Of a stretch of 64,000 nt of DNA, positions 1 to 64,000 are shown piece by piece. The stretch's first letter is position 1. The number at the start of each line of letters is the position of its first letter. The DNA is taken from contig CAWBGT010000017.1 of NCBI GenBank assembly GCA_963788375.1, positions 247,452-311,451 on the forward strand, given 5' to 3'. The notes below the pieces were generated by a model. The model was not told the DNA's origin, did not search any database, and saw only the letters and a program-made list of their open reading frames with translations. The DNA comes from an uncultured Chloroflexia bacterium. GTDB lineage: Bacteria > Chloroflexota > Limnocylindria > Limnocylindrales > CSP1-4. The position numbers and the translations under genes were made by a program.

Positions 1-937
1 ATCCATGCGCATGGGGCGGTGTCTCCTGGCTGGCCGATGGCGGAGCGGTGGGGCGGACCGCCTCGAGGCGGCGTCGTGCCTCGGCCGGATCCACGTGGGC
101 GAGGGGAAGGGCGCCGCGCCCTTCGACGGCAAACGATGCCGAGACGGCACCATGGCGGGCGGCGTCGATGGCATCAGGCCGGCCGGCGTACGCGGCCAGG
201 AAGCCGCCGCAGTAGGTGTCGCCGGCACCTGTCGGGTCCACGACCCGTGCCGGCGCGGCCGCAATATGGTGTGTCACCCCGTCCGGACCGCACACGATGC
301 TGCCCTCCGGCCCCAGCTTGATGACGACGGCCTCCGGCCCAGTAGTCGCGAAGGATCGGGCCGCCCCTTCAGGATCGTCGAGCCCGACGAGCTGGCGCGC
401 CTCCTTCCGGCTGGGCAGGAACAGGTCAACCTCGCCGAGGAGGGCGAGCAGCTCCGTCTCGTTGCCAACGACGTGGTCATCGTGGGGATCGAGGGAGATC
501 ACGCGCACCCCGGCGGAGCGGAGATGACGCACCAGTTCCACCTGGATCGAGAACGGCATCGGCGCGACATGGCAAGCGTCGACATGCCCGAGCGCGCCCG
601 GCAGCTCGTCGGGGCGGATCGACTGGTCCTCGTGGGAGCCGGAGTCGTCCGTGATCGCCATGCCGCGGAGGTCGCCCGGCTCGTAGTGGATCCGGTTGTG
701 GATGCCCGGGGCTGCAACCGGGACCAGGTGCAGGTCCAGGCCGGCGCGCTCGAGGTCACGGATGTGGGCGGCCGGGAAGTCCGGACCCATCCGGGCGGCC
801 ATCCCGACCCCCGACCGCCAGATGGCGGCGCCCAGCGCGCCGTAGACCGCGTTGCCGCCGCACTGGGCCGTCGACCAGGTGCCGTCGGGCAGGACGACGT
901 CGTCGATCGTGAAGCAGCCGAGCACGAGGAGCGTCAT
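1..937 (-). CDS. PfkB-family (ribokinase-like) carbohydrate kinase; C-terminus runs off the left window edge
   Basis: Open frame from the ATG (complement of 935-937) to the window edge. It translates MTLLVLGCFTIDDVVLPDGTWSTAQCGGNAVYGALGAAIW. PfkB signature DPTGAGDTYCGGFLAAY is encoded around 190-238. Absent from the ORF track because there is no stop inside the window. Confidence 0.85.
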   Translation of the reverse strand, partial: MTLLVLGCFTIDDVVLPDGTWSTAQCGGNAVYGALGAAIWRSGVGMAARMGPDFPAAHIRDLERAGLDLHLVPVAAPGIHNRIHYEPGDLRGMAITDDSGSHEDQSIRPDELPGALGHVDACHVAPMPFSIQVELVRHLRSAGVRVISLDPHDDHVVGNETELLALLGEVDLFLPSRKEARQLVGLDDPEGAARSFATTGPEAVVIKLGPEGSIVCGPDGVTHHIAAAPARVVDPTGAGDTYCGGFLAAYAGRPDAIDAARHGAVSASFAVEGRGALPLAHVDPAEARRRLEAVRPTAPPSASQETPPHAHG

Positions 938-1122
938 GCGCACCATTCTCGGGGAAGCGACCCCGCGAATTCACGCCCCGGCTCCGCGCGCCCGTGTGAC
1001 CGCGCCAGTTCGAGCGATCCCGGGTCGCGCCAGCGCCGGCACGCGCGTACGCTCATCCCACCAGCGTCCGCCATCGCCAGCCGGCGCTTGCCATCGCACA
1101 CCCGCGTCCGCCCGGAGAGCCC

Positions 1123-1650
1123 ATGTCGTTCCTTGACCTCGCCCGCCGTCGGCACAGCGTCCGGAGCTACCGGCCAGACACCGTGCCGGACGATCAGCTG
1201 GCCGCGGTCCTCGAGGCCGCCCGGGTCGCGCCCACCGCTGCCAACCGCCAGCCGTTCCGCGTGATCGTCATCCACACCGCCGGCCGCGAGGCTGAGCTGC
1301 GCCGGATCTATGACCGTGATTGGTTCACGGGAGCACCCATCGTCCTCTGCGTGTGCGCGGTCCGCGGCGAGGCCTGGGCCCGGACGATGTACGACGGGCG
1401 CAGCCATGCCGACGTCGACGCAGCGATCGTGATGGACCACATGGTGCTCGCGGCCGCCGATCTCGGCCTCGGGACGTGCTGGATCGCCGCATTCGACCCG
1501 ACGGCGGCGCGCGAGGTGCTCGACATCCCGCCGGACGCCGAACCGATGCTGTTCACGCCGCTCGGCTGGCCCGCGGAGGACGGCGACGCTTCGGCTCGCC
1601 ACCTGCAGCGACGTCCGCTCGAGGAGCTGGTGCGCTACGAGCGCTGGTGA
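1123..1650 (+). CDS. Nitroreductase-family protein
   Basis: 175-aa ORF. N-terminus LARRRHSVRSYRPDTVPDDQLAAVLEAARVAPTAANRQPFR and CWIAAFD are typical of the NADH/FMN nitroreductase fold. Confidence 0.9.
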   Translation: MSFLDLARRRHSVRSYRPDTVPDDQLAAVLEAARVAPTAANRQPFRVIVIHTAGREAELRRIYDRDWFTGAPIVLCVCAVRGEAWARTMYDGRSHADVDAAIVMDHMVLAAADLGLGTCWIAAFDPTAAREVLDIPPDAEPMLFTPLGWPAEDGDASARHLQRRPLEELVRYERW

Positions 1651-1672
1651 GCCGCCGGCAGAGGAGCCCGTC

Positions 1673-2722
1673 GTGCCAGGCCGGGCGGCTCTGGATGGTC
1701 GGAGCCCGGCCGTGATGGGGGATCAGGCTGCCCGCCGCCATCGTGGCGAGCTGTTTGCTGCCCTGGCCGCCATGGGCTTCGGGTCCGCGTACGTCGCGAC
1801 GTCGTTCGCGCTGCTGGCCTTCGAGCCGGTGCCGGCCGCCGCGTGGCGGAGCTTCCTGGCGGCGATCGCTGTCGGGGTCATCGTGCTGGTGCGCAGGCTT
1901 CGTGGCGATGCGACCGGGCCGGAGAGCATCGCGCCTGCCGACGTGCCGACCGTGCCGCACCGTACGCCGGCCTCCGTCGAGGCGGATCCGCCCCCCACCG
2001 CCCGCGCGATCCGGTTGCTGGTGCTGGCGACCTTCGGCGGGCCCCTCTTCCTGGCGTCGATGAACCTCGCGGTGGCGCACGTCGGGGCGGCGATCGCCGC
2101 CTTCGTCGCGGGCCTGTATGCCGTGCTCTCCGCCGTGATCGCGCCGGTCCTGCTGCCCGAGCGACTGACCACGCGGGTGCTGGCAGGGTTCCTGCTGGCC
2201 CTCCTCGGCACGGCCCTGCTCGCGGAGCTGGACCCGGACGCCACCGACATCGCGGGCATGGGCTGGGGCCTCCTCGCCGCCACCTCGTTCGCGCTCTACC
2301 TGGTGCTCGCCCGCCGCTGGTCGCGGAGCTACCGGCTGGACGGCCTGACGGTCGCGCTCTCCATCGGCGTCCTCACCGCCCTGGTGCTCGGCGGGTTCGT
2401 GCTCCTGACGGATCCGGCGCTGCTCACGCCATCCCCCGTACCCGCCGACGCGATCATCGCAATGGGCTGGCTCGCGGCCGTGGCGGCGCTCGGGCCGATC
2501 CTCATGGTCGCGAGCGTCCGGCTCATCCCGGCGGCCCGCTCGGCGGCGTTCCTGCTGCTCAACCCGATCACGGCGACCGTGCTCGCCGTCATCCTCCTGG
2601 GCGAGCGGCCGTCGCCACTCCAGCTCGCGGGCGGCGTGCTGGTGCTTCTGGGGATGGCCGCGGCGACGATCCCGGGCCGGGGAGGGCACGACCGTGCCGA
2701 CCGGAGGCCGGGTCCTGCCTGA
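1673..2722 (+). CDS. DMT (EamA-like) family transporter
   Basis: 349-aa polytopic membrane protein with two EamA-like halves (FAALAAMGFGSAYVATSF ... LLLNPITATVLAVILLGERPSPLQLAGGVLVLLG). Start is uncertain: GTG 1673 or ATG 1715. Confidence 0.85.
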   Translation: MPGRAALDGRSPAVMGDQAARRHRGELFAALAAMGFGSAYVATSFALLAFEPVPAAAWRSFLAAIAVGVIVLVRRLRGDATGPESIAPADVPTVPHRTPASVEADPPPTARAIRLLVLATFGGPLFLASMNLAVAHVGAAIAAFVAGLYAVLSAVIAPVLLPERLTTRVLAGFLLALLGTALLAELDPDATDIAGMGWGLLAATSFALYLVLARRWSRSYRLDGLTVALSIGVLTALVLGGFVLLTDPALLTPSPVPADAIIAMGWLAAVAALGPILMVASVRLIPAARSAAFLLLNPITATVLAVILLGERPSPLQLAGGVLVLLGMAAATIPGRGGHDRADRRPGPA

Positions 2723-3234
2723 GGGATCCCTGGTCGCCATCGGATCCGATGCCTGGCGGCACCGCCTGTGACAGCCAAGGTGGCGCAGCACCCGGCGACG
2801 ATGCCCTCAAACACCCGGGGGAAATGGCCGCCACTGCGGCCGTCCTCGGCTCCTCGTGGTCACCGCTCGTCGAGGCGATGGGGGAGGAGCGTGCCGTCTC
2901 GCTGTTCGCGGAGGCCGCCCGGATGGTCGTCGCCCAGGTCCTCCCCTCGCCCCACCCGCGCCGTGAGGCGATCCAGACGACCCGTGCCTTGGCGACTGCG
3001 TGGTCGAGAGCGTCTACGAGGGGCCGTAGGCGACCGACAAGGCAGCCGCACCCGCCGCGGCCGATAAGGCAGCCGCACCCGCGGCGCCCGATCTTTGAGG
3101 TACCCCGCGCGCCTCCCGTGGGGTCGATGCCCGATTTCAGCGTGCCTGCCAATGCGGAGGATGCGGACATCGAAGGACGCCGGTCCCGAAGGCGCGGAAA
3201 CCTCGGGCCCGGGCCGGTGTCAACGGAGGGTCAC

Positions 3235-3600
3235 ATGTCCGCAGCGCTTCGTTTCGTCCAGACGACACCGTCCATGCGCCCCATGGGGGCCGCGTTTGCC
3301 GGGATCGCCGTCGTCGCCACCCTGGCGGGCGTGCTGGCATTCGGCCAGTCGGCGACGTCCAGGCCGCAGGACTTCCCGGCCGCCGCCGCCGCGCCGGTCA
3401 TCCACGACCACGGCTGGAGCTCGGCCCCGGCCGCCGCCGCCGTGCCGGTCATCCACGACCACGGCTGGAGCTCGGCCCCGGCTGCCCCCGCCCCGGGTGT
3501 CCCGTACCACCGCGGCTGGATCTCCGCGCCCCCGGCTCCGGCCGAAGACTCACGGCCAGCCGGCTCGGGCGGCTCGAACGGCACGCGCTTTGCGAAGTGA
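3235..3600 (+). CDS. Small signal-anchored protein with His/Trp-containing tandem repeats
   Basis: Only the last 121 codons of the 585-aa track ORF look real. They read MSAALRFVQTTPSMRPMGAAFAGIAVVATLAGVLAF (hydrophobic anchor), then PVIHDHGWSSAPAA twice plus the degenerate PYHRGWISAPPAPA. Confidence 0.55.
   Translation: MSAALRFVQTTPSMRPMGAAFAGIAVVATLAGVLAFGQSATSRPQDFPAAAAAPVIHDHGWSSAPAAAAVPVIHDHGWSSAPAAPAPGVPYHRGWISAPPAPAEDSRPAGSGGSNGTRFAK
3394..3481 (+). repeat. 51-bp period direct repeat inside the small repeat-protein gene
   Basis: The 37-nt string ccggtcatccacgaccacggctggagctcggccccgg occurs at 3394-3430 and again at 3445-3481. Confidence 0.9.
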
Positions 3601-3740
3601 TCATGGGTGCCGGCCGGCGCGAGCCGCCGGCACGAGACCAGGAGCGCCGTCCCGGCTGGGGCGGCGCTTCCTCGCGAGTGGAGGCCTGGCCCTGCGAGTG
3701 GAGCCCCGGGGCCTTGTCGTGCCGCCGTACCATCGTCGCC

Positions 3741-6700
3741 ATGGTCACCCGGGTCTCGAGCCCAGTCCTGATCGGCCGTGACCGCGATCGCGCGGCCCTG
3801 CTCCGCGAGATCACGGCCAGCGCGGCGGGCGCCCCGCGGTTTGTCGTCGTGCGGGGCGAAGCCGGAATCGGCAAGTCGCGCCTGGTGCGGGAAGCCACGG
3901 ATGCGGCCCAGGCGCATGGTGCGCTGGTTCTCGTCGGCGAGTGTCTCGACATCGGATCCGATGGGCTGCCCTATCTCCCGATCGCCGCAGCCCTGCGCGG
4001 GCTTGCCCGGGCGGTCCCGGCGGAGACGCTGGAGGAGTTGCTCGGACCGGCTCGCGGCGACCTCGCGGCGATCGTGCCGGAGCTGGCCGCGGACGGAGCC
4101 CCCGCGCCGATCGAGGGCGGGGCACCGGGCACGCTCCCGTCGGGCCTCGGGCAGGCGCGGCTGTTCGAGCGCATTCTCGGCCTGCTGGACGCGTTGTCGG
4201 ATGCCGGCCCGACCATCGTCGCCATCGAGGACGTCCACTGGATCGACCGCGCGACACGGGACCTGATCACGTTCCTGTCGCGCAACCTCAGCACGGAGCG
4301 CCTGGCGGTCATCCTGACCTGCCGGGACGCTGACCTGCCGCGTGGGCACCCGATCCTCGGCTGGCTCGCGGAGATCGAACGGCTCGAGGCCACAGCCGTC
4401 ATCGAGCTCAGGCGGCTGGGCCGCGACGATGTCGAACAGCAGCTGCGCCTGATCGGGGACGAGCATCCCGCGCCCGACGCCGTGGATCACATCTGGCGGC
4501 GCTCCGAGGGCAACCCGCTGCTCGTCGAGGAGCTGTTCGCCTCCGGGACAACCGAGGACCCGCGGTCCGTGGTCGACGTCCTGCTGGCGCGAGTCGCGCG
4601 CCTCGATCCGGACGCCCGGAGGCTCGTCGATGCGGCGGCCGTCGCCGGTCGACCCGTCGACGACCGTCTGCTGGCGGAGGTGCTGGACATCCCCGAGGCG
4701 GAGGTCGACGGACCCCTGCGCGCCGCCCTCGATGCACGCGTGCTGGAGCTGGCGCCCGCGTCGGCCGGGGTCCGGTTCCGGCACGAGCTGCTGCGCGAGG
4801 TCGTGGAGGCAGAGCTGCTCCCCGGGACCCGCCGCCGCCTCCACGAGCGGTATGCGCGCCGGATCGAGGGCCGCCCGGAGCTGGCCGACACGAGTCCCGT
4901 GGGTGCCGCCGCCGAGCTTGCCCACCATTTCCACGCGGCGGGCCTGGTCGCCGAGGCCTATACGCATTCGATCCGGGCGGCCACTGCGGCCGAGGCCGTC
5001 CATGCGCACGCAGACGCCCATCGCCATCTCGAGCTCGCGCTCGACCTCGAGCCCCGCCTGCCACCGGGAATGGACGACGACGACGGGCGTGTCAGCCTCC
5101 GCCAACGGGCAGCCGACGCAGCTGATCTAGCCGGCGAATTTGCCCGGGCGATGGAGTTGACGCGCTCCGCGCTGGCCCTGGTCGACGCGGCGCTGGATCC
5201 AGTCACCGCCGGCATGCTCTATTCCAGGATCGGCTACCTGCAGTGGAGCCTCGGGGATAGCGCCACGGCGCTCGACGCGCATCGAGAGGCAGTGCGCCTC
5301 GTTCCGGACGACCCTCCCACCTCGGAGCGCGCACGGGTGCTCGCATCGCTGGGCGGCGCGCTCATGGGAGCCGGCCGCTGGGCCGAGTCCCGCGAGGTCT
5401 GCGAGGCCGCCATCACCTGCGCCGCGGCGGCCGCAGCACCCGGGGAGGAGAGCCGGGCCCGGAACATGCTCGGGTCGGACCTGGTTGCGCTGGGCGCGAT
5501 CGACGACGGGATCGCGCAGCTCCGCGAGGCGTGCCGGCTCGCCGAGCAGACCGGTCAGGCCGACATCCTCATCGTCGGGTACTACAACCTCGCGCTGAAC
5601 CTCGCCACCGCGGACCGGCTCGACGAGGCCCTTGCCGCTGCAGTGGCCGGCCGCGAGGCGGCGCAGGCCGCGGGCCTGGAGCGGAGGTTCGGGCAGGAGC
5701 TCGCCGCGCTGACCGGCGACATCCTGCTCCGGCTCGGGCATGTCGACCGGGCCCTGGATGTCCTGGCGGGCGGCCTCGCGCTGACCCCGGGTGGCCACGG
5801 GAGCGTGTACCTGTCGGCCGTCCGCGCGCGGATCGCCGGCATCTGCGGCGACATCGCGGGCGTCGAGCGGCAGCTTGGTGGCATCGACCTGGCAGCGCTG
5901 GATCCGGACGTCGCCGGGTACGTCGCGGCGGTGCTGGCCGAGGCGTACGCCTGGTCGGATCGCCCCGCCGACGCCCTGGCCGCGGCCGGGGCGGGTCTCC
6001 GCCAGCTGCAGGGCCTCGAGGACGTGCTGTGGACCGCGCCGCTCGTGGCCCACGGGCTCCGGGCATGTGCGGAGCTCGTGGAGAGTGCGCGGGCCCACAG
6101 GTCCGAAGCCGGGCTGGCCGCAGCGATCGACGGCATCGTCCCGTTGCGAGCACACCTCGAGTGGCTTGCGACGCGGGTCACGACGACCAGCGGACGGGGA
6201 TGGGTATCGAGCGCCCGGGGCGAGCTGGCCAGGGCCGATGGTGGAGACGGCACCGGAGACTGGCAGGCGGCGGTCGAGGCGTTCGACACGATCCCGGACC
6301 CGCTCGCTGCCGCCTACGCCCGACTGCGCGCGGCCGAGGCCTCGCTCCGCACGACGGGGGTGCGCGCAGACGTGGGAGCGATGATCCGCGAGGCGGCCAC
6401 GGTCGCCGAGGAGGCCGGGGCGCGGCCACTCGGCGCGGCCGTGGCGACGCTGGCCGCCCGCGCTCGCATCGACACGAGGGCCGTCGTGAGCGTTGCCGGT
6501 GATCCAGCTCCCCAGGCGGAGGTGTCGACCGCGTCCGATCCCCGGGCAGCCGCGCTCGCACTCGGCCTGTCTGCGCGCGAGGTGGAGGTGCTGGAGCTGG
6601 TGGCCGCGGGCATGTCGAACGGCGAGATCGCCGACCGCCTGTTCATCACGCGCAAGACGGCTGCGGTGCACGTCACGCACATCCTGGACAAGCTCGACGT

Positions 6701-6794
6701 GCCGAACCGCGTGGCGGCCGCCATGGTTGCGGCGCGCGTCGGCCTCAACGCCGGCGGCGCGCCCGATGACCCGGACAGAGCGCCGCCGGCGTGA
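3741..6794 (+). CDS. Large ATP-binding LuxR-family transcriptional regulator (LAL/MalT-like: AAA ATPase + TPR-like middle + C-terminal HTH)
   Basis: Walker A in VVVRGEAGIGKSRLV. The long helical repeat region is Ala/Leu-rich. C-terminal LuxR HTH reads LSAREVEVLELVAAGMSNGEIADRLFITRKTAAVHVTHILDKL. ATG 3741 (MVTRVSSPVLIGRDRD) is preferred over the upstream GTG 3597. Confidence 0.9.
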   Translation: MVTRVSSPVLIGRDRDRAALLREITASAAGAPRFVVVRGEAGIGKSRLVREATDAAQAHGALVLVGECLDIGSDGLPYLPIAAALRGLARAVPAETLEELLGPARGDLAAIVPELAADGAPAPIEGGAPGTLPSGLGQARLFERILGLLDALSDAGPTIVAIEDVHWIDRATRDLITFLSRNLSTERLAVILTCRDADLPRGHPILGWLAEIERLEATAVIELRRLGRDDVEQQLRLIGDEHPAPDAVDHIWRRSEGNPLLVEELFASGTTEDPRSVVDVLLARVARLDPDARRLVDAAAVAGRPVDDRLLAEVLDIPEAEVDGPLRAALDARVLELAPASAGVRFRHELLREVVEAELLPGTRRRLHERYARRIEGRPELADTSPVGAAAELAHHFHAAGLVAEAYTHSIRAATAAEAVHAHADAHRHLELALDLEPRLPPGMDDDDGRVSLRQRAADAADLAGEFARAMELTRSALALVDAALDPVTAGMLYSRIGYLQWSLGDSATALDAHREAVRLVPDDPPTSERARVLASLGGALMGAGRWAESREVCEAAITCAAAAAAPGEESRARNMLGSDLVALGAIDDGIAQLREACRLAEQTGQADILIVGYYNLALNLATADRLDEALAAAVAGREAAQAAGLERRFGQELAALTGDILLRLGHVDRALDVLAGGLALTPGGHGSVYLSAVRARIAGICGDIAGVERQLGGIDLAALDPDVAGYVAAVLAEAYAWSDRPADALAAAGAGLRQLQGLEDVLWTAPLVAHGLRACAELVESARAHRSEAGLAAAIDGIVPLRAHLEWLATRVTTTSGRGWVSSARGELARADGGDGTGDWQAAVEAFDTIPDPLAAAYARLRAAEASLRTTGVRADVGAMIREAATVAEEAGARPLGAAVATLAARARIDTRAVVSVAGDPAPQAEVSTASDPRAAALALGLSAREVEVLELVAAGMSNGEIADRLFITRKTAAVHVTHILDKLDVPNRVAAAMVAARVGLNAGGAPDDPDRAPPA

Positions 6795-6804
6795 CCTCTC
6801 TGGG

Positions 6805-7227
6805 TCAGACCACCCGGCCCCGGAAGACTTCGGAGTAGATCTGGACCGGGATCTGCCCGGCCGCGTCGGGCGCGCCGATCGAGAGGTCCTTGATCACGCG
6901 CCCCGCCAGCTGGTTGGCCTCGGTGACCGCCGCGACACACGCGAGCAGCTGGCCCGGCGCGTTCGTCATCCAGCACGTCGTGACATCCGACCCGTCATCG
7001 TTTGCGATGTCGTTCTCGATCGGGCGCGGCTGATAGCCCGCGTCCGTGAGGATACGGATGGCCTCGTCCTCCTGGCCGTGGGTGACGGCGAACGCGAAGT
7101 CGCCACCCTGCTCCACGTTGCTGCCCCCCGCGGCCTCGATGTTGATCCCCGCCTGCGCGAGCACCTCGAGGAACGCCATCAGGTCTGCCGGTGACCTGGC
7201 CGGGATCGCCCGGATCTGCAGATGCAT
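6805..7227 (-). CDS. Hypothetical protein, ACT-like small-molecule-binding fold suspected
   Basis: 140 codons from MHLQIRAIPARSPADLMAFLEVLAQAGINIEAAGG. GGAGAGG lies 5 nt upstream of the ATG (complement of 7225-7227). The function call is weak. Confidence 0.55.
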   Translation of the reverse strand: MHLQIRAIPARSPADLMAFLEVLAQAGINIEAAGGSNVEQGGDFAFAVTHGQEDEAIRILTDAGYQPRPIENDIANDDGSDVTTCWMTNAPGQLLACVAAVTEANQLAGRVIKDLSIGAPDAAGQIPVQIYSEVFRGRVV

Positions 7228-7395
7228 GGTTGCCTCTCCATTGCTTCTGGGCCCCGCGAGCCAGCGGACGCTGCTGCAGATCGCCCACTCTAGACCCCTC
7301 GTCTCCGGAGTCAATGGGGAGGGGCCGCACCTTCCTGACGAGGGTGCGACCCCGAGCCGCTTCACCGGCCGGCCGGTTGCCCCGCCGAGTCAACG

Positions 7396-7605
7396 TCACG
7401 CCGATGCGGTCGACGCCCCGCTGGAAGCGGACGGCCAGATCGCCCCGAACAGGCGGGTGAGACGGTCGCGGAAGCGGACCGCGTCGATCGCGCCGGACGG
7501 GGCCGCGGATCCAGCCAGCCGGACCAGCCGCTGGCGCTCGGCGTACCGGTGGTCCTCGGCCATCCTGAGCTTGGCCAGTTCGTACATCGTCTCCGGGTGG
7601 TACAT
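7396..7605 (-). CDS. Small hypothetical protein (69 aa)
   Basis: ORF MYHPETMYELAKLRMAEDHRYAERQRLVRLAG with a GAGGGA-like Shine-Dalgarno 7 nt upstream. No recognisable domain. Confidence 0.35.
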   Translation of the reverse strand: MYHPETMYELAKLRMAEDHRYAERQRLVRLAGSAAPSGAIDAVRFRDRLTRLFGAIWPSASSGASTASA

Positions 7606-7786
7606 CGTGGTGTCCCTCGTGCTCTGTGTGCCGTCATCGGCACTGGGGACATCCTCTGCTCGAGGCGAGCGTGTGCCATCGGGCCGGAGCCGCAGCGGTA
7701 GCGGCGCCCCTGCCTCAAAGATCGGTCGCCGCGCCGCCCGCCTGCCTTACCGCCTCGACGGGGACCGGGTCGATCGAGTCCCGGTG

Positions 7787-7850
7787 GCGCGAGCGAAGGC
7801 TGCCCGCGCGCGAGCGAAGGCTGCCCGCGCGCGAGCGAAGGCTGCCCCGC
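7787..7850. repeat. Tandem repeat, 21-bp unit x3 (gcgcgagcgaaggctgcccgc)
   Basis: Units at 7787-7807 and 7808-7828, then 7829-7850 with one extra c. Located in an intergenic region. Confidence 0.95.
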
Positions 7851-7911
7851 ACCCGATCCGGCCGCCCCGCGGCCAACTTGTCGGCTGCGTTCGTCGGATC
7901 GTCCGCCCGGC

Positions 7912-7944
7912 GGCCATCGGACGGCCATCGGACGGCCATCGGAC
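7912..7944. repeat. Tandem repeat, 11-bp unit x3 (ggccatcggac)
   Basis: Three perfect head-to-tail copies read directly from the sequence. Confidence 0.95.
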
Positions 7945-8024
7945 GGGAAACGGTTGGATCACCGGGGTCGGTGGCCCTGATAGCGGACGATCCGTCGGTT
8001 CTGGCCGTCGGATGGGCCGCCAGG

Positions 8025-8047
8025 CCAGTCAGCCAGTCAGCCAGTCA
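8025..8047. repeat. Tandem repeat, 8-bp unit x3 (ccagtcag)
   Basis: ccagtcagccagtcagccagtca read directly from the sequence. Confidence 0.9.
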
Positions 8048-8148
8048 AGGCGGACACATGCCCCGCTGTCGTCGATCCGCGCTCGGCAGACGGCGTGATC
8101 CTGGGTCCGGGCGGGCCAGGACCGCGTACGGCGGCCCACCTTCGGGGA

Positions 8149-8274
8149 TCAGCGCGACGAACGGGGTTCCGGACGCCCGGCGCCAGCGCGACGCGCGGTA
8201 TCGGACGATCCTGAGACACCGCGACGAAGGCGAGCCCGTGTCTCCGGATCCAGGGTGATTGTGGTGCGCTCCAT
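8149..8274 (-). other. Possible remnant of a ribbon-helix-helix/VapB-like antitoxin ORF (41 codons)
   Basis: It starts MERTTITLDPETRARL, the same opening as the vapB genes in this window. It then degenerates into Arg/Gly/Ser-rich sequence. No partner toxin is present. Confidence 0.25.
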
Positions 8275-8290
8275 GCCGCTGCCCCGCACG

Positions 8291-9247
8291 TCAGTGCAGG
8301 ACGTCCGGGGGCTCGAACCCCCAGGCATCCTCGGGGTCCGGCGACTCCGCCCAGCGCACCTGGTCCCAGTCCGTGCCAGGGTGGCCGACAAGGCCGTCCT
8401 CGACTTCGAGCCCGCCGCGCCGCACGACCTCCACGAATGGCGGAAGCGGCCGGCGGAAGATGTCCGGCGCCTCGGTTGCCGCGAGCTCCAGCAGCTCCGC
8501 GAGCTCGATGACCGGCGGCCCGAACCAGCTGGGGTCGGGACCGATCACGCGCTGCGCGAGACGGGCCAGCCTGATGCCGGCAGCATCCACATGCACACCC
8601 GTGACGGCGCGCCGGTCCAGCCCGACCGCCGAGATGGTCCCACCACTCACCGTGATCCCGAGCAGCTGGCGCGTGCCGAGGACCGGCATCCACCCGGGCG
8701 GCCCGTGGAGCACGTGGGTGAAGCGGGTCTCCCACAGGAACTCGCGGAGATTCTCCTCGTCGTTTCCGGGCGGCATCCCCAGCTCGTCGAGGAAGCCGAG
8801 GAGGATGCCGGCCGTCTCATCGCCGATCTCGGCGCGAACGTCCACGACGTCGTCCTCGTCGAGGAGCGGCAGGTCGAAGTAGTCGCCGAGGTAGTCGAGG
8901 TGGACGGAATCCCCGCTCCGGACCTGGTGCGCGTGCGGCGCCAGCCGCTCGACCAGGGACAGGTCATCCCGGACCAGCACGATCTCCTCCCGGCGCTCGA
9001 GCGACGTCAGACGGACCGTGAACATCGCCCCCTCCAGCTGGTCGGCCAGCGAGAACCAGCGGCCGTCAGGGCCCTCGAGGAACGCCGGGTTGTACCCGAT
9101 GGCCGTCCTGACGGCGGCCTGGGGGTCCTTCGCCCGGGTCCGCCCAGCGGCCACGATCGCAGGCACCAGCCCCTCGAGCGGCATGGGACCGCGCTCGCGG
9201 ATCAGTTCCAGTGCGGTCTCGGCGATGGTGGGACCGCGTCTGGGCAT
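8291..9247 (-). CDS. Hypothetical protein with an N-terminal HARE-HTH-like domain
   Basis: 318 codons from MPRRGPTIAETALELIRERGPMPLEGLVPAIVAAGRTRAKDPQAAVRTAIGYNPAFLEGPDGRWF, which resembles the RpoE-delta/HARE winged helix. AGGAGG lies 9 nt upstream of the ATG. The C-terminal 230 aa are unrecognised. Confidence 0.7.
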   Translation of the reverse strand: MPRRGPTIAETALELIRERGPMPLEGLVPAIVAAGRTRAKDPQAAVRTAIGYNPAFLEGPDGRWFSLADQLEGAMFTVRLTSLERREEIVLVRDDLSLVERLAPHAHQVRSGDSVHLDYLGDYFDLPLLDEDDVVDVRAEIGDETAGILLGFLDELGMPPGNDEENLREFLWETRFTHVLHGPPGWMPVLGTRQLLGITVSGGTISAVGLDRRAVTGVHVDAAGIRLARLAQRVIGPDPSWFGPPVIELAELLELAATEAPDIFRRPLPPFVEVVRRGGLEVEDGLVGHPGTDWDQVRWAESPDPEDAWGFEPPDVLH

Positions 9248-9503
9248 GGCAACGCACCTCCTGTCCGCCAGTGTGACCGAGACGGCTTCGCCGCGGATTG
9301 CGCCGCTGCGGGTCGAGTCGCTGCCGCCGGTCGTCCAGATTGGACCGCAGTCGTCCACGCCGGATCCTCGTGCACGTGACGATAGGGGACACCCGCGCGA
9401 CGTTGCCTGTCGCGGCATCGGGCTGGCCCGGCGGGATCGGCAGCCCGGGTCGTCGGCCGGCAATGACATCCAAGGTGGCACGACGGAGGACGAGGATGCC
9501 CCC

Positions 9504-10352
9504 GTGACCGAGACCATCGCACCCTCAGATCCGGCGACTCCCGACCTGGCGACCCTGCCGCTGCCGGCCCGCGAGAGCCACTCCTCGCTGGCAACCTACG
9601 CGGCCTGCCCTCGGCGGTATGCCTTCCACTATGTCGAGCACGTGCCGGTCGAGGTGCCGCACTGGTGGTTCACCTTCGGATCCGCCGTCCACCGCGCCTT
9701 CGAGGCGTTCGACCGCGCCCGGATCCGTGCCCGCCAGGAAGACCAGCTCGAACCCGGTCTCGACGTGCTCGACCAGGCCTTCGGAGAGGCCGTGGACGCT
9801 GCCGGCTGCGAGCCCGACGATGCCGCCCGCTACCGCGCCCGCAGCGAGCCCGTTCTCCGCGCCTACCTGGAGAAGGCCGCGGCATCGGACGCCGAGCCGG
9901 TTGGGGTCGAGCTCGGCTTTGGGATCGACATCCCCGTGGCCGATGGCGAGCAGGCCGTCCGTTTCGTGGGCTATATCGACCGTATCGACCGCCGGCCCGA
10001 CGGCGCCATCGAGGTGATCGACCACAAGACGGGGCGGGAGCGGTCCCAGGACGACGTGGACCGGGACCGCCAGCTCACCGCCTACGCCTTTGCCTGCGCC
10101 CGGGGCGGCCTGCGCGACCCGGCGAGCGGCGAGACGCTGCCGGCCCCCGCACGCCTGGGGCTCCACTTCGCGGAGACGGGCCGCATGGTCTGGACCACCC
10201 GGTCCGCCGACGAGCTCGATGCCTTCGGGGTCCGCCTGGCCACCGAGGTCGAGGCCATTCGCCGCCGCGAGTTCGATCCGAAGCCGGGCAACGCGTGCCG
10301 GTGGTGCGAGTACCGCGCGGTGTGCCCGGATAGCGCACCATGGGCGTCATGA
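9504..10352 (+). CDS. PD-(D/E)XK nuclease superfamily protein (RecB/Cas4-like, C-terminal Cys cluster)
   Basis: HSSLATYAACPRRYAFHYV; core GYIDRIDRRPDGAIEVIDHKTG (D...D/E-x-K); QLTAYAF; terminal CRWCEYRAVCP. GTG 9504 is the first plausible start and is preceded by GGAGGACGAGGA. Confidence 0.8.
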   Translation: MTETIAPSDPATPDLATLPLPARESHSSLATYAACPRRYAFHYVEHVPVEVPHWWFTFGSAVHRAFEAFDRARIRARQEDQLEPGLDVLDQAFGEAVDAAGCEPDDAARYRARSEPVLRAYLEKAAASDAEPVGVELGFGIDIPVADGEQAVRFVGYIDRIDRRPDGAIEVIDHKTGRERSQDDVDRDRQLTAYAFACARGGLRDPASGETLPAPARLGLHFAETGRMVWTTRSADELDAFGVRLATEVEAIRRREFDPKPGNACRWCEYRAVCPDSAPWAS

Positions 10353-11041
10353 CCAGAGGCTCGCGTCAGTCGAGGCACCGGCGCACCCTCCCACGCGTCC
10401 TCGTGCTGGCGCTGCTGCTCGCGGCGGTCGCCGCCGGCACCTTCCCGGCCGCCCAGGCTGCGGCATCAACGAGGGTCTCCGGCACCGCGCTCAACCTGCT
10501 GGGCCGGCTCGCGACCAGGTCGGAGCACGGCAAGGGCTACAGCCGCAGCAAGTTCCAGCTGTGGATCGACGCGGACGGCGATGGCTGCGACACCAGGGAC
10601 GAGGTCCTGATCGCGGAATTGAAGAAGCCCGTGCGGATCGGATCGGGCTGCCGAATCTACGGGGGCAGGTGGTACTCCGCGTACGACGGGAAGTGGACGA
10701 CCAACCCCTCAACCTTCGACATCGACCACGTGGTCGCGCTCAAGGAGGCGTGGGACTCGGGGGCCTGGAACTGGACCAAGGCGCGCCGCCGGGCCTACGC
10801 CAACGACCTCGGCAGCGGCCGATCCCTGCGTGCCGTGACCGCCAGCTCCAACCGTTCCAAGTCCGATCGCGATCCGGCCCAGTGGCTCCCACCCCGCTCC
10901 TCGTTCCGCTGCACCTACGCCACCCAGTGGGTCGCGACCAAGGTCCGCTGGCACCTGGCCGTCAACGCCGCGGAGCGCCGCGCACTGCGCAACGTCCTCG
11001 TCTCCTGTCCCGCGCGCAAGATCACGGTCTCGATCGTCTGA
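10349..11041 (+). CDS. Secreted HNH/DUF1524-type endonuclease
   Basis: Signal peptide RRTLPRVLVLALLLAAVAAGTFPAAQAAAS. Motifs CDTRDEVL, FDIDHVVALKEAWDSGA and SNRSKSDRDPAQWLP. ATG 10349 overlaps the upstream TGA (ATGA). The track start at 10340 is also possible. Confidence 0.85.
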   Translation: MTRGSRQSRHRRTLPRVLVLALLLAAVAAGTFPAAQAAASTRVSGTALNLLGRLATRSEHGKGYSRSKFQLWIDADGDGCDTRDEVLIAELKKPVRIGSGCRIYGGRWYSAYDGKWTTNPSTFDIDHVVALKEAWDSGAWNWTKARRRAYANDLGSGRSLRAVTASSNRSKSDRDPAQWLPPRSSFRCTYATQWVATKVRWHLAVNAAERRALRNVLVSCPARKITVSIV

Positions 11042-11095
11042 TCGCCTGACGCCCGTCGTGCTCGGAGCGGCTGAACCCGGCAGACCTGCCGCGCG

Positions 11096-12397
11096 TCAAC
11101 CCGCCCGCGAGGCGGCGTGCAGGATCATGGCACCGGACACGCCCTTGAGCTCGACCGGGCCGATCTCGCGGAAGACCACGCCGGCCCCATCGGAGGCATC
11201 CATCACCTGCTGGCTGACCAGCACCTCGCCGGGCCGGGCGTAATCGGCGATCCGTGAGGCGACGTTCACGGTCTGGCCGTAGTAGTCGCCCTCCTGGAAG
11301 ATCACCGGTCCGGAGTGCAGGCCCACGTGCGCCGGCGGCAGCCCGGCGTCGGCGACCCCCACCACCATCTCGAGGGCAGCCAGGACGGCGGGGCCGCAGC
11401 TCGGGAAGTAGAACATCACGCCGTCGCCCAGCCACTTGACCGGCCGGCCCCCGCGGGAAACCGACGTGCGCTCGACGAGGCGGGCCAGCCTCGTCGCGAG
11501 GTCGGCCGCCGCCGCGTCGCCGTGCTCCTGGGTGAGCCGCGTGTAGCCGGTGATGTCCAGGAAGCACATCGCCGGGTGGTGCTCCGGCCGGTGGTGCAGC
11601 CCGGCCTTGGCCAGCAGCGTCTCGGCCGCTTCGGTGATGTTCGCCATCCAGGCATTCGCGGACTGGGCGCGGTACATCGCGACCAGGGCCTGTTCGTCCA
11701 GCGCCGACGTTGCCGCTGATGCCGCGCTCGAGGCCGCGCCGATCTCCCGCGCGGTGTGGCCCGCCGCGAGCAGAGGCTCCTGGATCTCCGAGCGCCACGT
11801 GTCGCCCTCGGCCTCGGCGATGCGCCGCATGCTGTCGCCGATCACGCGCAGATTGCGTTCGGCCATGATCGGACGGTACCCATGCTCCAGCTGGAACTGG
11901 AGCAGCCGCACGACCACCAGCTCGTCCTCCCGCACGTGGTCATTCGGCGCCGGCGCAGCCGAACCCGTGGCCTCGCGGATCGCAGTCAAAAGGTGCAGCG
12001 GGGCGCCCGTCCGTTCGCTCACGTCCTCGAAGGTCTCGTCCGTGTACGAGGAGAAGAGGCTGTAGGCGGGGTCGTCGACAAAGTCGAGGGTGAACGCACC
12101 GCTCCGCAGCGCCTCCGCCTGGAGATCCAGCGGGATCCCGGCAGCCGTCAACCGGTGGACGATCCCCACCCGCCGGATGTCGCCCTCGGAGAACCGGCCA
12201 TCAGCGTCCGGCGATACCGCGCCCAACTCGACGAGCCGGTCAAGCTCATCCACGCTGGCACCGGCCCGCCTGGCCGCCTCGGACCTCTCGTACCGTCCCA
12301 CGCGCCGTACTGTAACGGCCGAGTGCCGCGCGGTGGAAGCGCCCCGGGCGATGTGCTCGTCATGACCGCCCTCAGCGAACGATCGAGAGCCGTCCAC
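11096..12397 (-). CDS. Class III adenylate/guanylate cyclase with an N-terminal MerR-like HTH region
   Basis: Catalytic domain motifs CFLDITGYTRLT, KWLGDGVMFYF and GLHSGPVIFQEGDYYGQTVNVASR. N-terminus YERSEAARRAGASVDELDRLVELG is HTH-like. The exact start is uncertain. Confidence 0.9.
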   Translation of the reverse strand: MDGSRSFAEGGHDEHIARGASTARHSAVTVRRVGRYERSEAARRAGASVDELDRLVELGAVSPDADGRFSEGDIRRVGIVHRLTAAGIPLDLQAEALRSGAFTLDFVDDPAYSLFSSYTDETFEDVSERTGAPLHLLTAIREATGSAAPAPNDHVREDELVVVRLLQFQLEHGYRPIMAERNLRVIGDSMRRIAEAEGDTWRSEIQEPLLAAGHTAREIGAASSAASAATSALDEQALVAMYRAQSANAWMANITEAAETLLAKAGLHHRPEHHPAMCFLDITGYTRLTQEHGDAAAADLATRLARLVERTSVSRGGRPVKWLGDGVMFYFPSCGPAVLAALEMVVGVADAGLPPAHVGLHSGPVIFQEGDYYGQTVNVASRIADYARPGEVLVSQQVMDASDGAGVVFREIGPVELKGVSGAMILHAASRAG

Positions 12398-12574
12398 CGG
12401 ACAGCGGTCGAAGGATCTCGAGCCGGCTCAGCCCCGGGGCGGTTGGCGCACTCCGCCTTGCCAGCTCGCTTCGGGGCTACCCGAGCGCCGGCGCTTCCGT
12501 TACCCTGCCCACGCGATGGAATTGTGATCGCCCCCTGATCGCGCCCGATCGCAACCGCCGCGGGAGCGGAGACG

Positions 12575-13423
12575 ATGGACCGCTACGTCCGAGCCATCCT
12601 CTGGGTCGTCGTCGTGATCCAGGCCCTGCTGGCCATCGCGTTCGCCGTTCAGGTCCAGCCCGCTCTTGACCTGTGGCCGTTCCCGGGCCGGACGCCGCTG
12701 ACCAACATCTTCATCGGCTCGATCTTCGCGGCCGCCGCCGCATCCACCGCCTGGTGCCTGGCCATTGGATCGGCGCGAGCGGTCGCCGGGATCGCACTCG
12801 ACTACGTCACGATCTTCGTGCCGTTCGCGGTCTTCTCGTTTGCCCAGGTCGCGGGCGGAGACGCCGGGTCGAGCGCGCACGTCGCCGCCTTCGGCTTCGT
12901 CTCGGCGATTGGAGTTGTCGTTGGCCTGTGGCTCCTCCGCTGGGCCCTTGCTCATCAATGGCAGGATCCGCGCCCCACGCCCCGCCTCGTGCGAGCCTCG
13001 TTCGTCGTATTCATCGTCGCCCTGATCATCGTCTCGGCGCTGCTCGTCGCGCGGGTGCCCGACGTCCTGCCGTGGGCGATCACGCCGGAGCTGTCCACGC
13101 TGATCGGCTTCATGTTCCTCGGTGCGGCCGCCTACTTCGCGTATGGAGTCGTCGATCCGCGCTGGGAGAACGCGGGTGGGCAGCTGGCCGGGTTCCTTGC
13201 GTACGACATCGTGCTGATCGTGCCCTTTGTCGTCCGGCTGCCGACCATCGACCAGCACCTCCTGCCGAATCTCGTGGTCTACACGGGCGTCGTGGTGTAC
13301 AGCGGCGTGCTGGCGGCCTGGTACCTCGGATTCGACCCCAGCACGCGCGGTCGGTCTGTCCGCGATGGCCGTCCGGGCGAGGCGCTCGATCCCGACGCCA
13401 CGTCCGCGCCGGCCGGCGATTGA
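12575..13423 (+). CDS. Hypothetical integral membrane protein (about 8 TM)
   Basis: 282-aa ORF made of hydrophobic segments (ILWVVVVIQALLAIAFAV, FVVFIVALIIVSALLVA and others). No recognised family. Confidence 0.75.
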   Translation: MDRYVRAILWVVVVIQALLAIAFAVQVQPALDLWPFPGRTPLTNIFIGSIFAAAAASTAWCLAIGSARAVAGIALDYVTIFVPFAVFSFAQVAGGDAGSSAHVAAFGFVSAIGVVVGLWLLRWALAHQWQDPRPTPRLVRASFVVFIVALIIVSALLVARVPDVLPWAITPELSTLIGFMFLGAAAYFAYGVVDPRWENAGGQLAGFLAYDIVLIVPFVVRLPTIDQHLLPNLVVYTGVVVYSGVLAAWYLGFDPSTRGRSVRDGRPGEALDPDATSAPAGD

Positions 13424-14820
13424 GCGCCGCGAGCGCCCAGCGCGGCGAGCGTCGCGCGGTTGTCATCGGGGCGAGCATCGGTGGGCTCCTGGCAGCGCGT
13501 GTCCTGAGCGACGTGCTGGACGAGGTCGTCCTCGTCGAGCGCGACGAGCTTCCGGACGGACCCGTCCCGCGGTCCGGCGTGCCGCAGGCCGTTCATGCCC
13601 ACGTCCTGCTGCGTCGCGGCTATCTCGAACTGCTGCGGCTGTACCCGGGCATCGACGGGCGACTTGCCGCTGGCGGCGTCCACGTGATCGACCTGACCCG
13701 CGATGCGGTCTACATCACGCCCGGCGGCGAGGCGCCGCGCTTCGCGTCGCGCCTGCGCACTCGCGCGGCATCGCGTGACCTGTTCGAAGCCGTGCTTCGC
13801 ACCAGCACGCTCGGCCGCCCAAACATCCGGCTGCTCGCGGGCCACGAGGCGGTGGGCCTCGTCGGCAGCGCGTCGGAGATCCGCGGAGTCCGGATTGCGC
13901 GCCGGGTTGCCGGGAGCGCCCCAGCGATCCATGAGGGCGGCGACGAGGAGATCCTCTCGTGTCTGGTCGTCGACGCCTCGGGCCGCGGTTCGCACGCGCC
14001 GGCCTGGCTGCGACAGGTAGGCGGACCGGTGATCGACGAGTCGGTCATCGATGCCTCGCTGCGCTACGCGACCCGGATCTACCGCGTTCCGCCCGGTCCC
14101 CGTGACTGGAAGGTGCTGCTGGTCCGCGACCGTCCCCCATCGGGCACCCGCGGCGGCGTCGTGCTGCCGCTGGAGGGCGATCGATGGGTCGTCACCCTGG
14201 GCGGTGCCGGTGCGGATCATCCGCCGACCGACGACGCCGGATTCCTGGACTTCGCCCGCACCCTGATCTCGCAGCGGCTGTTCGAGGCGATCGCCGACGC
14301 CGAGCCGCTGACGCCGGTTCGGGGCTGGGCGCGGACCGCCAACCGCTGGCGCCACGTCGAGCGCGTGGAACGATGGCCGGACGGCTTCGCCATGGTTGCC
14401 GACGCGCTGTGCGCGCTCAACCCGGTCTACGGGCAGGGGATGAGCGTCGCGATGATCGAGGCGCGGTTCCTCGAAGCGTGGCTGGGATCGCGTGAGGTGG
14501 TCGCGTCGCTGCGATCCGGCCGTGTGCTGGCGACCCGCAGCCTGGTCCGGCCGATAGCCCGAGCGGCGCGTCTGCCGTGGTTCATGGCGACCGCGGAGGA
14601 CGCGCTCATCGACGGCGTGCAGGGAGCGCCTGCGCCCGGACCGTTCAGCAGGGTCGCGCGCCGCTACCTCGACAGGATCCACACCAACGCAGCGCGGGAC
14701 GCGCACACCCTGCGCCGGTTCACGGAGGTCAGCCAGCTGGTGCGCCCTCCGGTCGCCCTGCTCGATCCCGTGGTCGCCTGGCGGGTCGTGCGGGGCGTCC
14801 GTCGCCGGGCGGTCCCCTAG
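13420..14820 (+). CDS. FAD-dependent oxidoreductase/monooxygenase-like protein
   Basis: Dinucleotide-binding motif RAVVIGASIGGLLAARVLSDVLDEVVLVERD. Only the C-terminal ~466 codons of the 715-aa track ORF look protein-like. The proposed TTG 13420 overlaps the upstream stop. Confidence 0.8.
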   Translation: MSAASAQRGERRAVVIGASIGGLLAARVLSDVLDEVVLVERDELPDGPVPRSGVPQAVHAHVLLRRGYLELLRLYPGIDGRLAAGGVHVIDLTRDAVYITPGGEAPRFASRLRTRAASRDLFEAVLRTSTLGRPNIRLLAGHEAVGLVGSASEIRGVRIARRVAGSAPAIHEGGDEEILSCLVVDASGRGSHAPAWLRQVGGPVIDESVIDASLRYATRIYRVPPGPRDWKVLLVRDRPPSGTRGGVVLPLEGDRWVVTLGGAGADHPPTDDAGFLDFARTLISQRLFEAIADAEPLTPVRGWARTANRWRHVERVERWPDGFAMVADALCALNPVYGQGMSVAMIEARFLEAWLGSREVVASLRSGRVLATRSLVRPIARAARLPWFMATAEDALIDGVQGAPAPGPFSRVARRYLDRIHTNAARDAHTLRRFTEVSQLVRPPVALLDPVVAWRVVRGVRRRAVP

Positions 14821-15059
14821 GCGCGGGGCTCGGTCGTCTCCCCGGCCCCGCGCTCGGCATCGAGTGCCGCCTGGCGCAGCCCGTCCTCCAGCGCCGCGAT
14901 CGGCTCCACCAGCGCGGCAATCGCCGCGCGCTCCAGCGGCAGCGACGCCAGCCAGGCCCGGACCCGCGCGGCTTCGGCAGCCTGGTCGGGCGCGTCGGTG
15001 CGACCGCCGAATGCGTCGAGGACCACCGTCGTGAGCCACTGCTGGGCCATGTACGCCAT
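14817..15059 (-). CDS. Small hypothetical protein (80 aa)
   Basis: MAYMAQQWLTTVVLDAFGGRTDAPDQAAEAARVRAWLASL. The start lies 3 nt downstream of the stop of the preceding same-strand gene. No domain recognised. Confidence 0.4.
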   Translation of the reverse strand: MAYMAQQWLTTVVLDAFGGRTDAPDQAAEAARVRAWLASLPLERAAIAALVEPIAALEDGLRQAALDAERGAGETTEPRA

Positions 15060-15061
15060 CG

Positions 15062-15880
15062 TCAGCCCTCGCGCAGCGGCGATCCTGCGGCGGCCGCCAG
15101 GCGGTCGAGGGTCCGCCGCTCGAACATCGCCGCATCCGGGTAGCACCAGATCCACCCCTCGCGCAGCCGCACGGAGCGCATGATCGGGTGGCCGGTGGCC
15201 TCGGCATGGGCTCGCGCATGCTTGTTGAGCGACGTGTCGCAGCAGCCGACGTTGCCGCACACCAGGCACATCCGGAGGGCCGGCCAGTTGCCGTCAATTG
15301 CCACGCACTCCGCGCACACGCTGGTCGCCGGCTCGAACACCCTCGCCTCGTCCAGGTGGGCGCACGGCTTGTCCGCGGCGAGACCGGTGAAGCCGAGCTT
15401 GAGCAGGAAGTCCGGCGGCGCGATCGGGTCCTTGGGCTCCAGGTGCATCGCGTCGGCCGGGGGGATGACCCCGACCGCACGGAGGGCTGCGATCACCGTC
15501 GGCGGCGGGTCGTCGCCCTGGACCAGCCAGCCGCGGCCTGTCGGCCGGAACCGGAGAAGGAGCTCGATCCGCACTGGCCGGCCCGTGGCACGGGAGCCCC
15601 ACAGCTCGCCGGTGTGCGTGCCGGTGACCACCGCGCGGGTGCCGATGTCACCGGGCTCTGCATCATCCAGGAGTACCGGCTCAAGCTCGATGCGGAGGTC
15701 GGGCATGGCAGCTCGCACGTCGGGCAGCAGCCCGATCCAGCGATCGGCCTGCGACGGCTCGCCCGGCTCGCGCCGGTGTCCGTAGTAGTCGTCCGCGAGG
15801 AACGACCGGATCCCTGCCTGGTCGCCGGCGACCAGGGCGTCCGCGAAGCCCTGGACCCCGGATCCGTGCTGGCCAGTCAT
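15062..15880 (-). CDS. SnoaL/ester-cyclase-like (NTF2 fold) domain fused to a UBP-type zinc finger
   Basis: N-terminal half: FLADDYYGHR, AMPDLRIELEPV, VVTGTHTGELWGSRATGRPV. C-terminal half: CAECVAIDGNWPALRMCLVCGNVGCCDTSLNKHARAHAEATGHPI, the ZnF-UBP pattern. Confidence 0.85.
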   Translation of the reverse strand: MTGQHGSGVQGFADALVAGDQAGIRSFLADDYYGHRREPGEPSQADRWIGLLPDVRAAMPDLRIELEPVLLDDAEPGDIGTRAVVTGTHTGELWGSRATGRPVRIELLLRFRPTGRGWLVQGDDPPPTVIAALRAVGVIPPADAMHLEPKDPIAPPDFLLKLGFTGLAADKPCAHLDEARVFEPATSVCAECVAIDGNWPALRMCLVCGNVGCCDTSLNKHARAHAEATGHPIMRSVRLREGWIWCYPDAAMFERRTLDRLAAAAGSPLREG

Positions 15881-16020
15881 GGCACTTCTCCCTCGTGTCC
15901 GGTCGCCGAGGGTCGAGACGCGGGCCCTGGATCACGCGGCCGGCAACCGGCCGATCATACGCACCCGAGTCCATGACCGGCACCGGTTGCATTCGCGCGG
16001 CCGTGAGCCCTCCGGACTTG

Positions 16021-16440
16021 ATGAACCGCGAGACTCAACTTGATGGCCTCGTGCTGGACGTCTTGACCGCCGATCCGGCATTCGGTGCCCGGTCACTGGC
16101 CGCCACGCGAGCGCGCCTCGGTGACGGCCCGCTGATCGCGTGTGATGTCGTGTGGGCGGAGCTCGTCGCCGCGCTCGAGACACCGGAGGCCGTGGACCGG
16201 GCGCTCGATGCCATCCCGGTGTCGTGCGAGCCGCTCGGACGGGCCGCGGTAACCCCGGCGGGAATGGCGTGGCGCGAGTACCGCCGCGCTGGTGGACCGA
16301 GGGAGCGGGTGGTCGCTGATCTCCTGGTCGGGGCGCACGCGGTCGAGCACGCCGGCAGACTCCTCACGCGTGATCGCGGATTCCACCGTCTCGCATTCGC
16401 AGGGCTGCCGATCGTCGACCCGTCCGCGCTCGGGGCATGA
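16021..16440 (+). CDS. PIN-domain (VapC-like) protein with no adjacent antitoxin
   Basis: LVLDVLTAD ... CDVVWAELV ... VVADLLVGAHAVEHAGRLLTRDRGFHRL carries the spaced acidic PIN residues. ATG 16021 was chosen. Only 140 bp separate it from the upstream gene, and no antitoxin ORF fits there. Confidence 0.65.
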   Translation: MNRETQLDGLVLDVLTADPAFGARSLAATRARLGDGPLIACDVVWAELVAALETPEAVDRALDAIPVSCEPLGRAAVTPAGMAWREYRRAGGPRERVVADLLVGAHAVEHAGRLLTRDRGFHRLAFAGLPIVDPSALGA

Positions 16441-16534
16441 CCGGGCTGGGGGCGTGAAGTTCGGGTTGAGCGTGGTTCGCTACCGTCGATGCGGTGCGGC
16501 GGTCGATGCTGTCGACCGCCAAAGCCACGGCGAG

Positions 16535-16564
16535 ATGACATCAGATGCGATATGAACGTAGCAT
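16535..16564 (+). promoter_or_regulatory. Putative promoter/operator of vapB-1 (-35 ATGACA, 18-nt spacer, -10 TAGCAT), leaderless geometry
   Basis: The -10 ends 8 nt before ATG 16573. The inverted repeat GATGCG...CGCATC (16544-16572) overlaps it. The TGACAYC..GATGC motif is shared with the other two vapB upstream regions. Confidence 0.35.
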
Positions 16565-16572
16565 CACGCATC

Positions 16573-16800
16573 ATGCGAACCACCATCGACCTCGACCCCG
16601 GCGTCCTGCGGGACCTCAAGACGCGTGCCCGGCACGAGGGAAAGAGCCTCGGTCGCGTCGCGTCCGAGCTGCTGGCCGCAGGACTGGCCACGGAGTTGCC
16701 CGCCATGCTTGCACCGTTCACGTGGATTACCCGGCCCATGGGCGCACGGGTCGACCTCGAGGACAAGGAAGCGCTCCGCCGGCTGCTGGACGAGACATGA
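16573..16800 (+). CDS. vapB: Type II antitoxin, VapB family
   Basis: MRTTIDLDPGVLRDLKTRARHEGKSLGRVASELLAAGL. Its stop overlaps the ATG of the downstream PIN gene (ATGA at 16797-16800). Confidence 0.85.
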   Translation: MRTTIDLDPGVLRDLKTRARHEGKSLGRVASELLAAGLATELPAMLAPFTWITRPMGARVDLEDKEALRRLLDET

Positions 16801-17231
16801 GCCGCACGCTCGACGCCAACGTGCTGCTGTACGCCTCGGACGTCGCGAGTCCGCACCACGCGTCGGCTCGCGCCATCCTCGCGGACGTTGCCGCCGGCCC
16901 GGAGCTCGTCTACCTGTTCTGGCCGACCGTGATGGCCTACCTGCGCCTGGCCACGCACCCGGCGGTGTTCACGAGCCCGCTGTCGATGGCCGAGGCGATC
17001 GCCAACATCGACCAGCTGCTCGCCCGCCCGACCATCCGCACGGCAGGGGAGGGCGCGACGTTCTGGAAGCGGTTCCGCGAGATCGCAGACGACGCCCGGC
17101 CGGCCGGCAACCTGGTCCCGGACGCGCACGTGGCCGCCCTGATGCTCGAGCACGGGGTCGACACGATCGTCACCAACGACCGTGACTACCGCCGCTTCCG
17201 CCACGTGCGGATCCAGGGCCTGGACGGGTGA
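16797..17231 (+). CDS. vapC: Type II toxin, VapC family (PIN domain)
   Basis: MSRTLDANVLLYASD ... LVPDAHVAALMLEHGVDTIVTNDRDYRRF. Translationally coupled to vapB. Confidence 0.88.
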   Translation: MSRTLDANVLLYASDVASPHHASARAILADVAAGPELVYLFWPTVMAYLRLATHPAVFTSPLSMAEAIANIDQLLARPTIRTAGEGATFWKRFREIADDARPAGNLVPDAHVAALMLEHGVDTIVTNDRDYRRFRHVRIQGLDG

Positions 17232-17259
17232 GCATCACACCGGCAGGCCCTGCGCCGCA

Positions 17260-17303
17260 GGCTCGACCCGTCGTCGGCCGTCCTACCGGGTGACCGCGAA
17301 CGG
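17260..17303. repeat. 44-bp repeat, copy 1, just downstream of vapC-1
   Basis: ggctcgacccgtcgtcggccgtcctaccgggtgaccgcgaacgg matches 18089-18132 with 3 mismatches. Confidence 0.9.
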
Positions 17304-17329
17304 AACGAGCGCAGAACGGGCCCAGAGCA

Positions 17330-17359
17330 TTGACATCTTGATGTTGTGACGTGATGCTT
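17330..17359 (+). promoter_or_regulatory. Putative promoter of vapB-2 (-35 TTGACA, -10 GATGCT/ATGCTT), leaderless geometry
   Basis: TTGACA at 17330-17335. An AT-richer stretch follows. The -10 ends about 7 nt before ATG 17366. Confidence 0.35.
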
Positions 17360-17365
17360 TGATGC

Positions 17366-17608
17366 ATGCGCACCACCATCAAGCTCGATGACGTCCTGCT
17401 CGTGGAAGCCAAGACCCGTGCCGCGATGTCTGGTCTGACCCTCAGCCAGGTCGTCGAGGACGCCCTGCGGCAGGCATTCGCGCGACGCGGCGCTGCAGAC
17501 CACGGACGCCCGGCGCTGCCGGTCTTCCGCGGCGGCCGGCTGATGCCCGGCGTCGATCTCGACGACAGCGCCTCGCTGCGGGACCTGATGGACGGCTCGA
17601 GCGGATGA
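17366..17608 (+). CDS. vapB: Type II antitoxin, VapB family
   Basis: MRTTIKLDDVLLVEAKTRAAMSGLTLSQVVEDALRQAF. 4-bp overlap with the downstream PIN gene. Confidence 0.85.
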   Translation: MRTTIKLDDVLLVEAKTRAAMSGLTLSQVVEDALRQAFARRGAADHGRPALPVFRGGRLMPGVDLDDSASLRDLMDGSSG

Positions 17609-18036
17609 TCCTGGTCGACGTCAACGTGCTCGTCCACGCGTTCCACGAGGCGTCGCCCGAGCACGCGGCGTATCGGGCATGGCTCACGGCGATCGTCGAA
17701 CGCGATGAGCCGTTTGGCGTCTCCGAGCTCGTGCTGAGCGGCTTCGTCAGGGTCGTGACACACCATCGCGTGTTCGACCCGCCGGTACCGCTGGAGGATG
17801 CGCTTGGCTTCGCGAACGCCCTCCGGAACCAGCCGAACGCGGTGGTCGTGTCCCCGGGTGCCCGGCACTGGGCGACCTTCGAGCGACTGTGCGTGCAGGC
17901 GGGCGCGAGGGGCAACCTCGTGGCCGATGCATACCTGGCGGCCCTGGCGGTCGAGTCCGGCTCGGAATGGAACACCGCCGACCGCGACTTCAGCCGGTTC
18001 CCGGGTCTGCGCTGGCGGCACCCGCTGGCCGACTGA
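17605..18036 (+). CDS. vapC: Type II toxin, VapC family (PIN domain)
   Basis: MILVDVNVLVHAF ... LVADAYLAALAVESGSEWNTADRDFSRFPGLRW. Confidence 0.88.
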   Translation: MILVDVNVLVHAFHEASPEHAAYRAWLTAIVERDEPFGVSELVLSGFVRVVTHHRVFDPPVPLEDALGFANALRNQPNAVVVSPGARHWATFERLCVQAGARGNLVADAYLAALAVESGSEWNTADRDFSRFPGLRWRHPLAD

Positions 18037-18088
18037 CCGGCGGCGCGGCCCGACGGCTGAGCAGCACACGGGGGATCTCTGCGTCGCC

Positions 18089-18132
18089 GGCTCGACCCGT
18101 CGTCGGCCGGCCTACCGGTTGATCGCGAACGG
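18089..18132. repeat. 44-bp repeat, copy 2, just downstream of vapC-2
   Basis: ggctcgacccgtcgtcggccggcctaccggttgatcgcgaacgg. See 17260-17303. Confidence 0.9.
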
Positions 18133-18273
18133 GTTCTCGATGGCGATCCCGGCGATGCTCCGGCCCGCCTGGAAGTCCTCGAGCCGGCCATCGATTCCGA
18201 AGCGCCTGGCGATCGTGGAGCTCGTGCCGCGTCCGGGCCCGGCCACCTCGGGGCGTTGCCGCCCTGAGGATCG

Positions 18274-18296
18274 CCGCGACATTCAGCTTGGGAAGC
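18274..18296 (-). repeat. 23-nt perfect copy of an internal segment of tRNA-Gly(CCC), tRNA positions 30-52
   Basis: ccgcgacattcagcttgggaagc is identical to 22379-22401, in the same orientation. The flanks do not match the rest of the tRNA. Confidence 0.95.
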
Positions 18297-18350
18297 GGTC
18301 GTGGCGCCACCGCCGGGCACCTGCCACGGCGAGCCGGGAGCTCCGCCGGC

Positions 18351-18794
18351 TCAGGCGTGGATCGCGTCGAGGGTGATCCGGCGTGCGTGGATGCGGCAGA
18401 TGACGCGAGTCTCGCGCGCTTGCTGGTCCGCCGGATAGATGCAGCCGTAGTACCGCGGATGGCGTGTGTACTTGCGGGTGAGCGCGTCGAGATGTTCGAC
18501 CGCGGCGTTCGTGACGAGTTCGGCGTCGCCGCGGATCTGGATGAACCGGCCAGTGTTATCCGGATCGACGACGAGGAGGCTGACGCTGGGGTCGGCGACG
18601 AGGTTGCGCCCCTTCTGGCGCTCCAGCGTCGTGTTCACCTGCACGCACCCGTCGTCCACGTCGACCCACACCAGGCTCGACTGCGGCTGCCCGTCCTGAC
18701 CCATCGTCGTGAACACGCCGCAGATCGGCCGCGTCAGCAGGTCGAGGTGATCGGGCGGGATCGTCGGCGCCGGGGGTGTGACAGGGGCGGTCAT
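18351..18794 (-). CDS. PPOX-class (pyridoxamine 5'-phosphate oxidase-like) probable F420-dependent enzyme
   Basis: 147 codons from MTAPVTPPAPTIPPDHLDLLTRPICGVFTTMGQDGQPQSSLVWVDVDDGCVQVNTTLERQKGRNL. 4-bp overlap with the upstream paralog. Confidence 0.8.
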   Translation of the reverse strand: MTAPVTPPAPTIPPDHLDLLTRPICGVFTTMGQDGQPQSSLVWVDVDDGCVQVNTTLERQKGRNLVADPSVSLLVVDPDNTGRFIQIRGDAELVTNAAVEHLDALTRKYTRHPRYYGCIYPADQQARETRVICRIHARRITLDAIHA

Positions 18795-19264
18795 CGCGGC
18801 GCCCCGCCCGGTGTTGCATCGACGGCGACAACACGGGTTGGGCGGATCCGGCAGAGGACCGGGACCTCGGTCTCGGCGAACTGCGCCGGGATCGCCTCGC
18901 CGAAGTAGCGGATCGGCCGCCCGGCGTACTTGGACGCGAGCGCGTCGAGGTGCGCAGCGGCGCCGTCCTCGGTCATCTCGACTACCGTGCCGCGGACCTC
19001 GAGGTAGCGCAGGGGCTGCCGTGGGTCGTAGCAGAGGAGCGTGACCCGCGGATTGCGCCGCATGTTCCGCTCCTTGGCGAAGCCACGCATCGTGTTCACG
19101 CGGACGAATGAGCCGTCGAAGTCGCACCACACGACGGATGTCTGCGGGTAGCCGTCGGACATCACGGTCGTCAGGGCAGCGACCGGCGGACACTCGACGA
19201 GGTCCCGGTGGGACGCGGGGATCTCGTCGACTGCGTGGCCGCGCAGCAAACCGATGGTCGTCAT
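18791..19264 (-). CDS. PPOX-class probable F420-dependent enzyme (paralog)
   Basis: 157 codons from MTTIGLLRGHAVDEIPASHRDLVECPPVAALTTVMSDGYPQTSVVWCDFDGSFVRVNTMRGFAKERN. ATGA overlap with the upstream hydrolase gene. Confidence 0.8.
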   Translation of the reverse strand: MTTIGLLRGHAVDEIPASHRDLVECPPVAALTTVMSDGYPQTSVVWCDFDGSFVRVNTMRGFAKERNMRRNPRVTLLCYDPRQPLRYLEVRGTVVEMTEDGAAAHLDALASKYAGRPIRYFGEAIPAQFAETEVPVLCRIRPTRVVAVDATPGGAPR

Positions 19265-20877
19265 GCTCGTCCCTCTGCGTGCGGGCGCCGTTGCCGTCGA
19301 GCGACCATCACCGCGGCCGCGGCACCTGCGATGACACCGACCGACGTGATCGCAGCAGCACGGGCGCCACTCGTCGTCCGCACCCTCTCGAGCGAGAGCG
19401 GCTGCCCCGGAAGCTCGACATGCACGACGGGCGAACCGGCGATGTCGCGGCCGAACACCACCCGGACGGTCGGCATCCCGAGTGTCGAGAGGTCCAGGCG
19501 GAACACGTTCGGGTCGTCGCGGTCGTCGGGATGGAGCGGCAGGCCCCGGAGGAGAGCAGGCACAGGCGTGAGGACGCGAGCCATGAGGCGCCCACCCCTG
19601 ACGAAGACCTGCGCTCCAGCGCCCAGTGCCACCCGCCCGCGGAGATCCGTTCCCGGAGGCAGCTGGTAGCGCCCGCACAGCTCGCCCCAGATCTCCGGGT
19701 TGTGCGGAACGTCCGTCCGTGTGGCGTCGTCAGGGACGCCCAGCAGTTGCCGCAGCAGGCGATCGAGCTCGATGCCCAGCCAGACGAACGCTCCGCTCGC
19801 GCCGTTCGTGAAGGCGAAGACGCCGACGCCATCGTCAGGGGCCACCAGGAGCTCGGAGTTGAACCCCGGCAGCAGCCCGTCGTGACCGACGATCCGGTGC
19901 CCGGCGGCCTCGGCACGGAAGAAGCCGAGGCCCCGGCCCGCGACGCGCGGATCCGGCTGGTAGTGGGGCTCGAACATCGTCGCCAGGGAGTCGTCCGCGA
20001 GGACGCGGCCGTGTTCGTTGGCGCCGCCGCCCAGGAGCGCCGCGACGAGGGCGCCAATGTCGTGTGGGGTCGAGTAGACGCCGCCGGCGGCCCCACAGAT
20101 CCAGTCGCGATCCGGGACGGGCTCCGCGCCACCGCGCCCGAGCACGTAGCCGGTGGCAAGGTGCGCCGCGACACGCCCGGATCGGGCGAGGTCGCTGTCG
20201 AGCATGCCGAGCGGCTCGAAGAGTCGCTCGCGAAAGTAGCGCGCGGGGGGGATCCCGCTGACGTCCTCGACGAGCTGGCCGAGCGTCGCGAACCCATGGT
20301 TCGTGTACTGGAACGAGGTGCCGGGGTCGACCGTCACCCTGAGACCACCGCGGTAGTACTCGGCGAGCGTCGGCATGGGCTCGCCCACGGGCACGCTGAA
20401 CTCGGCCGGACGCATCCCGAACGGCCCCCAGCCAGGGTGGAGGAGGTCGGCGACGTGAACCACCTCGGGGATGCCGGCGGTATGGGTCAGCAGGTCGCGG
20501 ACGGTCGCCGGCCGGAAGCCCGGCTTCGCCGGGACCAGGTCGTAGGCGCGCAGGTACTCGCTCGCCGGCGCATCGAGGTCGATCAGGCCCCGCTCCGCGA
20601 GCTGCATCACGGCGATCGCGGTGAACAGCTTGGTGACGGAGGCGATCCGGAAGACCGTGCGCTCCGTGATAGGCCTGTTCGATGCGATGTCGGCGAGCCC
20701 ATGGCCGTGGAAGTAGGCGAGACGGCCGTCACGGACGACACCCAGCGCCAGGCCAACAGTCGGTCGACGCTGGAGGAGTTCGCGGATGCGCGCGCTCCAG
20801 GTCGAGGTCGGGCAGCTTGGGGAGGGGCGGGCGTCGCGCGCCTGCAGACGCTTCCGACGGCTCCCGCCCGAGGCCAC
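19261..20877 (-). CDS. Serine hydrolase, beta-lactamase/transpeptidase-like (class C fold) with a C-terminal TM anchor
   Basis: SxxK motif in FRIASVTKLFTAIAV. Also LLTHTAGIP and a C-terminal hydrophobic stretch AAAITSVGVIAGAAAAVMVA. GTG start; the N-terminal extent is uncertain. Confidence 0.85.
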   Translation of the reverse strand: MASGGSRRKRLQARDARPSPSCPTSTWSARIRELLQRRPTVGLALGVVRDGRLAYFHGHGLADIASNRPITERTVFRIASVTKLFTAIAVMQLAERGLIDLDAPASEYLRAYDLVPAKPGFRPATVRDLLTHTAGIPEVVHVADLLHPGWGPFGMRPAEFSVPVGEPMPTLAEYYRGGLRVTVDPGTSFQYTNHGFATLGQLVEDVSGIPPARYFRERLFEPLGMLDSDLARSGRVAAHLATGYVLGRGGAEPVPDRDWICGAAGGVYSTPHDIGALVAALLGGGANEHGRVLADDSLATMFEPHYQPDPRVAGRGLGFFRAEAAGHRIVGHDGLLPGFNSELLVAPDDGVGVFAFTNGASGAFVWLGIELDRLLRQLLGVPDDATRTDVPHNPEIWGELCGRYQLPPGTDLRGRVALGAGAQVFVRGGRLMARVLTPVPALLRGLPLHPDDRDDPNVFRLDLSTLGMPTVRVVFGRDIAGSPVVHVELPGQPLSLERVRTTSGARAAAITSVGVIAGAAAAVMVARRQRRPHAEGRA

Positions 20878-21370
20878 TGACGAGCGTCATCGCATCACCC
20901 TCAACCGATCCGTGCAACGGCCGCCATGCGGGAGGGCGCGACGGCCACAGACCGGTCCGCGAGGTGGCGGGCCGCTCCGGCCGCTGTCGGCACGGCTGGC
21001 CGGTAGGTTCCTCCGAGGCACATCCCATTCCCAGTGCCGTCGGGCACAAGCGACGGCACTGGATCCGGCTCCTCGGGCGTGCCTCCCAGTGCGCCTCTGC
21101 AGGCCACGGTACCGGCGCTTCGGCACTTGTCGGCGTGCGCACTGCCGTCCCTGATTGGGGATACCCGAGTCGATCGCGAACGCGTGATGCAGGCGGCGTT
21201 CGCGCCGGCGTCGCGATCGAAGGACACGAGGCGGTAGAAGGCGTGGCCAGACTCCGCGCAGGTGACGCGTCCCCCAAGCCGAGGCGATCGGGCATGGCCC
21301 TGGACGCCTTGCGGATCTCCGCTCCCCCTCGAGGTTGTTCTCGTCTCGCGGTAGCCTTGGACATCTCGCC

Positions 21371-22231
21371 ATGAGCGCCGCGGCAACACGACGCGCTGCG
21401 AGCTGGGTCGGCGAGGTCCACGTCTATGAGTCCGGGGATCGCGTGTCGTCCACCGTGGTGTTCGTCCACGGCGGCGGGCCGAGCGGGCGGATGTGGCAAC
21501 GACATCTGGATCAACTGGCCGGCACCTTGCACTGCCTCGCGCCCGACCTCCCTGGCTTTGGACGGAGCAGCCGCCTGCCAAGCATCTCGTTGGCGGAGAC
21601 CGCCGATCTGGTCGCCCAGCTGATCCAGGCACGTGTCCCGACCGGGCGGGCGCACGTTGTTGGCCTGTCCTACGGCGGCTCGGTCGTCCTCGCCCTCCTC
21701 GATCGGCACCCCGATCGCATCGACCGGGCCGTGGTCGACGGGAGCGGCGTCCTCGCGTCGTGGGTCGATCCGCTCGTGGTGCTCGGCGCCGAGGTGGTGT
21801 CGTCGATCGCGGGCACGCGACCGGTGGCAGCGATCCTGGGCCGGATCGGGCTGCGCGGGCTCGGCCTCGCCCTTCGAGGGGCTTCGCCTGCCGCGATGCG
21901 ACGCGCCTTCAGGGAGGGCTACACCGCGCCCGTTGCGAGAACACAGCTCGAGGCGGACTGTCCCACGCTGTTCGTGGCGGGCGAGCACGAGCGGACGGTT
22001 CGTGCGTCCAATGCAGCGTTCGCCGCGCTGATGCCGCACGCGATCGCCCGCTACGTGCCCGGCCGGGGACACGCTTGGTTCGCCTGGCGACCCGAGCTGC
22101 ACGTGCGCATGGTCGAGGCCTGGCTGTCGGGGCAGGCGCTCCCAGCGGGGCTCGAGCCCGAACCTGCATCGCCGGCGGCCGTGGAGCGGGTGCTCCGTCT
22201 GCTCGACGCTGCGCCCGCAAGAACGCCGTGA
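21371..22231 (+). CDS. Alpha/beta-fold hydrolase
   Basis: VVFVHGGGPSGRMW, APDLPGFGRS and the nucleophile elbow VVGLSYGGSV. ATG 21371 is preferred over TTG 21335. Confidence 0.85.
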   Translation: MSAAATRRAASWVGEVHVYESGDRVSSTVVFVHGGGPSGRMWQRHLDQLAGTLHCLAPDLPGFGRSSRLPSISLAETADLVAQLIQARVPTGRAHVVGLSYGGSVVLALLDRHPDRIDRAVVDGSGVLASWVDPLVVLGAEVVSSIAGTRPVAAILGRIGLRGLGLALRGASPAAMRRAFREGYTAPVARTQLEADCPTLFVAGEHERTVRASNAAFAALMPHAIARYVPGRGHAWFAWRPELHVRMVEAWLSGQALPAGLEPEPASPAAVERVLRLLDAAPARTP

Positions 22232-22354
22232 CGTCTCCGGGGTGGATGGGTCGTGGGTGAAGACCACCACCGGGCTCAGCGTCGCCAGGTGCTCGCCCCA
22301 GCGTTTGCGGTAGGCGCCAGGGCACGCCAACGCCGGGGGATCAGAAGGGGAAGG

Positions 22355-22430
22355 TGGAGCGGGAGACGGGGTTCGAACCCGCGACATTCAGCTTGGGAAG
22401 CTGACACTCTGCCAACTGAGTTACTCCCGC
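22355..22430 (-). tRNA. tRNA-Gly(CCC): tRNA-Gly, anticodon CCC, CCA-encoded
   Basis: The reverse complement reads GCGGGAG-TA-ACTC-AGTTGGCA-GAGT-G-TCAGC-TTCCCAA-GCTGA-ATGTC-GCGGG-TTCGAAC-CCCGT-CTCCCGC-T-CCA. It is a 76-nt cloverleaf with a 7-nt anticodon loop. Confidence 0.93.
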
Positions 22431-22443
22431 TCGGGAGAACCCG

Positions 22444-22472
22444 AGTCTAGCGCAGCGATCGTCCGTCCTCAA
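22444..22472 (-). promoter_or_regulatory. Putative tRNA-Gly promoter (-35 TTGAGG, 17-nt spacer, -10 TAGACT)
   Basis: The minus strand reads TTGAGG-acggacgatcgctgcgc-TAGACT. The -10 ends 13 nt upstream of the tRNA 5' end. Confidence 0.45.
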
Positions 22473-22836
22473 CCACGCCGCCGCCGGGGCTGTCGATCGC
22501 CTTGACGGCCGAATTCCGTGGGCCATACGATTCGCCTGTCGCGCGAGCGGCACGCATCGAGAGCGCCGGAGAGATACAGCTCGACGAAGGCGCGGCAACC
22601 ACCGGTCCTCCCGGGACCGGAACGGTGCCAACGCTGTAACCCGATGCGGCAGGGTCCCGACCACGGACCGGCAACGGCATGCGCCTGCGTGACACGCGCC
22701 CGCGCGCGCCGCCCAACGTGGACGGCGTTCCCATCGAGAGTGCCGGAGGGGCCTGGCCCGCAGATGGCACCGCAACCGGACCCGGCGGCACGCCGGGAGC
22801 ACGGTGCGCCTCCCAGGCCGGATGGGAGAACGTGCC

Positions 22837-23628
22837 ATGACCTCCACGCACACGCGAGCCGCGGCGCGCGCGGCCACGCCGGGCGCCGCAACGCCGGCTG
22901 CCGGTACGCCGGTCAACGTGGGCCAGGTGCCCTTCGACGGCTTCCCGTACCTCGTCACCCGGATCGGCCGGACGCCGCTCCGCCATCTTGCGGTGGTGCC
23001 CGCCGATTGGTCGCGGGACCAGCTGGTGGACCTCCTTTGCCGCCAGGTGGATGCCAACCAGCTCGACACCTGCCTCTGCCTCGGACCCGCCGATGCGGTC
23101 TACGTCCGGCCGCCTGGCCGGCCCACTCCGACCCCGCACATCCCGACGGGCATCCCGGTCCTCGACCGCATCGTGATCGCGGACCCGCTGCCCGAGTCAC
23201 CGGACCTGGCCCGGCGCCATGCGGCGCTCGTCGCCTACGTAACGCGCAACGGGGCGACCGGCCACCTCGTGGGCGACGGGCTCGAGGGCGGCACCCCCGC
23301 CACGCTCGAGGACGTCGCCCGGCTGTCCGGCACCGGACCCGACGGCCTTCCGCCGGGCCTCCGGCGGTGCGGGTCCTGTGGCCAGCCGCGCGGCGAGCAT
23401 CTCTCGATGCGCGGCCTGGACTACGACGAGCGGAACCCGCGCGTGGTCCCCGTCCACTGCCAGTGCGACAACCACAACCGTTGCGCCGGCTGCGGCCGAC
23501 CGCTCGCGGACCAGCGCCTGAGCGCCTGGTACTGGGACGAGGAGCGGGCCGGCGCCTGGTATGTCGCCGCCTACTGCGGCCTCTCCCACCGGTGCGACGC
23601 CGTCAAGCCGGCGGTGAGTGACCCCTGA
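22837..23628 (+). CDS. Hypothetical protein with a C-terminal Cys/His-rich (probable zinc) module
   Basis: MTSTHTRAAARAATPG ... RRCGSCGQPRGEH ... VHCQCDNHNRCAGCGRPL ... YCGLSHRC. Third codon positions are consistently G/C-rich. Confidence 0.65.
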   Translation: MTSTHTRAAARAATPGAATPAAGTPVNVGQVPFDGFPYLVTRIGRTPLRHLAVVPADWSRDQLVDLLCRQVDANQLDTCLCLGPADAVYVRPPGRPTPTPHIPTGIPVLDRIVIADPLPESPDLARRHAALVAYVTRNGATGHLVGDGLEGGTPATLEDVARLSGTGPDGLPPGLRRCGSCGQPRGEHLSMRGLDYDERNPRVVPVHCQCDNHNRCAGCGRPLADQRLSAWYWDEERAGAWYVAAYCGLSHRCDAVKPAVSDP

Positions 23629-23695
23629 GAGGATGCAGCCGAGACGCGCCCGGGCACGAGGCTGCGCGTCTGCGTCACTCACCTGGAGGCGCATC

Positions 23696-23724
23696 TTGAC
23701 TGGGCACCCGATTGGTGACAGATT
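23696..23724 (+). promoter_or_regulatory. Putative promoter (-35 TTGACT, 17-nt spacer, -10 CAGATT), leaderless geometry for the DUF433-like gene
   Basis: TTGACT at 23696-23701 and CAGATT at 23719-23724. The ATG at 23732 lies 7 nt after the -10. Confidence 0.3.
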
Positions 23725-23731
23725 GGCACCA

Positions 23732-24256
23732 ATGACTGCGAGACCACCCAAGAACCGGCACCGCCTGTTCGCCGATGTTCCCGAGGCGACCGATGCGCGG
23801 GTGCGCCAGACGGCGCGCACGTTCTATCGGGGTGTTGTCAGCGATGCCGTCACCACGGCGCTCGAGACGTTCGAGTGGGTAGTCGACGCTCGAAGACGGG
23901 GCAAACGCGTGATCGCGACGGACGCCGACATGCTGCCGGCCACCTTCGAGGAGCCGGTCATCGCCGGTCTCGAGCGTCTGGGCCACGAGTGGACGTGGCT
24001 CGTGCGCCGGGATCACCCGTGGCGGCGCCAGCTCTGGATCAAGGGCCGGAACATCGCCGCCGGCGACCTCGCCCGGACGGCCGCGATCGAATGCTGGACG
24101 GCCGATGAGACCGCAAGGGAGTTCGACCTGCCCGTCGACGCCGTTCTCGAGGCACAGCGGTACGCGGAGATCGCCCGCGACCTGATCGCCGCCGAGGAGG
24201 CGGAGGATCGGATCGTCGCCCAGCGCTTCGAGCCCGACCTTGCGCCTCTACCTTGA
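23732..24256 (+). CDS. DUF433-like domain protein (putative antitoxin-type partner)
   Basis: The C-terminal RRQLWIKGRNIAAGDLARTAAIECWTADETAREFDLPVDAVLEAQRYAE resembles the DUF433 HTH-like domain. ATG 23732 was chosen inside the 212-aa track ORF. Confidence 0.65.
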   Translation: MTARPPKNRHRLFADVPEATDARVRQTARTFYRGVVSDAVTTALETFEWVVDARRRGKRVIATDADMLPATFEEPVIAGLERLGHEWTWLVRRDHPWRRQLWIKGRNIAAGDLARTAAIECWTADETAREFDLPVDAVLEAQRYAEIARDLIAAEEAEDRIVAQRFEPDLAPLP

Positions 24257-24521
24257 CGAGGACACAGCAAGCCTCCAGTTGATAAGGAGGCTTCGCGCAG
24301 CCGGTCACGTCGTGATCGAGCCACTGCGGGGCATGTCCGACTTGCGCTGCTGGCGGCACGCCAGGGCGGAGCGCGCCGTCGTCCTCACGACAAACGCGCG
24401 GGACTTCGTGGCCCTCGCGGGGACGGGGGCGCATCACGGCCTGCTGCTCGTATATCGCGAGAACGACCCGACCCCGAGCTGGAGCGGCTCGCCGCAGCCG
24501 AGTGAGGGAGCCCAGGCATAG
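24240..24521 (+). CDS. DUF5615-like (Mut7-C/PIN-like) protein
   Basis: (M)RLYLDEDTASLQLIRRLRAAGHVVIEP ... AVVLTTNARDFVAL ... HHGLLLVYRENDP. TTG start, 17-nt overlap with the DUF433-like gene. The C-terminal tail looks atypical. Confidence 0.6.
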   Translation: MRLYLDEDTASLQLIRRLRAAGHVVIEPLRGMSDLRCWRHARAERAVVLTTNARDFVALAGTGAHHGLLLVYRENDPTPSWSGSPQPSEGAQA

Positions 24522-24611
24522 GTCGACGCCCCGTCGGGCGCGCGGTGGGCCTCGATGGCTTGTGGCGCGCTGACGGGGCGTCGTGGTTGCACAGGCCGGA
24601 GCCCGTGCGAG

Positions 24612-24707
24612 CTAGATGGGACGTGCCGACGCGATGCCTGCGATGGCGATCGCCGCGACGGCACAGACGCGCACGAGCGCGTCAAGGCGCCGGTGGCCGC
24701 GAAGCAC
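24612..24707 (-). CDS. Candidate 31-codon hydrophobic peptide ORF (speculative)
   Basis: GGAGG lies 5 nt upstream of the GTG. The peptide is MLRGHRRLDALVRVCAVAAIAIAGIASARPI. It sits in an otherwise ORF-poor 0.75-kb gap. Confidence 0.2.
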   Translation of the reverse strand: MLRGHRRLDALVRVCAVAAIAIAGIASARPI

Positions 24708-25278
24708 ACCAACCTCCTGACTTCGGCAGCCCGGCTGACTCGCCTGCGCGAGTCCCGTGGCTTTGCGTCCCCGGGTCACCCCGGGTTTGCCTTTATCGGC
24801 CAGCCTCCTGGCTGGGACGGCGCTTGCCGCCTGCCGGAACGGTAGCGGCTCCCGGTGCGCCTGTGCACCCTCCAAGCCGTCCCAGTCGAGGCCGTACCTT
24901 GGTCGGGGAGCCGGCGCTCATCCGCATCCGCACGCCCGCTCGACGATCGCCATCACGAGCCCCAATCGGCCCATGCGGCCCGTCCGGATGGGTCATGTGC
25001 ACCGCTCAGCCGCACGCCTAGCATCTGGCAGACGTCCGGCCCGGCAGGGATCAACGCGCAGACGAAGGTACTGGTCGGGACTTGAAACTTTGCCGGCATC
25101 GGGCGACACAGAGAAGCGGGCCATCGGTGGCCTCCAGGCGCGTCCCCGCTGGAGACCACCGCCGTCGCCACCGCGTACTGCGAGGCGTGATGATGTCGTG
25201 CGCCAATGAGGAGCGGAGACCGCTTCCGCGCGCGCCCATGCCCGCGACGCTCCCGCGCCCAGCGACGACTCACAGCTG

Positions 25279-25668
25279 ATGATCGGCCTCCGGGGGATGC
25301 TCGGCCGGATGCAGTCCGTCGATGACGGGCACGCCACGTCGCCCGGCGACGACGCCGGCCTGAACCCGAACCCGGCCTCCGCTCCGGACGCACGCCTCGC
25401 CAGGCTCGTCGCGCGCGACGTCCTCAAGCGCCGCGCGATGGTCTCGGCCCTGGTCGTCGCGGATCCGGTCCGCTGCGTGGAGTGTGGGATCTGCTCCTAC
25501 AACTGCCCGCTGGGCATCGACGTCCGCTCGCATGTCCGGCGCAGCCTCCCGGTCTCGGACAACCGCTGCCTCACGTGCGGCGAGTGCGTCGCTCGCTGTC
25601 CGCGCGGCACGCTCCGCTTCGAGGAGTCGACGGTGTTCGCCGCCGGTCCGGCCGCGGCGGGCGAATGA
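25279..25668 (+). CDS. 4Fe-4S dicluster (ferredoxin-type) domain protein
   Basis: Two CxxCxxCxxxCP motifs: CVECGICSYNCP and CLTCGECVARCP. The N-terminal ~65 aa are low complexity, so the start is uncertain. Confidence 0.8.
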   Translation: MIGLRGMLGRMQSVDDGHATSPGDDAGLNPNPASAPDARLARLVARDVLKRRAMVSALVVADPVRCVECGICSYNCPLGIDVRSHVRRSLPVSDNRCLTCGECVARCPRGTLRFEESTVFAAGPAAAGE

Positions 25669-25669
25669 C

Positions 25670-26986
25670 ATGGCCACCCGCTATGTCGTCGTGGGCAACG
25701 GCGCCGCCGGTGCGACGGCCGCCCTGGCGATCCGGCGCCATGACGCCGCCGGCGAGATCCAGGTCGTTGGGGCCGAGAAGGTCCCGTTCTACTCGCGTCC
25801 CGGCCTGGCCTACCTGCTGACCGGCCAGATCCCCGAGGGACGGCTGTTCTCGCGCCCGGACCGGGAGCTCAGGGAATCGAACATCGAGCGGACCGTCGCA
25901 CGGGTGCAGGCGTTGGACCCGCGGGCGCACCGCCTCGAGCTCGACGACGGCAGGGCCATCCGCTACGACCGCGTGCTGCTGGGCGTCGGCGCCAAGGCGG
26001 TCCGCCCCGAGATCGAGGGCATCGACCTCCGCGGCGTGGTGACGCTCGACAGTCTCGAGGATGCTCGCCTGATCCTCAAGCTCGCGAAGAAGGCAAAGCG
26101 GGCGTGCGTGGTCGGCGGCGGGATCACCGCGATCGAGCTTGCGGAAGGCCTCGCCGCGAACGGGGTGAAGACGACCTACCTGATGCGCGGCGATCGCTAC
26201 TGGGCGAGCGTGCTGGACCCGCGCGAGTCCGCGCTGGTCGAGGAACGCCTGGCCCACGACGGGATCGTGATCCGGCGCAACACCGAGCTGGGCCGGGTCA
26301 TCGGGCACAAGGACCACGTCACCGCGATCGAATCGAAGGACGGCGTGCGGATCGACTGCGACCTGCTGGCGGTGGCCGTCGGCGTGCAGCCGCGGCTGGA
26401 GCTTGCCCGCCACGCGGGCCTGGAGACGGGCCGCGGGATCTTCACCGATGACACGTTCGCGACCGGCACGCCGGACATCTTCGTGGCCGGTGATGCCGCC
26501 GAGGTGCTGGACCCCGCCACGGGCCGTCGCGGCATCGACAGCCTGTGGTCGGTCGCCATCGCGCAGGGGCGGATCGCCGGGGCGAACATGGCCGGTGCGT
26601 CGGAACGATACGGCCGCGCGGCCCCGTTCAACGTGACCAGGATCGGCGGGGTGACGGCGACGCTGATCGGCGCCGTGGGAGCCGGAGGACGGGACGGAGA
26701 CCTCGTCGCTCTCGCCCGCGGCGACAGCGGGGCGTGGCGCGAGCAGCTCGACGGCTTCGCGGTGGCAGACGACAGCGGCGCGGACCACCTGCGGCTCATC
26801 CTGGGCGCGGACCGGATCCTGGGTGCCGTGGTGATGGGCGAGCAGTCGTTGTCCCGTCCCCTGCTGCACCTGGTCCGGCACAAGGTGGACATCCGGGACG
26901 TGCGCGACCGCCTGCTGCTGGGGTCGGCGGAGCTCCGGGCCGCGATCGCGCAGCTGATGGAACGGACCGTTGCCAATGCGGTATAG
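25670..26986 (+). CDS. NAD(P)/FAD-dependent pyridine-nucleotide-disulfide-type oxidoreductase
   Basis: MATRYVVVGNGAAGATAALAIR (FAD site), ACVVGGGITAIELAEGLA (NAD(P) site) and IFVAGDAAEV. The ATG lies 1 nt after the ferredoxin stop. Confidence 0.88.
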   Translation: MATRYVVVGNGAAGATAALAIRRHDAAGEIQVVGAEKVPFYSRPGLAYLLTGQIPEGRLFSRPDRELRESNIERTVARVQALDPRAHRLELDDGRAIRYDRVLLGVGAKAVRPEIEGIDLRGVVTLDSLEDARLILKLAKKAKRACVVGGGITAIELAEGLAANGVKTTYLMRGDRYWASVLDPRESALVEERLAHDGIVIRRNTELGRVIGHKDHVTAIESKDGVRIDCDLLAVAVGVQPRLELARHAGLETGRGIFTDDTFATGTPDIFVAGDAAEVLDPATGRRGIDSLWSVAIAQGRIAGANMAGASERYGRAAPFNVTRIGGVTATLIGAVGAGGRDGDLVALARGDSGAWREQLDGFAVADDSGADHLRLILGADRILGAVVMGEQSLSRPLLHLVRHKVDIRDVRDRLLLGSAELRAAIAQLMERTVANAV

Positions 26987-27620
26987 CGAGCTGCTCGTCG
27001 CGGCGGCACTGATCGCCGGGATCACGGCCGCCTACGTGGCACTACTGGGGACGACCGCCGTCCCGGCGGCGGGCAGCCTGGTCGGCCACATGATGGGCGT
27101 CGTCGGGTTCACGCTGATGCTGCTGACCGAGACCCTGTACTCGCTGCGCAAGCGGGCGATGCGCCGGCCGCGGGGCAGCATGCGCACGTGGCTCCAGGCC
27201 CACATCGTGATGGGCATCGTGGGACCGTACCTGGTCCTCCTGCACGCGGCGTGGACGTTCAGGGGCCTGGCGGGGGCCCTGTCGCTGATGACCGCGATGG
27301 TGGTCGCGTCCGGCTTCATCGGCCGGTACATCTACACGGCCGTGCCCAGGACGGCCGATGGCGCCATCGTCGAGGCGCACGAGCTGGAGCTGCAGCTGGT
27401 AGCGCTGCGCGCCGCCGGGATCCCGGGAGCCAACCGGGACGAGCACCGGGCGATCGAGCGCCGCATCGGCCGCCTGGAGCGCCAGATGGGCGCCCTGCGC
27501 TGGGAGCGGCGGGTGCTCGCGACGTGGCATGCGGTCCACATCCCGCTGGGCATGGCGATGTTCGTGGTGGCGTTCGCGCACATCGCCGCGACCGTCTACT
27601 ACGCCACGCTGCTGCGCTGA
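26976..27620 (+). CDS. Five-TM His-rich membrane protein, possible b-type haem carrier (inferred)
   Basis: Conserved-looking His residues sit in TM segments (LVGHMMGVVGF; WLQAHIVMGIVGPYLVLLHAAW; WHAVHIPLGMAMFVVAFAHIA). A charged coiled-coil insert precedes the last TM. It overlaps the upstream gene by 11 nt. Confidence 0.75.
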   Translation: MRYSELLVAAALIAGITAAYVALLGTTAVPAAGSLVGHMMGVVGFTLMLLTETLYSLRKRAMRRPRGSMRTWLQAHIVMGIVGPYLVLLHAAWTFRGLAGALSLMTAMVVASGFIGRYIYTAVPRTADGAIVEAHELELQLVALRAAGIPGANRDEHRAIERRIGRLERQMGALRWERRVLATWHAVHIPLGMAMFVVAFAHIAATVYYATLLR

Positions 27621-27632
27621 GGGGAGGGAGCG

Positions 27633-29660
27633 ATGCGCCGTCCGCTGGGCTGCATGACCTTCTCGGGGCTGGTCGCCGCCATCGTGGCGGTGCTGGCCAT
27701 CGCGGGGCTGATCGCCGTGAACGGCAACTCCATGTTCAGCCCTGGCGAGCTGAGCTCCGTGTCGCAGGCGGACTCGACGAAGGTGGTCGCGCTGGGCGGG
27801 ATCTCCTCGCACGCCCAGCTGGAGGGCCAGTGTGACGCCTGCCACGCTGCGATCTGGTCCGGCCAGGTCATGGGCGACCGCTGCCTGGTGTGCCACGCGG
27901 AGGTCGGGCAGCAGGCGGCGGACGGCACCGGCCTCCACGGGCGCCTCGACGCGAGCGCCTCCACCTGCCTGCGGTGCCACACGGAGCACCGCGGGGAGAC
28001 GGCATCGTCCACGCGCGCCGACCCGGAGGTCTTCCCGCACGAGGAGACGGGGTTCGCGCTCACCGCCCACCAGCAGCCGGCGGTTGCCACCGGGGTGGGC
28101 TGCCGGGAGTGCCACCCGGGGTCGCCCGGGGACTACGCCTCGCCGACGTGCATCGGCTGCCACCAGCGCCTGGACAAGGCCGCGATGACCGAGCACGTCG
28201 ACACGTACGGTGCGACGTGCCTCAACTGTCACGACGGCAAGGACACGTACGGCAGGTCGTTCCAGCACACGGCCTATCCACTGACCGGCAAGCACCAGGA
28301 CGCGAGCTGCGCGTCATGTCACCGCGGCTCCACCACGCTCGCGGCCCTGCGCTCGACGTCCACCGTGTGCGCCACGTGCCACCAGAAGGACGACGTCCAC
28401 GAGGGCCGGCTCGGCCAGGACTGCGGCTCGTGCCACACCCCGGCGGGCTGGGACAATGCCACGCTGGACCACGCTACCCAGACGCGGTTCGCCCTCACCG
28501 GTGAGCATGTCGGCGTGGCCTGCGCGTCGTGCCACGTCAACCGGAAGTGGACCGGGATCGGCACCACCTGCGCCACCTGCCACGCGCAGGACGATCCGCA
28601 CGCCGGCCAGTTCAAGGGCGACTGCGCGTCGTGCCACGCGTCCACGGGCTGGAAGGACGTGACGTTCGACCATGCCACGACGGCATTCCCGCTCGCGAAG
28701 GCGCACGCCGATGTGGCCTGCGCGTCCTGCCACAAGGGCGGCAAGTTCGCCGGCACGTCCACGACCTGCGTCTCGTGCCACGCCGCCGATGACACGCACA
28801 AGGGCGCCCTGGGCCGCGACTGCCAGGCCTGCCACAAGGCCACCACCTGGTCCGCTGCCTCCTTTGACCATGCCACGACGGCCTTCAAGCTCACCGGGGC
28901 CCATGCAGGCGTCACCTGCCAGCGGTGTCACACCAGCGCCCCGCCATCCTCGACGCCGACGAGCTGCGCCTCCTGCCATGACAAGCCGGCGGCGCACGAC
29001 CGCCACTTCGCCGGCAACTGCGCCTCGTGCCATACCACGAGGGCCTGGAGGCCGGCCGCCTTCGACCACTCGAAGACCAGGTACCGGCTGACCGGCGCCC
29101 ACATGGGCGCGGCATGCCAGAAGTGCCACGGGTCATCCGCGACGAGCTACGCCAGCGCTTCCCCCGCCTGCGCGTCCTGCCACACCAAGCCCGCGTCGCA
29201 CACGGCCGCCTTCGGGTCCGCCTGCGGCACGTGCCACTCCACGAAACGGTGGCAGCCGGCCACGTTCGACCACAGCCGGACGGGGTTCAAGCTCACCGGG
29301 GCACACCTGGACACCTCCTGCAAGAAGTGTCACAAGGGGTCGACGTTCAAGGGTCTGTCGACGGCCTGTGTGAGCTGCCACGCCAAGCCCGCGTCGCACC
29401 CGAGCTCCTACGGAACGGTGTGCACGAAATGCCACACGACGAAGGCCTGGCGACCCATCTCCTACAGCGGGCCGCACACGTTCCCGATGACCCACCGCAC
29501 TTCGAACGGGACGTGCTCGATCTGCCACCCGTCCTCGCTGGCGTCGTACACGTGCAGCAAGTGCCACTCGAACACCAAGATGAACGAGCACCACAAGGAG
29601 GTCGCCGGCTACTCGCTGACCACCTGCGCGAAGTGCCACCCGACGGGGAAGGGCGACTAG
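27633..29660 (+). CDS. Membrane-anchored multihaem c-type cytochrome with 27 CXXCH motifs
   Basis: 675 aa with one N-terminal hydrophobic helix (FSGLVAAIVAVLAIAGLIAV). 27 CXXCH motifs were counted. Six tandem ~66-aa trihaem modules have the pattern FDH..T.F.LTGAH...C..CH. GGGGAGGGAG precedes the ATG. Confidence 0.95.
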   Translation: MRRPLGCMTFSGLVAAIVAVLAIAGLIAVNGNSMFSPGELSSVSQADSTKVVALGGISSHAQLEGQCDACHAAIWSGQVMGDRCLVCHAEVGQQAADGTGLHGRLDASASTCLRCHTEHRGETASSTRADPEVFPHEETGFALTAHQQPAVATGVGCRECHPGSPGDYASPTCIGCHQRLDKAAMTEHVDTYGATCLNCHDGKDTYGRSFQHTAYPLTGKHQDASCASCHRGSTTLAALRSTSTVCATCHQKDDVHEGRLGQDCGSCHTPAGWDNATLDHATQTRFALTGEHVGVACASCHVNRKWTGIGTTCATCHAQDDPHAGQFKGDCASCHASTGWKDVTFDHATTAFPLAKAHADVACASCHKGGKFAGTSTTCVSCHAADDTHKGALGRDCQACHKATTWSAASFDHATTAFKLTGAHAGVTCQRCHTSAPPSSTPTSCASCHDKPAAHDRHFAGNCASCHTTRAWRPAAFDHSKTRYRLTGAHMGAACQKCHGSSATSYASASPACASCHTKPASHTAAFGSACGTCHSTKRWQPATFDHSRTGFKLTGAHLDTSCKKCHKGSTFKGLSTACVSCHAKPASHPSSYGTVCTKCHTTKAWRPISYSGPHTFPMTHRTSNGTCSICHPSSLASYTCSKCHSNTKMNEHHKEVAGYSLTTCAKCHPTGKGD

Positions 29661-29709
29661 GGGACGGCGGCCCCGGCGTTGAGGAGCTGCCGCTCAACGT
29701 GCCGGTCCC
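29661..29709. terminator. Imperfect GC-rich hairpin between convergent genes (candidate bidirectional terminator)
   Basis: Core stem CGTTGAG (29677-29683) pairs with CTCAACG (29693-29699), extended by CCGG/CCGG and GGGAC/GTCCC. There is no U-tract, so the call is weak. Confidence 0.35.
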
Positions 29710-29712
29710 GAG

Positions 29713-30402
29713 CTACCGCCCCGACGCGGTCCTCCGGACGACGGGCGCCTGCGGGTCGTGGGTGGCCACGTACGTCGGCACCTGGGCGCGGCGGTCCAGC
29801 CCCAGCTTGGCGAGGATCGAGCTGACGTAGTTCTTGACGGTCTTGTCCGAGAGGAAGACCGCCTCGGCGATCTCGCGGTTGGTCATGCCGGCGGCGATCA
29901 GCGGCAGGATCTCGCGCTCGCGGGCCGTCAGCGTGCTGGCCTCGTCCGGGTAGGTCCCGCCCATGATCCGCCGGACGCGCTCGAGGACCATGCCGGTGAC
30001 CACGGCGTCGAACATCGACTCGCCGCGCGCCACCGCCTCCAGGGTGCGCACGAGCTGGGCCGACCGCGTCTGCTTGAGCACGTAGCCGCGAGCGCCGGCC
30101 ACGATGGCCGCGAACACGTCGAGCTCGTCGGGCGAGCTGGTCAGGAACACCACCCGCAGGTCTGGGAACTCGTCGAGCAGCAGCCGGCAGGCCTCGATTC
30201 CCGATGCGTCGGGCAGCTGGATGTCCAGCAGCGCGACGTCCGGCTGGAACCGTCGGGCCTGGGCGACGGCCCCCTCGCAGGTTCCCGCCTCGGCCACGAC
30301 CTCGAACTGCCCGCGGCGATCGAGGTACGCGATCAGCCCGCGACGGACCACCTCGTGATCGTCGACGACGAGAATCCGCAGGGGCGCAGCGGGGGTGGTC
30401 AT
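29713..30402 (-). CDS. NarL/FixJ-type response regulator (REC + LuxR HTH)
   Basis: MTTPAAPLRILVVDDHEVVRRGL ... PDVALLDIQLPDASG ... LTAREREILPLIAAGMTNREIAEAVFLSDKTVKNYVSSILAKL. No histidine kinase gene is adjacent. Confidence 0.92.
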   Translation of the reverse strand: MTTPAAPLRILVVDDHEVVRRGLIAYLDRRGQFEVVAEAGTCEGAVAQARRFQPDVALLDIQLPDASGIEACRLLLDEFPDLRVVFLTSSPDELDVFAAIVAGARGYVLKQTRSAQLVRTLEAVARGESMFDAVVTGMVLERVRRIMGGTYPDEASTLTAREREILPLIAAGMTNREIAEAVFLSDKTVKNYVSSILAKLGLDRRAQVPTYVATHDPQAPVVRRTASGR

Positions 30403-30454
30403 CCGACCCCGAGCATGACGGCTCCGGCGGCGGACTGCAACGCCAACCCGGCGG

Positions 30455-30910
30455 CTAGACCCGTGATCGGAGGTCCACGCTGAAGTCGACGTAGGCGCGG
30501 AGCATCGCCAGCGCCTCGCCCCAGCCCTCGAGCGCCTCGGCCCAAGCGTCCATGCCCCCCGGCCGGTCCAGCGGGAAGGGACCGTCATCGAGCTGCATCA
30601 CGGTCCCGTAGCCGGCCGGCTGGATGGTGACCCGGGCGGTGGTGATCAGGCTCTCGTCCGGGAGCCACGGCCAGCGGAACAAGAACGTCGTGGCGCTCCG
30701 GGCTTCGAGCACCTCCCACCACACCCGGTGGTCCTCCCAGGCGAGGATCGTTCGGGCACCCACGGTCAGACCGCCCTCGACGCGGTCCGGGAACCAGCGG
30801 GCGAGCTCCTCGGAGTCGGACCACGCGCGATAGACCCGCTCCGGCGGCGCGTTGAAGCGCCGGATCATCTGGACGGTCGGGTTGAGCTCCGTGCCGGCGG
30901 GCAGCGTCAT
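30455..30910 (-). CDS. SRPBCC-superfamily (AHSA1/START-like) protein
   Basis: RRFNAPPERVYRAWSDSEELARWF with a typical length of 151 aa. Confidence 0.8.
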   Translation of the reverse strand: MTLPAGTELNPTVQMIRRFNAPPERVYRAWSDSEELARWFPDRVEGGLTVGARTILAWEDHRVWWEVLEARSATTFLFRWPWLPDESLITTARVTIQPAGYGTVMQLDDGPFPLDRPGGMDAWAEALEGWGEALAMLRAYVDFSVDLRSRV

Positions 30911-31004
30911 GGGTGCATCGCTCCTTCACCGATCCCCGGTGGGGTCGATGCAAGGGTATTCCGCATCCCGGGACACCGCACATGGCCGGTGCTAGCGTGA
31001 CCCC

Positions 31005-31694
31005 ATGGGTTCCCGCCTGTCGTTCCGCTCGACCGCCATCGTGGTCATCGCCTTTGCCCTGGCCATGGCCTATCTCGAGTCGGCGGTGGTCGTCTACCTC
31101 ACGCTCGCGCTGGGTGGGCAGGTCGGGACGATCTTCCCGCTGCGGCCGGCGATCGAGGCGGGCGATCTCGTCGCGATCGAGGTCGGGCGGGAGGCGGCGA
31201 CGCTGGTGATGATCGCAGCCGTGGGCGTGCTGGTCGGCCGGTCGAGGGTCGAGCGCCTGGCCTGGGCCGCGGTCGTGTTCGGCGCCTGGGACATCGGCTA
31301 CTACGGGTGGCTGTACGTGTTCAGCGGCTGGCCGCCGTCACTCGGGACGACGGATCTGCTGTTCCTCATCCCGGTCCCGTGGGTGGGGCCCGTCTGGTCG
31401 CCCGTGGTGGTGAGCCTGGCGCTGGTCGGGTTCGGGCTGGCCGCGGCCTGGCGGGAGCGGTCCGGGCGGCCGATCGTCCTGCGCCGCTGGCACTGGGTCG
31501 CCGGGCTGCTGGGTGGCGCGCTGGTCATCCTGTCATGGACGATCGATGCGGGCCGGGTGATCGACGGCGGGCTACCGGGGTCGTACCCGTGGCCGCTGTT
31601 CGTGGCCGGGATGCTGGTCGCCTCGGCGGCAGCGGTTGATGCCGTGCTTCGCCCGGGCAGCACGGGTCGACCGGCCGGCACAGCCGCCGCCTGA
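31005..31694 (+). CDS. Hypothetical integral membrane protein
   Basis: 229 aa with 6-7 hydrophobic segments (IVVIAFALAMAYLESAVVVYL, WAAVVFGAWDIGYYGWLYVF and others). Confidence 0.7.
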   Translation: MGSRLSFRSTAIVVIAFALAMAYLESAVVVYLTLALGGQVGTIFPLRPAIEAGDLVAIEVGREAATLVMIAAVGVLVGRSRVERLAWAAVVFGAWDIGYYGWLYVFSGWPPSLGTTDLLFLIPVPWVGPVWSPVVVSLALVGFGLAAAWRERSGRPIVLRRWHWVAGLLGGALVILSWTIDAGRVIDGGLPGSYPWPLFVAGMLVASAAAVDAVLRPGSTGRPAGTAAA

Positions 31695-31802
31695 CCGCTC
31701 AGCCGAGGCACCGCAGCGCGCGGCAGTCCGGCTTCCGGTCAGCCAGCCACAGCTCGTACAGCCGGCGGAAGCCGTCGAACGCACCGGATGGCCGATGGCA
31801 CC

Positions 31803-33116
31803 CTATGCGCTGGGCGCGCCGACGAGCTCCCAGGTCGAGCCCTCGGCGCCGTCGCGGACCTCGACGCCGGCCCCGGCGAGCCGGTCGCGGACGAGGTCGG
31901 CGGTCGCCCAGTCTCGGGTCTCGCGGGCCCGCGCCCGGATCTCAAACAGGGCCTCCACGAACGGCTCGACCACCTCCCGCCGGTCGGGGCCGGCGGTCCC
32001 CACGGCCTCGCCGAGCCGGACGATCAGCGCGCGGAACGTGGACTCCGCGTTGTCCAGGTCGGGGCTGTCCTCGCCGCCGCGGATCCGGCCCTCGATCGCC
32101 GCATCGAGGTCGAGCAGCGCCGCCACCGCCGCCCGGGTGTCGCCGCCGTGGAGGGCCGCGAAGAATGTGCCTTCGAGGTCCGCCACGTCGTGGCCGATGG
32201 GCTCGGCGGACCGCGGGGGTGGGCCGGTCACGAAGCTGGTGGCGCCCGCTGTGCCGGTGCCGCCCACGCCGGGACCGGAGCCTGGTTCCACCTCCGGCGA
32301 GCCGCCCTCCGCCAGGGATCGCGCCGCCTCGCCCAGCGCCTCGATGGAGACCTCGTTGCCGCTTGGGACAACCGCGGACCGGCCGTCCACCCGGATGGTG
32401 ACCCCGCCCAGGCCCGAGACCGTGGCGGTGCCACGCTCGAGGTCCAGCACCAGCGCCGTGTGGCTGTCCACGCCGAGGACGAACACGTCCGGCGGGAGCT
32501 CGCGCTCGAGAATCCGCAGGCGTCGCTCGCCCATGTAGCAGAAGCGGGTGTCATGGTTGCCGCCCTCGGCATTGTCGTAGTGGGGAACCACGGCCGCCCG
32601 CAGGCCGGTCGCCGCGCCCAGGAGGTCCAGGCCTGGCAGCCAGCGCGGCTCCTCGCCCACCTTGTAGACCTCGTAGACCGGGATCGTGACGACGCCCAGC
32701 GTGAGCGCCGCGGCGCTGGCCATGACGAGGACGCCACCGTCCCGGAGCAGGTCCGCGAGGGCCGGCGGGATGGGTCCATCGGCCCACTGGCGAAGGGCGT
32801 AGCTGGGGCTGCCGGGGCCGGCCATCACGTAGCGCGCCGGACGGAGCCGCGCGACGGCCGTCGCCGCCGTCACCGCGTCCACCTGCCGGGACCGGTACGA
32901 GGCGACGTCCACCTCGCGCCCCACGCTCTCCGCGAAGAACTTCGTGGTGCGGGCGCTGAGCTCGTCGGCGTTCTCCTGGAACCCGTAGGGCGTGTCGAGG
33001 ATGACGGCGGGGACCGGCGCCGGACCCAGGCGCTCGAACAACGCGCGGTGGACCTTGGCCATGGTGGGTGCCGTCTCGCCGGAGCCCATGATCGCGAGGA
33101 TGCGCGGCTCGCTCAT
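31803..33116 (-). CDS. Hypothetical two-domain protein: S51/cyanophycinase-like N-terminal half and a CysRS C-terminal-tail-like end
   Basis: N-terminus RILAIMGSGETAPTMAKVH ... YVMAGPGSPSYALRQW. C-terminus ARARETRDWATADLVRDRLAGAGVEVRDGAEGSTWEL resembles the terminal helix-hairpin of cysteinyl-tRNA synthetases. ATGA overlap with the upstream gene. Confidence 0.7.
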   Translation of the reverse strand: MSEPRILAIMGSGETAPTMAKVHRALFERLGPAPVPAVILDTPYGFQENADELSARTTKFFAESVGREVDVASYRSRQVDAVTAATAVARLRPARYVMAGPGSPSYALRQWADGPIPPALADLLRDGGVLVMASAAALTLGVVTIPVYEVYKVGEEPRWLPGLDLLGAATGLRAAVVPHYDNAEGGNHDTRFCYMGERRLRILERELPPDVFVLGVDSHTALVLDLERGTATVSGLGGVTIRVDGRSAVVPSGNEVSIEALGEAARSLAEGGSPEVEPGSGPGVGGTGTAGATSFVTGPPPRSAEPIGHDVADLEGTFFAALHGGDTRAAVAALLDLDAAIEGRIRGGEDSPDLDNAESTFRALIVRLGEAVGTAGPDRREVVEPFVEALFEIRARARETRDWATADLVRDRLAGAGVEVRDGAEGSTWELVGAPSA

Positions 33117-34363
33117 GCGAAGAACCCGTCGATCTCCAGGTGGTGCATCACGCCGGCCAGCTCGGCCGGGTGCTGGGCGTGGATGTCGTGGTCACCGTGG
33201 AACCAGCGGACCTCGACATGGGGGATGATCGACGCGGCCGTGTCGACGGCCCGGCGCTTGCCCGCAGTTCGGTCGTCGTCCCCGCTGTCGGCCGGCGTCA
33301 GCAGGACCGGGACCGCGAGGCCCGCGTAGAGCTCCGTGGGGTGGTGCTCCCACAGCCCGCGCAGGACCTTGATGTGATGGTCGAAGGTGAGCCACGGGGC
33401 CACCGTGCCGTCCGCGCGGATCTCGAAGTTCGCCAGGACGCCGCGGATGCTGGCCTCGGGCCAGTCCGGGTGGGCGGAGCGGATGTAGCCCTCGATCTCC
33501 ACCAGCCGGCGCCCGGCCAGGCGGGGCGGGGCGAGGGTCTCCCGGCACACCGCCCAATCGGGGAAGTCGTGAGCCAGCTCCAGCCAGCCACCGTCCACGC
33601 AGGCGATGCCCCGGACGAGCTCCGGGCGGCGGGCGGCGAGCTCGAGGACCACGTTGCCGCCCCAGGACTGCCCGGCGATCACCGGCCGCTCGATCCCCAG
33701 CTGCTCCACGAGGGAGGCGAGGTCGGCCGCCACGGTGGGCACGTCGTAGGGGCGATCCGGTTTCGCGGACCTGCCGTGACCGCGCTGGTCCACCGTGAAC
33801 ACCGGGTGACCGGCGGCGACGAGCGAGGCAGCGACCCCGTCCCAGGTGCGCGCGTTGGACGCCAGGCCATGGACGAGCACGAACGGCGCGCCGCGACCCT
33901 CGGCCCGGACCCCGTCGCGGACCTCCTCGGGCTGCCACTCGTCGACCGCCATGGTGATCCCGGGCGCCACCACCAGCATCCGGGTCCGGGCCGGCGCAAC
34001 GTCCTGGGGGTCCGGCCAGCCGGCGACCACGCGCCCGCCACGGACGATCGCCAGGGTACGGACGGGCCTGCCGTCGGGCGTGCCGAGTCGTGGATCGTGC
34101 TCGAGGACGGCGAGATCCGCCGGTCCGCCCGGTTCCAGCTTCGTTCCCGCCGGCCAGGCAGCCTCCGCGCCCGGCGCCAGCGGCACGACGAATGCACCGT
34201 CGAGGTCGATGAAGCGCGAGTCCCCGCGCGAGATCGAGCGCACCTCGGCTTCGGATCCCAGGGCCAGGATCGTGTCCTCCGCCCAGGCGATGGCCTCGGC
34301 ATCGGGTTCGGGGCCGCCGGTGATGACGACCCCGCCGACCAGGAGGATGTACTCGTGGGTCAC
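33113..34363 (-). CDS. Alpha/beta hydrolase with an extra ~125-aa N-terminal domain
   Basis: PFVLVHGLASNARTWD, DQRGHGRS and the nucleophile elbow VIAGQSWGGNV. The N-terminal MTHEYILLVGGVVITGG ... AIVRGGRVVAG resembles the ends of an amidohydrolase barrel-adjacent domain. Confidence 0.8.
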   Translation of the reverse strand: MTHEYILLVGGVVITGGPEPDAEAIAWAEDTILALGSEAEVRSISRGDSRFIDLDGAFVVPLAPGAEAAWPAGTKLEPGGPADLAVLEHDPRLGTPDGRPVRTLAIVRGGRVVAGWPDPQDVAPARTRMLVVAPGITMAVDEWQPEEVRDGVRAEGRGAPFVLVHGLASNARTWDGVAASLVAAGHPVFTVDQRGHGRSAKPDRPYDVPTVAADLASLVEQLGIERPVIAGQSWGGNVVLELAARRPELVRGIACVDGGWLELAHDFPDWAVCRETLAPPRLAGRRLVEIEGYIRSAHPDWPEASIRGVLANFEIRADGTVAPWLTFDHHIKVLRGLWEHHPTELYAGLAVPVLLTPADSGDDDRTAGKRRAVDTAASIIPHVEVRWFHGDHDIHAQHPAELAGVMHHLEIDGFFA

Positions 34364-34409
34364 CCCCGGAGGCTACCGCACCGTGCGCGCCACCGCCTAT
34401 GCTTCGCCG

Positions 34410-36209
34410 ATGACTCCGGCCCCGCTCGCGGCCGTCCCCGACATGACCGCCGTCCAGCCCCGCTCCGCCATGGAGATCCCGCCCGGCCCCTACCCGTACG
34501 TGCCGCGCCTGCCAGTGCCCGAGTCGGACTCGCTGGCGGTCTGCGATGCGGCGGTCGCGGAGCTGCGCGCGCACGCGGATGAGTGGGTGCGGACGAGCCC
34601 CGAGCACAGGCGGGCACTCCTGGACGAGGTGTTGCGGGCGACGCTGCCGCTGGTGGACCGCTGGACTCGGCTCGGCTCGCTGCACGAGGGGCTGGACCCC
34701 GACGGCCCGGACGCGGCCGAGGAGACCATCGTCGGGCCGTACATCTTCATGCGCGGCGTCCGCCTCCTCCGCGACGCGCTGGACGGGATCATCAGGACCG
34801 GGCTGCCGCGCATCCCCGGCGGTGTGCGCACGCTCGACGACGGCCGGGTCGTCGCGCGGGTCATGCCCGCGGACCTGGTGGACCGCCTCGCGTACCTGAG
34901 GATGACCGCGGATGTCTGGATGGACCGCTCGGTCACGCTGGAGTCGATGCCCCAGACGATGGCGAGCCCCTACCGCACGCCGCCGCCCGGGCGCGTCTGC
35001 CTGGTGCTCGGCGCCGGCAACGCCTCGTCCATCGGCCCGCTGGATGCGATCCACAAGCTGTTCGTCGAGCAGCAGGTCGTGGTCCTCAAGCTCCACCCCG
35101 TGATGGCGCACCTGTACGAGGTCCAGGCCGCAGCGCTGGCCCCGCTCGTCCGCGCTGGCGTGCTGCGGATCGTCCACGGCGACCATGTCCAGGGCGCGCA
35201 CCTGGCCGCCCACCCGGGCGTGGACACGCTCCACATCACAGGCTCGGACCGCACCTACGACGCGATCGTGTTCGGCCCCGGCCCCGACGGCCTCGAGCGC
35301 CGCCACCGCGACGACCCCGTGCTCCACAAGCCGTTCACCGCGGAGCTGGGCAACCTCACCCCGATCATCGTCGTGCCGGGGCGCTGGTCGGGCGCGGAGC
35401 TTGATTACCACGCCGAGAACATCGCGACGATGCTGACCAACAACGCCGGCTTCAACTGCACCACGTCCCGGGTCATCGTGACCGCCGCCGGCTGGGCGCA
35501 GCGCGGCGCACTGCTGGACCGGATCCGCCGCCGCCTGGGCCAGCTGCCCACGCGCCTCGCCTACTACCCGGGCGCCGCCGCGCGCTTCGGCGCGTTCTAC
35601 GAGGTGCACCCCGAGGCCGAGCTGTTCGGCGATCCCTCGGACGGCCACCTCCCCTGGATGCTCATTCCCGGCGTCTCCCCCGATGCGGCTGGCGATCCCT
35701 GCTACCGCGTCGAGGCGTTCTGCAGCGTCACCGCCGAGACGCCGATCGACGCGTCGGACGCCTCCACCTTCCTGGACCGGGCAACGGAATTCGCCAACGA
35801 CCGGTTGTGGGGCACGCTCAACGCGACCGTGATCTTGGACCCGCGGACCGCCCGGGATGTTTCCGTGCGACCGGCCCTTGAGCGTGCGATCGGGGAGCTC
35901 CGCTACGGCACCGTCTCGCTCAACCACTGGTCGGCCGCGGGGTACGGCATCGGCATCACGCCCTGGGGCGCGTACCCGGGCAATCCCCGGTCCGCCATCG
36001 GGTCGGGGGTGGGCTTCGTCCACAACCCGCTGATGTTCGAGCGTGCCGAGAAGACCGTGATCCGCGGCCCGTTCCGCGCCTGGCCCAAGCCACCCTGGTT
36101 CACCAGTCACCGCGGCGCCCACAAGCTGATGCCGGAGCTCACCCGGTTCGAGGCCGATCACCACCCAGGACGGCTCCTCCCGATCGGCTGGTACGCCCTC
36201 CGCGGTTAG
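34410..36209 (+). CDS. Aldehyde dehydrogenase superfamily protein
   Basis: FTAELGNLTP (catalytic Glu region) and NNAGFNCTT (catalytic Cys region). ATG 34410 was chosen inside the 787-aa track ORF. Confidence 0.85.
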   Translation: MTPAPLAAVPDMTAVQPRSAMEIPPGPYPYVPRLPVPESDSLAVCDAAVAELRAHADEWVRTSPEHRRALLDEVLRATLPLVDRWTRLGSLHEGLDPDGPDAAEETIVGPYIFMRGVRLLRDALDGIIRTGLPRIPGGVRTLDDGRVVARVMPADLVDRLAYLRMTADVWMDRSVTLESMPQTMASPYRTPPPGRVCLVLGAGNASSIGPLDAIHKLFVEQQVVVLKLHPVMAHLYEVQAAALAPLVRAGVLRIVHGDHVQGAHLAAHPGVDTLHITGSDRTYDAIVFGPGPDGLERRHRDDPVLHKPFTAELGNLTPIIVVPGRWSGAELDYHAENIATMLTNNAGFNCTTSRVIVTAAGWAQRGALLDRIRRRLGQLPTRLAYYPGAAARFGAFYEVHPEAELFGDPSDGHLPWMLIPGVSPDAAGDPCYRVEAFCSVTAETPIDASDASTFLDRATEFANDRLWGTLNATVILDPRTARDVSVRPALERAIGELRYGTVSLNHWSAAGYGIGITPWGAYPGNPRSAIGSGVGFVHNPLMFERAEKTVIRGPFRAWPKPPWFTSHRGAHKLMPELTRFEADHHPGRLLPIGWYALRG

Positions 36210-36290
36210 CGGCGGGCCTCCCCCGGCGCCAGAGCGTCCCCAGAACCTCGCCGGGCTCGCCAGTGCCTCGCCCGGGCCTCCCCAGGACCT

Positions 36291-36382
36291 CGCCAGGGCT
36301 CGCCAGGGCTCGCCAGGGCTCGCCAGGGCCTCTTCAGGGCTCGCCAGGGCCTCTCCAGGGCCTCTCCAGGGCCTCTCCAGGG
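36291..36382. repeat. Tandem repeats: cgccagggct x4 (10 bp), then cctctccaggg x3 (11 bp)
   Basis: 36291-36330 and 36350-36382. Degenerate copies of the same cctcNccNggg theme extend from about 36215 to 36400. Confidence 0.95.
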
Positions 36383-36502
36383 GCCTCCCGGGACCTCCCC
36401 CCGCGCCCCTGATGCGTCACCGGTTCAGGCGACGACCCAGCAAGCGTGACTCGCGCACCGTACCTCGATTCTCGTGGCCAAGCCGAGCGTGCGCCAGCGC
36501 CC

Positions 36503-36608
36503 GGTGAGTCCCACGCGGTTCAGCGCCCACGGCACCAGCGCCTGGTGAGTCCCACACGGTTCAGCGCCTACGGCACCAGCGCCTGGTGAGTCCCACACGG
36601 TTCAGCGC
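36503..36608. repeat. Tandem repeat, 41-bp unit x2.6 (ggtgagtcccacRcggttcagcgccYacggcaccagcgcct)
   Basis: Copies start at 36503, 36544 and 36585 (the last is partial). Confidence 0.95.
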
Positions 36609-36700
36609 GGACGGAACCCACGCCCACGGAACCCGCCCCGGACGGAACCCACGCCCACGGAACCCGCGCCCGCGGAACCCGCCCCCGGAACCCGCGCGCC
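36609..36700. repeat. Tandem repeat, 31-bp unit x2 built from six cggaaccc sub-repeats
   Basis: gacggaacccacgcccacggaacccgcccc at 36610 and again at 36641 (one mismatch). Further cggaaccc units run up to the stop of the VOC gene. Confidence 0.9.
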
Positions 36701-37143
36701 TACCCCAGCTCCGGCACCAGCTCCTGGAACAGCGTCAGCTGAAGCCCCGCCGGCCCCTGGAGCCGCGAGTTGAGCGACCGCCACGGCGTCTCGACCGGCG
36801 CCGCGATCAACGTTGCCCCGCCTGCCACCAGACGGTCCGTCGCGTCGGCCCCATCCGGAACCCGGAAGGCGACGCGCACGTGGCCGGCAACCCGCCTGCC
36901 GACCTCCAGTCGGTCGATGTGCTTGGCGTGGGCCAGGTCGGACAGCTCCAGGGTTGCTCGCCCGGCGTCCAGGATGGCGACGTGCCCTCCGCCGTCATCG
37001 AACGAGCCGAGCTCCTGCAGGCCCAGCACATCGCGGTAGAAGCGCAGCGCCTCGTCGTAGTCGGTGGCTGTCACGACCAGCCGCATCTCGAGGACGCCTT
37101 CACCGATCGCCCGACCCTCGCCCATCGCCGCCTCCTCGCTCAT
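36700..37143 (-). CDS. VOC (glyoxalase/bleomycin-resistance/dioxygenase) family protein
   Basis: MSEEAAMGEGRAIGEGVLEMRLVVTATDYDEALRFYRDVLGLQE ... HVRVAFRVPD. Confidence 0.8.
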   Translation of the reverse strand: MSEEAAMGEGRAIGEGVLEMRLVVTATDYDEALRFYRDVLGLQELGSFDDGGGHVAILDAGRATLELSDLAHAKHIDRLEVGRRVAGHVRVAFRVPDGADATDRLVAGGATLIAAPVETPWRSLNSRLQGPAGLQLTLFQELVPELG

Positions 37144-37387
37144 CGGCCGCCTCCTTGGTGCATCGGGAAATAGGCGGACCCGGGCGCGGTTCCGTCGCTC
37201 CCGGGTCCTCACCCGTCATTCGTGGCTACGAACGGCGGGCTGCCTCCAGCCTACCAGCACACGCGTGAGTCACAGGTGAGTGGCGACGGCCACACTGGCC
37301 ATGCCCTGGCGATCGTCCGGGGTCAGGTCACCAGCGCTCCCGCGCCGACCAGTGACACCATGATGCCTGCCAATGCAACATCTGGAT

Positions 37388-37633
37388 GTGTCACATCGGA
37401 CGACGCTCACCCTGGACGACGACGTCGTCGCCCGCCTCGATCGCGAGGTGCGCCACAGCGGCCGGTCCTAACGCGCCGTGGTAAACGACGCGCTCCGCCG
37501 AGGGCTCGAGTCCGCGCCAGACGCCATGCCGCCATACCGCGTCGACGCCCGGCCGATGAGCCTGCGGCCCGGCGTCCGACTGGACGACATCGAAGGCCTG
37601 CTCGACCTCCTCGACGGGCCACGCACCCGGTGA
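37388..37633 (+). pseudogene. vapB: vapB-family antitoxin gene interrupted by an in-frame TAA (37469-37471)
   Basis: GTG 37388 gives VSHRTTLTLDDDVVARLDREVRHSGRS, then TAA. The same frame continues RAVVNDALRRGLESAPDAMPPYRVDARPMSLRPGVRLDDIEGLLDLLDGPRTR to TGA 37631-37633, which overlaps the vapC GTG. Confidence 0.8.
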
Positions 37634-38061
37634 TCCTGCTCGACGCCAACCTGCTGATCTACGCGCACGACGCCACGAGCCCGAGCCACCCCGCGGCCCG
37701 CGCGCGGCTGGAGCGCACGCTGTCCGAGGAGCCGGACGTCCGCCTTGGCGTCGTCACGGTGCTCGCGTTCGTGCGGATCGCGACCGACCCCCGGATGTTC
37801 GAGCGGCCGATGGACATGTCGCAGGCGATCGGCATTGTGGCAGGCATCCTTGGCCGCCCGAACGTGTCCCTGACATCACCGGGTGACCGGCACTGGAAGC
37901 TGCTGGCCGACCTTGCCCTGGCCGGTCAGGCCCGTGGCGCCATGCTGATGGACGCGCACGTTGCGGCACTGACCCTCGAGCATGGCGCATCGCTTGCGAC
38001 GACCGACCGGGATTTCCGGCGCTTCCCCGGTGTCCGCACGCTGGATCCACTGGCGCCCTAG
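37630..38061 (+). CDS. vapC: Type II toxin, VapC family (PIN domain), apparently intact
   Basis: (V)ILLDANLLIYAHD ... MLMDAHVAALTLEHGASLATTDRDFRRFPGVRT. GTGA overlap with the disrupted vapB. Confidence 0.85.
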   Translation: MILLDANLLIYAHDATSPSHPAARARLERTLSEEPDVRLGVVTVLAFVRIATDPRMFERPMDMSQAIGIVAGILGRPNVSLTSPGDRHWKLLADLALAGQARGAMLMDAHVAALTLEHGASLATTDRDFRRFPGVRTLDPLAP

Positions 38062-38086
38062 TCCGGACGCAGGGAACCGGTCGATC

Positions 38087-40108
38087 CTAGATCGCGACGC
38101 CAGCCCGCAGCCCCTCCAGCACCGCCTCCTCGATCGTCCGCGGCGAGAGCACGTCACCCACGGGCACGACCTCGAATAGCCCGTCTGCGGCCGCAGCCGC
38201 CTCCAGCTCGCCGAGGAGGCCGTCCAGGGGCACGTGGCCCTGGGCCAGGACCAGCGCCGATGTGTCCTCGATGACCACGGCGTCCCCGGTCAGCACGTCC
38301 TGCATGAAGACCGCCGTCGAGTCCGCCCCATAGGGCCGCAGCGTCGGTCGCAGGTCCACGTGCGCGCGCCGGGCCGCGGCGATCATGGTGTCGCGCACGT
38401 ACTGCTGGATCCGCTGGCCGGCGGTGTAGCCCGAGGAGGCCAGGGTCACCCGGTGTCCGCGCGTCGCGAGCAGCGTCGCGAGCCCCAGGCCCACCCAGTC
38501 GCACCGGAAGTCGGCGATCACGACATGGCCCGCCGGCACGACGGCACCCCCGAGGACCTCCCACGCGTCGAGGACGACCGGCTCGCCGATGAGCTCGAGC
38601 GGCGGCCGATACGGCACGGCACCCGTGGCCACCACGACTACGTCTGCGCCCGAACCACGCACGTACGCCGCATCGGCACGGACGCCGGTGATGATCTGCA
38701 CCCCCGCGCGCCGGGCCTCGCCCTCGAGGTTCGGGATCGCCCCGCCGATCTCCTCGCGCCCGGGGAGCCTCTGGGCCAGGCGCACCTGTCCGCCGAGCCA
38801 TCGTTCCGCCTCGACGAGCGTCACCCGGTGGCCCCGCTCCGCCGCCACGGCCGCGGCCTTGAGCCCCGCCGGTCCACCACCGATCACGAGCAGCTGGCGT
38901 GCGACCGCTGCCGGCGCGTGACGCTCGAGCCCGGCCGGGCCGGAACGCGGGAACTCGCGCTCCCGGCCGCTCTCGGGGAACTGGATGCACGAGATCGGGA
39001 AGCCGGCGTGGAAGTGCCCGATGCAGGCCTGGTTGCAGCCGATGCAGGCACGGATGTCGTCGAGCCGCCCGTCGGCCGTCTTGGCCGGCAGCTCGGGATC
39101 GCAGATCAGCGCCCGGGTCATGATGCACATGTCGGCCTGTCCGGCCGCCAGCACCGCCTCCGCCTCCTGGGGCTGGTTGATCCGCCCGGCCAGGAACACG
39201 GGCACCCGCACGACGGCCTTCGTCCGGGCGGCGAGGGGAGCGTTGTAGGCGTTGGGGATCGGCGTCGGCGGGACGATGTGGACGGAACCGGCGAGGGTCG
39301 CGGACGTCCCCACCATCACGCTCACGTAGTCCATCAGCCCCAGGGCATCCAGCGCGGCCAGGGCCTCGAGCGCCTCCTCGTCCGTGAGTCCCTCTGGGGT
39401 GATCTCCCCGATGGACAGCCTGACGCCGACGACGAATCCGGGCCGGGTGGCGGCGCGGCAGGCCGCCAGCGACTCCCGCAGGAACCGGAGGCGTCGTGCG
39501 GGATCACCGCCCCACTCGTCGGTCCGCAGGTTGGTGCGCGGGTTGAGGAACTGCGACGCGAGGTAGCCGAACCCGGCGAGGATCTCGCAGCCGTCGAGCC
39601 CCGCCCGCTCCAGCCGCGCCGCGGCCGGGCCGAACCCCGCCACGATCTCCTCGATCAGCGCTGCCGGCATGGACCGCGGGATCACGTGGAAGCGCTCCGT
39701 GGGCACGGCGCTGGGGGCGAGGGCCACGGCGAGCGTCCCGTCGCCCGTGTCCATGATCTCGCGACCGCCGTGGAACAGCTGCCCGAAGACCTTGGCGCCG
39801 TGGCGGTGGATGGATTCGGCCAGGGCCGTGAAGCCCGGGATGGCGTCGTCCGTGTCCGCCGTCAGCTCGCTCGAGGTGTAGCGCGCGGTGGGGTGGACGC
39901 CGGCGACCTGGATCACGATCAAGCCCGCCCCGCCGCGCGCCCGGGCCTCCTGGTACGCGACCAGCTGGTCCGTCACGAGGCCGTCCACGGCCATCACCGT
40001 GTCGTGTCCAGAGGACATGATCCGGTTGCGGATCGTGACCCCGCCCACCGTGAGCGGCGAGAACAGGTGCGGGAAGGCGGGGTTGGCCGGCGGCGGTTCG
40101 GTCTCCAT
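38087..40108 (-). CDS. Old-Yellow-Enzyme-type NADH:flavin oxidoreductase fused to an FAD/NAD(P) domain (2,4-dienoyl-CoA reductase-like)
   Basis: N-terminus LFSPLTVGGVTIRNRIMSSGHDT ... QLFHGGR. Fe-S cysteines CIGCNQACIGH. GGGPAGLKAAAVAAERGHRVTLVE. Start at METEPPP. Confidence 0.9.
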   Translation of the reverse strand: METEPPPANPAFPHLFSPLTVGGVTIRNRIMSSGHDTVMAVDGLVTDQLVAYQEARARGGAGLIVIQVAGVHPTARYTSSELTADTDDAIPGFTALAESIHRHGAKVFGQLFHGGREIMDTGDGTLAVALAPSAVPTERFHVIPRSMPAALIEEIVAGFGPAAARLERAGLDGCEILAGFGYLASQFLNPRTNLRTDEWGGDPARRLRFLRESLAACRAATRPGFVVGVRLSIGEITPEGLTDEEALEALAALDALGLMDYVSVMVGTSATLAGSVHIVPPTPIPNAYNAPLAARTKAVVRVPVFLAGRINQPQEAEAVLAAGQADMCIMTRALICDPELPAKTADGRLDDIRACIGCNQACIGHFHAGFPISCIQFPESGREREFPRSGPAGLERHAPAAVARQLLVIGGGPAGLKAAAVAAERGHRVTLVEAERWLGGQVRLAQRLPGREEIGGAIPNLEGEARRAGVQIITGVRADAAYVRGSGADVVVVATGAVPYRPPLELIGEPVVLDAWEVLGGAVVPAGHVVIADFRCDWVGLGLATLLATRGHRVTLASSGYTAGQRIQQYVRDTMIAAARRAHVDLRPTLRPYGADSTAVFMQDVLTGDAVVIEDTSALVLAQGHVPLDGLLGELEAAAAADGLFEVVPVGDVLSPRTIEEAVLEGLRAGVAI

Positions 40109-40224
40109 CCGCGCAGGATGGCGCCTTGGGCCGGGGGCGTGCCGGTCCGTCGCGCGGGGCGGTCGCGCGCCCGTAGGGAAAGCGCGGTACTGGCGTCCGC
40201 CACCGCCCCTGCTATCGTCCCCGC

Positions 40225-41049
40225 ATGGACGCCCACGAGCCCGGTTCCGCGGCCCGACCCGGGGGCATGCCCGCGCCCGAGCCCGTGCCCGCGACGGCAC
40301 CGGGGATCACCGCCCACTGGCTGGGCCGCATCGGCTATCGCGATGTCCTGGACCTCCAGAAGCGTCTCGCCAGGGCCCGCGCGGATGGCTCGATCGGGGA
40401 CCAGCTGCTGCTCCTCGAGCACCCCGCCGTGCTCACCCTGGGGCGCGGCGCGGACGAGTCGCACGTCCTCGCGCCCCCGGCGCTGCTGGAAGCCCGCGGC
40501 ATCGAGGTCCTGCGCGTGGAGCGCGGCGGCGAGGTCACCTACCACGGTCCCGGTCAGCTGGTCGCGTACCCCATCGTCCGGCTCGCGGAGCGCGAGCTCC
40601 TGCTGCGTCCCTTCGTCCGCGCGCTCGAGGCCGCGCTGGTCGAGACCTGCGCGGCCTTTGGCGTGGCCGCGGACCGGCGCGAGGGCCACCCGGGGTGCTG
40701 GGTCAACCCGGAGGGTCCGCTGCCGCGCAAGATCGGCGCCCTGGGGATCCGGATCGAGCGCGGCACCAGCTACCACGGCATCGCGCTCAACGTGGACGTC
40801 AACCTCGCCGACTTCGGACTGATCGATCCCTGCGGGATGCCGGGCCTCACCTCGACCTCGATCGCGCGTGAGGCGGGCAACCCCGGTGAGGGGCCGTCCA
40901 CGGAGCGGGTGGGGGAGGCGGCCGCCGTCTTCGCCCGCGCCTTCGCCGCGCGGCTCGCGGCTCCGCTGGCCGGCGTGCTGCCGCCCGGTGCCGATCCCGC
41001 CGCCGAACGGCAGGAGCTGGAGCTTACGGCGGCCCTGGTGATGGCATGA
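40225..41049 (+). CDS. lipB: Lipoyl(octanoyl) transferase
   Basis: RGGEVTYHGPGQLVAYPI, RKIGALGIRIERGTSYHGIALNV and IDPCGM are LipB hallmarks. Confidence 0.92.
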   Translation: MDAHEPGSAARPGGMPAPEPVPATAPGITAHWLGRIGYRDVLDLQKRLARARADGSIGDQLLLLEHPAVLTLGRGADESHVLAPPALLEARGIEVLRVERGGEVTYHGPGQLVAYPIVRLAERELLLRPFVRALEAALVETCAAFGVAADRREGHPGCWVNPEGPLPRKIGALGIRIERGTSYHGIALNVDVNLADFGLIDPCGMPGLTSTSIAREAGNPGEGPSTERVGEAAAVFARAFAARLAAPLAGVLPPGADPAAERQELELTAALVMA

Positions 41050-41068
41050 GGACGGCTGGAGTGCGCCC

Positions 41069-42073
41069 GTGAGCCAGGGCCTGTTCGAGCTGCGGAAGGA
41101 CGCCATCACGGGCTGGTGGGTGGCCACGATGGTCGACCGCACCTTCGCCCGCGAGCGGTTCGCGCTGCCCGCGGGCCAGGTCGACGACCACGGGGACTGC
41201 TTCAACTGCCGCATCCCGGAGGGCGACGGCGTCCGGCTGAGGACGCTCAAGGACTTTGCCTTTACGGTCTCGGGCACGGAGGAGGAGGCGCGCGCGCGGG
41301 ATGGGACGGTCGCCCAGGTGACGATCTCGGACGCGCGCGCGGCAGGGGCCTGGCGCACGGTGGTGGCGCCGCCCGGCGAGCACCGGCCGCTCCACGCCGT
41401 GGGCAGCGGGATCATCGAGGGGCTCCTGCGCAGGTCCCGCGACGAGATCGTCGCGAGCCGCAGCGCGGATCGCACCCAGTACCTGCAGGTCGTGCAGAAC
41501 TGGGGAGCTCAGGCGGGCGCCCGGACGAACCACCTGTGCCTCGACCTCTACGACCTGCCCCAGATCCCGCACCGGATCGGGGAGGAGCTGGGGGGCGCGG
41601 CACGCTACCTGATCCGCGAGGGCGAGTGCCCGTACTGCCGCGCCGTCCGCGACGAGGTCCGCCGCGCGGACCGCCTGCTCTATGCGGACGATCATGCCGT
41701 GGCGTTCGCGCCCTACGCGAGCCGGTCGCCGTTCGAGATCTGGGTCGTCCCGCGTCACCACGACGCCGATTTCGGGCGCGCCACCGATGCCGGCATCGCC
41801 GCCACCGCGGAGGCGTTGCGCCACGTGCTTGGCCAGCTGGCGTCCAGCCTCGACGGGCCGCCCTACAACCTGATCCTCCACACCGCGCCGCTCAAGGAAC
41901 AGGTCGACGCTACCTACCACTGGCACTGGGAAATCCACCCCCGGTTGCGCGAGATTGCGGGTCTGGAGCTGGGGACCGGCCTGCCGGTCAACCCCGTGTC
42001 GCCGGAGGACGCTGTCGACGAGCTCCGGGCAGGTCCCGGCCCGGATACACCGTCCGAGCATCCGCGGCGGTGA
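41069..42073 (+). CDS. Galactose-1-phosphate uridylyltransferase (GalT/HIT)-like protein with a divergent active-site motif
   Basis: QNWGAQAGARTNHLCLDLY aligns by eye to the GalT motif ENKGAAMGCSNPHPHGQIW. Also CFNC and CPYC pairs, and a second-half YHWHWEIHPRL. GTG start. Confidence 0.8.
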   Translation: MSQGLFELRKDAITGWWVATMVDRTFARERFALPAGQVDDHGDCFNCRIPEGDGVRLRTLKDFAFTVSGTEEEARARDGTVAQVTISDARAAGAWRTVVAPPGEHRPLHAVGSGIIEGLLRRSRDEIVASRSADRTQYLQVVQNWGAQAGARTNHLCLDLYDLPQIPHRIGEELGGAARYLIREGECPYCRAVRDEVRRADRLLYADDHAVAFAPYASRSPFEIWVVPRHHDADFGRATDAGIAATAEALRHVLGQLASSLDGPPYNLILHTAPLKEQVDATYHWHWEIHPRLREIAGLELGTGLPVNPVSPEDAVDELRAGPGPDTPSEHPRR

Positions 42074-42184
42074 GCGGGACGGGGGAGGAGTCCGTCACAC
42101 GGTCAGCGAACGGCACGTCTCAGGGGCCTGGAGCGAACCGCTCCGGATTGGGGGGAGCAAGAAATCCCCAGCACCGGAGCATTC

Positions 42185-42811
42185 GTGGTCGCAGATCCCC
42201 TGGAGTTCGAACGGCGGCGGGTCCTGCCCGCGGGTCTTGCCGTGAGCGCCGGGTGGGATCGCGACGAGGCCTACCGCTTCGTCGAGGACCTGTTCGCCAA
42301 GCACCAGAACGAGATCTACGCGTACCTCGTCCGCATGCTCCGGGACGCGGAGCTTGCCGCGGATCTCACGCAGGATGCGTTCGTCAAGGCATACCGCGCC
42401 TACGACTCGCTCCAGAAGCCGGAGAACGCGCGCGCCTGGCTGTACCAGATCGCGCACCGCGTGGCGCTCGACGATCTCCGGCGCAAGAGGATCGTCCGGT
42501 TCATCCCGCTGGTCGGCGAGACGCGCAACTCCGCCCCGTCTGCAGAGCACCTCGTCATGGAGGCCCACCTGTCCGGTGAGCTCCAGCGGGCGCTCGAGCG
42601 GATCCCCGAGCGACAGCGATCCGCACTGCTCCTCGCCGAGCTCCACGATCTGACGGGCGTCGAGCTGGCAGCCGCCCTCGGCGTATCGCACGTGGCCGCT
42701 CGGGCGCTGCTCACCCGTGCCCGAGAGAGCCTCCGCCAGGCGCTCGCCAAGGAGCAGCAGGCCGCGGTGGACGCGGAAGCCGCCAGCAGGCCCCCGGAGG
42801 CGCGCTCGTGA
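42185..42811 (+). CDS. ECF-type RNA polymerase sigma-70 family factor
   Basis: Region 2: DLTQDAFVKAYRAY, WLYQIAHRVALDDLRR. Region 4: ERQRSALLLAELHDLTGVELAAALGVSHVAARALLTRARESL. The start is uncertain. Confidence 0.9.
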   Translation: MVADPLEFERRRVLPAGLAVSAGWDRDEAYRFVEDLFAKHQNEIYAYLVRMLRDAELAADLTQDAFVKAYRAYDSLQKPENARAWLYQIAHRVALDDLRRKRIVRFIPLVGETRNSAPSAEHLVMEAHLSGELQRALERIPERQRSALLLAELHDLTGVELAAALGVSHVAARALLTRARESLRQALAKEQQAAVDAEAASRPPEARS

Positions 42812-44553
42812 ACCCGTTGCGGCGGCGCCACGTCACCGACCATGCGCGCGCCCGTGATCTCGCGGCGCTGCGCCTCGACGAGCCGCTGGAGACGGTCGAC
42901 GCGACATGGCTTGACGCCCACCTGGCCGGGTGTGCGGATTGTGCGGCTGCCGCGACGGCCTACGACGCCGGCCACCGCGCCTTCGCATCCCTCCGCGAGA
43001 CACCACCGCTGCCCCCGCGGGACCTGTGGGCTCGCACGGCGGCGTCGCTCGACGCACAGCCCGGTGCCCGTGCCCGGACCGGTGGTCCGAGGCGTGCGGC
43101 GGGCCGCCAGACGGCCGTGCTGGCCCCGCTCGCCGGACTGGCCGTGATCGCCGTCGTGCTTGGCTCCGGCCTGCTCAACGGGGCCACGCTCGCACCGCCG
43201 TCCGTGAGCCCGGTCGGAGCGGCGTCCACGCCCATCGCCATGTCCGCCCGCGACGTGTCGGTGCTGAGCATTGGTGCGGACGGCGCCCTCGAGATCCAGA
43301 CGCGTCGCCTGGACGAGGTCTGCCCCATGGCAGCGGGTGACTGCCGGGTGGAGCCCTCGTTCGAGGTGACCCAGGTCGCCGGGATCGGTGGATCGGACAG
43401 CCTTGACGCGATCATCTCTCCGACGCGCGACAGCCTGGTCCTGGTCCAGCGCAGTGCGTCCGGTTCCGACGGCGTGTTCGTCGTCCCCGTCAGGCGGGCC
43501 ACGCCGGATTCGTCCCCCGAGGCCCCGTCGCCCCCGGTCAGTGCCGGGCCCGCCACGCCCAAACCCACCAAGAGCCCGGCCGCGACCGAGACGGCCGCCG
43601 CCACCCCGACGGATCCGGCGTCGAGCCCCGAGGCCACGCCCACCGGGACGCCGTCCGACGAGCCAACGGCCGAGCCCACGGCACCGGCCGCCACGGAGGA
43701 GCCCACCCCGGAGCCCACGGCCGAGCCCACGGCCGAGGCCACGGAATCGCCGGTCGTGGCCGTGACGCCGGCTCCGGACGGCGCGCTCGAGATCGCCAGC
43801 GACGTGATCGTCGTGGGGAGCGTCTCCGGCTACAACGCCGACGGCAGCCGGTTCGCGTTCACCGCCCGCCCCGCCGACGGGTCGGCCGGGCCCGATGTCT
43901 ACGTCTGGAACACGGACGACGCCGTGGCGCGCGCGGTCACCACCGACCACCAGTCCGTGCTTGCCGGGTGGGACGGACGGCACCTGCTGGTCAGCCGGCT
44001 CGTGGATGGTGAACCGCGGACGTACACGATGAACGCGAAGTCCGGCGAGATCCTGGCCGAGCACGGTCGGGCGGCATGGCTGCCGACCGTCGCTCCCGCG
44101 GGTGACCGCGCCGCCTGGTGGGACGGGTCGGTGCGGCTCGCCGGCGATGGGGTCACGCTGGTGCCCGACAAGGGGCGGCTCGTGGTGGGGACGTGGCCGG
44201 ATCCCGCCGGCGAGGAGCAGGTGCTCGCCAAGGGCAGCATCGCCGACTGGCAGGTGCGCTGGGCGCCGGACGGGTCCGCCGTCGCCGTGTGGACCGGCGG
44301 CAAGCGCTCGTCGGACACCGGGGTGCTCGACCTCTACGCCGTGGATCCCAAGACCGGCCGCGTCCTGCTCGACACCCCGCTGCTCGATGGTGCGGCGGCG
44401 TTCGAGGGCTTCTCGCTCGACACCGGCCGGCTGGCCTGGTCGAACCCCGGCAACGGTGGCGACCGGACCGTCCATGTCCTTGCCTGGGAGGGCGACACGG
44501 TGCTCGGCGGCATGGAGCTCCCGGGCGAGGCCGGGGCGACCGTCGTCCGCTGA
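42808..44553 (+). CDS. Anti-sigma factor (zf-HC2) with one TM helix, a Pro/Thr/Glu/Ala-rich linker and a large extracytoplasmic domain
   Basis: HLAGCADCAAAATAY. TM helix VLAPLAGLAVIAVVLGSGLL. Linker PTKSPAATETAAATPTDPASSPEATPTGTPSDEPTAEPTAPAATEEPTPEPTAEPTAEATESP. GTG overlaps the sigma gene stop. Confidence 0.85.
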   Translation: MNPLRRRHVTDHARARDLAALRLDEPLETVDATWLDAHLAGCADCAAAATAYDAGHRAFASLRETPPLPPRDLWARTAASLDAQPGARARTGGPRRAAGRQTAVLAPLAGLAVIAVVLGSGLLNGATLAPPSVSPVGAASTPIAMSARDVSVLSIGADGALEIQTRRLDEVCPMAAGDCRVEPSFEVTQVAGIGGSDSLDAIISPTRDSLVLVQRSASGSDGVFVVPVRRATPDSSPEAPSPPVSAGPATPKPTKSPAATETAAATPTDPASSPEATPTGTPSDEPTAEPTAPAATEEPTPEPTAEPTAEATESPVVAVTPAPDGALEIASDVIVVGSVSGYNADGSRFAFTARPADGSAGPDVYVWNTDDAVARAVTTDHQSVLAGWDGRHLLVSRLVDGEPRTYTMNAKSGEILAEHGRAAWLPTVAPAGDRAAWWDGSVRLAGDGVTLVPDKGRLVVGTWPDPAGEEQVLAKGSIADWQVRWAPDGSAVAVWTGGKRSSDTGVLDLYAVDPKTGRVLLDTPLLDGAAAFEGFSLDTGRLAWSNPGNGGDRTVHVLAWEGDTVLGGMELPGEAGATVVR

Positions 44554-44694
44554 CCAGCGTCGACCCCTGATCCGGTAGGGCACCCTGCGCGGTTCCGCCA
44601 GGCGCACCGGCACCCCGTCGTCACCCGAAGGGACAGGCACCGGGCCCAGCCCGCAACCCCCGGGATCCGGCCAATAGGGTATGTTCCCTATGTA

Positions 44695-47007
<2,313 letters not shown>

Positions 47008-47011
<4 letters not shown>

Positions 47012-48402
47012 GCGAGATCGCGGATGGCCTGGTCCTGCGGGGCTGGGCGGTGGATCCCTCGGGCGGTCGCGAGGGGGCGGCCGAGGTCGCCGTGCGCGAT
47101 GGCGTGCTGGAGCGGGTGACCTGGCTGTCGGGCGCGGATGCGGACGGCCTGGGACGTGACGGGGTGCTCATCCTGCCCGGCCTGGTGGACCTGCACGCGC
47201 ACTTCCGCGAGCCCGGCAACGAGGACGCCGAGACGGTGGCCACGGGCCAGGCCGCAGCTGCCCACGGTGGCTTCACGACCGTGGCCGTGATGCCCAACAC
47301 GACCCCGGCGGTCGATGAGCCGAGCGTGGTGGCGCTGGTGCGGGCGGCAGCCTCCGCCTCCGGCTCCCCGGTGCGGTTGCTGGTCCACGGAGCCGTCACC
47401 GCGGGCCGCAAGGGCGAGACCCTGGCGGCGATGGGCGAGCTGGCCGACGCCGGCGTCGCGGGGTTCTCCGACGACGGGGCGCCGGTCCACTCGGCCTCGC
47501 TGCTGCGCAACGCGCTCCTGTATGCGGGCTCGCTGGGGCTCCCGGTCATCGATCACCCCGAGGATCCGGCGCTCACGGCGGGCGCGGAAGCCTCCGAGGG
47601 CTATGTAGCGAGCGTGCTCGGCCTGCGCGGCTGGCCGGTTGCCGGTGAGGCCGGCGCTGTTGCCCGGGCGATTGCGATCCTCGCCGACGTTGTTGCCGAC
47701 GTGCCGGGCGCCCGCCTCCACCTGACGCACGTGTCCACGGCAGCGTCGCTGGCCCATGTCCGGGCCGCGAAGGCCGCCGGGCTGCCGGTGACCTGCGACG
47801 TCACCCCGCACCACCTCGCCTTCACCGACGAGTGGATCGCCGGATCGCGGCGCTGGGCCTGGGAGGCGCTGGACAAGGACGGCCAGGCGCGGGACCCGTG
47901 GGTGGACGGGTCGCTGGTGGCGGCGCCGTTCGACACCTCGCTGCGGGTGAACCCGCCTCTGCGGTCCGCGACCGATGCCGCGGCCTGCATGCGCGCGCTC
48001 GGGGACGGCACGGCGGACGCGGTCGCCACCGATCACGCGCCGCACACCGAGGTGGACAAGCACGTCGAGTTCGGGTGGGCGATCAACGGCATCAGCGGGA
48101 TCGAGACTGCCCTGCCGATCGTGCTGGCGGCGGTCGATGCAGGCCTGCTGCCGCTGGCACGCGCGGTGGAGGTGTTGACCACCGGGCCGGCTCGGATCCT
48201 CGGGGAGCGGCTGGGGATGGCGCCGGGGCTTCGCGAGGGTGAGGCTGCCGACCTCGTCGTCGTGGACAGGGGGGCGAGCTGGACCGTCACCCCGGAGGCG
48301 CTGCGCTCGAAGGGCAAGAACTCGCCGCTGCTTGGGCGCGAGCTCCGGGGCGTCGTCCGCCTGACGCTCGCCGCCGGTCGCGTCGCCTACTCGGCGGACT
48401 GA
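47008..48402 (+). CDS. pyrC: Dihydroorotase
   Basis: PGLVDLHAHFREPG, VATDHAPH and LSRV-type fold motifs. GTGA overlap with pyrB. Confidence 0.92.
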
Positions 48403-48406
48403 GCGC

Positions 48407-49399
48407 TCAGCCACCCGCCCCCGCGGCCAGCCGGCCGGCTCCGAGGACCCGGAGATCACGTTCGGCCAGCAGCATCCAGCGCACGTTGCGGGCCATTCCC
48501 GGGCCGCGCGCTCCGTCCAGGATGCGGACGTACCACACGGGTTCGGACGGAGGGCCGGTTTGGGCGACCGTCGCGGCCGCCGGGTCGAGGGCCGCCACCG
48601 CATCCGGCCAGACGAGGACGGCCTGCAGCGGCAGGTCCGCCGCATCGAGGAAGGCGAACGGGTTCGGCCGCCGCTCGCCGGTGTCCAGCCGGGTCTCGAC
48701 GAGGGGCGTGAGGCCGACGCGCACGCCATCGATCCAGGCGAAGCGCTCAACGATGAACAGCGCGTCACAGGGGCTGGTCGGCGTGCTGCAGTCGGGAATG
48801 CCCCGTCCAAACCGGCCGACCACCAGGACCCGGGCGCCCCCGTCGGCGATGAGACCGGTCGGCGTCGCGATGGAGGCCGGCAGCCGTACCCCGATCGGGA
48901 TGGACAGGTGGACGTGCGGAGCCACGACACCGGCCGGGGCGGCGAGCGTGGCCCACGGTCGGTCGCCAAGGGTTCCCTCCCGCTCGCACCACGGTCCGAG
49001 CGGCCCGTGCGCCTCATCGATGCAGGTGCCGTCGGCCTGCCCGTCGATCCGGAGGAATCCGGTCAACGCGAGGGCCCGCGCCGTGCCGACCTCGCCGCGG
49101 ATCTCCTGGAGCTCACTTGGGGTCATCGTGCGCAGGTCGCCGAACTGGGCCGGTGGCTCGGGCGGGATGTCGGCGATGTCGACCGGTGGCGCGGAGGCGG
49201 CCGGTGACGCAATGGCGGGAGCCGTCCGGGACGGGGCCGTCGTGGGCGGGGGCCGCGGGATCCGGTCGCCTGGCCGGGACCCCAGCAAGCCGACGCCCAC
49301 GACCGCCACGAGCAGGGCCACGGGGACGATGAGGGCAGCCCGTCGCAGCGTGCGGCGCACCGGCGATCGGGAGTTGGTGGGAGTCGGCTCGATGATCAT
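48407..49399 (-). CDS. Hypothetical membrane-anchored extracytoplasmic protein
   Basis: N-terminal TM helix AALIVPVALLVAVVGVGLLG, a Pro/Ala-rich linker, then a ~250-aa unrecognised domain. Confidence 0.65.
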   Translation of the reverse strand: MIIEPTPTNSRSPVRRTLRRAALIVPVALLVAVVGVGLLGSRPGDRIPRPPPTTAPSRTAPAIASPAASAPPVDIADIPPEPPAQFGDLRTMTPSELQEIRGEVGTARALALTGFLRIDGQADGTCIDEAHGPLGPWCEREGTLGDRPWATLAAPAGVVAPHVHLSIPIGVRLPASIATPTGLIADGGARVLVVGRFGRGIPDCSTPTSPCDALFIVERFAWIDGVRVGLTPLVETRLDTGERRPNPFAFLDAADLPLQAVLVWPDAVAALDPAAATVAQTGPPSEPVWYVRILDGARGPGMARNVRWMLLAERDLRVLGAGRLAAGAGG

Positions 49400-49455
49400 C
49401 GCTACCCGACTCTACGACCGTTCTGGTCTGGCGGCTGTGGACAGGCAGGGATGGA

Positions 49456-49836
49456 CTAGACCAGTGGGGGCGGCGTTGATGGTCCACCGGGGGGTCGGCC
49501 GACCCGGCAGCTGAAGCAGGCGTCTCGATCGCCGGCGTTCGTCGCGCCGCACTCGGCGCATTGCCACCATGCGCTGGTGTCGGTCGCGTGCGGCAGCGCG
49601 GCGGCCTCCCGGCGGAGGCGGTAGGCGACGATCGCGGCGGCGATCAGGCCGCCCACGACCACGACCAGGACCAGCAGCATGGGCAGCACAAGGTCACCCG
49701 ACGGATCCACGGGGATCCCGAACTCGTTGACCTGCGGCGTCGGATCAGCGGCTGAGACGGGGCTCGTGACTGCCGCGCCAGCGGCCAGCGCCATCAGCCA
49801 GGCGACGAGCGGCCCCGGCCCTCGGACACGAGGCAT
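49456..49836 (-). CDS. Small bitopic protein: signal peptide, TM helix and a cytoplasmic zinc-ribbon-like tail
   Basis: MPRVRGPGPLVAWLMALAAGAAVTSPVSA ... LVLPMLLVLVVVVGGLIAAAIVAY ... WWQCAECGATNAGDRDACFSC. Confidence 0.6.
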   Translation of the reverse strand: MPRVRGPGPLVAWLMALAAGAAVTSPVSAADPTPQVNEFGIPVDPSGDLVLPMLLVLVVVVGGLIAAAIVAYRLRREAAALPHATDTSAWWQCAECGATNAGDRDACFSCRVGRPPGGPSTPPPLV

Positions 49837-49841
49837 GGACG

Positions 49842-51446
49842 TCAGGCCTCCACGGCGCGCCCGGCGATCCGGCGCAGGTCGGCGAGGATCATGTCGATGT
49901 CGGCCTCCGTGGTGAGGTAGTTCACCACCCCGGCGCGGAGGAACGCGGAGCCGGCCAGGGTCGTGGTCGAGAGCCATCCGTTCCCGGACGCCTCGAGGGC
50001 CGCGGCGAGGCGGTCCTGGTGGGCGTCGAGGGCGGCTGGGTCCATCGTGCGGGCCGCCGCCGCGCCACCCGGGAGGTGCCGGAAGCACACGACGGACAGC
50101 TCCGGGTCCGCCGGGACAGCCTCGAGATCGTCCGCATCGGCACAGCGTGCGGCGAGGTAGGCGGCGATGTCGTCGTTCATCTCCACGAGCCGCCCGAGGC
50201 CGCTGGTGCCCAGATGCTTCCAGCTTGCCCACAGCTTGAGGGCGCGGAAGCGGCGGGTCCCCTCGAACCCCATCTTGTAGAAGTTGAGCTGCCCGGCGTG
50301 GGCGTCCTGGTGGCCCGCGTCGCCCTCGCCCGGAGGATCGGCGGCCGGGTCGGCGGCCGGGGTCTCGCCACCCCGGTAGTACTCCGGCGACCGGTCGAAG
50401 GTCTGGCGGAGGTGGTCACCGTCGCGCACAAGGAGCGCGCCGAGGTCATACGCCTGGAAGAACCACTTGTGCGGGTCCACCGTGACGCTGTCCGCCAGCT
50501 CGAGCCCGGGGACACGGGCGGCGTCCCTGGCGGAGAGCCGGGCCGCGCCGCCGTACGCGGCATCGACGTGGAACCACAGGCCCTCGCGGGCGGCCAGGGC
50601 GGCAAGATCCGGGACGAGGTCCACCGATCCCGTGTTGGTCGAGCCGGCAACTGCGCAGATCGCGACCGGCGTCAGGCCCAGCCGCCGATCCCGGGCGATC
50701 GCCTCCGCCACCGGCCCGGCGTGGAGACGGTAGCGGTCGTCGGCGGGGAGGACGACCAGCGTCTCAGGCGGGAATCCCAGCTCGTCGAGCGCGCGGGCAA
50801 TGGAGAAGTGGGTCTGGTCACCGGTGTACATGCGGACGGCTTCCAGGCCGGCACCCCTGGGTGGCCGCGACCCGCTGCGCAATCGCCGCAGGTGGACATC
50901 GCGGACGAGGGCCATCGCGATGAAGTTGGCCATCACGCCGCCCGACGTGCACAGGCCGAAGCTGCCCTCGCCGTAGCCCACGAGGTCGCACAGCCAGCGT
51001 ACGACCTCCTCCTCCACAAACGCGCCGACCGGGCCCGCGTGCCAGACGTCGATGCCCTGGTTGGTCCACTGGGCAAGCACCTCACCGGCGATGGACGCGA
51101 CCAGGGGCGGGGGCGTGAAGTACGACAGCGCTCGGGGGTGGTAGCTGTTGAGGGTGTGGGGGGCGATGCGGGACGTGAACTCGTCGAGGACCTGCTGGAG
51201 TGGCCTCGGGCCCCGGGGGGCCTCGCCGGGTCCACCGGCGGCCCCGAAGTAGAGGTCGCGCAGGTCCTGGTAGCCCGTGGGCGTGCCCATCGCGCGCTCC
51301 ATCGCCTCGCCGTACAGCCAGTCCAGCGAGGCGCGCCAGGTTGCCTCGCCCACGCGTTCGAGGGCGGCCCGGGACGCGGAGGCGTCGCGGATGCCGATGA
51401 GCTCCGGCTCCGGGTGCCAGCGGAACGGCGCGAGGGGATCGTCCAT
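49842..51446 (-). CDS. Group II pyridoxal-phosphate-dependent (amino-acid) decarboxylase
   Basis: TSGGVMANFIAM, HVDAAYGG and PLP-lysine motif SVTVDPHKWFFQ. Start at MDDPLAPFRWHPEPE. Confidence 0.88.
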   Translation of the reverse strand: MDDPLAPFRWHPEPELIGIRDASASRAALERVGEATWRASLDWLYGEAMERAMGTPTGYQDLRDLYFGAAGGPGEAPRGPRPLQQVLDEFTSRIAPHTLNSYHPRALSYFTPPPLVASIAGEVLAQWTNQGIDVWHAGPVGAFVEEEVVRWLCDLVGYGEGSFGLCTSGGVMANFIAMALVRDVHLRRLRSGSRPPRGAGLEAVRMYTGDQTHFSIARALDELGFPPETLVVLPADDRYRLHAGPVAEAIARDRRLGLTPVAICAVAGSTNTGSVDLVPDLAALAAREGLWFHVDAAYGGAARLSARDAARVPGLELADSVTVDPHKWFFQAYDLGALLVRDGDHLRQTFDRSPEYYRGGETPAADPAADPPGEGDAGHQDAHAGQLNFYKMGFEGTRRFRALKLWASWKHLGTSGLGRLVEMNDDIAAYLAARCADADDLEAVPADPELSVVCFRHLPGGAAAARTMDPAALDAHQDRLAAALEASGNGWLSTTTLAGSAFLRAGVVNYLTTEADIDMILADLRRIAGRAVEA

Positions 51447-51480
51447 CGCCGCGAATGGTAGGCCGTCGGAGGTGCTGGGT

Positions 51481-51516
51481 GCGGGGCCCCGATGCGAGAT
51501 GCGGGGCCCCGATGCG
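51481..51516. repeat. Direct repeat gcggggccccgatgcg x2 (20-bp period)
   Basis: 51481-51496 and 51501-51516. Confidence 0.9.
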
Positions 51517-51572
51517 GGGTGCCGGGAATTGGTGGCGGACTCGCGCCACACCAGGCGCCACGCGCCGCCGAC

Positions 51573-51716
51573 CTGCCCGCGCGGACGCGCGGACGCGCCG
51601 CTCAGCGGACCAACCATCGGGTGCGCTGCCGTTCGCGGCGACGCTGCCCGCGCGGACACCGCGCGGACGCGCGGCGCGCCCAGCGGACCAACCATCGGGT
51701 GCGCTGCCGCTTCGCC
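51573..51716. repeat. Imperfect ~70-78-bp direct repeat x2 with a 29-nt perfect core
   Basis: cagcggaccaaccatcgggtgcgctgccg occurs at 51603-51631 and 51681-51709. Each copy is preceded by ctgcccgcgcggac...gcgcggacgcgc. Confidence 0.9.
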
Positions 51717-51871
51717 CGCCTCGCGGCACACTCGTCGGGCACGGGCCGTCGGCGATCCGACACGCCTGCCGTGGAGCGGCGCAAACGAAGTGGCGCCCGA
51801 CCGTTCAGCCGCTGAGCGGCCGAGACCGGCGCACGAGGAGCCCGGAACTGCGGCGTGACCCGGTCAACCAC

Positions 51872-52501
51872 GTGACGCCGACCGGCGCTACAGTTGGAGG
51901 CGTGACCTCCCCGGAACGACCCCCCTCGGTTCGCCCTGTCGACTACAAAGGCGAGCCCCTCGACGCCGAGCGTGGCCCGGGGCTGGGCTGTTTCCGGTTC
52001 CAGGTCGTCGTCCTGGCGGTGCTGCTCGTGCTGACGCCGCTGACCGTGGCCTGGAACTGGCCGTCCGAGGTCAGCATCGCGCTGCTGTTCATCAGCCTGC
52101 TCCTGCTGCTGTTCACCGGCCAGACGATCATCTTCCTGCTGCGACTGGTCGCAGCCGACCGCCGCGACGGTCGCCGCGTACCCCTCGCCGGCTCGACGCC
52201 GACGGTCGGGGAGCTCGAGGACGCGGAGGAGCCCGCGGAGGGGACGCACGAGGCTTCGGGCGCCGAAACGGGTCCGTATGCCGGTGCTGGCGCCGCAACG
52301 GGTCCGGCCGGCGCTGGCGCCGCAACGGGTCCGGCCCCTGGCGCCGCAACGGGTCCGTATGCCGGTGCTGGCGCCGCAACGGGTCCGACCCCTGGCGCCG
52401 CAACGGGTCCGGCCGCGGCTGCCGACGCGGCGCCCGGGGCCCCGGTGGCAGGTCCGGTAGCCGGAGACCAGCAGCCGGGTGACCCGGGCGTGCGAGAATA
52501 G
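51872..52501 (+). CDS. Hypothetical two-TM membrane protein with a C-terminal GAATGP-type repeat tail
   Basis: FRFQVVVLAVLLVLTPLTVAW and VSIALLFISLLLLLFTGQTIIFLL, then GPYAGAGAATGPAGAGAATGPAPGAATGPYAGAGAATGPTPGAATGP (DNA repeats at 52268-52412). The start is uncertain (GTG 51872 or 51902). Confidence 0.55.
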   Translation: MTPTGATVGGVTSPERPPSVRPVDYKGEPLDAERGPGLGCFRFQVVVLAVLLVLTPLTVAWNWPSEVSIALLFISLLLLLFTGQTIIFLLRLVAADRRDGRRVPLAGSTPTVGELEDAEEPAEGTHEASGAETGPYAGAGAATGPAGAGAATGPAPGAATGPYAGAGAATGPTPGAATGPAAAADAAPGAPVAGPVAGDQQPGDPGVRE

Positions 52502-52541
52502 CCGGGATCTGACACCAGGATCCAGGGAGACTACTCGTCAC

Positions 52542-52868
52542 GTGCCCGTCCTAGCGACCTTCTTCTCCGTCCGGCGTGGCCGGGACCCCTTCTTCAAGTT
52601 CTTCATGAAGACGATCTTCCCGCGCCAGTTGAAGGAGTACGAGGACAAGTTCGGCATCAAGTTCGTGGGCTGGTACAACGTTGCCCACGGCTGGGACTTC
52701 GACAACGTGATCATGCTCGACCTGCCGGACTACGGCACCCTCGACAGGCTCGAGGCGGACGAGGCCACCCGTGCCCTGGGGCACAGGGCGGGTGAATGGA
52801 TCTTCGAACGACATCACTCGATGTTTCTCCGGGAACGGCTCGGGCCGGATCTCGAGTACCACGGCTGA
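52542..52868 (+). CDS. Small hypothetical protein (108 aa)
   Basis: VPVLATFFSVRRGRDPFFKFFMKTIFPRQLKEYEDKFGIKFVGWYNVAHGWDFDNVIMLDLPDYGTLDRLEAD. Locally lower GC and a normal amino-acid composition. Confidence 0.65.
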   Translation: MPVLATFFSVRRGRDPFFKFFMKTIFPRQLKEYEDKFGIKFVGWYNVAHGWDFDNVIMLDLPDYGTLDRLEADEATRALGHRAGEWIFERHHSMFLRERLGPDLEYHG

Positions 52869-52881
52869 AGGAGGCGATCGC

Positions 52882-53823
52882 ATGGACGTGAGCCGCAACT
52901 CGATGCTCGGGGAGCTCGCCGGCGACGCCGCCAGCGAACGGAACGACTTCGTCGTGCAGGCGACGGAGCAGCTGGCCAGGTTCCTTGACCGCAACCGGGA
53001 CCGGATCGGCCAGCTCGGCGGCCTGACGCTCATCGACGACGATCCCGACTACCTCTCGGTCGCGCCCGACTGCACGTTCCGCGTCCGCAGCCGCTTCGAG
53101 GACCCGGACACGGGTGAGTGGGTCTCCGAGACGGAGGTCGTCGAGACGGCCTCGGAGCTGGTGGAGCTCTACAACCCGGCCGAGGTGTTCGCCGCCTTCG
53201 CGGAGGCATCGCGCGAGGCAGCCGGCATGGGTGCCGAGCCGACCGCGACCGATGAGCTGCTGGCCACCGCCGGGGTCTCCCCCGAGGAGACGTTCGGGCT
53301 CAGCGAGGACGAGGCATACATCGGTGCCGCCGACGAGTGGGCCGCGGGCCAGCCCGTCGTGGCCGAGGCCGACGACGACGAGTCCGCTGCGGCCGCGATG
53401 TACAACCTGGCCCTCGACTTCCAGGAGCGGAGCCAGGCGAACGAGGCGCGCATCATCGGCCAGTTCGAGGACGCGGTGGCGCGCCTGTCCGGCACGCTCG
53501 GCGACCTGATCATCGTGGACGACGACGACGAGCGCCTGGTGCTGGGCGTCACGGGCCGCTTCCGCGCGGAGGTCCTGCCCGAGGAGGCCGAGAACGGCGA
53601 GTGGCGCTCGCTGACGGAGCCCGAGGACATCGTCGAGTTCTACGATCCCACGGACATCTTCGGCGACCTCGCAGATGCCCTGGCCGAGGCCTTCCCCGCG
53701 GTCGCCCCGGACGTCGAGGGCGAAGAGGGTGAGGATGACGGCGAGGACGTCGAGGACGAAGACGAGGTCCAGCCGGATGCCGAGCCGGGGATGGCGCCCC
53801 CCGAGGACGAGCCGCACCCTTAG
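52882..53823 (+). CDS. Highly acidic hypothetical protein with an internal domain duplication
   Basis: GAAGGAGG lies 7 nt upstream of the ATG. Repeat 1 is FRVRSRFEDPDTGEWVSETEVVETASELVELYNPAEVFAAFAEA. Repeat 2 is FRAEVLPEEAENGEWRSLTEPEDIVEFYDPTDIFGDLADALAEA. The tail is Asp/Glu-rich. Confidence 0.75.
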   Translation: MDVSRNSMLGELAGDAASERNDFVVQATEQLARFLDRNRDRIGQLGGLTLIDDDPDYLSVAPDCTFRVRSRFEDPDTGEWVSETEVVETASELVELYNPAEVFAAFAEASREAAGMGAEPTATDELLATAGVSPEETFGLSEDEAYIGAADEWAAGQPVVAEADDDESAAAAMYNLALDFQERSQANEARIIGQFEDAVARLSGTLGDLIIVDDDDERLVLGVTGRFRAEVLPEEAENGEWRSLTEPEDIVEFYDPTDIFGDLADALAEAFPAVAPDVEGEEGEDDGEDVEDEDEVQPDAEPGMAPPEDEPHP

Positions 53824-53856
53824 CCAACCGCCGCCCGGCGAGGGCCGCCTGCCTCC

Positions 53857-54717
53857 ATGCGCCTGACCGGAGCTGAGCTCGTCGAGAGCCGGGAGATCCT
53901 GGCCGGCACGTGGCTGCAGGCGTGGCACGCCCCCACGATCGTGCCGGGTGTGCGTGCCGGGCAGTATGTCCATGTCCGTACGGTTGAGGCAGGTGGCCTG
54001 CCCCTGCGCCGACCCTATCCGATCGCGACGGCCGACCCGGCCAGCGGGATCCTGTCGATCCAGGTGACCGGCGCATCGCCCGCGACGGGCGCCTGGGCAC
54101 GGGCCCTGCGCACCGGGGACCGGGCCGACATCGCGGGTCCGCTCGGCCGGCCATTCGAGGTGGACGCGCGGTCCCGGCATCTGCTGCTGGTGGCGGAGGG
54201 CCCGTCCATCGCCTCACTCCGCCTGCTGATGGACGAGGCGATCCGGAGCGCCCGCTCCGTGGTGCTGCTGTTCGGGGCCGCCACCGCATCTCAGGTCTAC
54301 CCGTCGAGGCTGCTCCCGGACGAGGTCGAGTACGTGGTCGCCACGCGCGACGGGTCGCTCGGCCAGCGCGGTTCCGTGGCGGACCTGTTCCTCGACTACG
54401 AGGCCTGGGCGGACGAGGCGTTCGCGGCCGGGCCGCCAGACCTGCTCGGATCGCTGGTCCGCCTCGCGGGCGGGCGCCGCCAGCGGATGGGTGTCGCCAC
54501 GCTTGGCCGGAAGCGCGGCGCCGGGCGGTCGCCGGCGCCGGGTTCCCCGGAGGCAAGGCGCAAGGCGTTTCTCCAGGTGGCCATCGACCAGTCCGTGGCC
54601 TGCGCCGCGGGCACCTGCCTCGGGTGTGCCGTGACGGGCGCCTCGGGCGTGCCGCAGCGGGTGTGCCGGGAGGGTCCCGTCTTCGCCTCGGACGAGCTGG
54701 ACTGGGGCGTGGAGTGA
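53857..54717 (+). CDS. pyrK: Dihydroorotate dehydrogenase (class 1B) electron-transfer subunit
   Basis: RPYPIA (FAD-binding RxYS-like) and the C-terminal 2Fe-2S cysteines CAAGTCLGCAV...VCREGPVF. Confidence 0.85.
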   Translation: MRLTGAELVESREILAGTWLQAWHAPTIVPGVRAGQYVHVRTVEAGGLPLRRPYPIATADPASGILSIQVTGASPATGAWARALRTGDRADIAGPLGRPFEVDARSRHLLLVAEGPSIASLRLLMDEAIRSARSVVLLFGAATASQVYPSRLLPDEVEYVVATRDGSLGQRGSVADLFLDYEAWADEAFAAGPPDLLGSLVRLAGGRRQRMGVATLGRKRGAGRSPAPGSPEARRKAFLQVAIDQSVACAAGTCLGCAVTGASGVPQRVCREGPVFASDELDWGVE

Positions 54718-55880
54718 AGCCCAAGCGCCGCGTGGTCCCCGGGATCAGCACGCGGCGGTCGCCCACGGTCCGGCGGGTGAAGCCGGCGATCCGGGCGGTT
54801 CCGCCGGGTGGCTCGCGGCCGGCGGGTGGCCTGCGTGCCTCGGGCGAGCCCGTCGCGGGTCGGACGGTCGACGACACCGGCAGGCTCGACGGCCCCGCGC
54901 TCGATGCAGTCGGCGGCCGCCCCGTCAGGCTCGCGGTGGACCTGGGGCGCGGCCTCGTCCTGGCCACCCCCGTCGTGACGGCCGCTGGACCGTTCGGGTA
55001 CGGCACCGAGGTGGCGGACCTGGTGGACCTCGGCCGGCTGGGGGCCCTGTTCACGCGTGGCACCAGCCTCAAGCCGCGCCGCGGTCACCCGGCGCCTCGG
55101 ACGGTCGAGGTACCGGCCGGCCTGCTGCTGGGGGTGGGGCCCCAGAACCCGGGGCTGGATGCCGTGCTGGAGCGCTACCCGGAGACCTGGGCCGGGTGGC
55201 CGGTCCCGGTGATCCTGAACCTGTGCGGGGAGACGGCGTCGGAGCTGTCGGAGATGGCTCGACGCCTGGAGGGCGTTCCGGGGATCGCGGGCCTGGAGGT
55301 CAACCTCTCGTGCGGCGGGGCCGGTCGCGGTGCCACCGCGTTCGGGCTGTCACCCGATGCCGCTGCGGGCGCGATCGCCGCCGTGCGTCGCGCCTGCGAC
55401 CTGCCGCTCATCGCCAAGCTCACGGCCGCTACGCTCGATGTGCGGGCCGTCGCCAGGGCCGTTGAGGACGCGGGGGCGGACGCGATCTCGGCAATCAACA
55501 CCCTGCCGGGCCTCGCGGTGGCGCCCGACCGCACGGGCCCGGCGCTCGGTTCCGGGTACGGCGGCATCTGCGGGCCCGCGCTCAAGCCCGTCGCCCTGAG
55601 GGTCGTCTTCGAGGTGGCCCAGGTGGTCGACGTGCCCGTCATCGGCATCGGCGGTGTCGCCACGATCGACGACGTGCTGGACATGCTGGCGGTGGGAGCC
55701 ACTGCGGTGGGGGTGGGCATTGCGGCCCTCGCCGACCCGATGCTCCCGGTCCACCTCGCCGACGAGCTGGCCGATGCCTGCCGGGCTCGCGGCCTGGACA
55801 GCGTCGCGGCCCTGGTCGGGACGGCGCTGCCCGCGCGGCCCGGGCCAGCGTCCACCCGCGGGGCGGAGTACGCGCGCTGA
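54714..55880 (+). CDS. pyrD: Dihydroorotate dehydrogenase (class 1B) catalytic subunit
   Basis: LATPVVTAAGPFGYGTE, LEVNLSCGG, AINTLPG and GIGGVATIDDVLDML. GTG 54714 gives a GTGA overlap with pyrK but adds a ~73-aa Arg-rich extension. GTG 54936 is an alternative start. Confidence 0.88.
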   Translation: MKPKRRVVPGISTRRSPTVRRVKPAIRAVPPGGSRPAGGLRASGEPVAGRTVDDTGRLDGPALDAVGGRPVRLAVDLGRGLVLATPVVTAAGPFGYGTEVADLVDLGRLGALFTRGTSLKPRRGHPAPRTVEVPAGLLLGVGPQNPGLDAVLERYPETWAGWPVPVILNLCGETASELSEMARRLEGVPGIAGLEVNLSCGGAGRGATAFGLSPDAAAGAIAAVRRACDLPLIAKLTAATLDVRAVARAVEDAGADAISAINTLPGLAVAPDRTGPALGSGYGGICGPALKPVALRVVFEVAQVVDVPVIGIGGVATIDDVLDMLAVGATAVGVGIAALADPMLPVHLADELADACRARGLDSVAALVGTALPARPGPASTRGAEYAR

Positions 55881-56149
55881 TGCAGGTCGGGCCGCTGCTC
55901 TTGTGGCTGCTGGTGATCAACGTGATCACGGCCGCGGTGTACGCGTGGGACAAGACACAGGCACGACGCGGAGGGCGCCGGATCCGCGAGCGGACGCTGT
56001 GGCTACTGTGCTTCGCCGGCGGCGTCGGCGGGGCGTGGGTGGTCTTCTTCGGCATGCGCCACAAGACGCAGCACCGGTCGTTCTGGATCGTGCAGGCCGC
56101 GGCGTCCGCACTGTGGATCGCGATCGTGGTAGCCGTCCTGTTCGACTGA
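55880..56149 (+). CDS. DUF1294-family small membrane protein
   Basis: AAVYAWDKTQARRGGRRIRERTLWLLCFAGGVGGAWVVFFGMRHKTQHRSF. The ATG shares its A with the pyrD TGA. Confidence 0.85.
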   Translation: MQVGPLLLWLLVINVITAAVYAWDKTQARRGGRRIRERTLWLLCFAGGVGGAWVVFFGMRHKTQHRSFWIVQAAASALWIAIVVAVLFD

Positions 56150-56182
56150 CCGCCGCACGCGGTCCTGTTCGACTGACCGCCG
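56135..56182 (+). repeat. 21-bp direct repeat duplicating the 3' end and stop codon of the DUF1294 gene
   Basis: gtcctgttcgactgaccgccg occurs at 56135-56155 (contains TGA 56147-56149) and 56162-56182, with a 6-bp spacer. Confidence 0.95.
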
Positions 56183-56229
56183 TCGCGCGCGGCACCCCGC
56201 CCCGGGACCCCGGCCCTAGACTCCGTCTC

Positions 56230-57609
56230 ATGCCGCGTGATCCCTCCACCCGCTCGGGCGTCGACCCCGACCGTGTCCGGGCGCTCAAGGAGGTCGAGGA
56301 TCGCCGGTTCCTCGCGGAGCACCCACGTTCCGTCGCGCTGCTGGCCCGGGGCAGAGACGTGATGCCCAACGGCGTGCCGATGGCCTGGCTGACGGGCAGC
56401 TACCACCACCCCCCGATGTGGGTGGCCGAGGGCCGCGGCGCCCACTTCACCGATGTCGACGGTCACGAGTACCGCGACTTCAACATCGCCGACATGTCGA
56501 TGTTCTGTGGCTACGCGCCGGAGCCGCTGGTCCGCGCGGTAGCGGACCGGATGGCGCGTGGCAACCAGTTCCTGCTGCCGAACGAGGACTCCATCGTCGT
56601 CTCGGAGCTGCTGCGCGAACGGTTCGGCCTCCCCAAGTGGCAGTACACGAGCTCGGCGACGCACGCCAATACGGAGGCCATCCGCCTGGCCCGAGTGCTG
56701 ACCGGGCGCGACACGGTCCTGATGTTCGACGGCAAGTACCACGGCCATTTCGACGAGGCGCTGGTCGAGCTGGACGACGACGGCCAGGTCGTGGCGGAGG
56801 AGCGGGGCGTGCCCGCCGACACGGTCCGGGGGACCGTCCTCGTGCCCTTCAACGACCCAATGGCGCTCGCTCGGGCGCTCGAGCGACGCGACATCGCGAT
56901 CGTCCTGGCAGAACCCGCGATCACGAACAACGTCGGCCTGCTGCTGCCCGCCGCCGGCTTCCACGACGAGCTGCGGCGGATCACCCGCGAGACGGGAACG
57001 CTGCTCGCCATCGACGAGACGCACACCCAGGTCGTGGGACCGGGTGGCCTCACAGCCCAGTGGGGGTTGCGGCCCGAGATCGTCACCATCGGCAAGTCGA
57101 TCGCCGGTGGACTTCCATTCGGCGCCTGGGGCATGACCGACGAGATCGCCGGGGTCATGGAGCAGCGCAAGGGTCCCGACGGCCAGCGGGCCGACCTCGT
57201 CGCCACCGGCGGCACCATCTTTGGCAACGCCCTCGCGATGGCGGCGGCCCGCGCGGTCATGACGGAGATCCTCACGCCCGAGGCCTACGCCCACACGCAG
57301 CGCCTGGGGGCGATGCTCGCGGGCGGGATGGGCGCGTCGGTTCAGGCTCACGGGTTGCCGTGGCACATCCACCACCTTGGGCCACGCTCCGGGTACACGT
57401 TCCAGCCCGCCCCGATCCGGGATGCCGCCGAGGCGCGGGCGTGCGCGGACGAGCTGCTGACGCGGCTGATCCGGGTCTGGCTGGCCAACCGTGGCGTGTG
57501 GGAGGCGATCGTGGGCGCCGGTCCCGTCTGCCCGGTGCCGGCGTCCGACGCGGACGTGGACGCCTACCTCGAGGGCTGGGACTCGCTGCTGGATACCCTG
57601 ACGGCGTAG
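56230..57609 (+). CDS. Class III PLP-dependent aminotransferase (glutamate-1-semialdehyde aminomutase-like)
   Basis: FNIADMSMFCGYAP, SSATHANTEAIRLAR, AIDETHT and the PLP-lysine region IVTIGKSIAGGLP. Confidence 0.88.
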   Translation: MPRDPSTRSGVDPDRVRALKEVEDRRFLAEHPRSVALLARGRDVMPNGVPMAWLTGSYHHPPMWVAEGRGAHFTDVDGHEYRDFNIADMSMFCGYAPEPLVRAVADRMARGNQFLLPNEDSIVVSELLRERFGLPKWQYTSSATHANTEAIRLARVLTGRDTVLMFDGKYHGHFDEALVELDDDGQVVAEERGVPADTVRGTVLVPFNDPMALARALERRDIAIVLAEPAITNNVGLLLPAAGFHDELRRITRETGTLLAIDETHTQVVGPGGLTAQWGLRPEIVTIGKSIAGGLPFGAWGMTDEIAGVMEQRKGPDGQRADLVATGGTIFGNALAMAAARAVMTEILTPEAYAHTQRLGAMLAGGMGASVQAHGLPWHIHHLGPRSGYTFQPAPIRDAAEARACADELLTRLIRVWLANRGVWEAIVGAGPVCPVPASDADVDAYLEGWDSLLDTLTA

Positions 57610-57675
57610 ATGCCTCGGGCAGTCGTCGCGTCCCGACCCGGCCAATTGGCGACCGGAGGCTAGAATTCCTGCGCC

Positions 57676-58356
57676 ATGACCACCCTGCGACGAACCCTGG
57701 ACGAGGCGGCCCGCCGCGTGATCTCCACGCGCACGGAGGCGTTGTTCCGTGCCAGCGGAGCGCTGCGCGATGGCCACTTCACGCTCAAGAGCGGCCGCCA
57801 CTCCGACGCCTACCTGGAGAAGTTCCAGGTGCTGCAGGACCCCGCGGCCACCAGCGAGCTGTGCGGCTTCTGGGCGGGTCAGCACCGGCACGCGGACGGC
57901 ACGCCGGCCGTCGACCTGGTCGCCGGTCCAACCACCGGCGGCGTGATTCTGGCCTTCGAGACCGGCCGCCAGCTGGGCACCCGCGCGATCTTCGCGGAGG
58001 AGGTCGCCGTGGTTGAGGGCTTGCGTCGCGAGTTCCGACGCGGCTTCACGATCACGCCCGGTGAACGCGTCCTGCTGGTCGACGACATCCTGACCACCGG
58101 CGGCTCGCTGCTGGCAATGATCCCGGCGGTCGAGGCGGCCGGCGGCGAGATCATCGAGTGCGCGGTGCTCGTGGACCGCTCGGGAGGCCTGGCCACCCTG
58201 ACGTCGCCCGCCACGGGTCGCGTGTATCCGCTCAGAGCGCTGTGGCGGCTGACCCTGCCGACCTACGAACCGGGCGCTGCGACCTGCCCGCGCTGCGCGG
58301 CCGGCGAGCCCGCCGTCAAGCCGGGGAGCAGCGGCGCGGGGATGATGCCCGCGTGA
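57676..58356 (+). CDS. pyrE: Orotate phosphoribosyltransferase
   Basis: GHFTLKSGRHSDAYLEKF and PRPP motif VLLVDDILTTGGSL. Confidence 0.9.
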   Translation: MTTLRRTLDEAARRVISTRTEALFRASGALRDGHFTLKSGRHSDAYLEKFQVLQDPAATSELCGFWAGQHRHADGTPAVDLVAGPTTGGVILAFETGRQLGTRAIFAEEVAVVEGLRREFRRGFTITPGERVLLVDDILTTGGSLLAMIPAVEAAGGEIIECAVLVDRSGGLATLTSPATGRVYPLRALWRLTLPTYEPGAATCPRCAAGEPAVKPGSSGAGMMPA

Positions 58357-58817
58357 CCTCGTCCGGCGACCGGAAAGGGGGTCGGTCGGCACCCGCCCGT
58401 CGGGTCACCGTCCTCGCGGCGGGGCTGGTGGTCGGGGCGTCGTTCCTGGTTGTCCTCGCGGCCGGCGGGTTCGGGCCTGCCCGCACCACGACGCCGGGCC
58501 CGGTCGGCGGCGCATCCCTCGGCCCCGCGATCAGCGGATCCCCGGTTCCCGCCGACGGCAGGGCGGCGACGCCCGCGTCGCCGGTGACCGGCGTGCTGAC
58601 GGACATCGAGGCCACCGGCCTCACCACCGTCACCGCGATCACCCTTCGCACGGCTGACGGCGTGCAGACCACGTTCCGGATCGGCGTGCTCGAGAACGGC
58701 GCGGAGTTCCCGCCCGGCCATCTCACGGAGCACATGGCAACGTCGTCGCCGGTCCGCGTGTACTTCCGCGACGAGGACGGGACGCCGGTGGTCTACCGCA
58801 TCGAGGACGCGGAATAG
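58353..58817 (+). CDS. Hypothetical membrane-anchored protein
   Basis: GTGA overlap with pyrE. TM helix VTVLAAGLVVGASFLVVLAAGGF, then a ~100-aa domain (TFRIGVLENGAEFPPGHLTEHM). Confidence 0.6.
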   Translation: MTSSGDRKGGRSAPARRVTVLAAGLVVGASFLVVLAAGGFGPARTTTPGPVGGASLGPAISGSPVPADGRAATPASPVTGVLTDIEATGLTTVTAITLRTADGVQTTFRIGVLENGAEFPPGHLTEHMATSSPVRVYFRDEDGTPVVYRIEDAE

Positions 58818-59095
58818 CCGGGTCACGGGACCCTTGACGGCGCCCGGAGGTGGTGCCATTGGGGCGGGGCGGCGCCGCCATGACGCCAACGCCCATTCTG
58901 GCTCGACAATCTCGGGGTCTCGAGTGCGTGACCCCGCAGCGAACGTCGAGTTTCGAGCGGCGGTCGTGCGCGCATCAAGTCGCGCTGATCCACAGGCGGA
59001 TCGGCCGGCATCGCAGGGGCTCACGGATGGCGCTGATCGACCGGGCCCGAGGCAGCGCCGAGCCCGGTGCGCGGCACCACGGATGGTCCGCCCCG

Positions 59096-60064
59096 CTACG
59101 ACCCGGAGATCTCCGAGATCGCGGCCCGTAGCTCGTCCTCGCTGAGGGCGCCCTCGAAGGAGCTGCGGACGATTCCCTGGCCGTCCACCGCGAACAGCCA
59201 CGGCTCGGACAGGATGCCCCACTCGTCCACGGCCGCCACGGGCTGGAGCTGGCCGTCACCGTCGAGGACGGGCTGGAGGCGGCCCTCGGTGTAGGCCAGC
59301 TGGTAGGGCTCCACGTTGATGAAGGCCACGTCTTCGGGCGAGGTGGCCGCAACCTCCTTCACGAGGTCGAGCGTGGGGCCGCACTGGGCGCTCTGGCAGA
59401 ACGCCGGGGTGGCGAAGGACAGGACGAAGGGCTTGCCCTGGGCAACCGCATCGGCGACCGATAGCTCGTAGAAGGCGGGGTCCGGGTTGGTATCGGTGCT
59501 GATCCTCGTGAGGTCACCGCCCACGTCGGCGGCGGTGGGTGTGTCGGACGGGGGCGACTTCTCGCCGATCGCGACCACGGGCAGGTCATCCTGGACCTGG
59601 AACGAGACGCCGATGGCTTCCTGGGCCGCACCGGGAGCCTCGGTGATGAAGATGGCCTTCCAGTCGCCCGACTGCGGGAACTCCGTACGCGCGACGTACT
59701 CGCCGCGCGAGCCTTCGATGGCCCAGATGAAGTCGGCCTTGACGGCGGGGCCGGGATCGGTTGCGCCCGGCGCGATGAACGCGACTGAGGCCGTACGGTC
59801 CGGGGTCGCCGCGGGCAGGTTCGTCGTGGCGTCGAGGAACGAGAACACGAAGCGGTAGGGGCCCTTCACCTGCTGGCCGATGATCACCGGGATCACCGTG
59901 GGGGTGGCCTGGGCCGCGGAGGCGTCGGGTGAGGGGATGGCCGGGGTCCCGCCCGATGCGGTTGCCGGCGTGCCTGTGCCCGGCGAGCAGGCCGCGATCA
60001 CTACGGAGAGTGCGGCGAGGGCGGCGAGCATGACAAGTGGTGCCGGACGCGGTCGAAGCATGAG
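59096..60064 (-). CDS. Lipoprotein with a C-terminal thioredoxin-like domain (C-x4-C)
   Basis: Lipobox LSVVIAAC. C-terminal KPFVLSFATPAFCQSAQCGPTLD. The function is inferred only from the fold-like motif and the neighbouring haem A genes. Confidence 0.7.
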   Translation of the reverse strand, partial: LMLRPRPAPLVMLAALAALSVVIAACSPGTGTPATASGGTPAIPSPDASAAQATPTVIPVIIGQQVKGPYRFVFSFLDATTNLPAATPDRTASVAFIAPGATDPGPAVKADFIWAIEGSRGEYVARTEFPQSGDWKAIFITEAPGAAQEAIGVSFQVQDDLPVVAIGEKSPPSDTPTAADVGGDLTRISTDTNPDPAFYELSVADAVAQGKPFVLSFATPAFCQSAQCGPTLDLVKEVAATSPEDVAFINVEPYQLAYTEGRLQPVLDGDGQLQPVAAVDEWGILSEPWLFAVDGQGIVRSSFEGALSEDELRAAISEISGS

Positions 60065-60251
60065 ATGAGCGTAGCCCGAGCGCCCGCGATGCGCCGGAGC
60101 GCGGCACGGCCCTTGACGCCGCCGCCCGCGGCACGGCCCGCCGCCCGCCCTTGCGGCTGCAGCCGCCGTGCGCGGGTAGAATGGCGGCCTTGCATCCGCG
60201 CGGCTCCGAGCGCCCCTGCCCAGCGCACCCTCGAGGACGATCGCACCAGCC

Positions 60252-62309
60252 GTGACCCGCTTCCAGAAGATCGCCGTCGTGACCGTGGTCGCGACCATCC
60301 TGCTCGTCACCGTGGGCGTCATCGTGCGGGCCACGGGATCCGGCATGGGCTGCCCGGACTGGCCCCTGTGCTACGGCAAGATCCTGCCGCCGCTCGATGA
60401 CTACAAGGCGTGGTGGGAGTGGATCCACCGGACCATCGCCGCGGTCATCGGCTTCCTGATCCTGGGCGTTGCGTACTTCGCCTGGAAGGACCATCGGGAC
60501 CGACGGTCGATCCTGTGGCCCAGCCTCGCGGCCGTCCTGCTGGTCGCGTTCCAGGCATGGCTCGGACGCGAGACCGTGCGCATGAACAACTCCGGCGAGT
60601 CGGTGACTGCGCACCTGGCGGCCGCTATGTCCCTCCTGGGCCTGCTCGTGTACGTCACGGTGCGTGCCTTCTACCCCGCGCGCCTTCCGGTCCGCGGCAG
60701 CTCCCAGCGCTTCACCCTGCTCGCCGTCCTCACGGCTGCCGCGATGTTCGTCCTGCTCCTGTTCGGCTCCAATGTCACGGCCCAGGACGCGGGCCTCGTG
60801 TTCCCGGACTGGCCGCTGATGAATGGCGTCCTGATCCCGGTGGGTCCCGAGACGGATCCCATGGTGCGCCCGCTCTACGAGGCGCACGTCCTCCACCGCT
60901 ACGTGGCCGGCGTGGTCCTGGTGCTCGTCTGGATCACGGCGGCTGCCGCGTGGCGCACCCAGCGGTCGCGGCCCGCGATCGTCCGGATGGCGGTCACCCT
61001 CGGCCTCATCTACCTGGCCCAGGTCGCGATGGGCGGCCTGCAGGTGTTCACGCGGCTGGCCGACTGGACGCAAACGCTCCACGTTGCCCTGAGTGCGATC
61101 CTGTGGGGGCTGGCCGTGGCCCTGGCCGTCACGTCCTACTACGAGGCGCGCACGACGGCACCCGCCGACCCAGGTCCGGCCGACCCGTCCACCGGAGAGC
61201 GGGCTCCCGACACAGACGCGGCCCGCGACGAGGGACCTGCCTCCGACGAGGGCCTCGCCGCCGACCGGGCGCCGGCTACTCCGACCGCAGCCGGCTCGCC
61301 CGTCGACGAGGCCATGATCCCGTACGTCGCCTTGTTCCCGGGCACCCCTCCCAGCGTCGTTTCGCCGGCAGCCACCTCCGCGGCCCCGGCTGCCTCCGGT
61401 CGCGGCGGCAAGGTCCGCGCCTACATCGCGTTGACCAAGCCGCGCATCATCGAGCTCCTGCTCATCACCACCATCCCCGCGATGGTGCTGGCCACGCGGG
61501 ACGTCCCCGGCATGAACCTGCCCGAGTGGCTGCGGCTGGCCTTCTGGACGATGGTGGGCGGCTCCCTGGCGGCCGGCTCCGCGAACGCCATCAACCAGTA
61601 CCTGGACCGCGACATCGACCTGCTGATGACGCGCACCCGGCGCCGTCCGCTGCCCGCCCACGACGTGACGCCAGAGAACGCGGTCGTGTTCGGGATCGTG
61701 CTGGGCATCATCTCGATCGCCCTGATGGCCTACTTCGTCAACCTGATCTCGGCGTTCCTGACCCTGCTCGCGATCGCCTTCTATGTCGTCGTCTATACGT
61801 TCCTGCTCAAGCGCACGACGCCCCAGAACATCGTCATCGGCGGAGCCGCCGGTGCGCTGCCGCCGGTCATCGGCTGGGCAGCCGTCACCGGCAGGGTCGA
61901 GATCCCCGCGCTGTTCCTGTTCGCGATCGTCTTCTACTGGACCCCGCCGCACTTCTGGGCGCTCGCCCTGCGCATCCGCAAGGACTACGAGGCGGCAAGC
62001 GTGCCCATGCTGCCCGTGGTCAAGGGCGTGCCCGAGACGGCGCGGCAGATCGGCCTGTACACGATCCTGCTGGTGGCGATCAGCCTGATCTTCTGGCCCG
62101 TCGCAGCGATGGGGCCCCTGTACCTGTTCGCGGCGGTCGTGCTCGGCGGCATCTTCCTGTGGCGCGCCTACGTCCTGTGGCGACAGGCGACGTCACCCGA
62201 GGGCTCGCTGGCGCAGGCGATCCGCCTGTACAAGTTCTCGATCAGCTACCTGACGCTGCTGTTCGTGGCGGTTGCCGTGGATGCGCTGCTGGTCGGCCCG
62301 ATCGCCTGA
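60252..62309 (+). CDS. ctaA/ctaB: Fusion of haem A synthase (CtaA/COX15) and haem O synthase (protohaem IX farnesyltransferase, CtaB/COX10)
   Basis: N-terminal half: GMGCPDWPLCYG, second FPDWPLMNG, conserved His. Low-complexity linker at ~61140-61385. C-terminal half: NQYLDRDIDLLMTRTRRRPL, YWTPPHFWALAL. Confidence 0.9.
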   Translation: MTRFQKIAVVTVVATILLVTVGVIVRATGSGMGCPDWPLCYGKILPPLDDYKAWWEWIHRTIAAVIGFLILGVAYFAWKDHRDRRSILWPSLAAVLLVAFQAWLGRETVRMNNSGESVTAHLAAAMSLLGLLVYVTVRAFYPARLPVRGSSQRFTLLAVLTAAAMFVLLLFGSNVTAQDAGLVFPDWPLMNGVLIPVGPETDPMVRPLYEAHVLHRYVAGVVLVLVWITAAAAWRTQRSRPAIVRMAVTLGLIYLAQVAMGGLQVFTRLADWTQTLHVALSAILWGLAVALAVTSYYEARTTAPADPGPADPSTGERAPDTDAARDEGPASDEGLAADRAPATPTAAGSPVDEAMIPYVALFPGTPPSVVSPAATSAAPAASGRGGKVRAYIALTKPRIIELLLITTIPAMVLATRDVPGMNLPEWLRLAFWTMVGGSLAAGSANAINQYLDRDIDLLMTRTRRRPLPAHDVTPENAVVFGIVLGIISIALMAYFVNLISAFLTLLAIAFYVVVYTFLLKRTTPQNIVIGGAAGALPPVIGWAAVTGRVEIPALFLFAIVFYWTPPHFWALALRIRKDYEAASVPMLPVVKGVPETARQIGLYTILLVAISLIFWPVAAMGPLYLFAAVVLGGIFLWRAYVLWRQATSPEGSLAQAIRLYKFSISYLTLLFVAVAVDALLVGPIA

Positions 62310-62313
62310 AGGG

Positions 62314-62480
62314 CGTCCCCGCGTCCCCGCGTCCCCCGCGGCGCGGCTGCCGGCGGCGCGGGCCGGCACCCGGCGGCGCGGGCCGGCACCCGGCGGCGCC
62401 GGCGCGGCTGCCGGCGGCCGGCGGCGCGGTTCGGCACCCGCGTCGCTGAGCGGTTCGGCCCCCGCGTCGCTGAGCGGTTC
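62314..62480. repeat. Composite tandem repeats downstream of ctaA/ctaB
   Basis: cgtccccg x3 (62314-62339), cggcggcgcgggccggcacc x2.5 (62351-62399) and cggttcggcMcccgcgtcgctgag x2.2 (62427-62480). Confidence 0.93.
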
Positions 62481-62677
62481 TACGGTCGGGTCCATCCCTG
62501 TCTGCGCCGCCGGGCGGCACGTCTGTCGGCTGGATCCGGGCCGCCACCCTACGCGCGTGCCTGCAGCCGGCTGATCCGTGGGCCTGCCCAACGGTTGAAC
62601 CGCTGGGCGACGCATTTCACGACACCGGCGAACCCCTGGGCGGCGCGGCGACACCGCGGGCCACGTCGCCGGTCCCG

Positions 62678-63352
62678 TCAGTCGCCGATGTCGCCCCGTG
62701 CTTCCAGCACTGCCCGTCGGCGGCGCGAGACACGGCCCTCGCGGTCGAACACGCGGAGCGCGGCCTGCACCAGTGGCCCGATCCCAAGCGCGAACACCAC
62801 GGTCCCCAGCCCGACCGTCCCGCCCGCAAGAAAGCCCAGGGCCAGGACGCACAGCTCGATCCCGGTCCGGGCGTTGCGAATCGACCAGCCGAAGCGCAGG
62901 TGCAGCCCGGTCATGAGGCCGTCGCGCGGTCCCGGCCCGAGATCCGAGGCGAGGTACAGCCCGGACCCGATCGCGATCGTGACGACGCCGGCCAGCATCA
63001 TCGCCATCTGCGGCGGGAGCCCGTCGGCGGCCGGGATGATCCCGAGCGCGACGTTGGTGGCCGTCCCGATCAGCGCGATGTTGATGACCGTGCCGATGCC
63101 GGGGCGCTCGCCCAGGGGCCACCAGGCCGCCAGCACCGGGATGCCCACGAGGATGCTCACCGTGCCCAGCGGGAGACCCGTCAGCCGGCTGATGCCCTGG
63201 TGGAAGACCTCCCACGGACCCAGTCCCATCCCGGCCTGGGCCATCGCGGCGATGCCGACGCCGAACAGCACGAGACCCACCAGCAGGCCCGGAAGGCGTG
63301 GCAGGACAACGGCAGGGGACCAGCGGGAGGCAGGCTCGGGCATCCGGCGCAT
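62678..63352 (-). CDS. YczE/YitT-like membrane protein
   Basis: GLLVGLVLFGVGIAAMAQAGMGLGPWEVFHQGISRLTGLPLGTVSILVG, a polytopic protein. Confidence 0.8.
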   Translation of the reverse strand: MRRMPEPASRWSPAVVLPRLPGLLVGLVLFGVGIAAMAQAGMGLGPWEVFHQGISRLTGLPLGTVSILVGIPVLAAWWPLGERPGIGTVINIALIGTATNVALGIIPAADGLPPQMAMMLAGVVTIAIGSGLYLASDLGPGPRDGLMTGLHLRFGWSIRNARTGIELCVLALGFLAGGTVGLGTVVFALGIGPLVQAALRVFDREGRVSRRRRAVLEARGDIGD

Positions 63353-63388
63353 GGTACCGGCGCCGGCGTGGCGCGGCGGACGCGCCCC

Positions 63389-63581
63389 GGTCAGGCCGCT
63401 CCCGCGCCCGCGCCCCGGTCAGGCCGCTCCCGCGCCCGGTCAGGCCGCTCCCGCTCCCGCGCCCGGTCAGGCCGCTCCCGCTCCCGCGCCCGGTCAGGCC
63501 GCTCCCGCGCCCGGTCAGGCCGCTCCCGCTCCCGCGCCCGGTCAGGCCGCTCCCGCGCCCGGTCAGGCCGCTCCCGCGCGC
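63389..63581 (-). repeat. Eight tandem copies (21/27/28-bp units) of the 3' end plus stop codon of the flanking peptidase-like gene
   Basis: ggtcaggccgctcccgc starts at 63389, 63417, 63438, 63465, 63492, 63513, 63540 and 63561. The last copy contains the real stop (tca 63563-63565). Confidence 0.95.
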
Positions 63582-64000
63582 GCGATCTCCGCGAGCAGTG
63601 CATCGGCCGTCGGCGGGTGCCCCAACATCTGCGCGACGGCGTCGCCTGCGGATCGCTCGCGCCCGAAGCGCAGGATCCGCCCTCGCAGCCACGGGTACCA
63701 ACCCAGATCACCGCCCGCCCAATCGCCCCGCGCGGCGCTGATCGCAGCCCGCATTGCCGCCGCAAGCACGGCCCCGATCGCGTAGTTGGCCATGTAGCCC
63801 GGCTCCTGGACCAGCTGGCCGCGGATCGCCCACCACGACCACTCCGGGTGGGGCGCGATCCCCAGCCAGGTGCCGGTGAGGTCCGTCCACACCTCGTTCG
63901 GCCGCCGGCCGGGGTCGTCCAGCATCCGGATCTCGAACAGCGCCCAGGCGGCGTCCATCGCGACGGCGGCGTAGTGGCAGCGGGCGGCCGCAGCCGCCGC
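63563..64000 (-). CDS. C-terminal part of a zinc-metallopeptidase-like protein (M3/M32-type tail); N-terminus lies beyond the right edge
   Basis: The frame is open to the window edge. WAIRGQLVQEPGYMANYAIGAVLAAAMRAAI ... LGHPPTADALLAEIARAGAA resembles the C-terminal helices of oligoendopeptidase or carboxypeptidase-Taq-type zincins. The HExxH motif is not in the window. Confidence 0.55.
   Translation of the reverse strand, partial: AAAAAARCHYAAVAMDAAWALFEIRMLDDPGRRPNEVWTDLTGTWLGIAPHPEWSWWAIRGQLVQEPGYMANYAIGAVLAAAMRAAISAARGDWAGGDLGWYPWLRGRILRFGRERSAGDAVAQMLGHPPTADALLAEIARAGAA

What the first reader, a model, noticed from the sequence alone, without database searches (positions are those of the whole stretch)
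25279..29660. Tightly coupled ferredoxin / flavoprotein / His-rich membrane protein / 27-haem cytochrome c operon
Seen: four same-strand genes with a 1-nt gap (25668/25670), an 11-nt overlap (26976/26986), and a 12-nt gap carrying GGGGAGGGAG before ATG 27633. The last product (675 aa) has one N-terminal hydrophobic helix and 27 CXXCH motifs. Its partners are a 2x[4Fe-4S]-type protein, a pyridine-nucleotide-disulfide-type FAD/NAD(P) oxidoreductase, and a 5-TM protein with His pairs in its TM helices. Established: CXXCH marks covalent haem c attachment, and proteins with more than 20 haems are associated with long-range or extracellular electron transfer. Inference: this may be a conduit from cytoplasmic NAD(P)H/ferredoxin through a b-type membrane carrier to an outward-facing haem wire. 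The partner set does not match the Mtr, Pcc, Omc, Nrf, Hao or Otr modules I know. The genomic background (F420-type PPOX, LAL regulators, VapBC arrays) is one where such proteins are uncommon. No cytochrome c maturation genes are in the window.
Basis: partly seen in the sequence, partly recalled or inferred. Interest (0 to 1): 0.8.

Follow-up and report, generated by a model that had tools for sequence, protein, structure and literature searches.

The report
Conserved NAD(P)H-to-multihaem electron-export operon
Four tightly coupled genes (a ferredoxin, an NAD(P)H-type flavoprotein, an unnamed five-helix membrane protein with four invariant histidines, and a 27-haem cytochrome) form a cassette conserved in hundreds of uncultured Chloroflexota genomes, and it most likely carries electrons from the cytoplasm to the cell exterior without using quinones; no experiment has tested this.

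Summary
The host is not an actinobacterium. The flanks match Chloroflexota MAGs at 90% nucleotide identity, a phylum where large multihaem cytochromes are common.

The block is a conserved cassette. A pattern scan found 447 species-level genomes encoding a relative of the membrane protein. In 53 of 60 loci with enough flank, all four parts sit together, while the flanks differ.

The membrane protein belongs to a large unnamed family (3,230 clusters at 50% identity, no Pfam or NCBIfam hit, no solved-structure match). It has two invariant H-x13-H pairs on TM3 and TM5, the signature of a transmembrane dihaem b.

A second clade, in Fibrobacteria, Acidobacteriota, Myxococcota and Calditrichota, pairs this protein with multihaem cytochromes and a different, fused 4Fe-4S/flavoprotein. 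That independently supports the functional link.

The cytochrome consists of nine c7-type trihaem units, like Geobacter GSU1996 and the 27-haem GSU2210.

The best reading is a NOX-like, quinone-independent NAD(P)H → FAD → FeS → haem b → haem c export wire. Direction, acceptor and cytochrome maturation remain untested. I rate it a new variant of a known kind; nine literature searches found no description of it.

The parts
24951..25278 (+). Conserved non-coding leader or promoter region upstream of the cassette
   Evidence: It is 90% identical to L001 and about 79% to L002, with invariant blocks, although it shows no codon periodicity. No Rfam family matches. A consensus fold of three sequences is inconclusive, with covariation term +2.35.
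25279..25668 (+). Cytoplasmic 2x[4Fe-4S] ferredoxin (129 aa) with a clade-specific 53-aa N-terminal extension
   Evidence: Pfam Fer4_9, Fer4_10 and Fer4_7. Both CxxCxxCxxxCP motifs are at least 90% conserved in 67 orthologues. There is no TM segment. GC3 of the extension is 0.94.
25670..26986 (+). Cytoplasmic FAD/NAD(P)H oxidoreductase of the ferredoxin/rubredoxin-reductase type (438 aa)
   Evidence: Pyr_redox_2 at 180 bits. The closest solved structure is AorC, 8c0z_E, E=3.9e-44. The closest NCBIfam is PadH at 190 bits, below its cut-off. Both Rossmann motifs and YSRPGLAY are conserved, and there is no redox-active Cys. There is no TM segment.
26976..27620 (+). Five-TM membrane protein (214 aa) of an unnamed family; candidate transmembrane dihaem cytochrome b
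   Evidence: No Pfam or NCBIfam hit. H76/H90 on TM3 and H188/H202 on TM5 are invariant in a 62-sequence alignment at 34% mean column identity, and all four align in 63 of 87 representatives. K+R counts are 7 and 11 in loops 2 and 4, against 0 and 1 in loops 1 and 3. AlphaFold2 pLDDT is 92.6. Sub-threshold Pfam hits go to Ni_hydr_CYTB, DUF4405 and Ferric_reduct.
27621..27630 (+). Shine-Dalgarno-like GGGGAGGGAG in the 12-nt gap before the cytochrome gene
   Evidence: Read directly from the sequence.
27633..29660 (+). Membrane-anchored 27-haem c-type cytochrome (675 aa) built from nine c7-type trihaem units
   Evidence: 27 CXXCH motifs. Cytochrome_C7 in 7 stretches, plus Cytochrom_c3_2. The trihaem period is 66-68 aa with 6 His per unit, which implies all bis-His coordination. 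Of 22 orthologues at 44-87% identity, 21 keep 24, 27 or 30 motifs and one has 26.
27639..27740 (+). N-terminal signal-anchor helix of the cytochrome (residues 3-36), preceded by the conserved cytoplasmic motif RRPLGC
   Evidence: Kyte-Doolittle maximum of 2.68 and a single hydrophobic segment. The N-terminus M(R)RRPLGC(M/L)TF...GN(G/S)(I/M)FSPG is conserved across orthologues.

Best explanation
The four genes encode one membrane-spanning electron-transfer complex that exports reducing equivalents from the cytoplasm without passing through the quinone pool.

Proposed path:
1. NAD(P)H reduces the FAD of the 438-aa flavoprotein.
2. Electrons pass to the two [4Fe-4S] clusters of the dedicated ferredoxin.
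3. The ferredoxin docks on the arginine-rich cytoplasmic loops and helical hairpin of the 5-TM protein.
4. Two b haems, held by His76/His188 on the inner side and His90/His202 on the outer side, carry electrons across the membrane.
5. The 27 bis-His c haems of the membrane-anchored cytochrome relay them through the cell envelope. The chain would be roughly 25-30 nm if extended like GSU1996. The acceptor is external: Fe(III)/Mn(IV) minerals, humic substances, a partner cell, or possibly O2.

An electron leaving a negative-inside cell dissipates membrane potential. The system is therefore more likely an NAD(P)+-regenerating electron sink or a reductive solubiliser than an energy-conserving respiration.

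What is shown: gene structure, cofactor motifs, topology by charge bias, conservation and synteny. What is inferred: haem b binding, complex formation, direction and acceptor.
For: 1. Translational coupling on one strand, with a 1-nt gap, an 11-nt overlap and a 12-nt gap carrying an SD-like motif.
2. Synteny. A scan found 447 species-level genomes with a relative of the membrane protein. In 53 of 60 loci with enough flank, ferredoxin, flavoprotein, membrane protein and a multihaem cytochrome are contiguous. The cytochrome is downstream in 43, upstream in 9 and on both sides in 1. Most exceptions are frameshifts or local rearrangements. Flanks are unrelated between genomes.
3. Membrane protein. 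Two invariant H-x13-H pairs lie on TM3 and TM5 across a family of 3,230 clusters at 50% identity. Charge bias puts both pairs' first His near the cytoplasm and the second near the outside. Recurrent sub-threshold Pfam hits go to three families annotated as haem-b or cytochrome-b-like membrane proteins, in 37, 23 and 18 of 62 members.
4. Flavoprotein. The closest solved structure is AorC, and the closest named NCBIfam family is the NADH-dependent phenylglyoxylate dehydrogenase subunit PadH. From prior knowledge, not checked here, both work with [4Fe-4S] partner subunits. It has no active-site Cys and carries the conserved YSRPGLAY and GGGItAxE...RgdRYW motifs.
5. Independent replacement. In Holophagales, Acidobacteriota, Fibrobacteria, Polyangiaceae and Calditrichota, the same membrane-protein family sits with a 20-haem and a second 19-43-haem cytochrome. 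It also sits with a non-orthologous, TM-anchored Fer4 + Pyr_redox_3 fusion. Two unrelated FeS-flavoproteins recruited to the same b + c core argue that a cytoplasmic pyridine-nucleotide/FeS input is the conserved function.
6. The cytochrome has an N-in signal anchor and nine c7-type units. The Fibrobacteria operon carries ResB and CcsA next to the membrane gene.
7. The concept has precedent. MsrQ-like and PepSY-like dihaem proteins with NAD-binding domains are predicted to move NAD(P)H electrons to extracytosolic carriers.
Against: - There is no experimental datum of any kind.
- The membrane protein does not reach any Pfam threshold. Foldseek against PDB gives nothing (best E=0.15, TM below 0.4), so 'dihaem b' rests on the His pattern and weak profile hits.
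- Known b + multihaem c pairs (Geobacter CbcL, CbcBA) are quinol oxidases, and a quinol site in this protein cannot be excluded.
- Some family members lack a detectable ferredoxin/flavoprotein within the fetched flanks (L070, L082).
- In the Fibrobacteria operon the FeS-flavoprotein lies 6 kb downstream rather than adjacent.
- No cytochrome c maturation gene lies in the window or in any fetched Chloroflexota locus.
- NADH versus NADPH specificity is not determined.
Confidence: 0.55

Rival explanations
1. Cbc-like quinol oxidase. The 5-TM protein oxidises menaquinol and passes electrons to the multihaem cytochrome, as Geobacter CbcL and CbcBA do. The ferredoxin/flavoprotein pair would be a second or regulatory input, or would serve another function.
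For: Dihaem b next to a multihaem c is the established architecture of quinol:cytochrome c oxidoreductases. The commonest weak Pfam hit is Ni_hydr_CYTB, the family annotated as prokaryotic cytochrome b561, in 37 of 62 members; from memory it also holds the HydC/FdnI-type b subunits. A few family members have no FeS-flavoprotein in the fetched flank (L070, L082).
Against: The FeS/flavoprotein partner is almost always present in Chloroflexota, in 53 of 60 loci strictly and about 58 of 60 loosely. A different FeS-flavoprotein replaces it in five other phyla. This is hard to explain if cytoplasmic input were dispensable. The 11-nt overlap links flavoprotein and membrane genes translationally. The large, Arg-rich, conserved cytoplasmic hairpin (residues 121-183) looks like a protein-docking surface.
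Confidence: 0.2
2. Same complex, different purpose. It could be an assimilatory ferric reductase or an envelope 'capacitor': NAD(P)H-driven reduction of extracellular Fe(III) for uptake, or electron storage as proposed for GSU1996, rather than dissimilatory electron disposal.
For: NOX/FRE and MsrQ-like or PepSY-like dihaem systems are linked to iron assimilation. GSU1996-type polymers are discussed as electron-storage capacitors. The pathway as drawn conserves no energy.
Against: No iron transporter (VIT1, FeoB and the like) or Fur-type context appears in the window or in the annotated related loci. Making 18-51 haems per polypeptide is costly for simple iron assimilation.
Confidence: 0.15
3. 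Inward electron uptake. The cytochrome collects electrons from extracellular donors such as Fe(II), reduced humics or a cathode, and the complex reduces ferredoxin or NAD(P)+.
For: Flavoproteins of this class are generally reversible (from prior knowledge, not checked here), and a Chloroflexi isolate shows both anodic and cathodic current.
Against: By established bioenergetics, inward electron movement works against a negative-inside membrane potential. It would also have to reach about -320 to -400 mV from donors that are usually far more positive. No coupling-ion subunit is present.
Confidence: 0.05
4. Chance adjacency. The four genes are unrelated neighbours, or the cytochrome gene is a decaying relic.
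For: None beyond the absence of expression data.
Against: Synteny holds across hundreds of genomes with different flanks. GC3 is 0.88-0.95. All 27 CXXCH motifs are retained in most orthologues down to 47% identity.
Confidence: 0.02

Closest known systems
NADPH oxidase / ferric-reductase-domain proteins and bacterial MsrQ-like or PepSY-like NAD(P)H-linked dihaem systems (Méheust et al. 2021, read)
   Same: The logic is the same: cytoplasmic NAD(P)H, then flavin, then two bis-His b haems stacked across the membrane, then an extracytoplasmic acceptor. Both have two His pairs about 14 residues apart on two TM helices.
   Different: This is not a PF01794 member (17 bits against a cut-off of 28). 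It has five TM helices rather than six. The flavoprotein is a separate Pyr_redox_2 enzyme, not a fused FNR-type domain. An extra 2x[4Fe-4S] ferredoxin is interposed. The acceptor is a 27-haem cytochrome rather than O2, Fe-chelate, MsrP or a flavinylated protein.
Geobacter inner-membrane bc-type complexes CbcL and CbcBA
   Same: A membrane dihaem b is paired with a multihaem c facing outward, dedicated to extracellular electron transfer. CbcBA is also proposed to be a low-yield, non-conserving route.
   Different: Those take electrons from menaquinol and have no cytoplasmic NAD(P)H or FeS subunits. Their b subunits are recognisable HydC/FdnI-type proteins, whereas this one is not. Those hosts are diderm.
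Geobacter c7-type polymer cytochromes GSU1996 and GSU0592 (12 haems) and GSU2210 (27 haems)
   Same: A single polypeptide is built from tandem c7-like trihaem domains, here nine domains giving 27 haems. Pfam Cytochrome_C7 and NCBIfam 'nanowire_3heme' signals are present.
   Different: Here every unit has six His, implying all bis-His coordination, whereas GSU1996 has one His-Met haem per domain. This protein is membrane-anchored by an N-terminal helix rather than soluble and periplasmic. It is encoded with dedicated b, FeS and FAD partners. It has no significant sequence match to any solved structure except a weak one to a 16-haem cytochrome.
Desulfovibrio Hmc and Tmc transmembrane redox complexes (named from prior knowledge; Tmc is mentioned)
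   Same: A multihaem c outside, a cytochrome b in the membrane and a cytoplasmic FeS protein are linked for transmembrane electron transfer.
   Different: Those use NarI-type b subunits and HdrD-like CCG FeS proteins, have no NAD(P)H flavoprotein, and are thought to carry electrons inward from periplasmic H2 oxidation.
AorABC tungsten aldehyde oxidoreductase (AorC, PDB 8c0z_E) and phenylglyoxylate dehydrogenase PadH
   Same: The flavoprotein is homologous (E=3.9e-44; 190 bits to NF045765). Like them, it is encoded next to a [4Fe-4S] partner with which it would exchange electrons with NAD(H).
   Different: It falls below the equivalog cut-off of 475 bits. There is no tungsten or 2-oxoacid catalytic subunit. 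The FeS partner is a small 2-cluster ferredoxin, and the sink is a membrane cytochrome chain.

Membership tests
c7-type polymer ('nanowire') cytochromes (GSU1996/GSU2210) | Tandem c7-like trihaem domains on one polypeptide | tested here: met
   Cytochrome_C7 at 129 bits in 7 stretches. There are nine CXXCH triads, six of them with a 66-68 aa period.
c7-type polymer ('nanowire') cytochromes (GSU1996/GSU2210) | One His-Met coordinated haem per domain (as stated for GSU1996) | tested here: not met
   Each regular unit has 3 proximal and 3 further conserved His and no conserved Met.
c7-type polymer ('nanowire') cytochromes (GSU1996/GSU2210) | Soluble periplasmic protein with detectable sequence similarity to the solved GSU1996 | tested here: not met
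   phmmer against PDB returns only 1z1n (a 16-haem cytochrome) at E=4.7e-4. There is a single strong N-terminal TM segment. Whether it is cleaved is unknown.
Ferric-reductase-domain / NOX / MsrQ family (PF01794) | Profile match at the curated threshold | tested here: not met
   17.1 bits against a cut-off of 28 for the window protein. 18 of 62 family members match at E no greater than 1.
Ferric-reductase-domain / NOX / MsrQ family (PF01794) | Two bis-His haem b sites formed by His pairs 13-14 residues apart on two TM helices | tested here: inconclusive
   The H76-x13-H90 and H188-x13-H202 pattern is invariant. Haem binding and 3D geometry could not be measured, because model coordinates are not returned.
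Ferric-reductase-domain / NOX / MsrQ family (PF01794) | FNR-type FAD/NAD(P)H domain fused or adjacent | tested here: not met
   The partner is a Pyr_redox_2 flavoprotein plus a separate ferredoxin.
Cbc-type quinol:cytochrome c oxidoreductases (CbcL, CbcBA) | HydC/FdnI-type dihaem cytochrome b (PF01292) at threshold | tested here: not met
   12.5 bits against a cut-off of 30.1. 37 of 62 members give sub-threshold hits, best E=4e-5.
Cbc-type quinol:cytochrome c oxidoreductases (CbcL, CbcBA) | Quinol as electron donor | not testable with these tools
   No quinone-site motif is defined for this family. It needs biochemistry.
Hmc/Tmc complexes | NarI-type b subunit and HdrD-like (CCG) cytoplasmic FeS subunit | tested here: not met
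   No such Pfam domains occur in any of the four products.
AorC/PadH-type NAD(H):FeS flavoprotein subunits | Homology to the family plus an adjacent [4Fe-4S] partner | tested here: met
   8c0z_E at E=3.9e-44. NF045765 at 189.6 bits, which is below the 475-bit equivalog cut-off, so this is a relative and not an equivalog. The ferredoxin gene lies 1 nt upstream.
CoA-disulfide reductase / NADH oxidase branch of Pyr_redox_2 | Redox-active cysteine in the N-terminal active-site motif | tested here: not met
   The position carries the conserved YSRPGLAY. No Cys is conserved at 90% or more in 69 orthologues.
Flavinylation-associated extracytosolic electron-transfer systems (ApbE / FMN-binding) | [quoted passage not shown] | tested here: not met
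   Neither is present in the cassette or in the ten flanking genes scanned.
Functional c-type cytochrome (any) | Cytochrome c maturation system (Ccm or ResB/CcsA) in the same genome | not testable with these tools
   It is absent from the window and from all 80 Chloroflexota loci. ResB and CcsA sit in the homologous Fibrobacteria operon. The rest of the host genome could not be fetched.

The most novel reading that the evidence does not exclude
An undescribed, quinone-independent electron-export machine may be one of the commonest extracellular-electron-transfer modules in uncultured soil, aquifer and lake bacteria. Its parts would be a pyridine-nucleotide flavoprotein, FeS clusters, a new family of 5-TM dihaem cytochrome b, and a c7-polymer multihaem wire of tunable length (10-51 haems). 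It has been assembled at least twice with different flavoproteins, once in monoderm-type Chloroflexota and once in Acidobacteriota, Fibrobacteria, Myxococcota and Calditrichota.
Probability: 0.45. Interest if true: 0.8.

Novelty: new variant of a known kind. Interest (0 to 1): 0.65.

Why it matters
Extracellular electron transfer is understood mainly from Geobacter and Shewanella, where electrons leave the quinone pool. How the abundant, mostly uncultured Chloroflexota of soils, aquifers, humic lakes and digesters might do it is unknown. That includes Anaerolineae and the lineages labelled Chloroflexia or Limnocylindrales.

This cassette gives a compact, four-gene, testable candidate. It suggests a direct NAD(P)H-to-outside route, which would act as a redox-balancing sink rather than a respiration. 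It also defines a large unnamed membrane-protein family (thousands of sequence clusters) with a clear cofactor prediction.

The cassette could serve as a genomic marker for electroactivity in monoderm-type bacteria. It could also be a minimal module for engineering electron export.

Tried and rejected
1. Actinobacterial origin. Rejected: the cassette and its flanking genes match Chloroflexota MAGs.
2. Exact-protein look-up of the window's cytochrome. It is not on record.
3. AlphaFold2 with a shallow 25-sequence alignment gave pLDDT 68 and was unusable. A 62-sequence diverse alignment gave 92.6.
4. Foldseek against PDB returned only BAR-domain-like long-helix noise. A profile search of PDB sequences hit only the variable coiled-coil linker, matching haemagglutinin HA2, which is spurious.
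5. Apparent 'Rosetta-stone' fusions among family members:
   - P0340 (membrane protein + c7 domain) is a frameshift read-through into the neighbouring cytochrome gene.
   - P0384 (Fer2 + membrane domain) is a doubtful high-GC gene call. Neither is used as evidence.
6. Cytochrome c maturation genes. A WWD-motif regex and tblastn with Fibrobacteria ResB and CcsA found none in the window or in the Chloroflexota loci. No tool could fetch the rest of the host genome.
7. The c-di-GMP-I-GGC riboswitch as a regulator of the cassette. Rejected: it is on the opposite strand, lies inside a lineage-specific insertion, and is absent upstream of the cassette in nine related loci.
8. A conserved RNA structure in the 330-nt leader. 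Inconclusive with three sequences.
9. A sigma-70 promoter and intrinsic terminator scan gave nothing above shuffled expectation.
10. Nine literature searches found no description of this gene set.
11. The search for related loci with the diverse alignment failed because it had no conserved stretch. The closer alignment worked.

Full report
**Observation.**
The four same-strand ORFs and their junctions are exactly as described.
- The ferredoxin gene runs 25279-25668 with stop TGA at 25666-25668. One base follows, then the flavoprotein ATG at 25670.
- The flavoprotein stop TAG lies at 26984-26986 and overlaps the membrane-protein ATG at 26976 by 11 nt.
- The membrane-protein stop TGA lies at 27618-27620, followed by GGGGAGGGAG and ATG at 27633.
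- The last product (675 aa) has exactly 27 CXXCH motifs and no variant motifs. It has one hydrophobic segment at residues 3-36.
- Third-position GC is 0.88-0.95 in all four frames and 0.94 in the ferredoxin's N-terminal extension, so these are real genes.
- Pfam and NCBIfam give a 2x[4Fe-4S] ferredoxin, a Pyr_redox_2 flavoprotein, and c7/c3-type cytochrome domains. They give nothing for the membrane protein.

**Whose genome.**
The window is 70-75% G+C. The membrane protein's closest relatives (89% and 79% identity) lie in MAGs labelled 'uncultured Chloroflexia bacterium' from Danish soils. One of these, L001, is 90% identical at the nucleotide level across the cassette and shares the downstream flanking genes at 70-86%. 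The host is therefore a Chloroflexota lineage, and the cassette is not a recent import into an actinobacterium. Other named relatives are Candidatus Limnocylindrales and Anaerolineales. Proteins with 20 or more haems have already been counted in this supergroup: 124 proteins, 88 of them in Anaerolineae.

**A conserved cassette.**
- Four close orthologues of the cytochrome on large contigs, three at 57-75% identity and one at 44%, all sit in the same ferredoxin / flavoprotein / 214-225-aa unknown / cytochrome block, with entirely different flanks.
- A pattern scan of one genome per species found 447 genomes encoding a relative of the membrane protein. The best 80 loci are all Chloroflexota MAGs.
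- Of 60 loci with enough flank, 53 have all four parts contiguous under strict criteria. The cytochrome is downstream in 43, upstream in 9 and on both sides in 1. Most of the rest are frameshifted or locally rearranged.
- The cytochrome partner varies from 10 to 51 haems with modes at 18, 21 and 27. The wire appears to be lengthened or shortened by whole trihaem units.
- The window's flanks are unrelated: beta-lactamase-fold and alpha/beta hydrolases, a DUF5615 protein and a LuxR-type response regulator.

**The membrane protein.**
- It belongs to a large family with no name. The word-indexed search found more than 3,000 homologues. The exhaustive search found 3,230 clusters at 50% identity at E no greater than 1e-3, and 1,591 at E no greater than 1e-10.
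- In a 62-sequence alignment with 34% mean column identity, the only invariant residues are H76, H90, H188, H202 and three glycines. All four His align in 63 of 87 representatives. His38 and His185 are conserved only among close relatives.
- The two pairs are each H-x13-H, on TM3 and TM5.
- Loops 2 and 4 carry 7 and 11 Lys+Arg, against 0 and 1 in loops 1 and 3. This gives an N-in/C-out topology with H76/H188 near the cytoplasm and H90/H202 near the outside. This is the classical arrangement for two b haems stacked across a membrane (established knowledge for cytochrome b, NOX and FdnI-type proteins).
- With the diverse alignment, AlphaFold2 gives a confident model (pLDDT 92.6, pTM 0.85). It shows five TM helices and a cytoplasmic helical hairpin continuous with TM5.
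- Foldseek finds no solved structure like it, and a profile search of PDB sequences is empty apart from spurious coiled-coil hits.
- Scanning each of the 62 members against Pfam gives recurrent sub-threshold hits to Ni_hydr_CYTB (37 members), DUF4405 (23) and Ferric_reduct (18). From memory, these belong to one dihaem-cytochrome clan. I read this as remote membership of that superfamily but of no described family.

**The soluble partners.**
- The flavoprotein has no TM segment.
- Its closest solved structure is AorC of the tungsten aldehyde oxidoreductase (8c0z_E, E=3.9e-44), followed by NADH oxidases, rubredoxin reductases and ferredoxin reductases. Its best NCBIfam match is PadH, below the equivalog cut-off.
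- In 69 orthologues both dinucleotide motifs and YSRPGLAY are conserved and no cysteine is. It is therefore a ferredoxin/rubredoxin-reductase-type enzyme, not a disulfide reductase.
- The ferredoxin's eight cluster cysteines are conserved in 67 orthologues. It is a generic polyferredoxin-like 2x[4Fe-4S] module.

**An independent second version.**
- A Holophagales homologue of the cytochrome lies in the order: membrane-protein homologue, 20-haem cytochrome, TM-anchored Fer4 + Pyr_redox_3 fusion, 43-haem cytochrome.
- A distant family member (27% identity) led to Fibrobacteria MAGs. There one operon reads: ResB, CcsA, membrane protein, 20-haem cytochrome, 31-haem cytochrome, an unknown 560-aa protein, and the same kind of Fer4 + Pyr_redox_3 fusion.
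- Polyangiaceae, Acidobacteriota and Calditrichota loci have the same set.
- The fusion is not detectably similar to the Chloroflexota flavoprotein by tblastn at E no greater than 1e-4.
- Two different FeS-flavoproteins are thus joined to the same b + c core in six phyla. This is the strongest computational argument that cytoplasmic pyridine-nucleotide/FeS input is part of the function and not a chance neighbour.

**The cytochrome.**
- The 27 motifs fall into nine triads. Six triads repeat with a 66-68 aa period and the pattern FDH...LTGAH...CxxCH...CxxCH...H...CxxCH. That gives six His per unit, so all haems should be bis-His.
- This is the c7-polymer architecture known from Geobacter GSU1996 and GSU0592 (12 haems) and GSU2210 (27 haems). 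It differs in haem ligation and in its membrane anchor.
- Orthologues conserve an N-terminal M(R)RRPLGC motif, the TM helix and a following FSPG motif. This is compatible with a fixed contact to the membrane subunit.

**Mechanism.**
Putting these together, the best-supported reading is a NOX-like split system: NAD(P)H, then FAD, then 2x[4Fe-4S], then two b haems, then 27 c haems, then an external acceptor.

Direction is inferred from thermodynamics. Export runs downhill in potential and with the membrane potential. Import would have to climb both. Such export dissipates proton-motive force, so I favour a role as an NAD(P)+-regenerating electron sink or a reductive solubiliser.

The main rival is a Cbc-like quinol oxidase. 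I cannot exclude it, because a quinol site cannot be tested in silico. Assimilatory iron reduction or electron storage are variants of the same machine.

**Prior knowledge and novelty.**
Nine full-text searches found no description of this gene set.

The concept of NAD(P)H-fed dihaem membrane proteins serving extracytosolic carriers has been proposed bioinformatically for MsrQ-like and PepSY-like systems. bc-type inner-membrane cytochromes and c7 polymers are known from Geobacter. I therefore class this as a new variant of a known kind: a new b family, a new partner set and a wide distribution.

**Limits.**
- There is no expression or biochemical evidence.
- Haem b binding and subunit contacts are inferred.
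- The host's cytochrome c maturation genes could not be looked for outside the window.

Noticed in passing
window 24721-24800 (minus strand): A full-length c-di-GMP-I-GGC variant riboswitch aptamer (RF03167, 70.5 bits, E=1.8e-16) lies in the non-coding gap upstream of the cassette and points away from it. No coding ORF follows it on the minus strand. Transcription would run antisense into the DUF5615 gene and the gene overlapping it. Its target is unexplained.
   Followed up: partly
window 22551-22650 and 22728-22828 (+), ORF 22804-23628 (+): Two tandem SAM (S-box) riboswitch aptamers (55.8 and 46.0 bits) precede a 274-aa ORF. The second overlaps the predicted start. The ORF has no Pfam or NCBIfam match and a Cys-rich C-terminus. 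It is an uncharacterised SAM-regulated gene.
   Followed up: partly
window ~22431-24950: In relatives L001 and L002 a tRNA gene lies about 500-570 nt upstream of the cassette. In the window about 2.5 kb is inserted between the same tRNA (22358-22430) and the conserved leader. The insertion carries the SAM-riboswitch gene, a 212-aa ORF, a DUF5615 gene and the c-di-GMP riboswitch. It is a small tRNA-adjacent islet.
   Followed up: partly
window 24951-25278: The ~330-nt non-coding leader of the cassette is conserved (90% to L001, ~79% to L002). It has invariant blocks such as CGAAGGTAC, TGAAAC, CGACACAG and a CTCC...GGAG hairpin. No Rfam family matches, and three sequences are too few to establish a structure.
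   Followed up: partly
L009 3526-3606 (minus strand): A c-di-GMP-II-GAG variant riboswitch (48.3 bits) lies about 2.8 kb upstream of the cassette in another Chloroflexota MAG, again on the opposite strand. This is a second cyclic-dinucleotide riboswitch variant near the cassette and may be coincidence.
   Followed up: no
L090 5854-17325; also L008, L091-L094: A second-clade operon occurs in Fibrobacteria, Acidobacteriota, Myxococcota and Calditrichota. It reads: ResB, CcsA, membrane-protein homologue, 20-haem and 19-43-haem cytochromes, an unknown 560-aa protein with no Pfam or NCBIfam hit (possibly an outer-membrane component), and a TM-anchored Fer4 + Pyr_redox_3 fusion.
   Followed up: partly
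window 27633-27760 and orthologues P0003-P0109: The cytochrome's cytoplasmic N-terminus carries a strongly conserved M(R)RRPLGC motif with an invariant Cys before the TM helix, and FSPG after it. The function is unknown. It resembles neither a lipobox nor a canonical Tat motif.
   Followed up: no
L024/L031 (KTt_bin-0728) and L068/L078 (356-284 bin.041): Some MAGs carry two copies of the cassette on different contigs, so paralogous wires of different length may coexist in one organism.
   Followed up: no
window 29713-30588 (minus strand): A LuxR/GerE-type response regulator is convergent with the cytochrome gene, 52 nt away. A homologous segment is also near the cassette in L001 (86% nt identity, rearranged), and a Response_reg + GerE gene lies about 5 kb downstream in L004. 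It is a possible but untested regulator.
   Followed up: no
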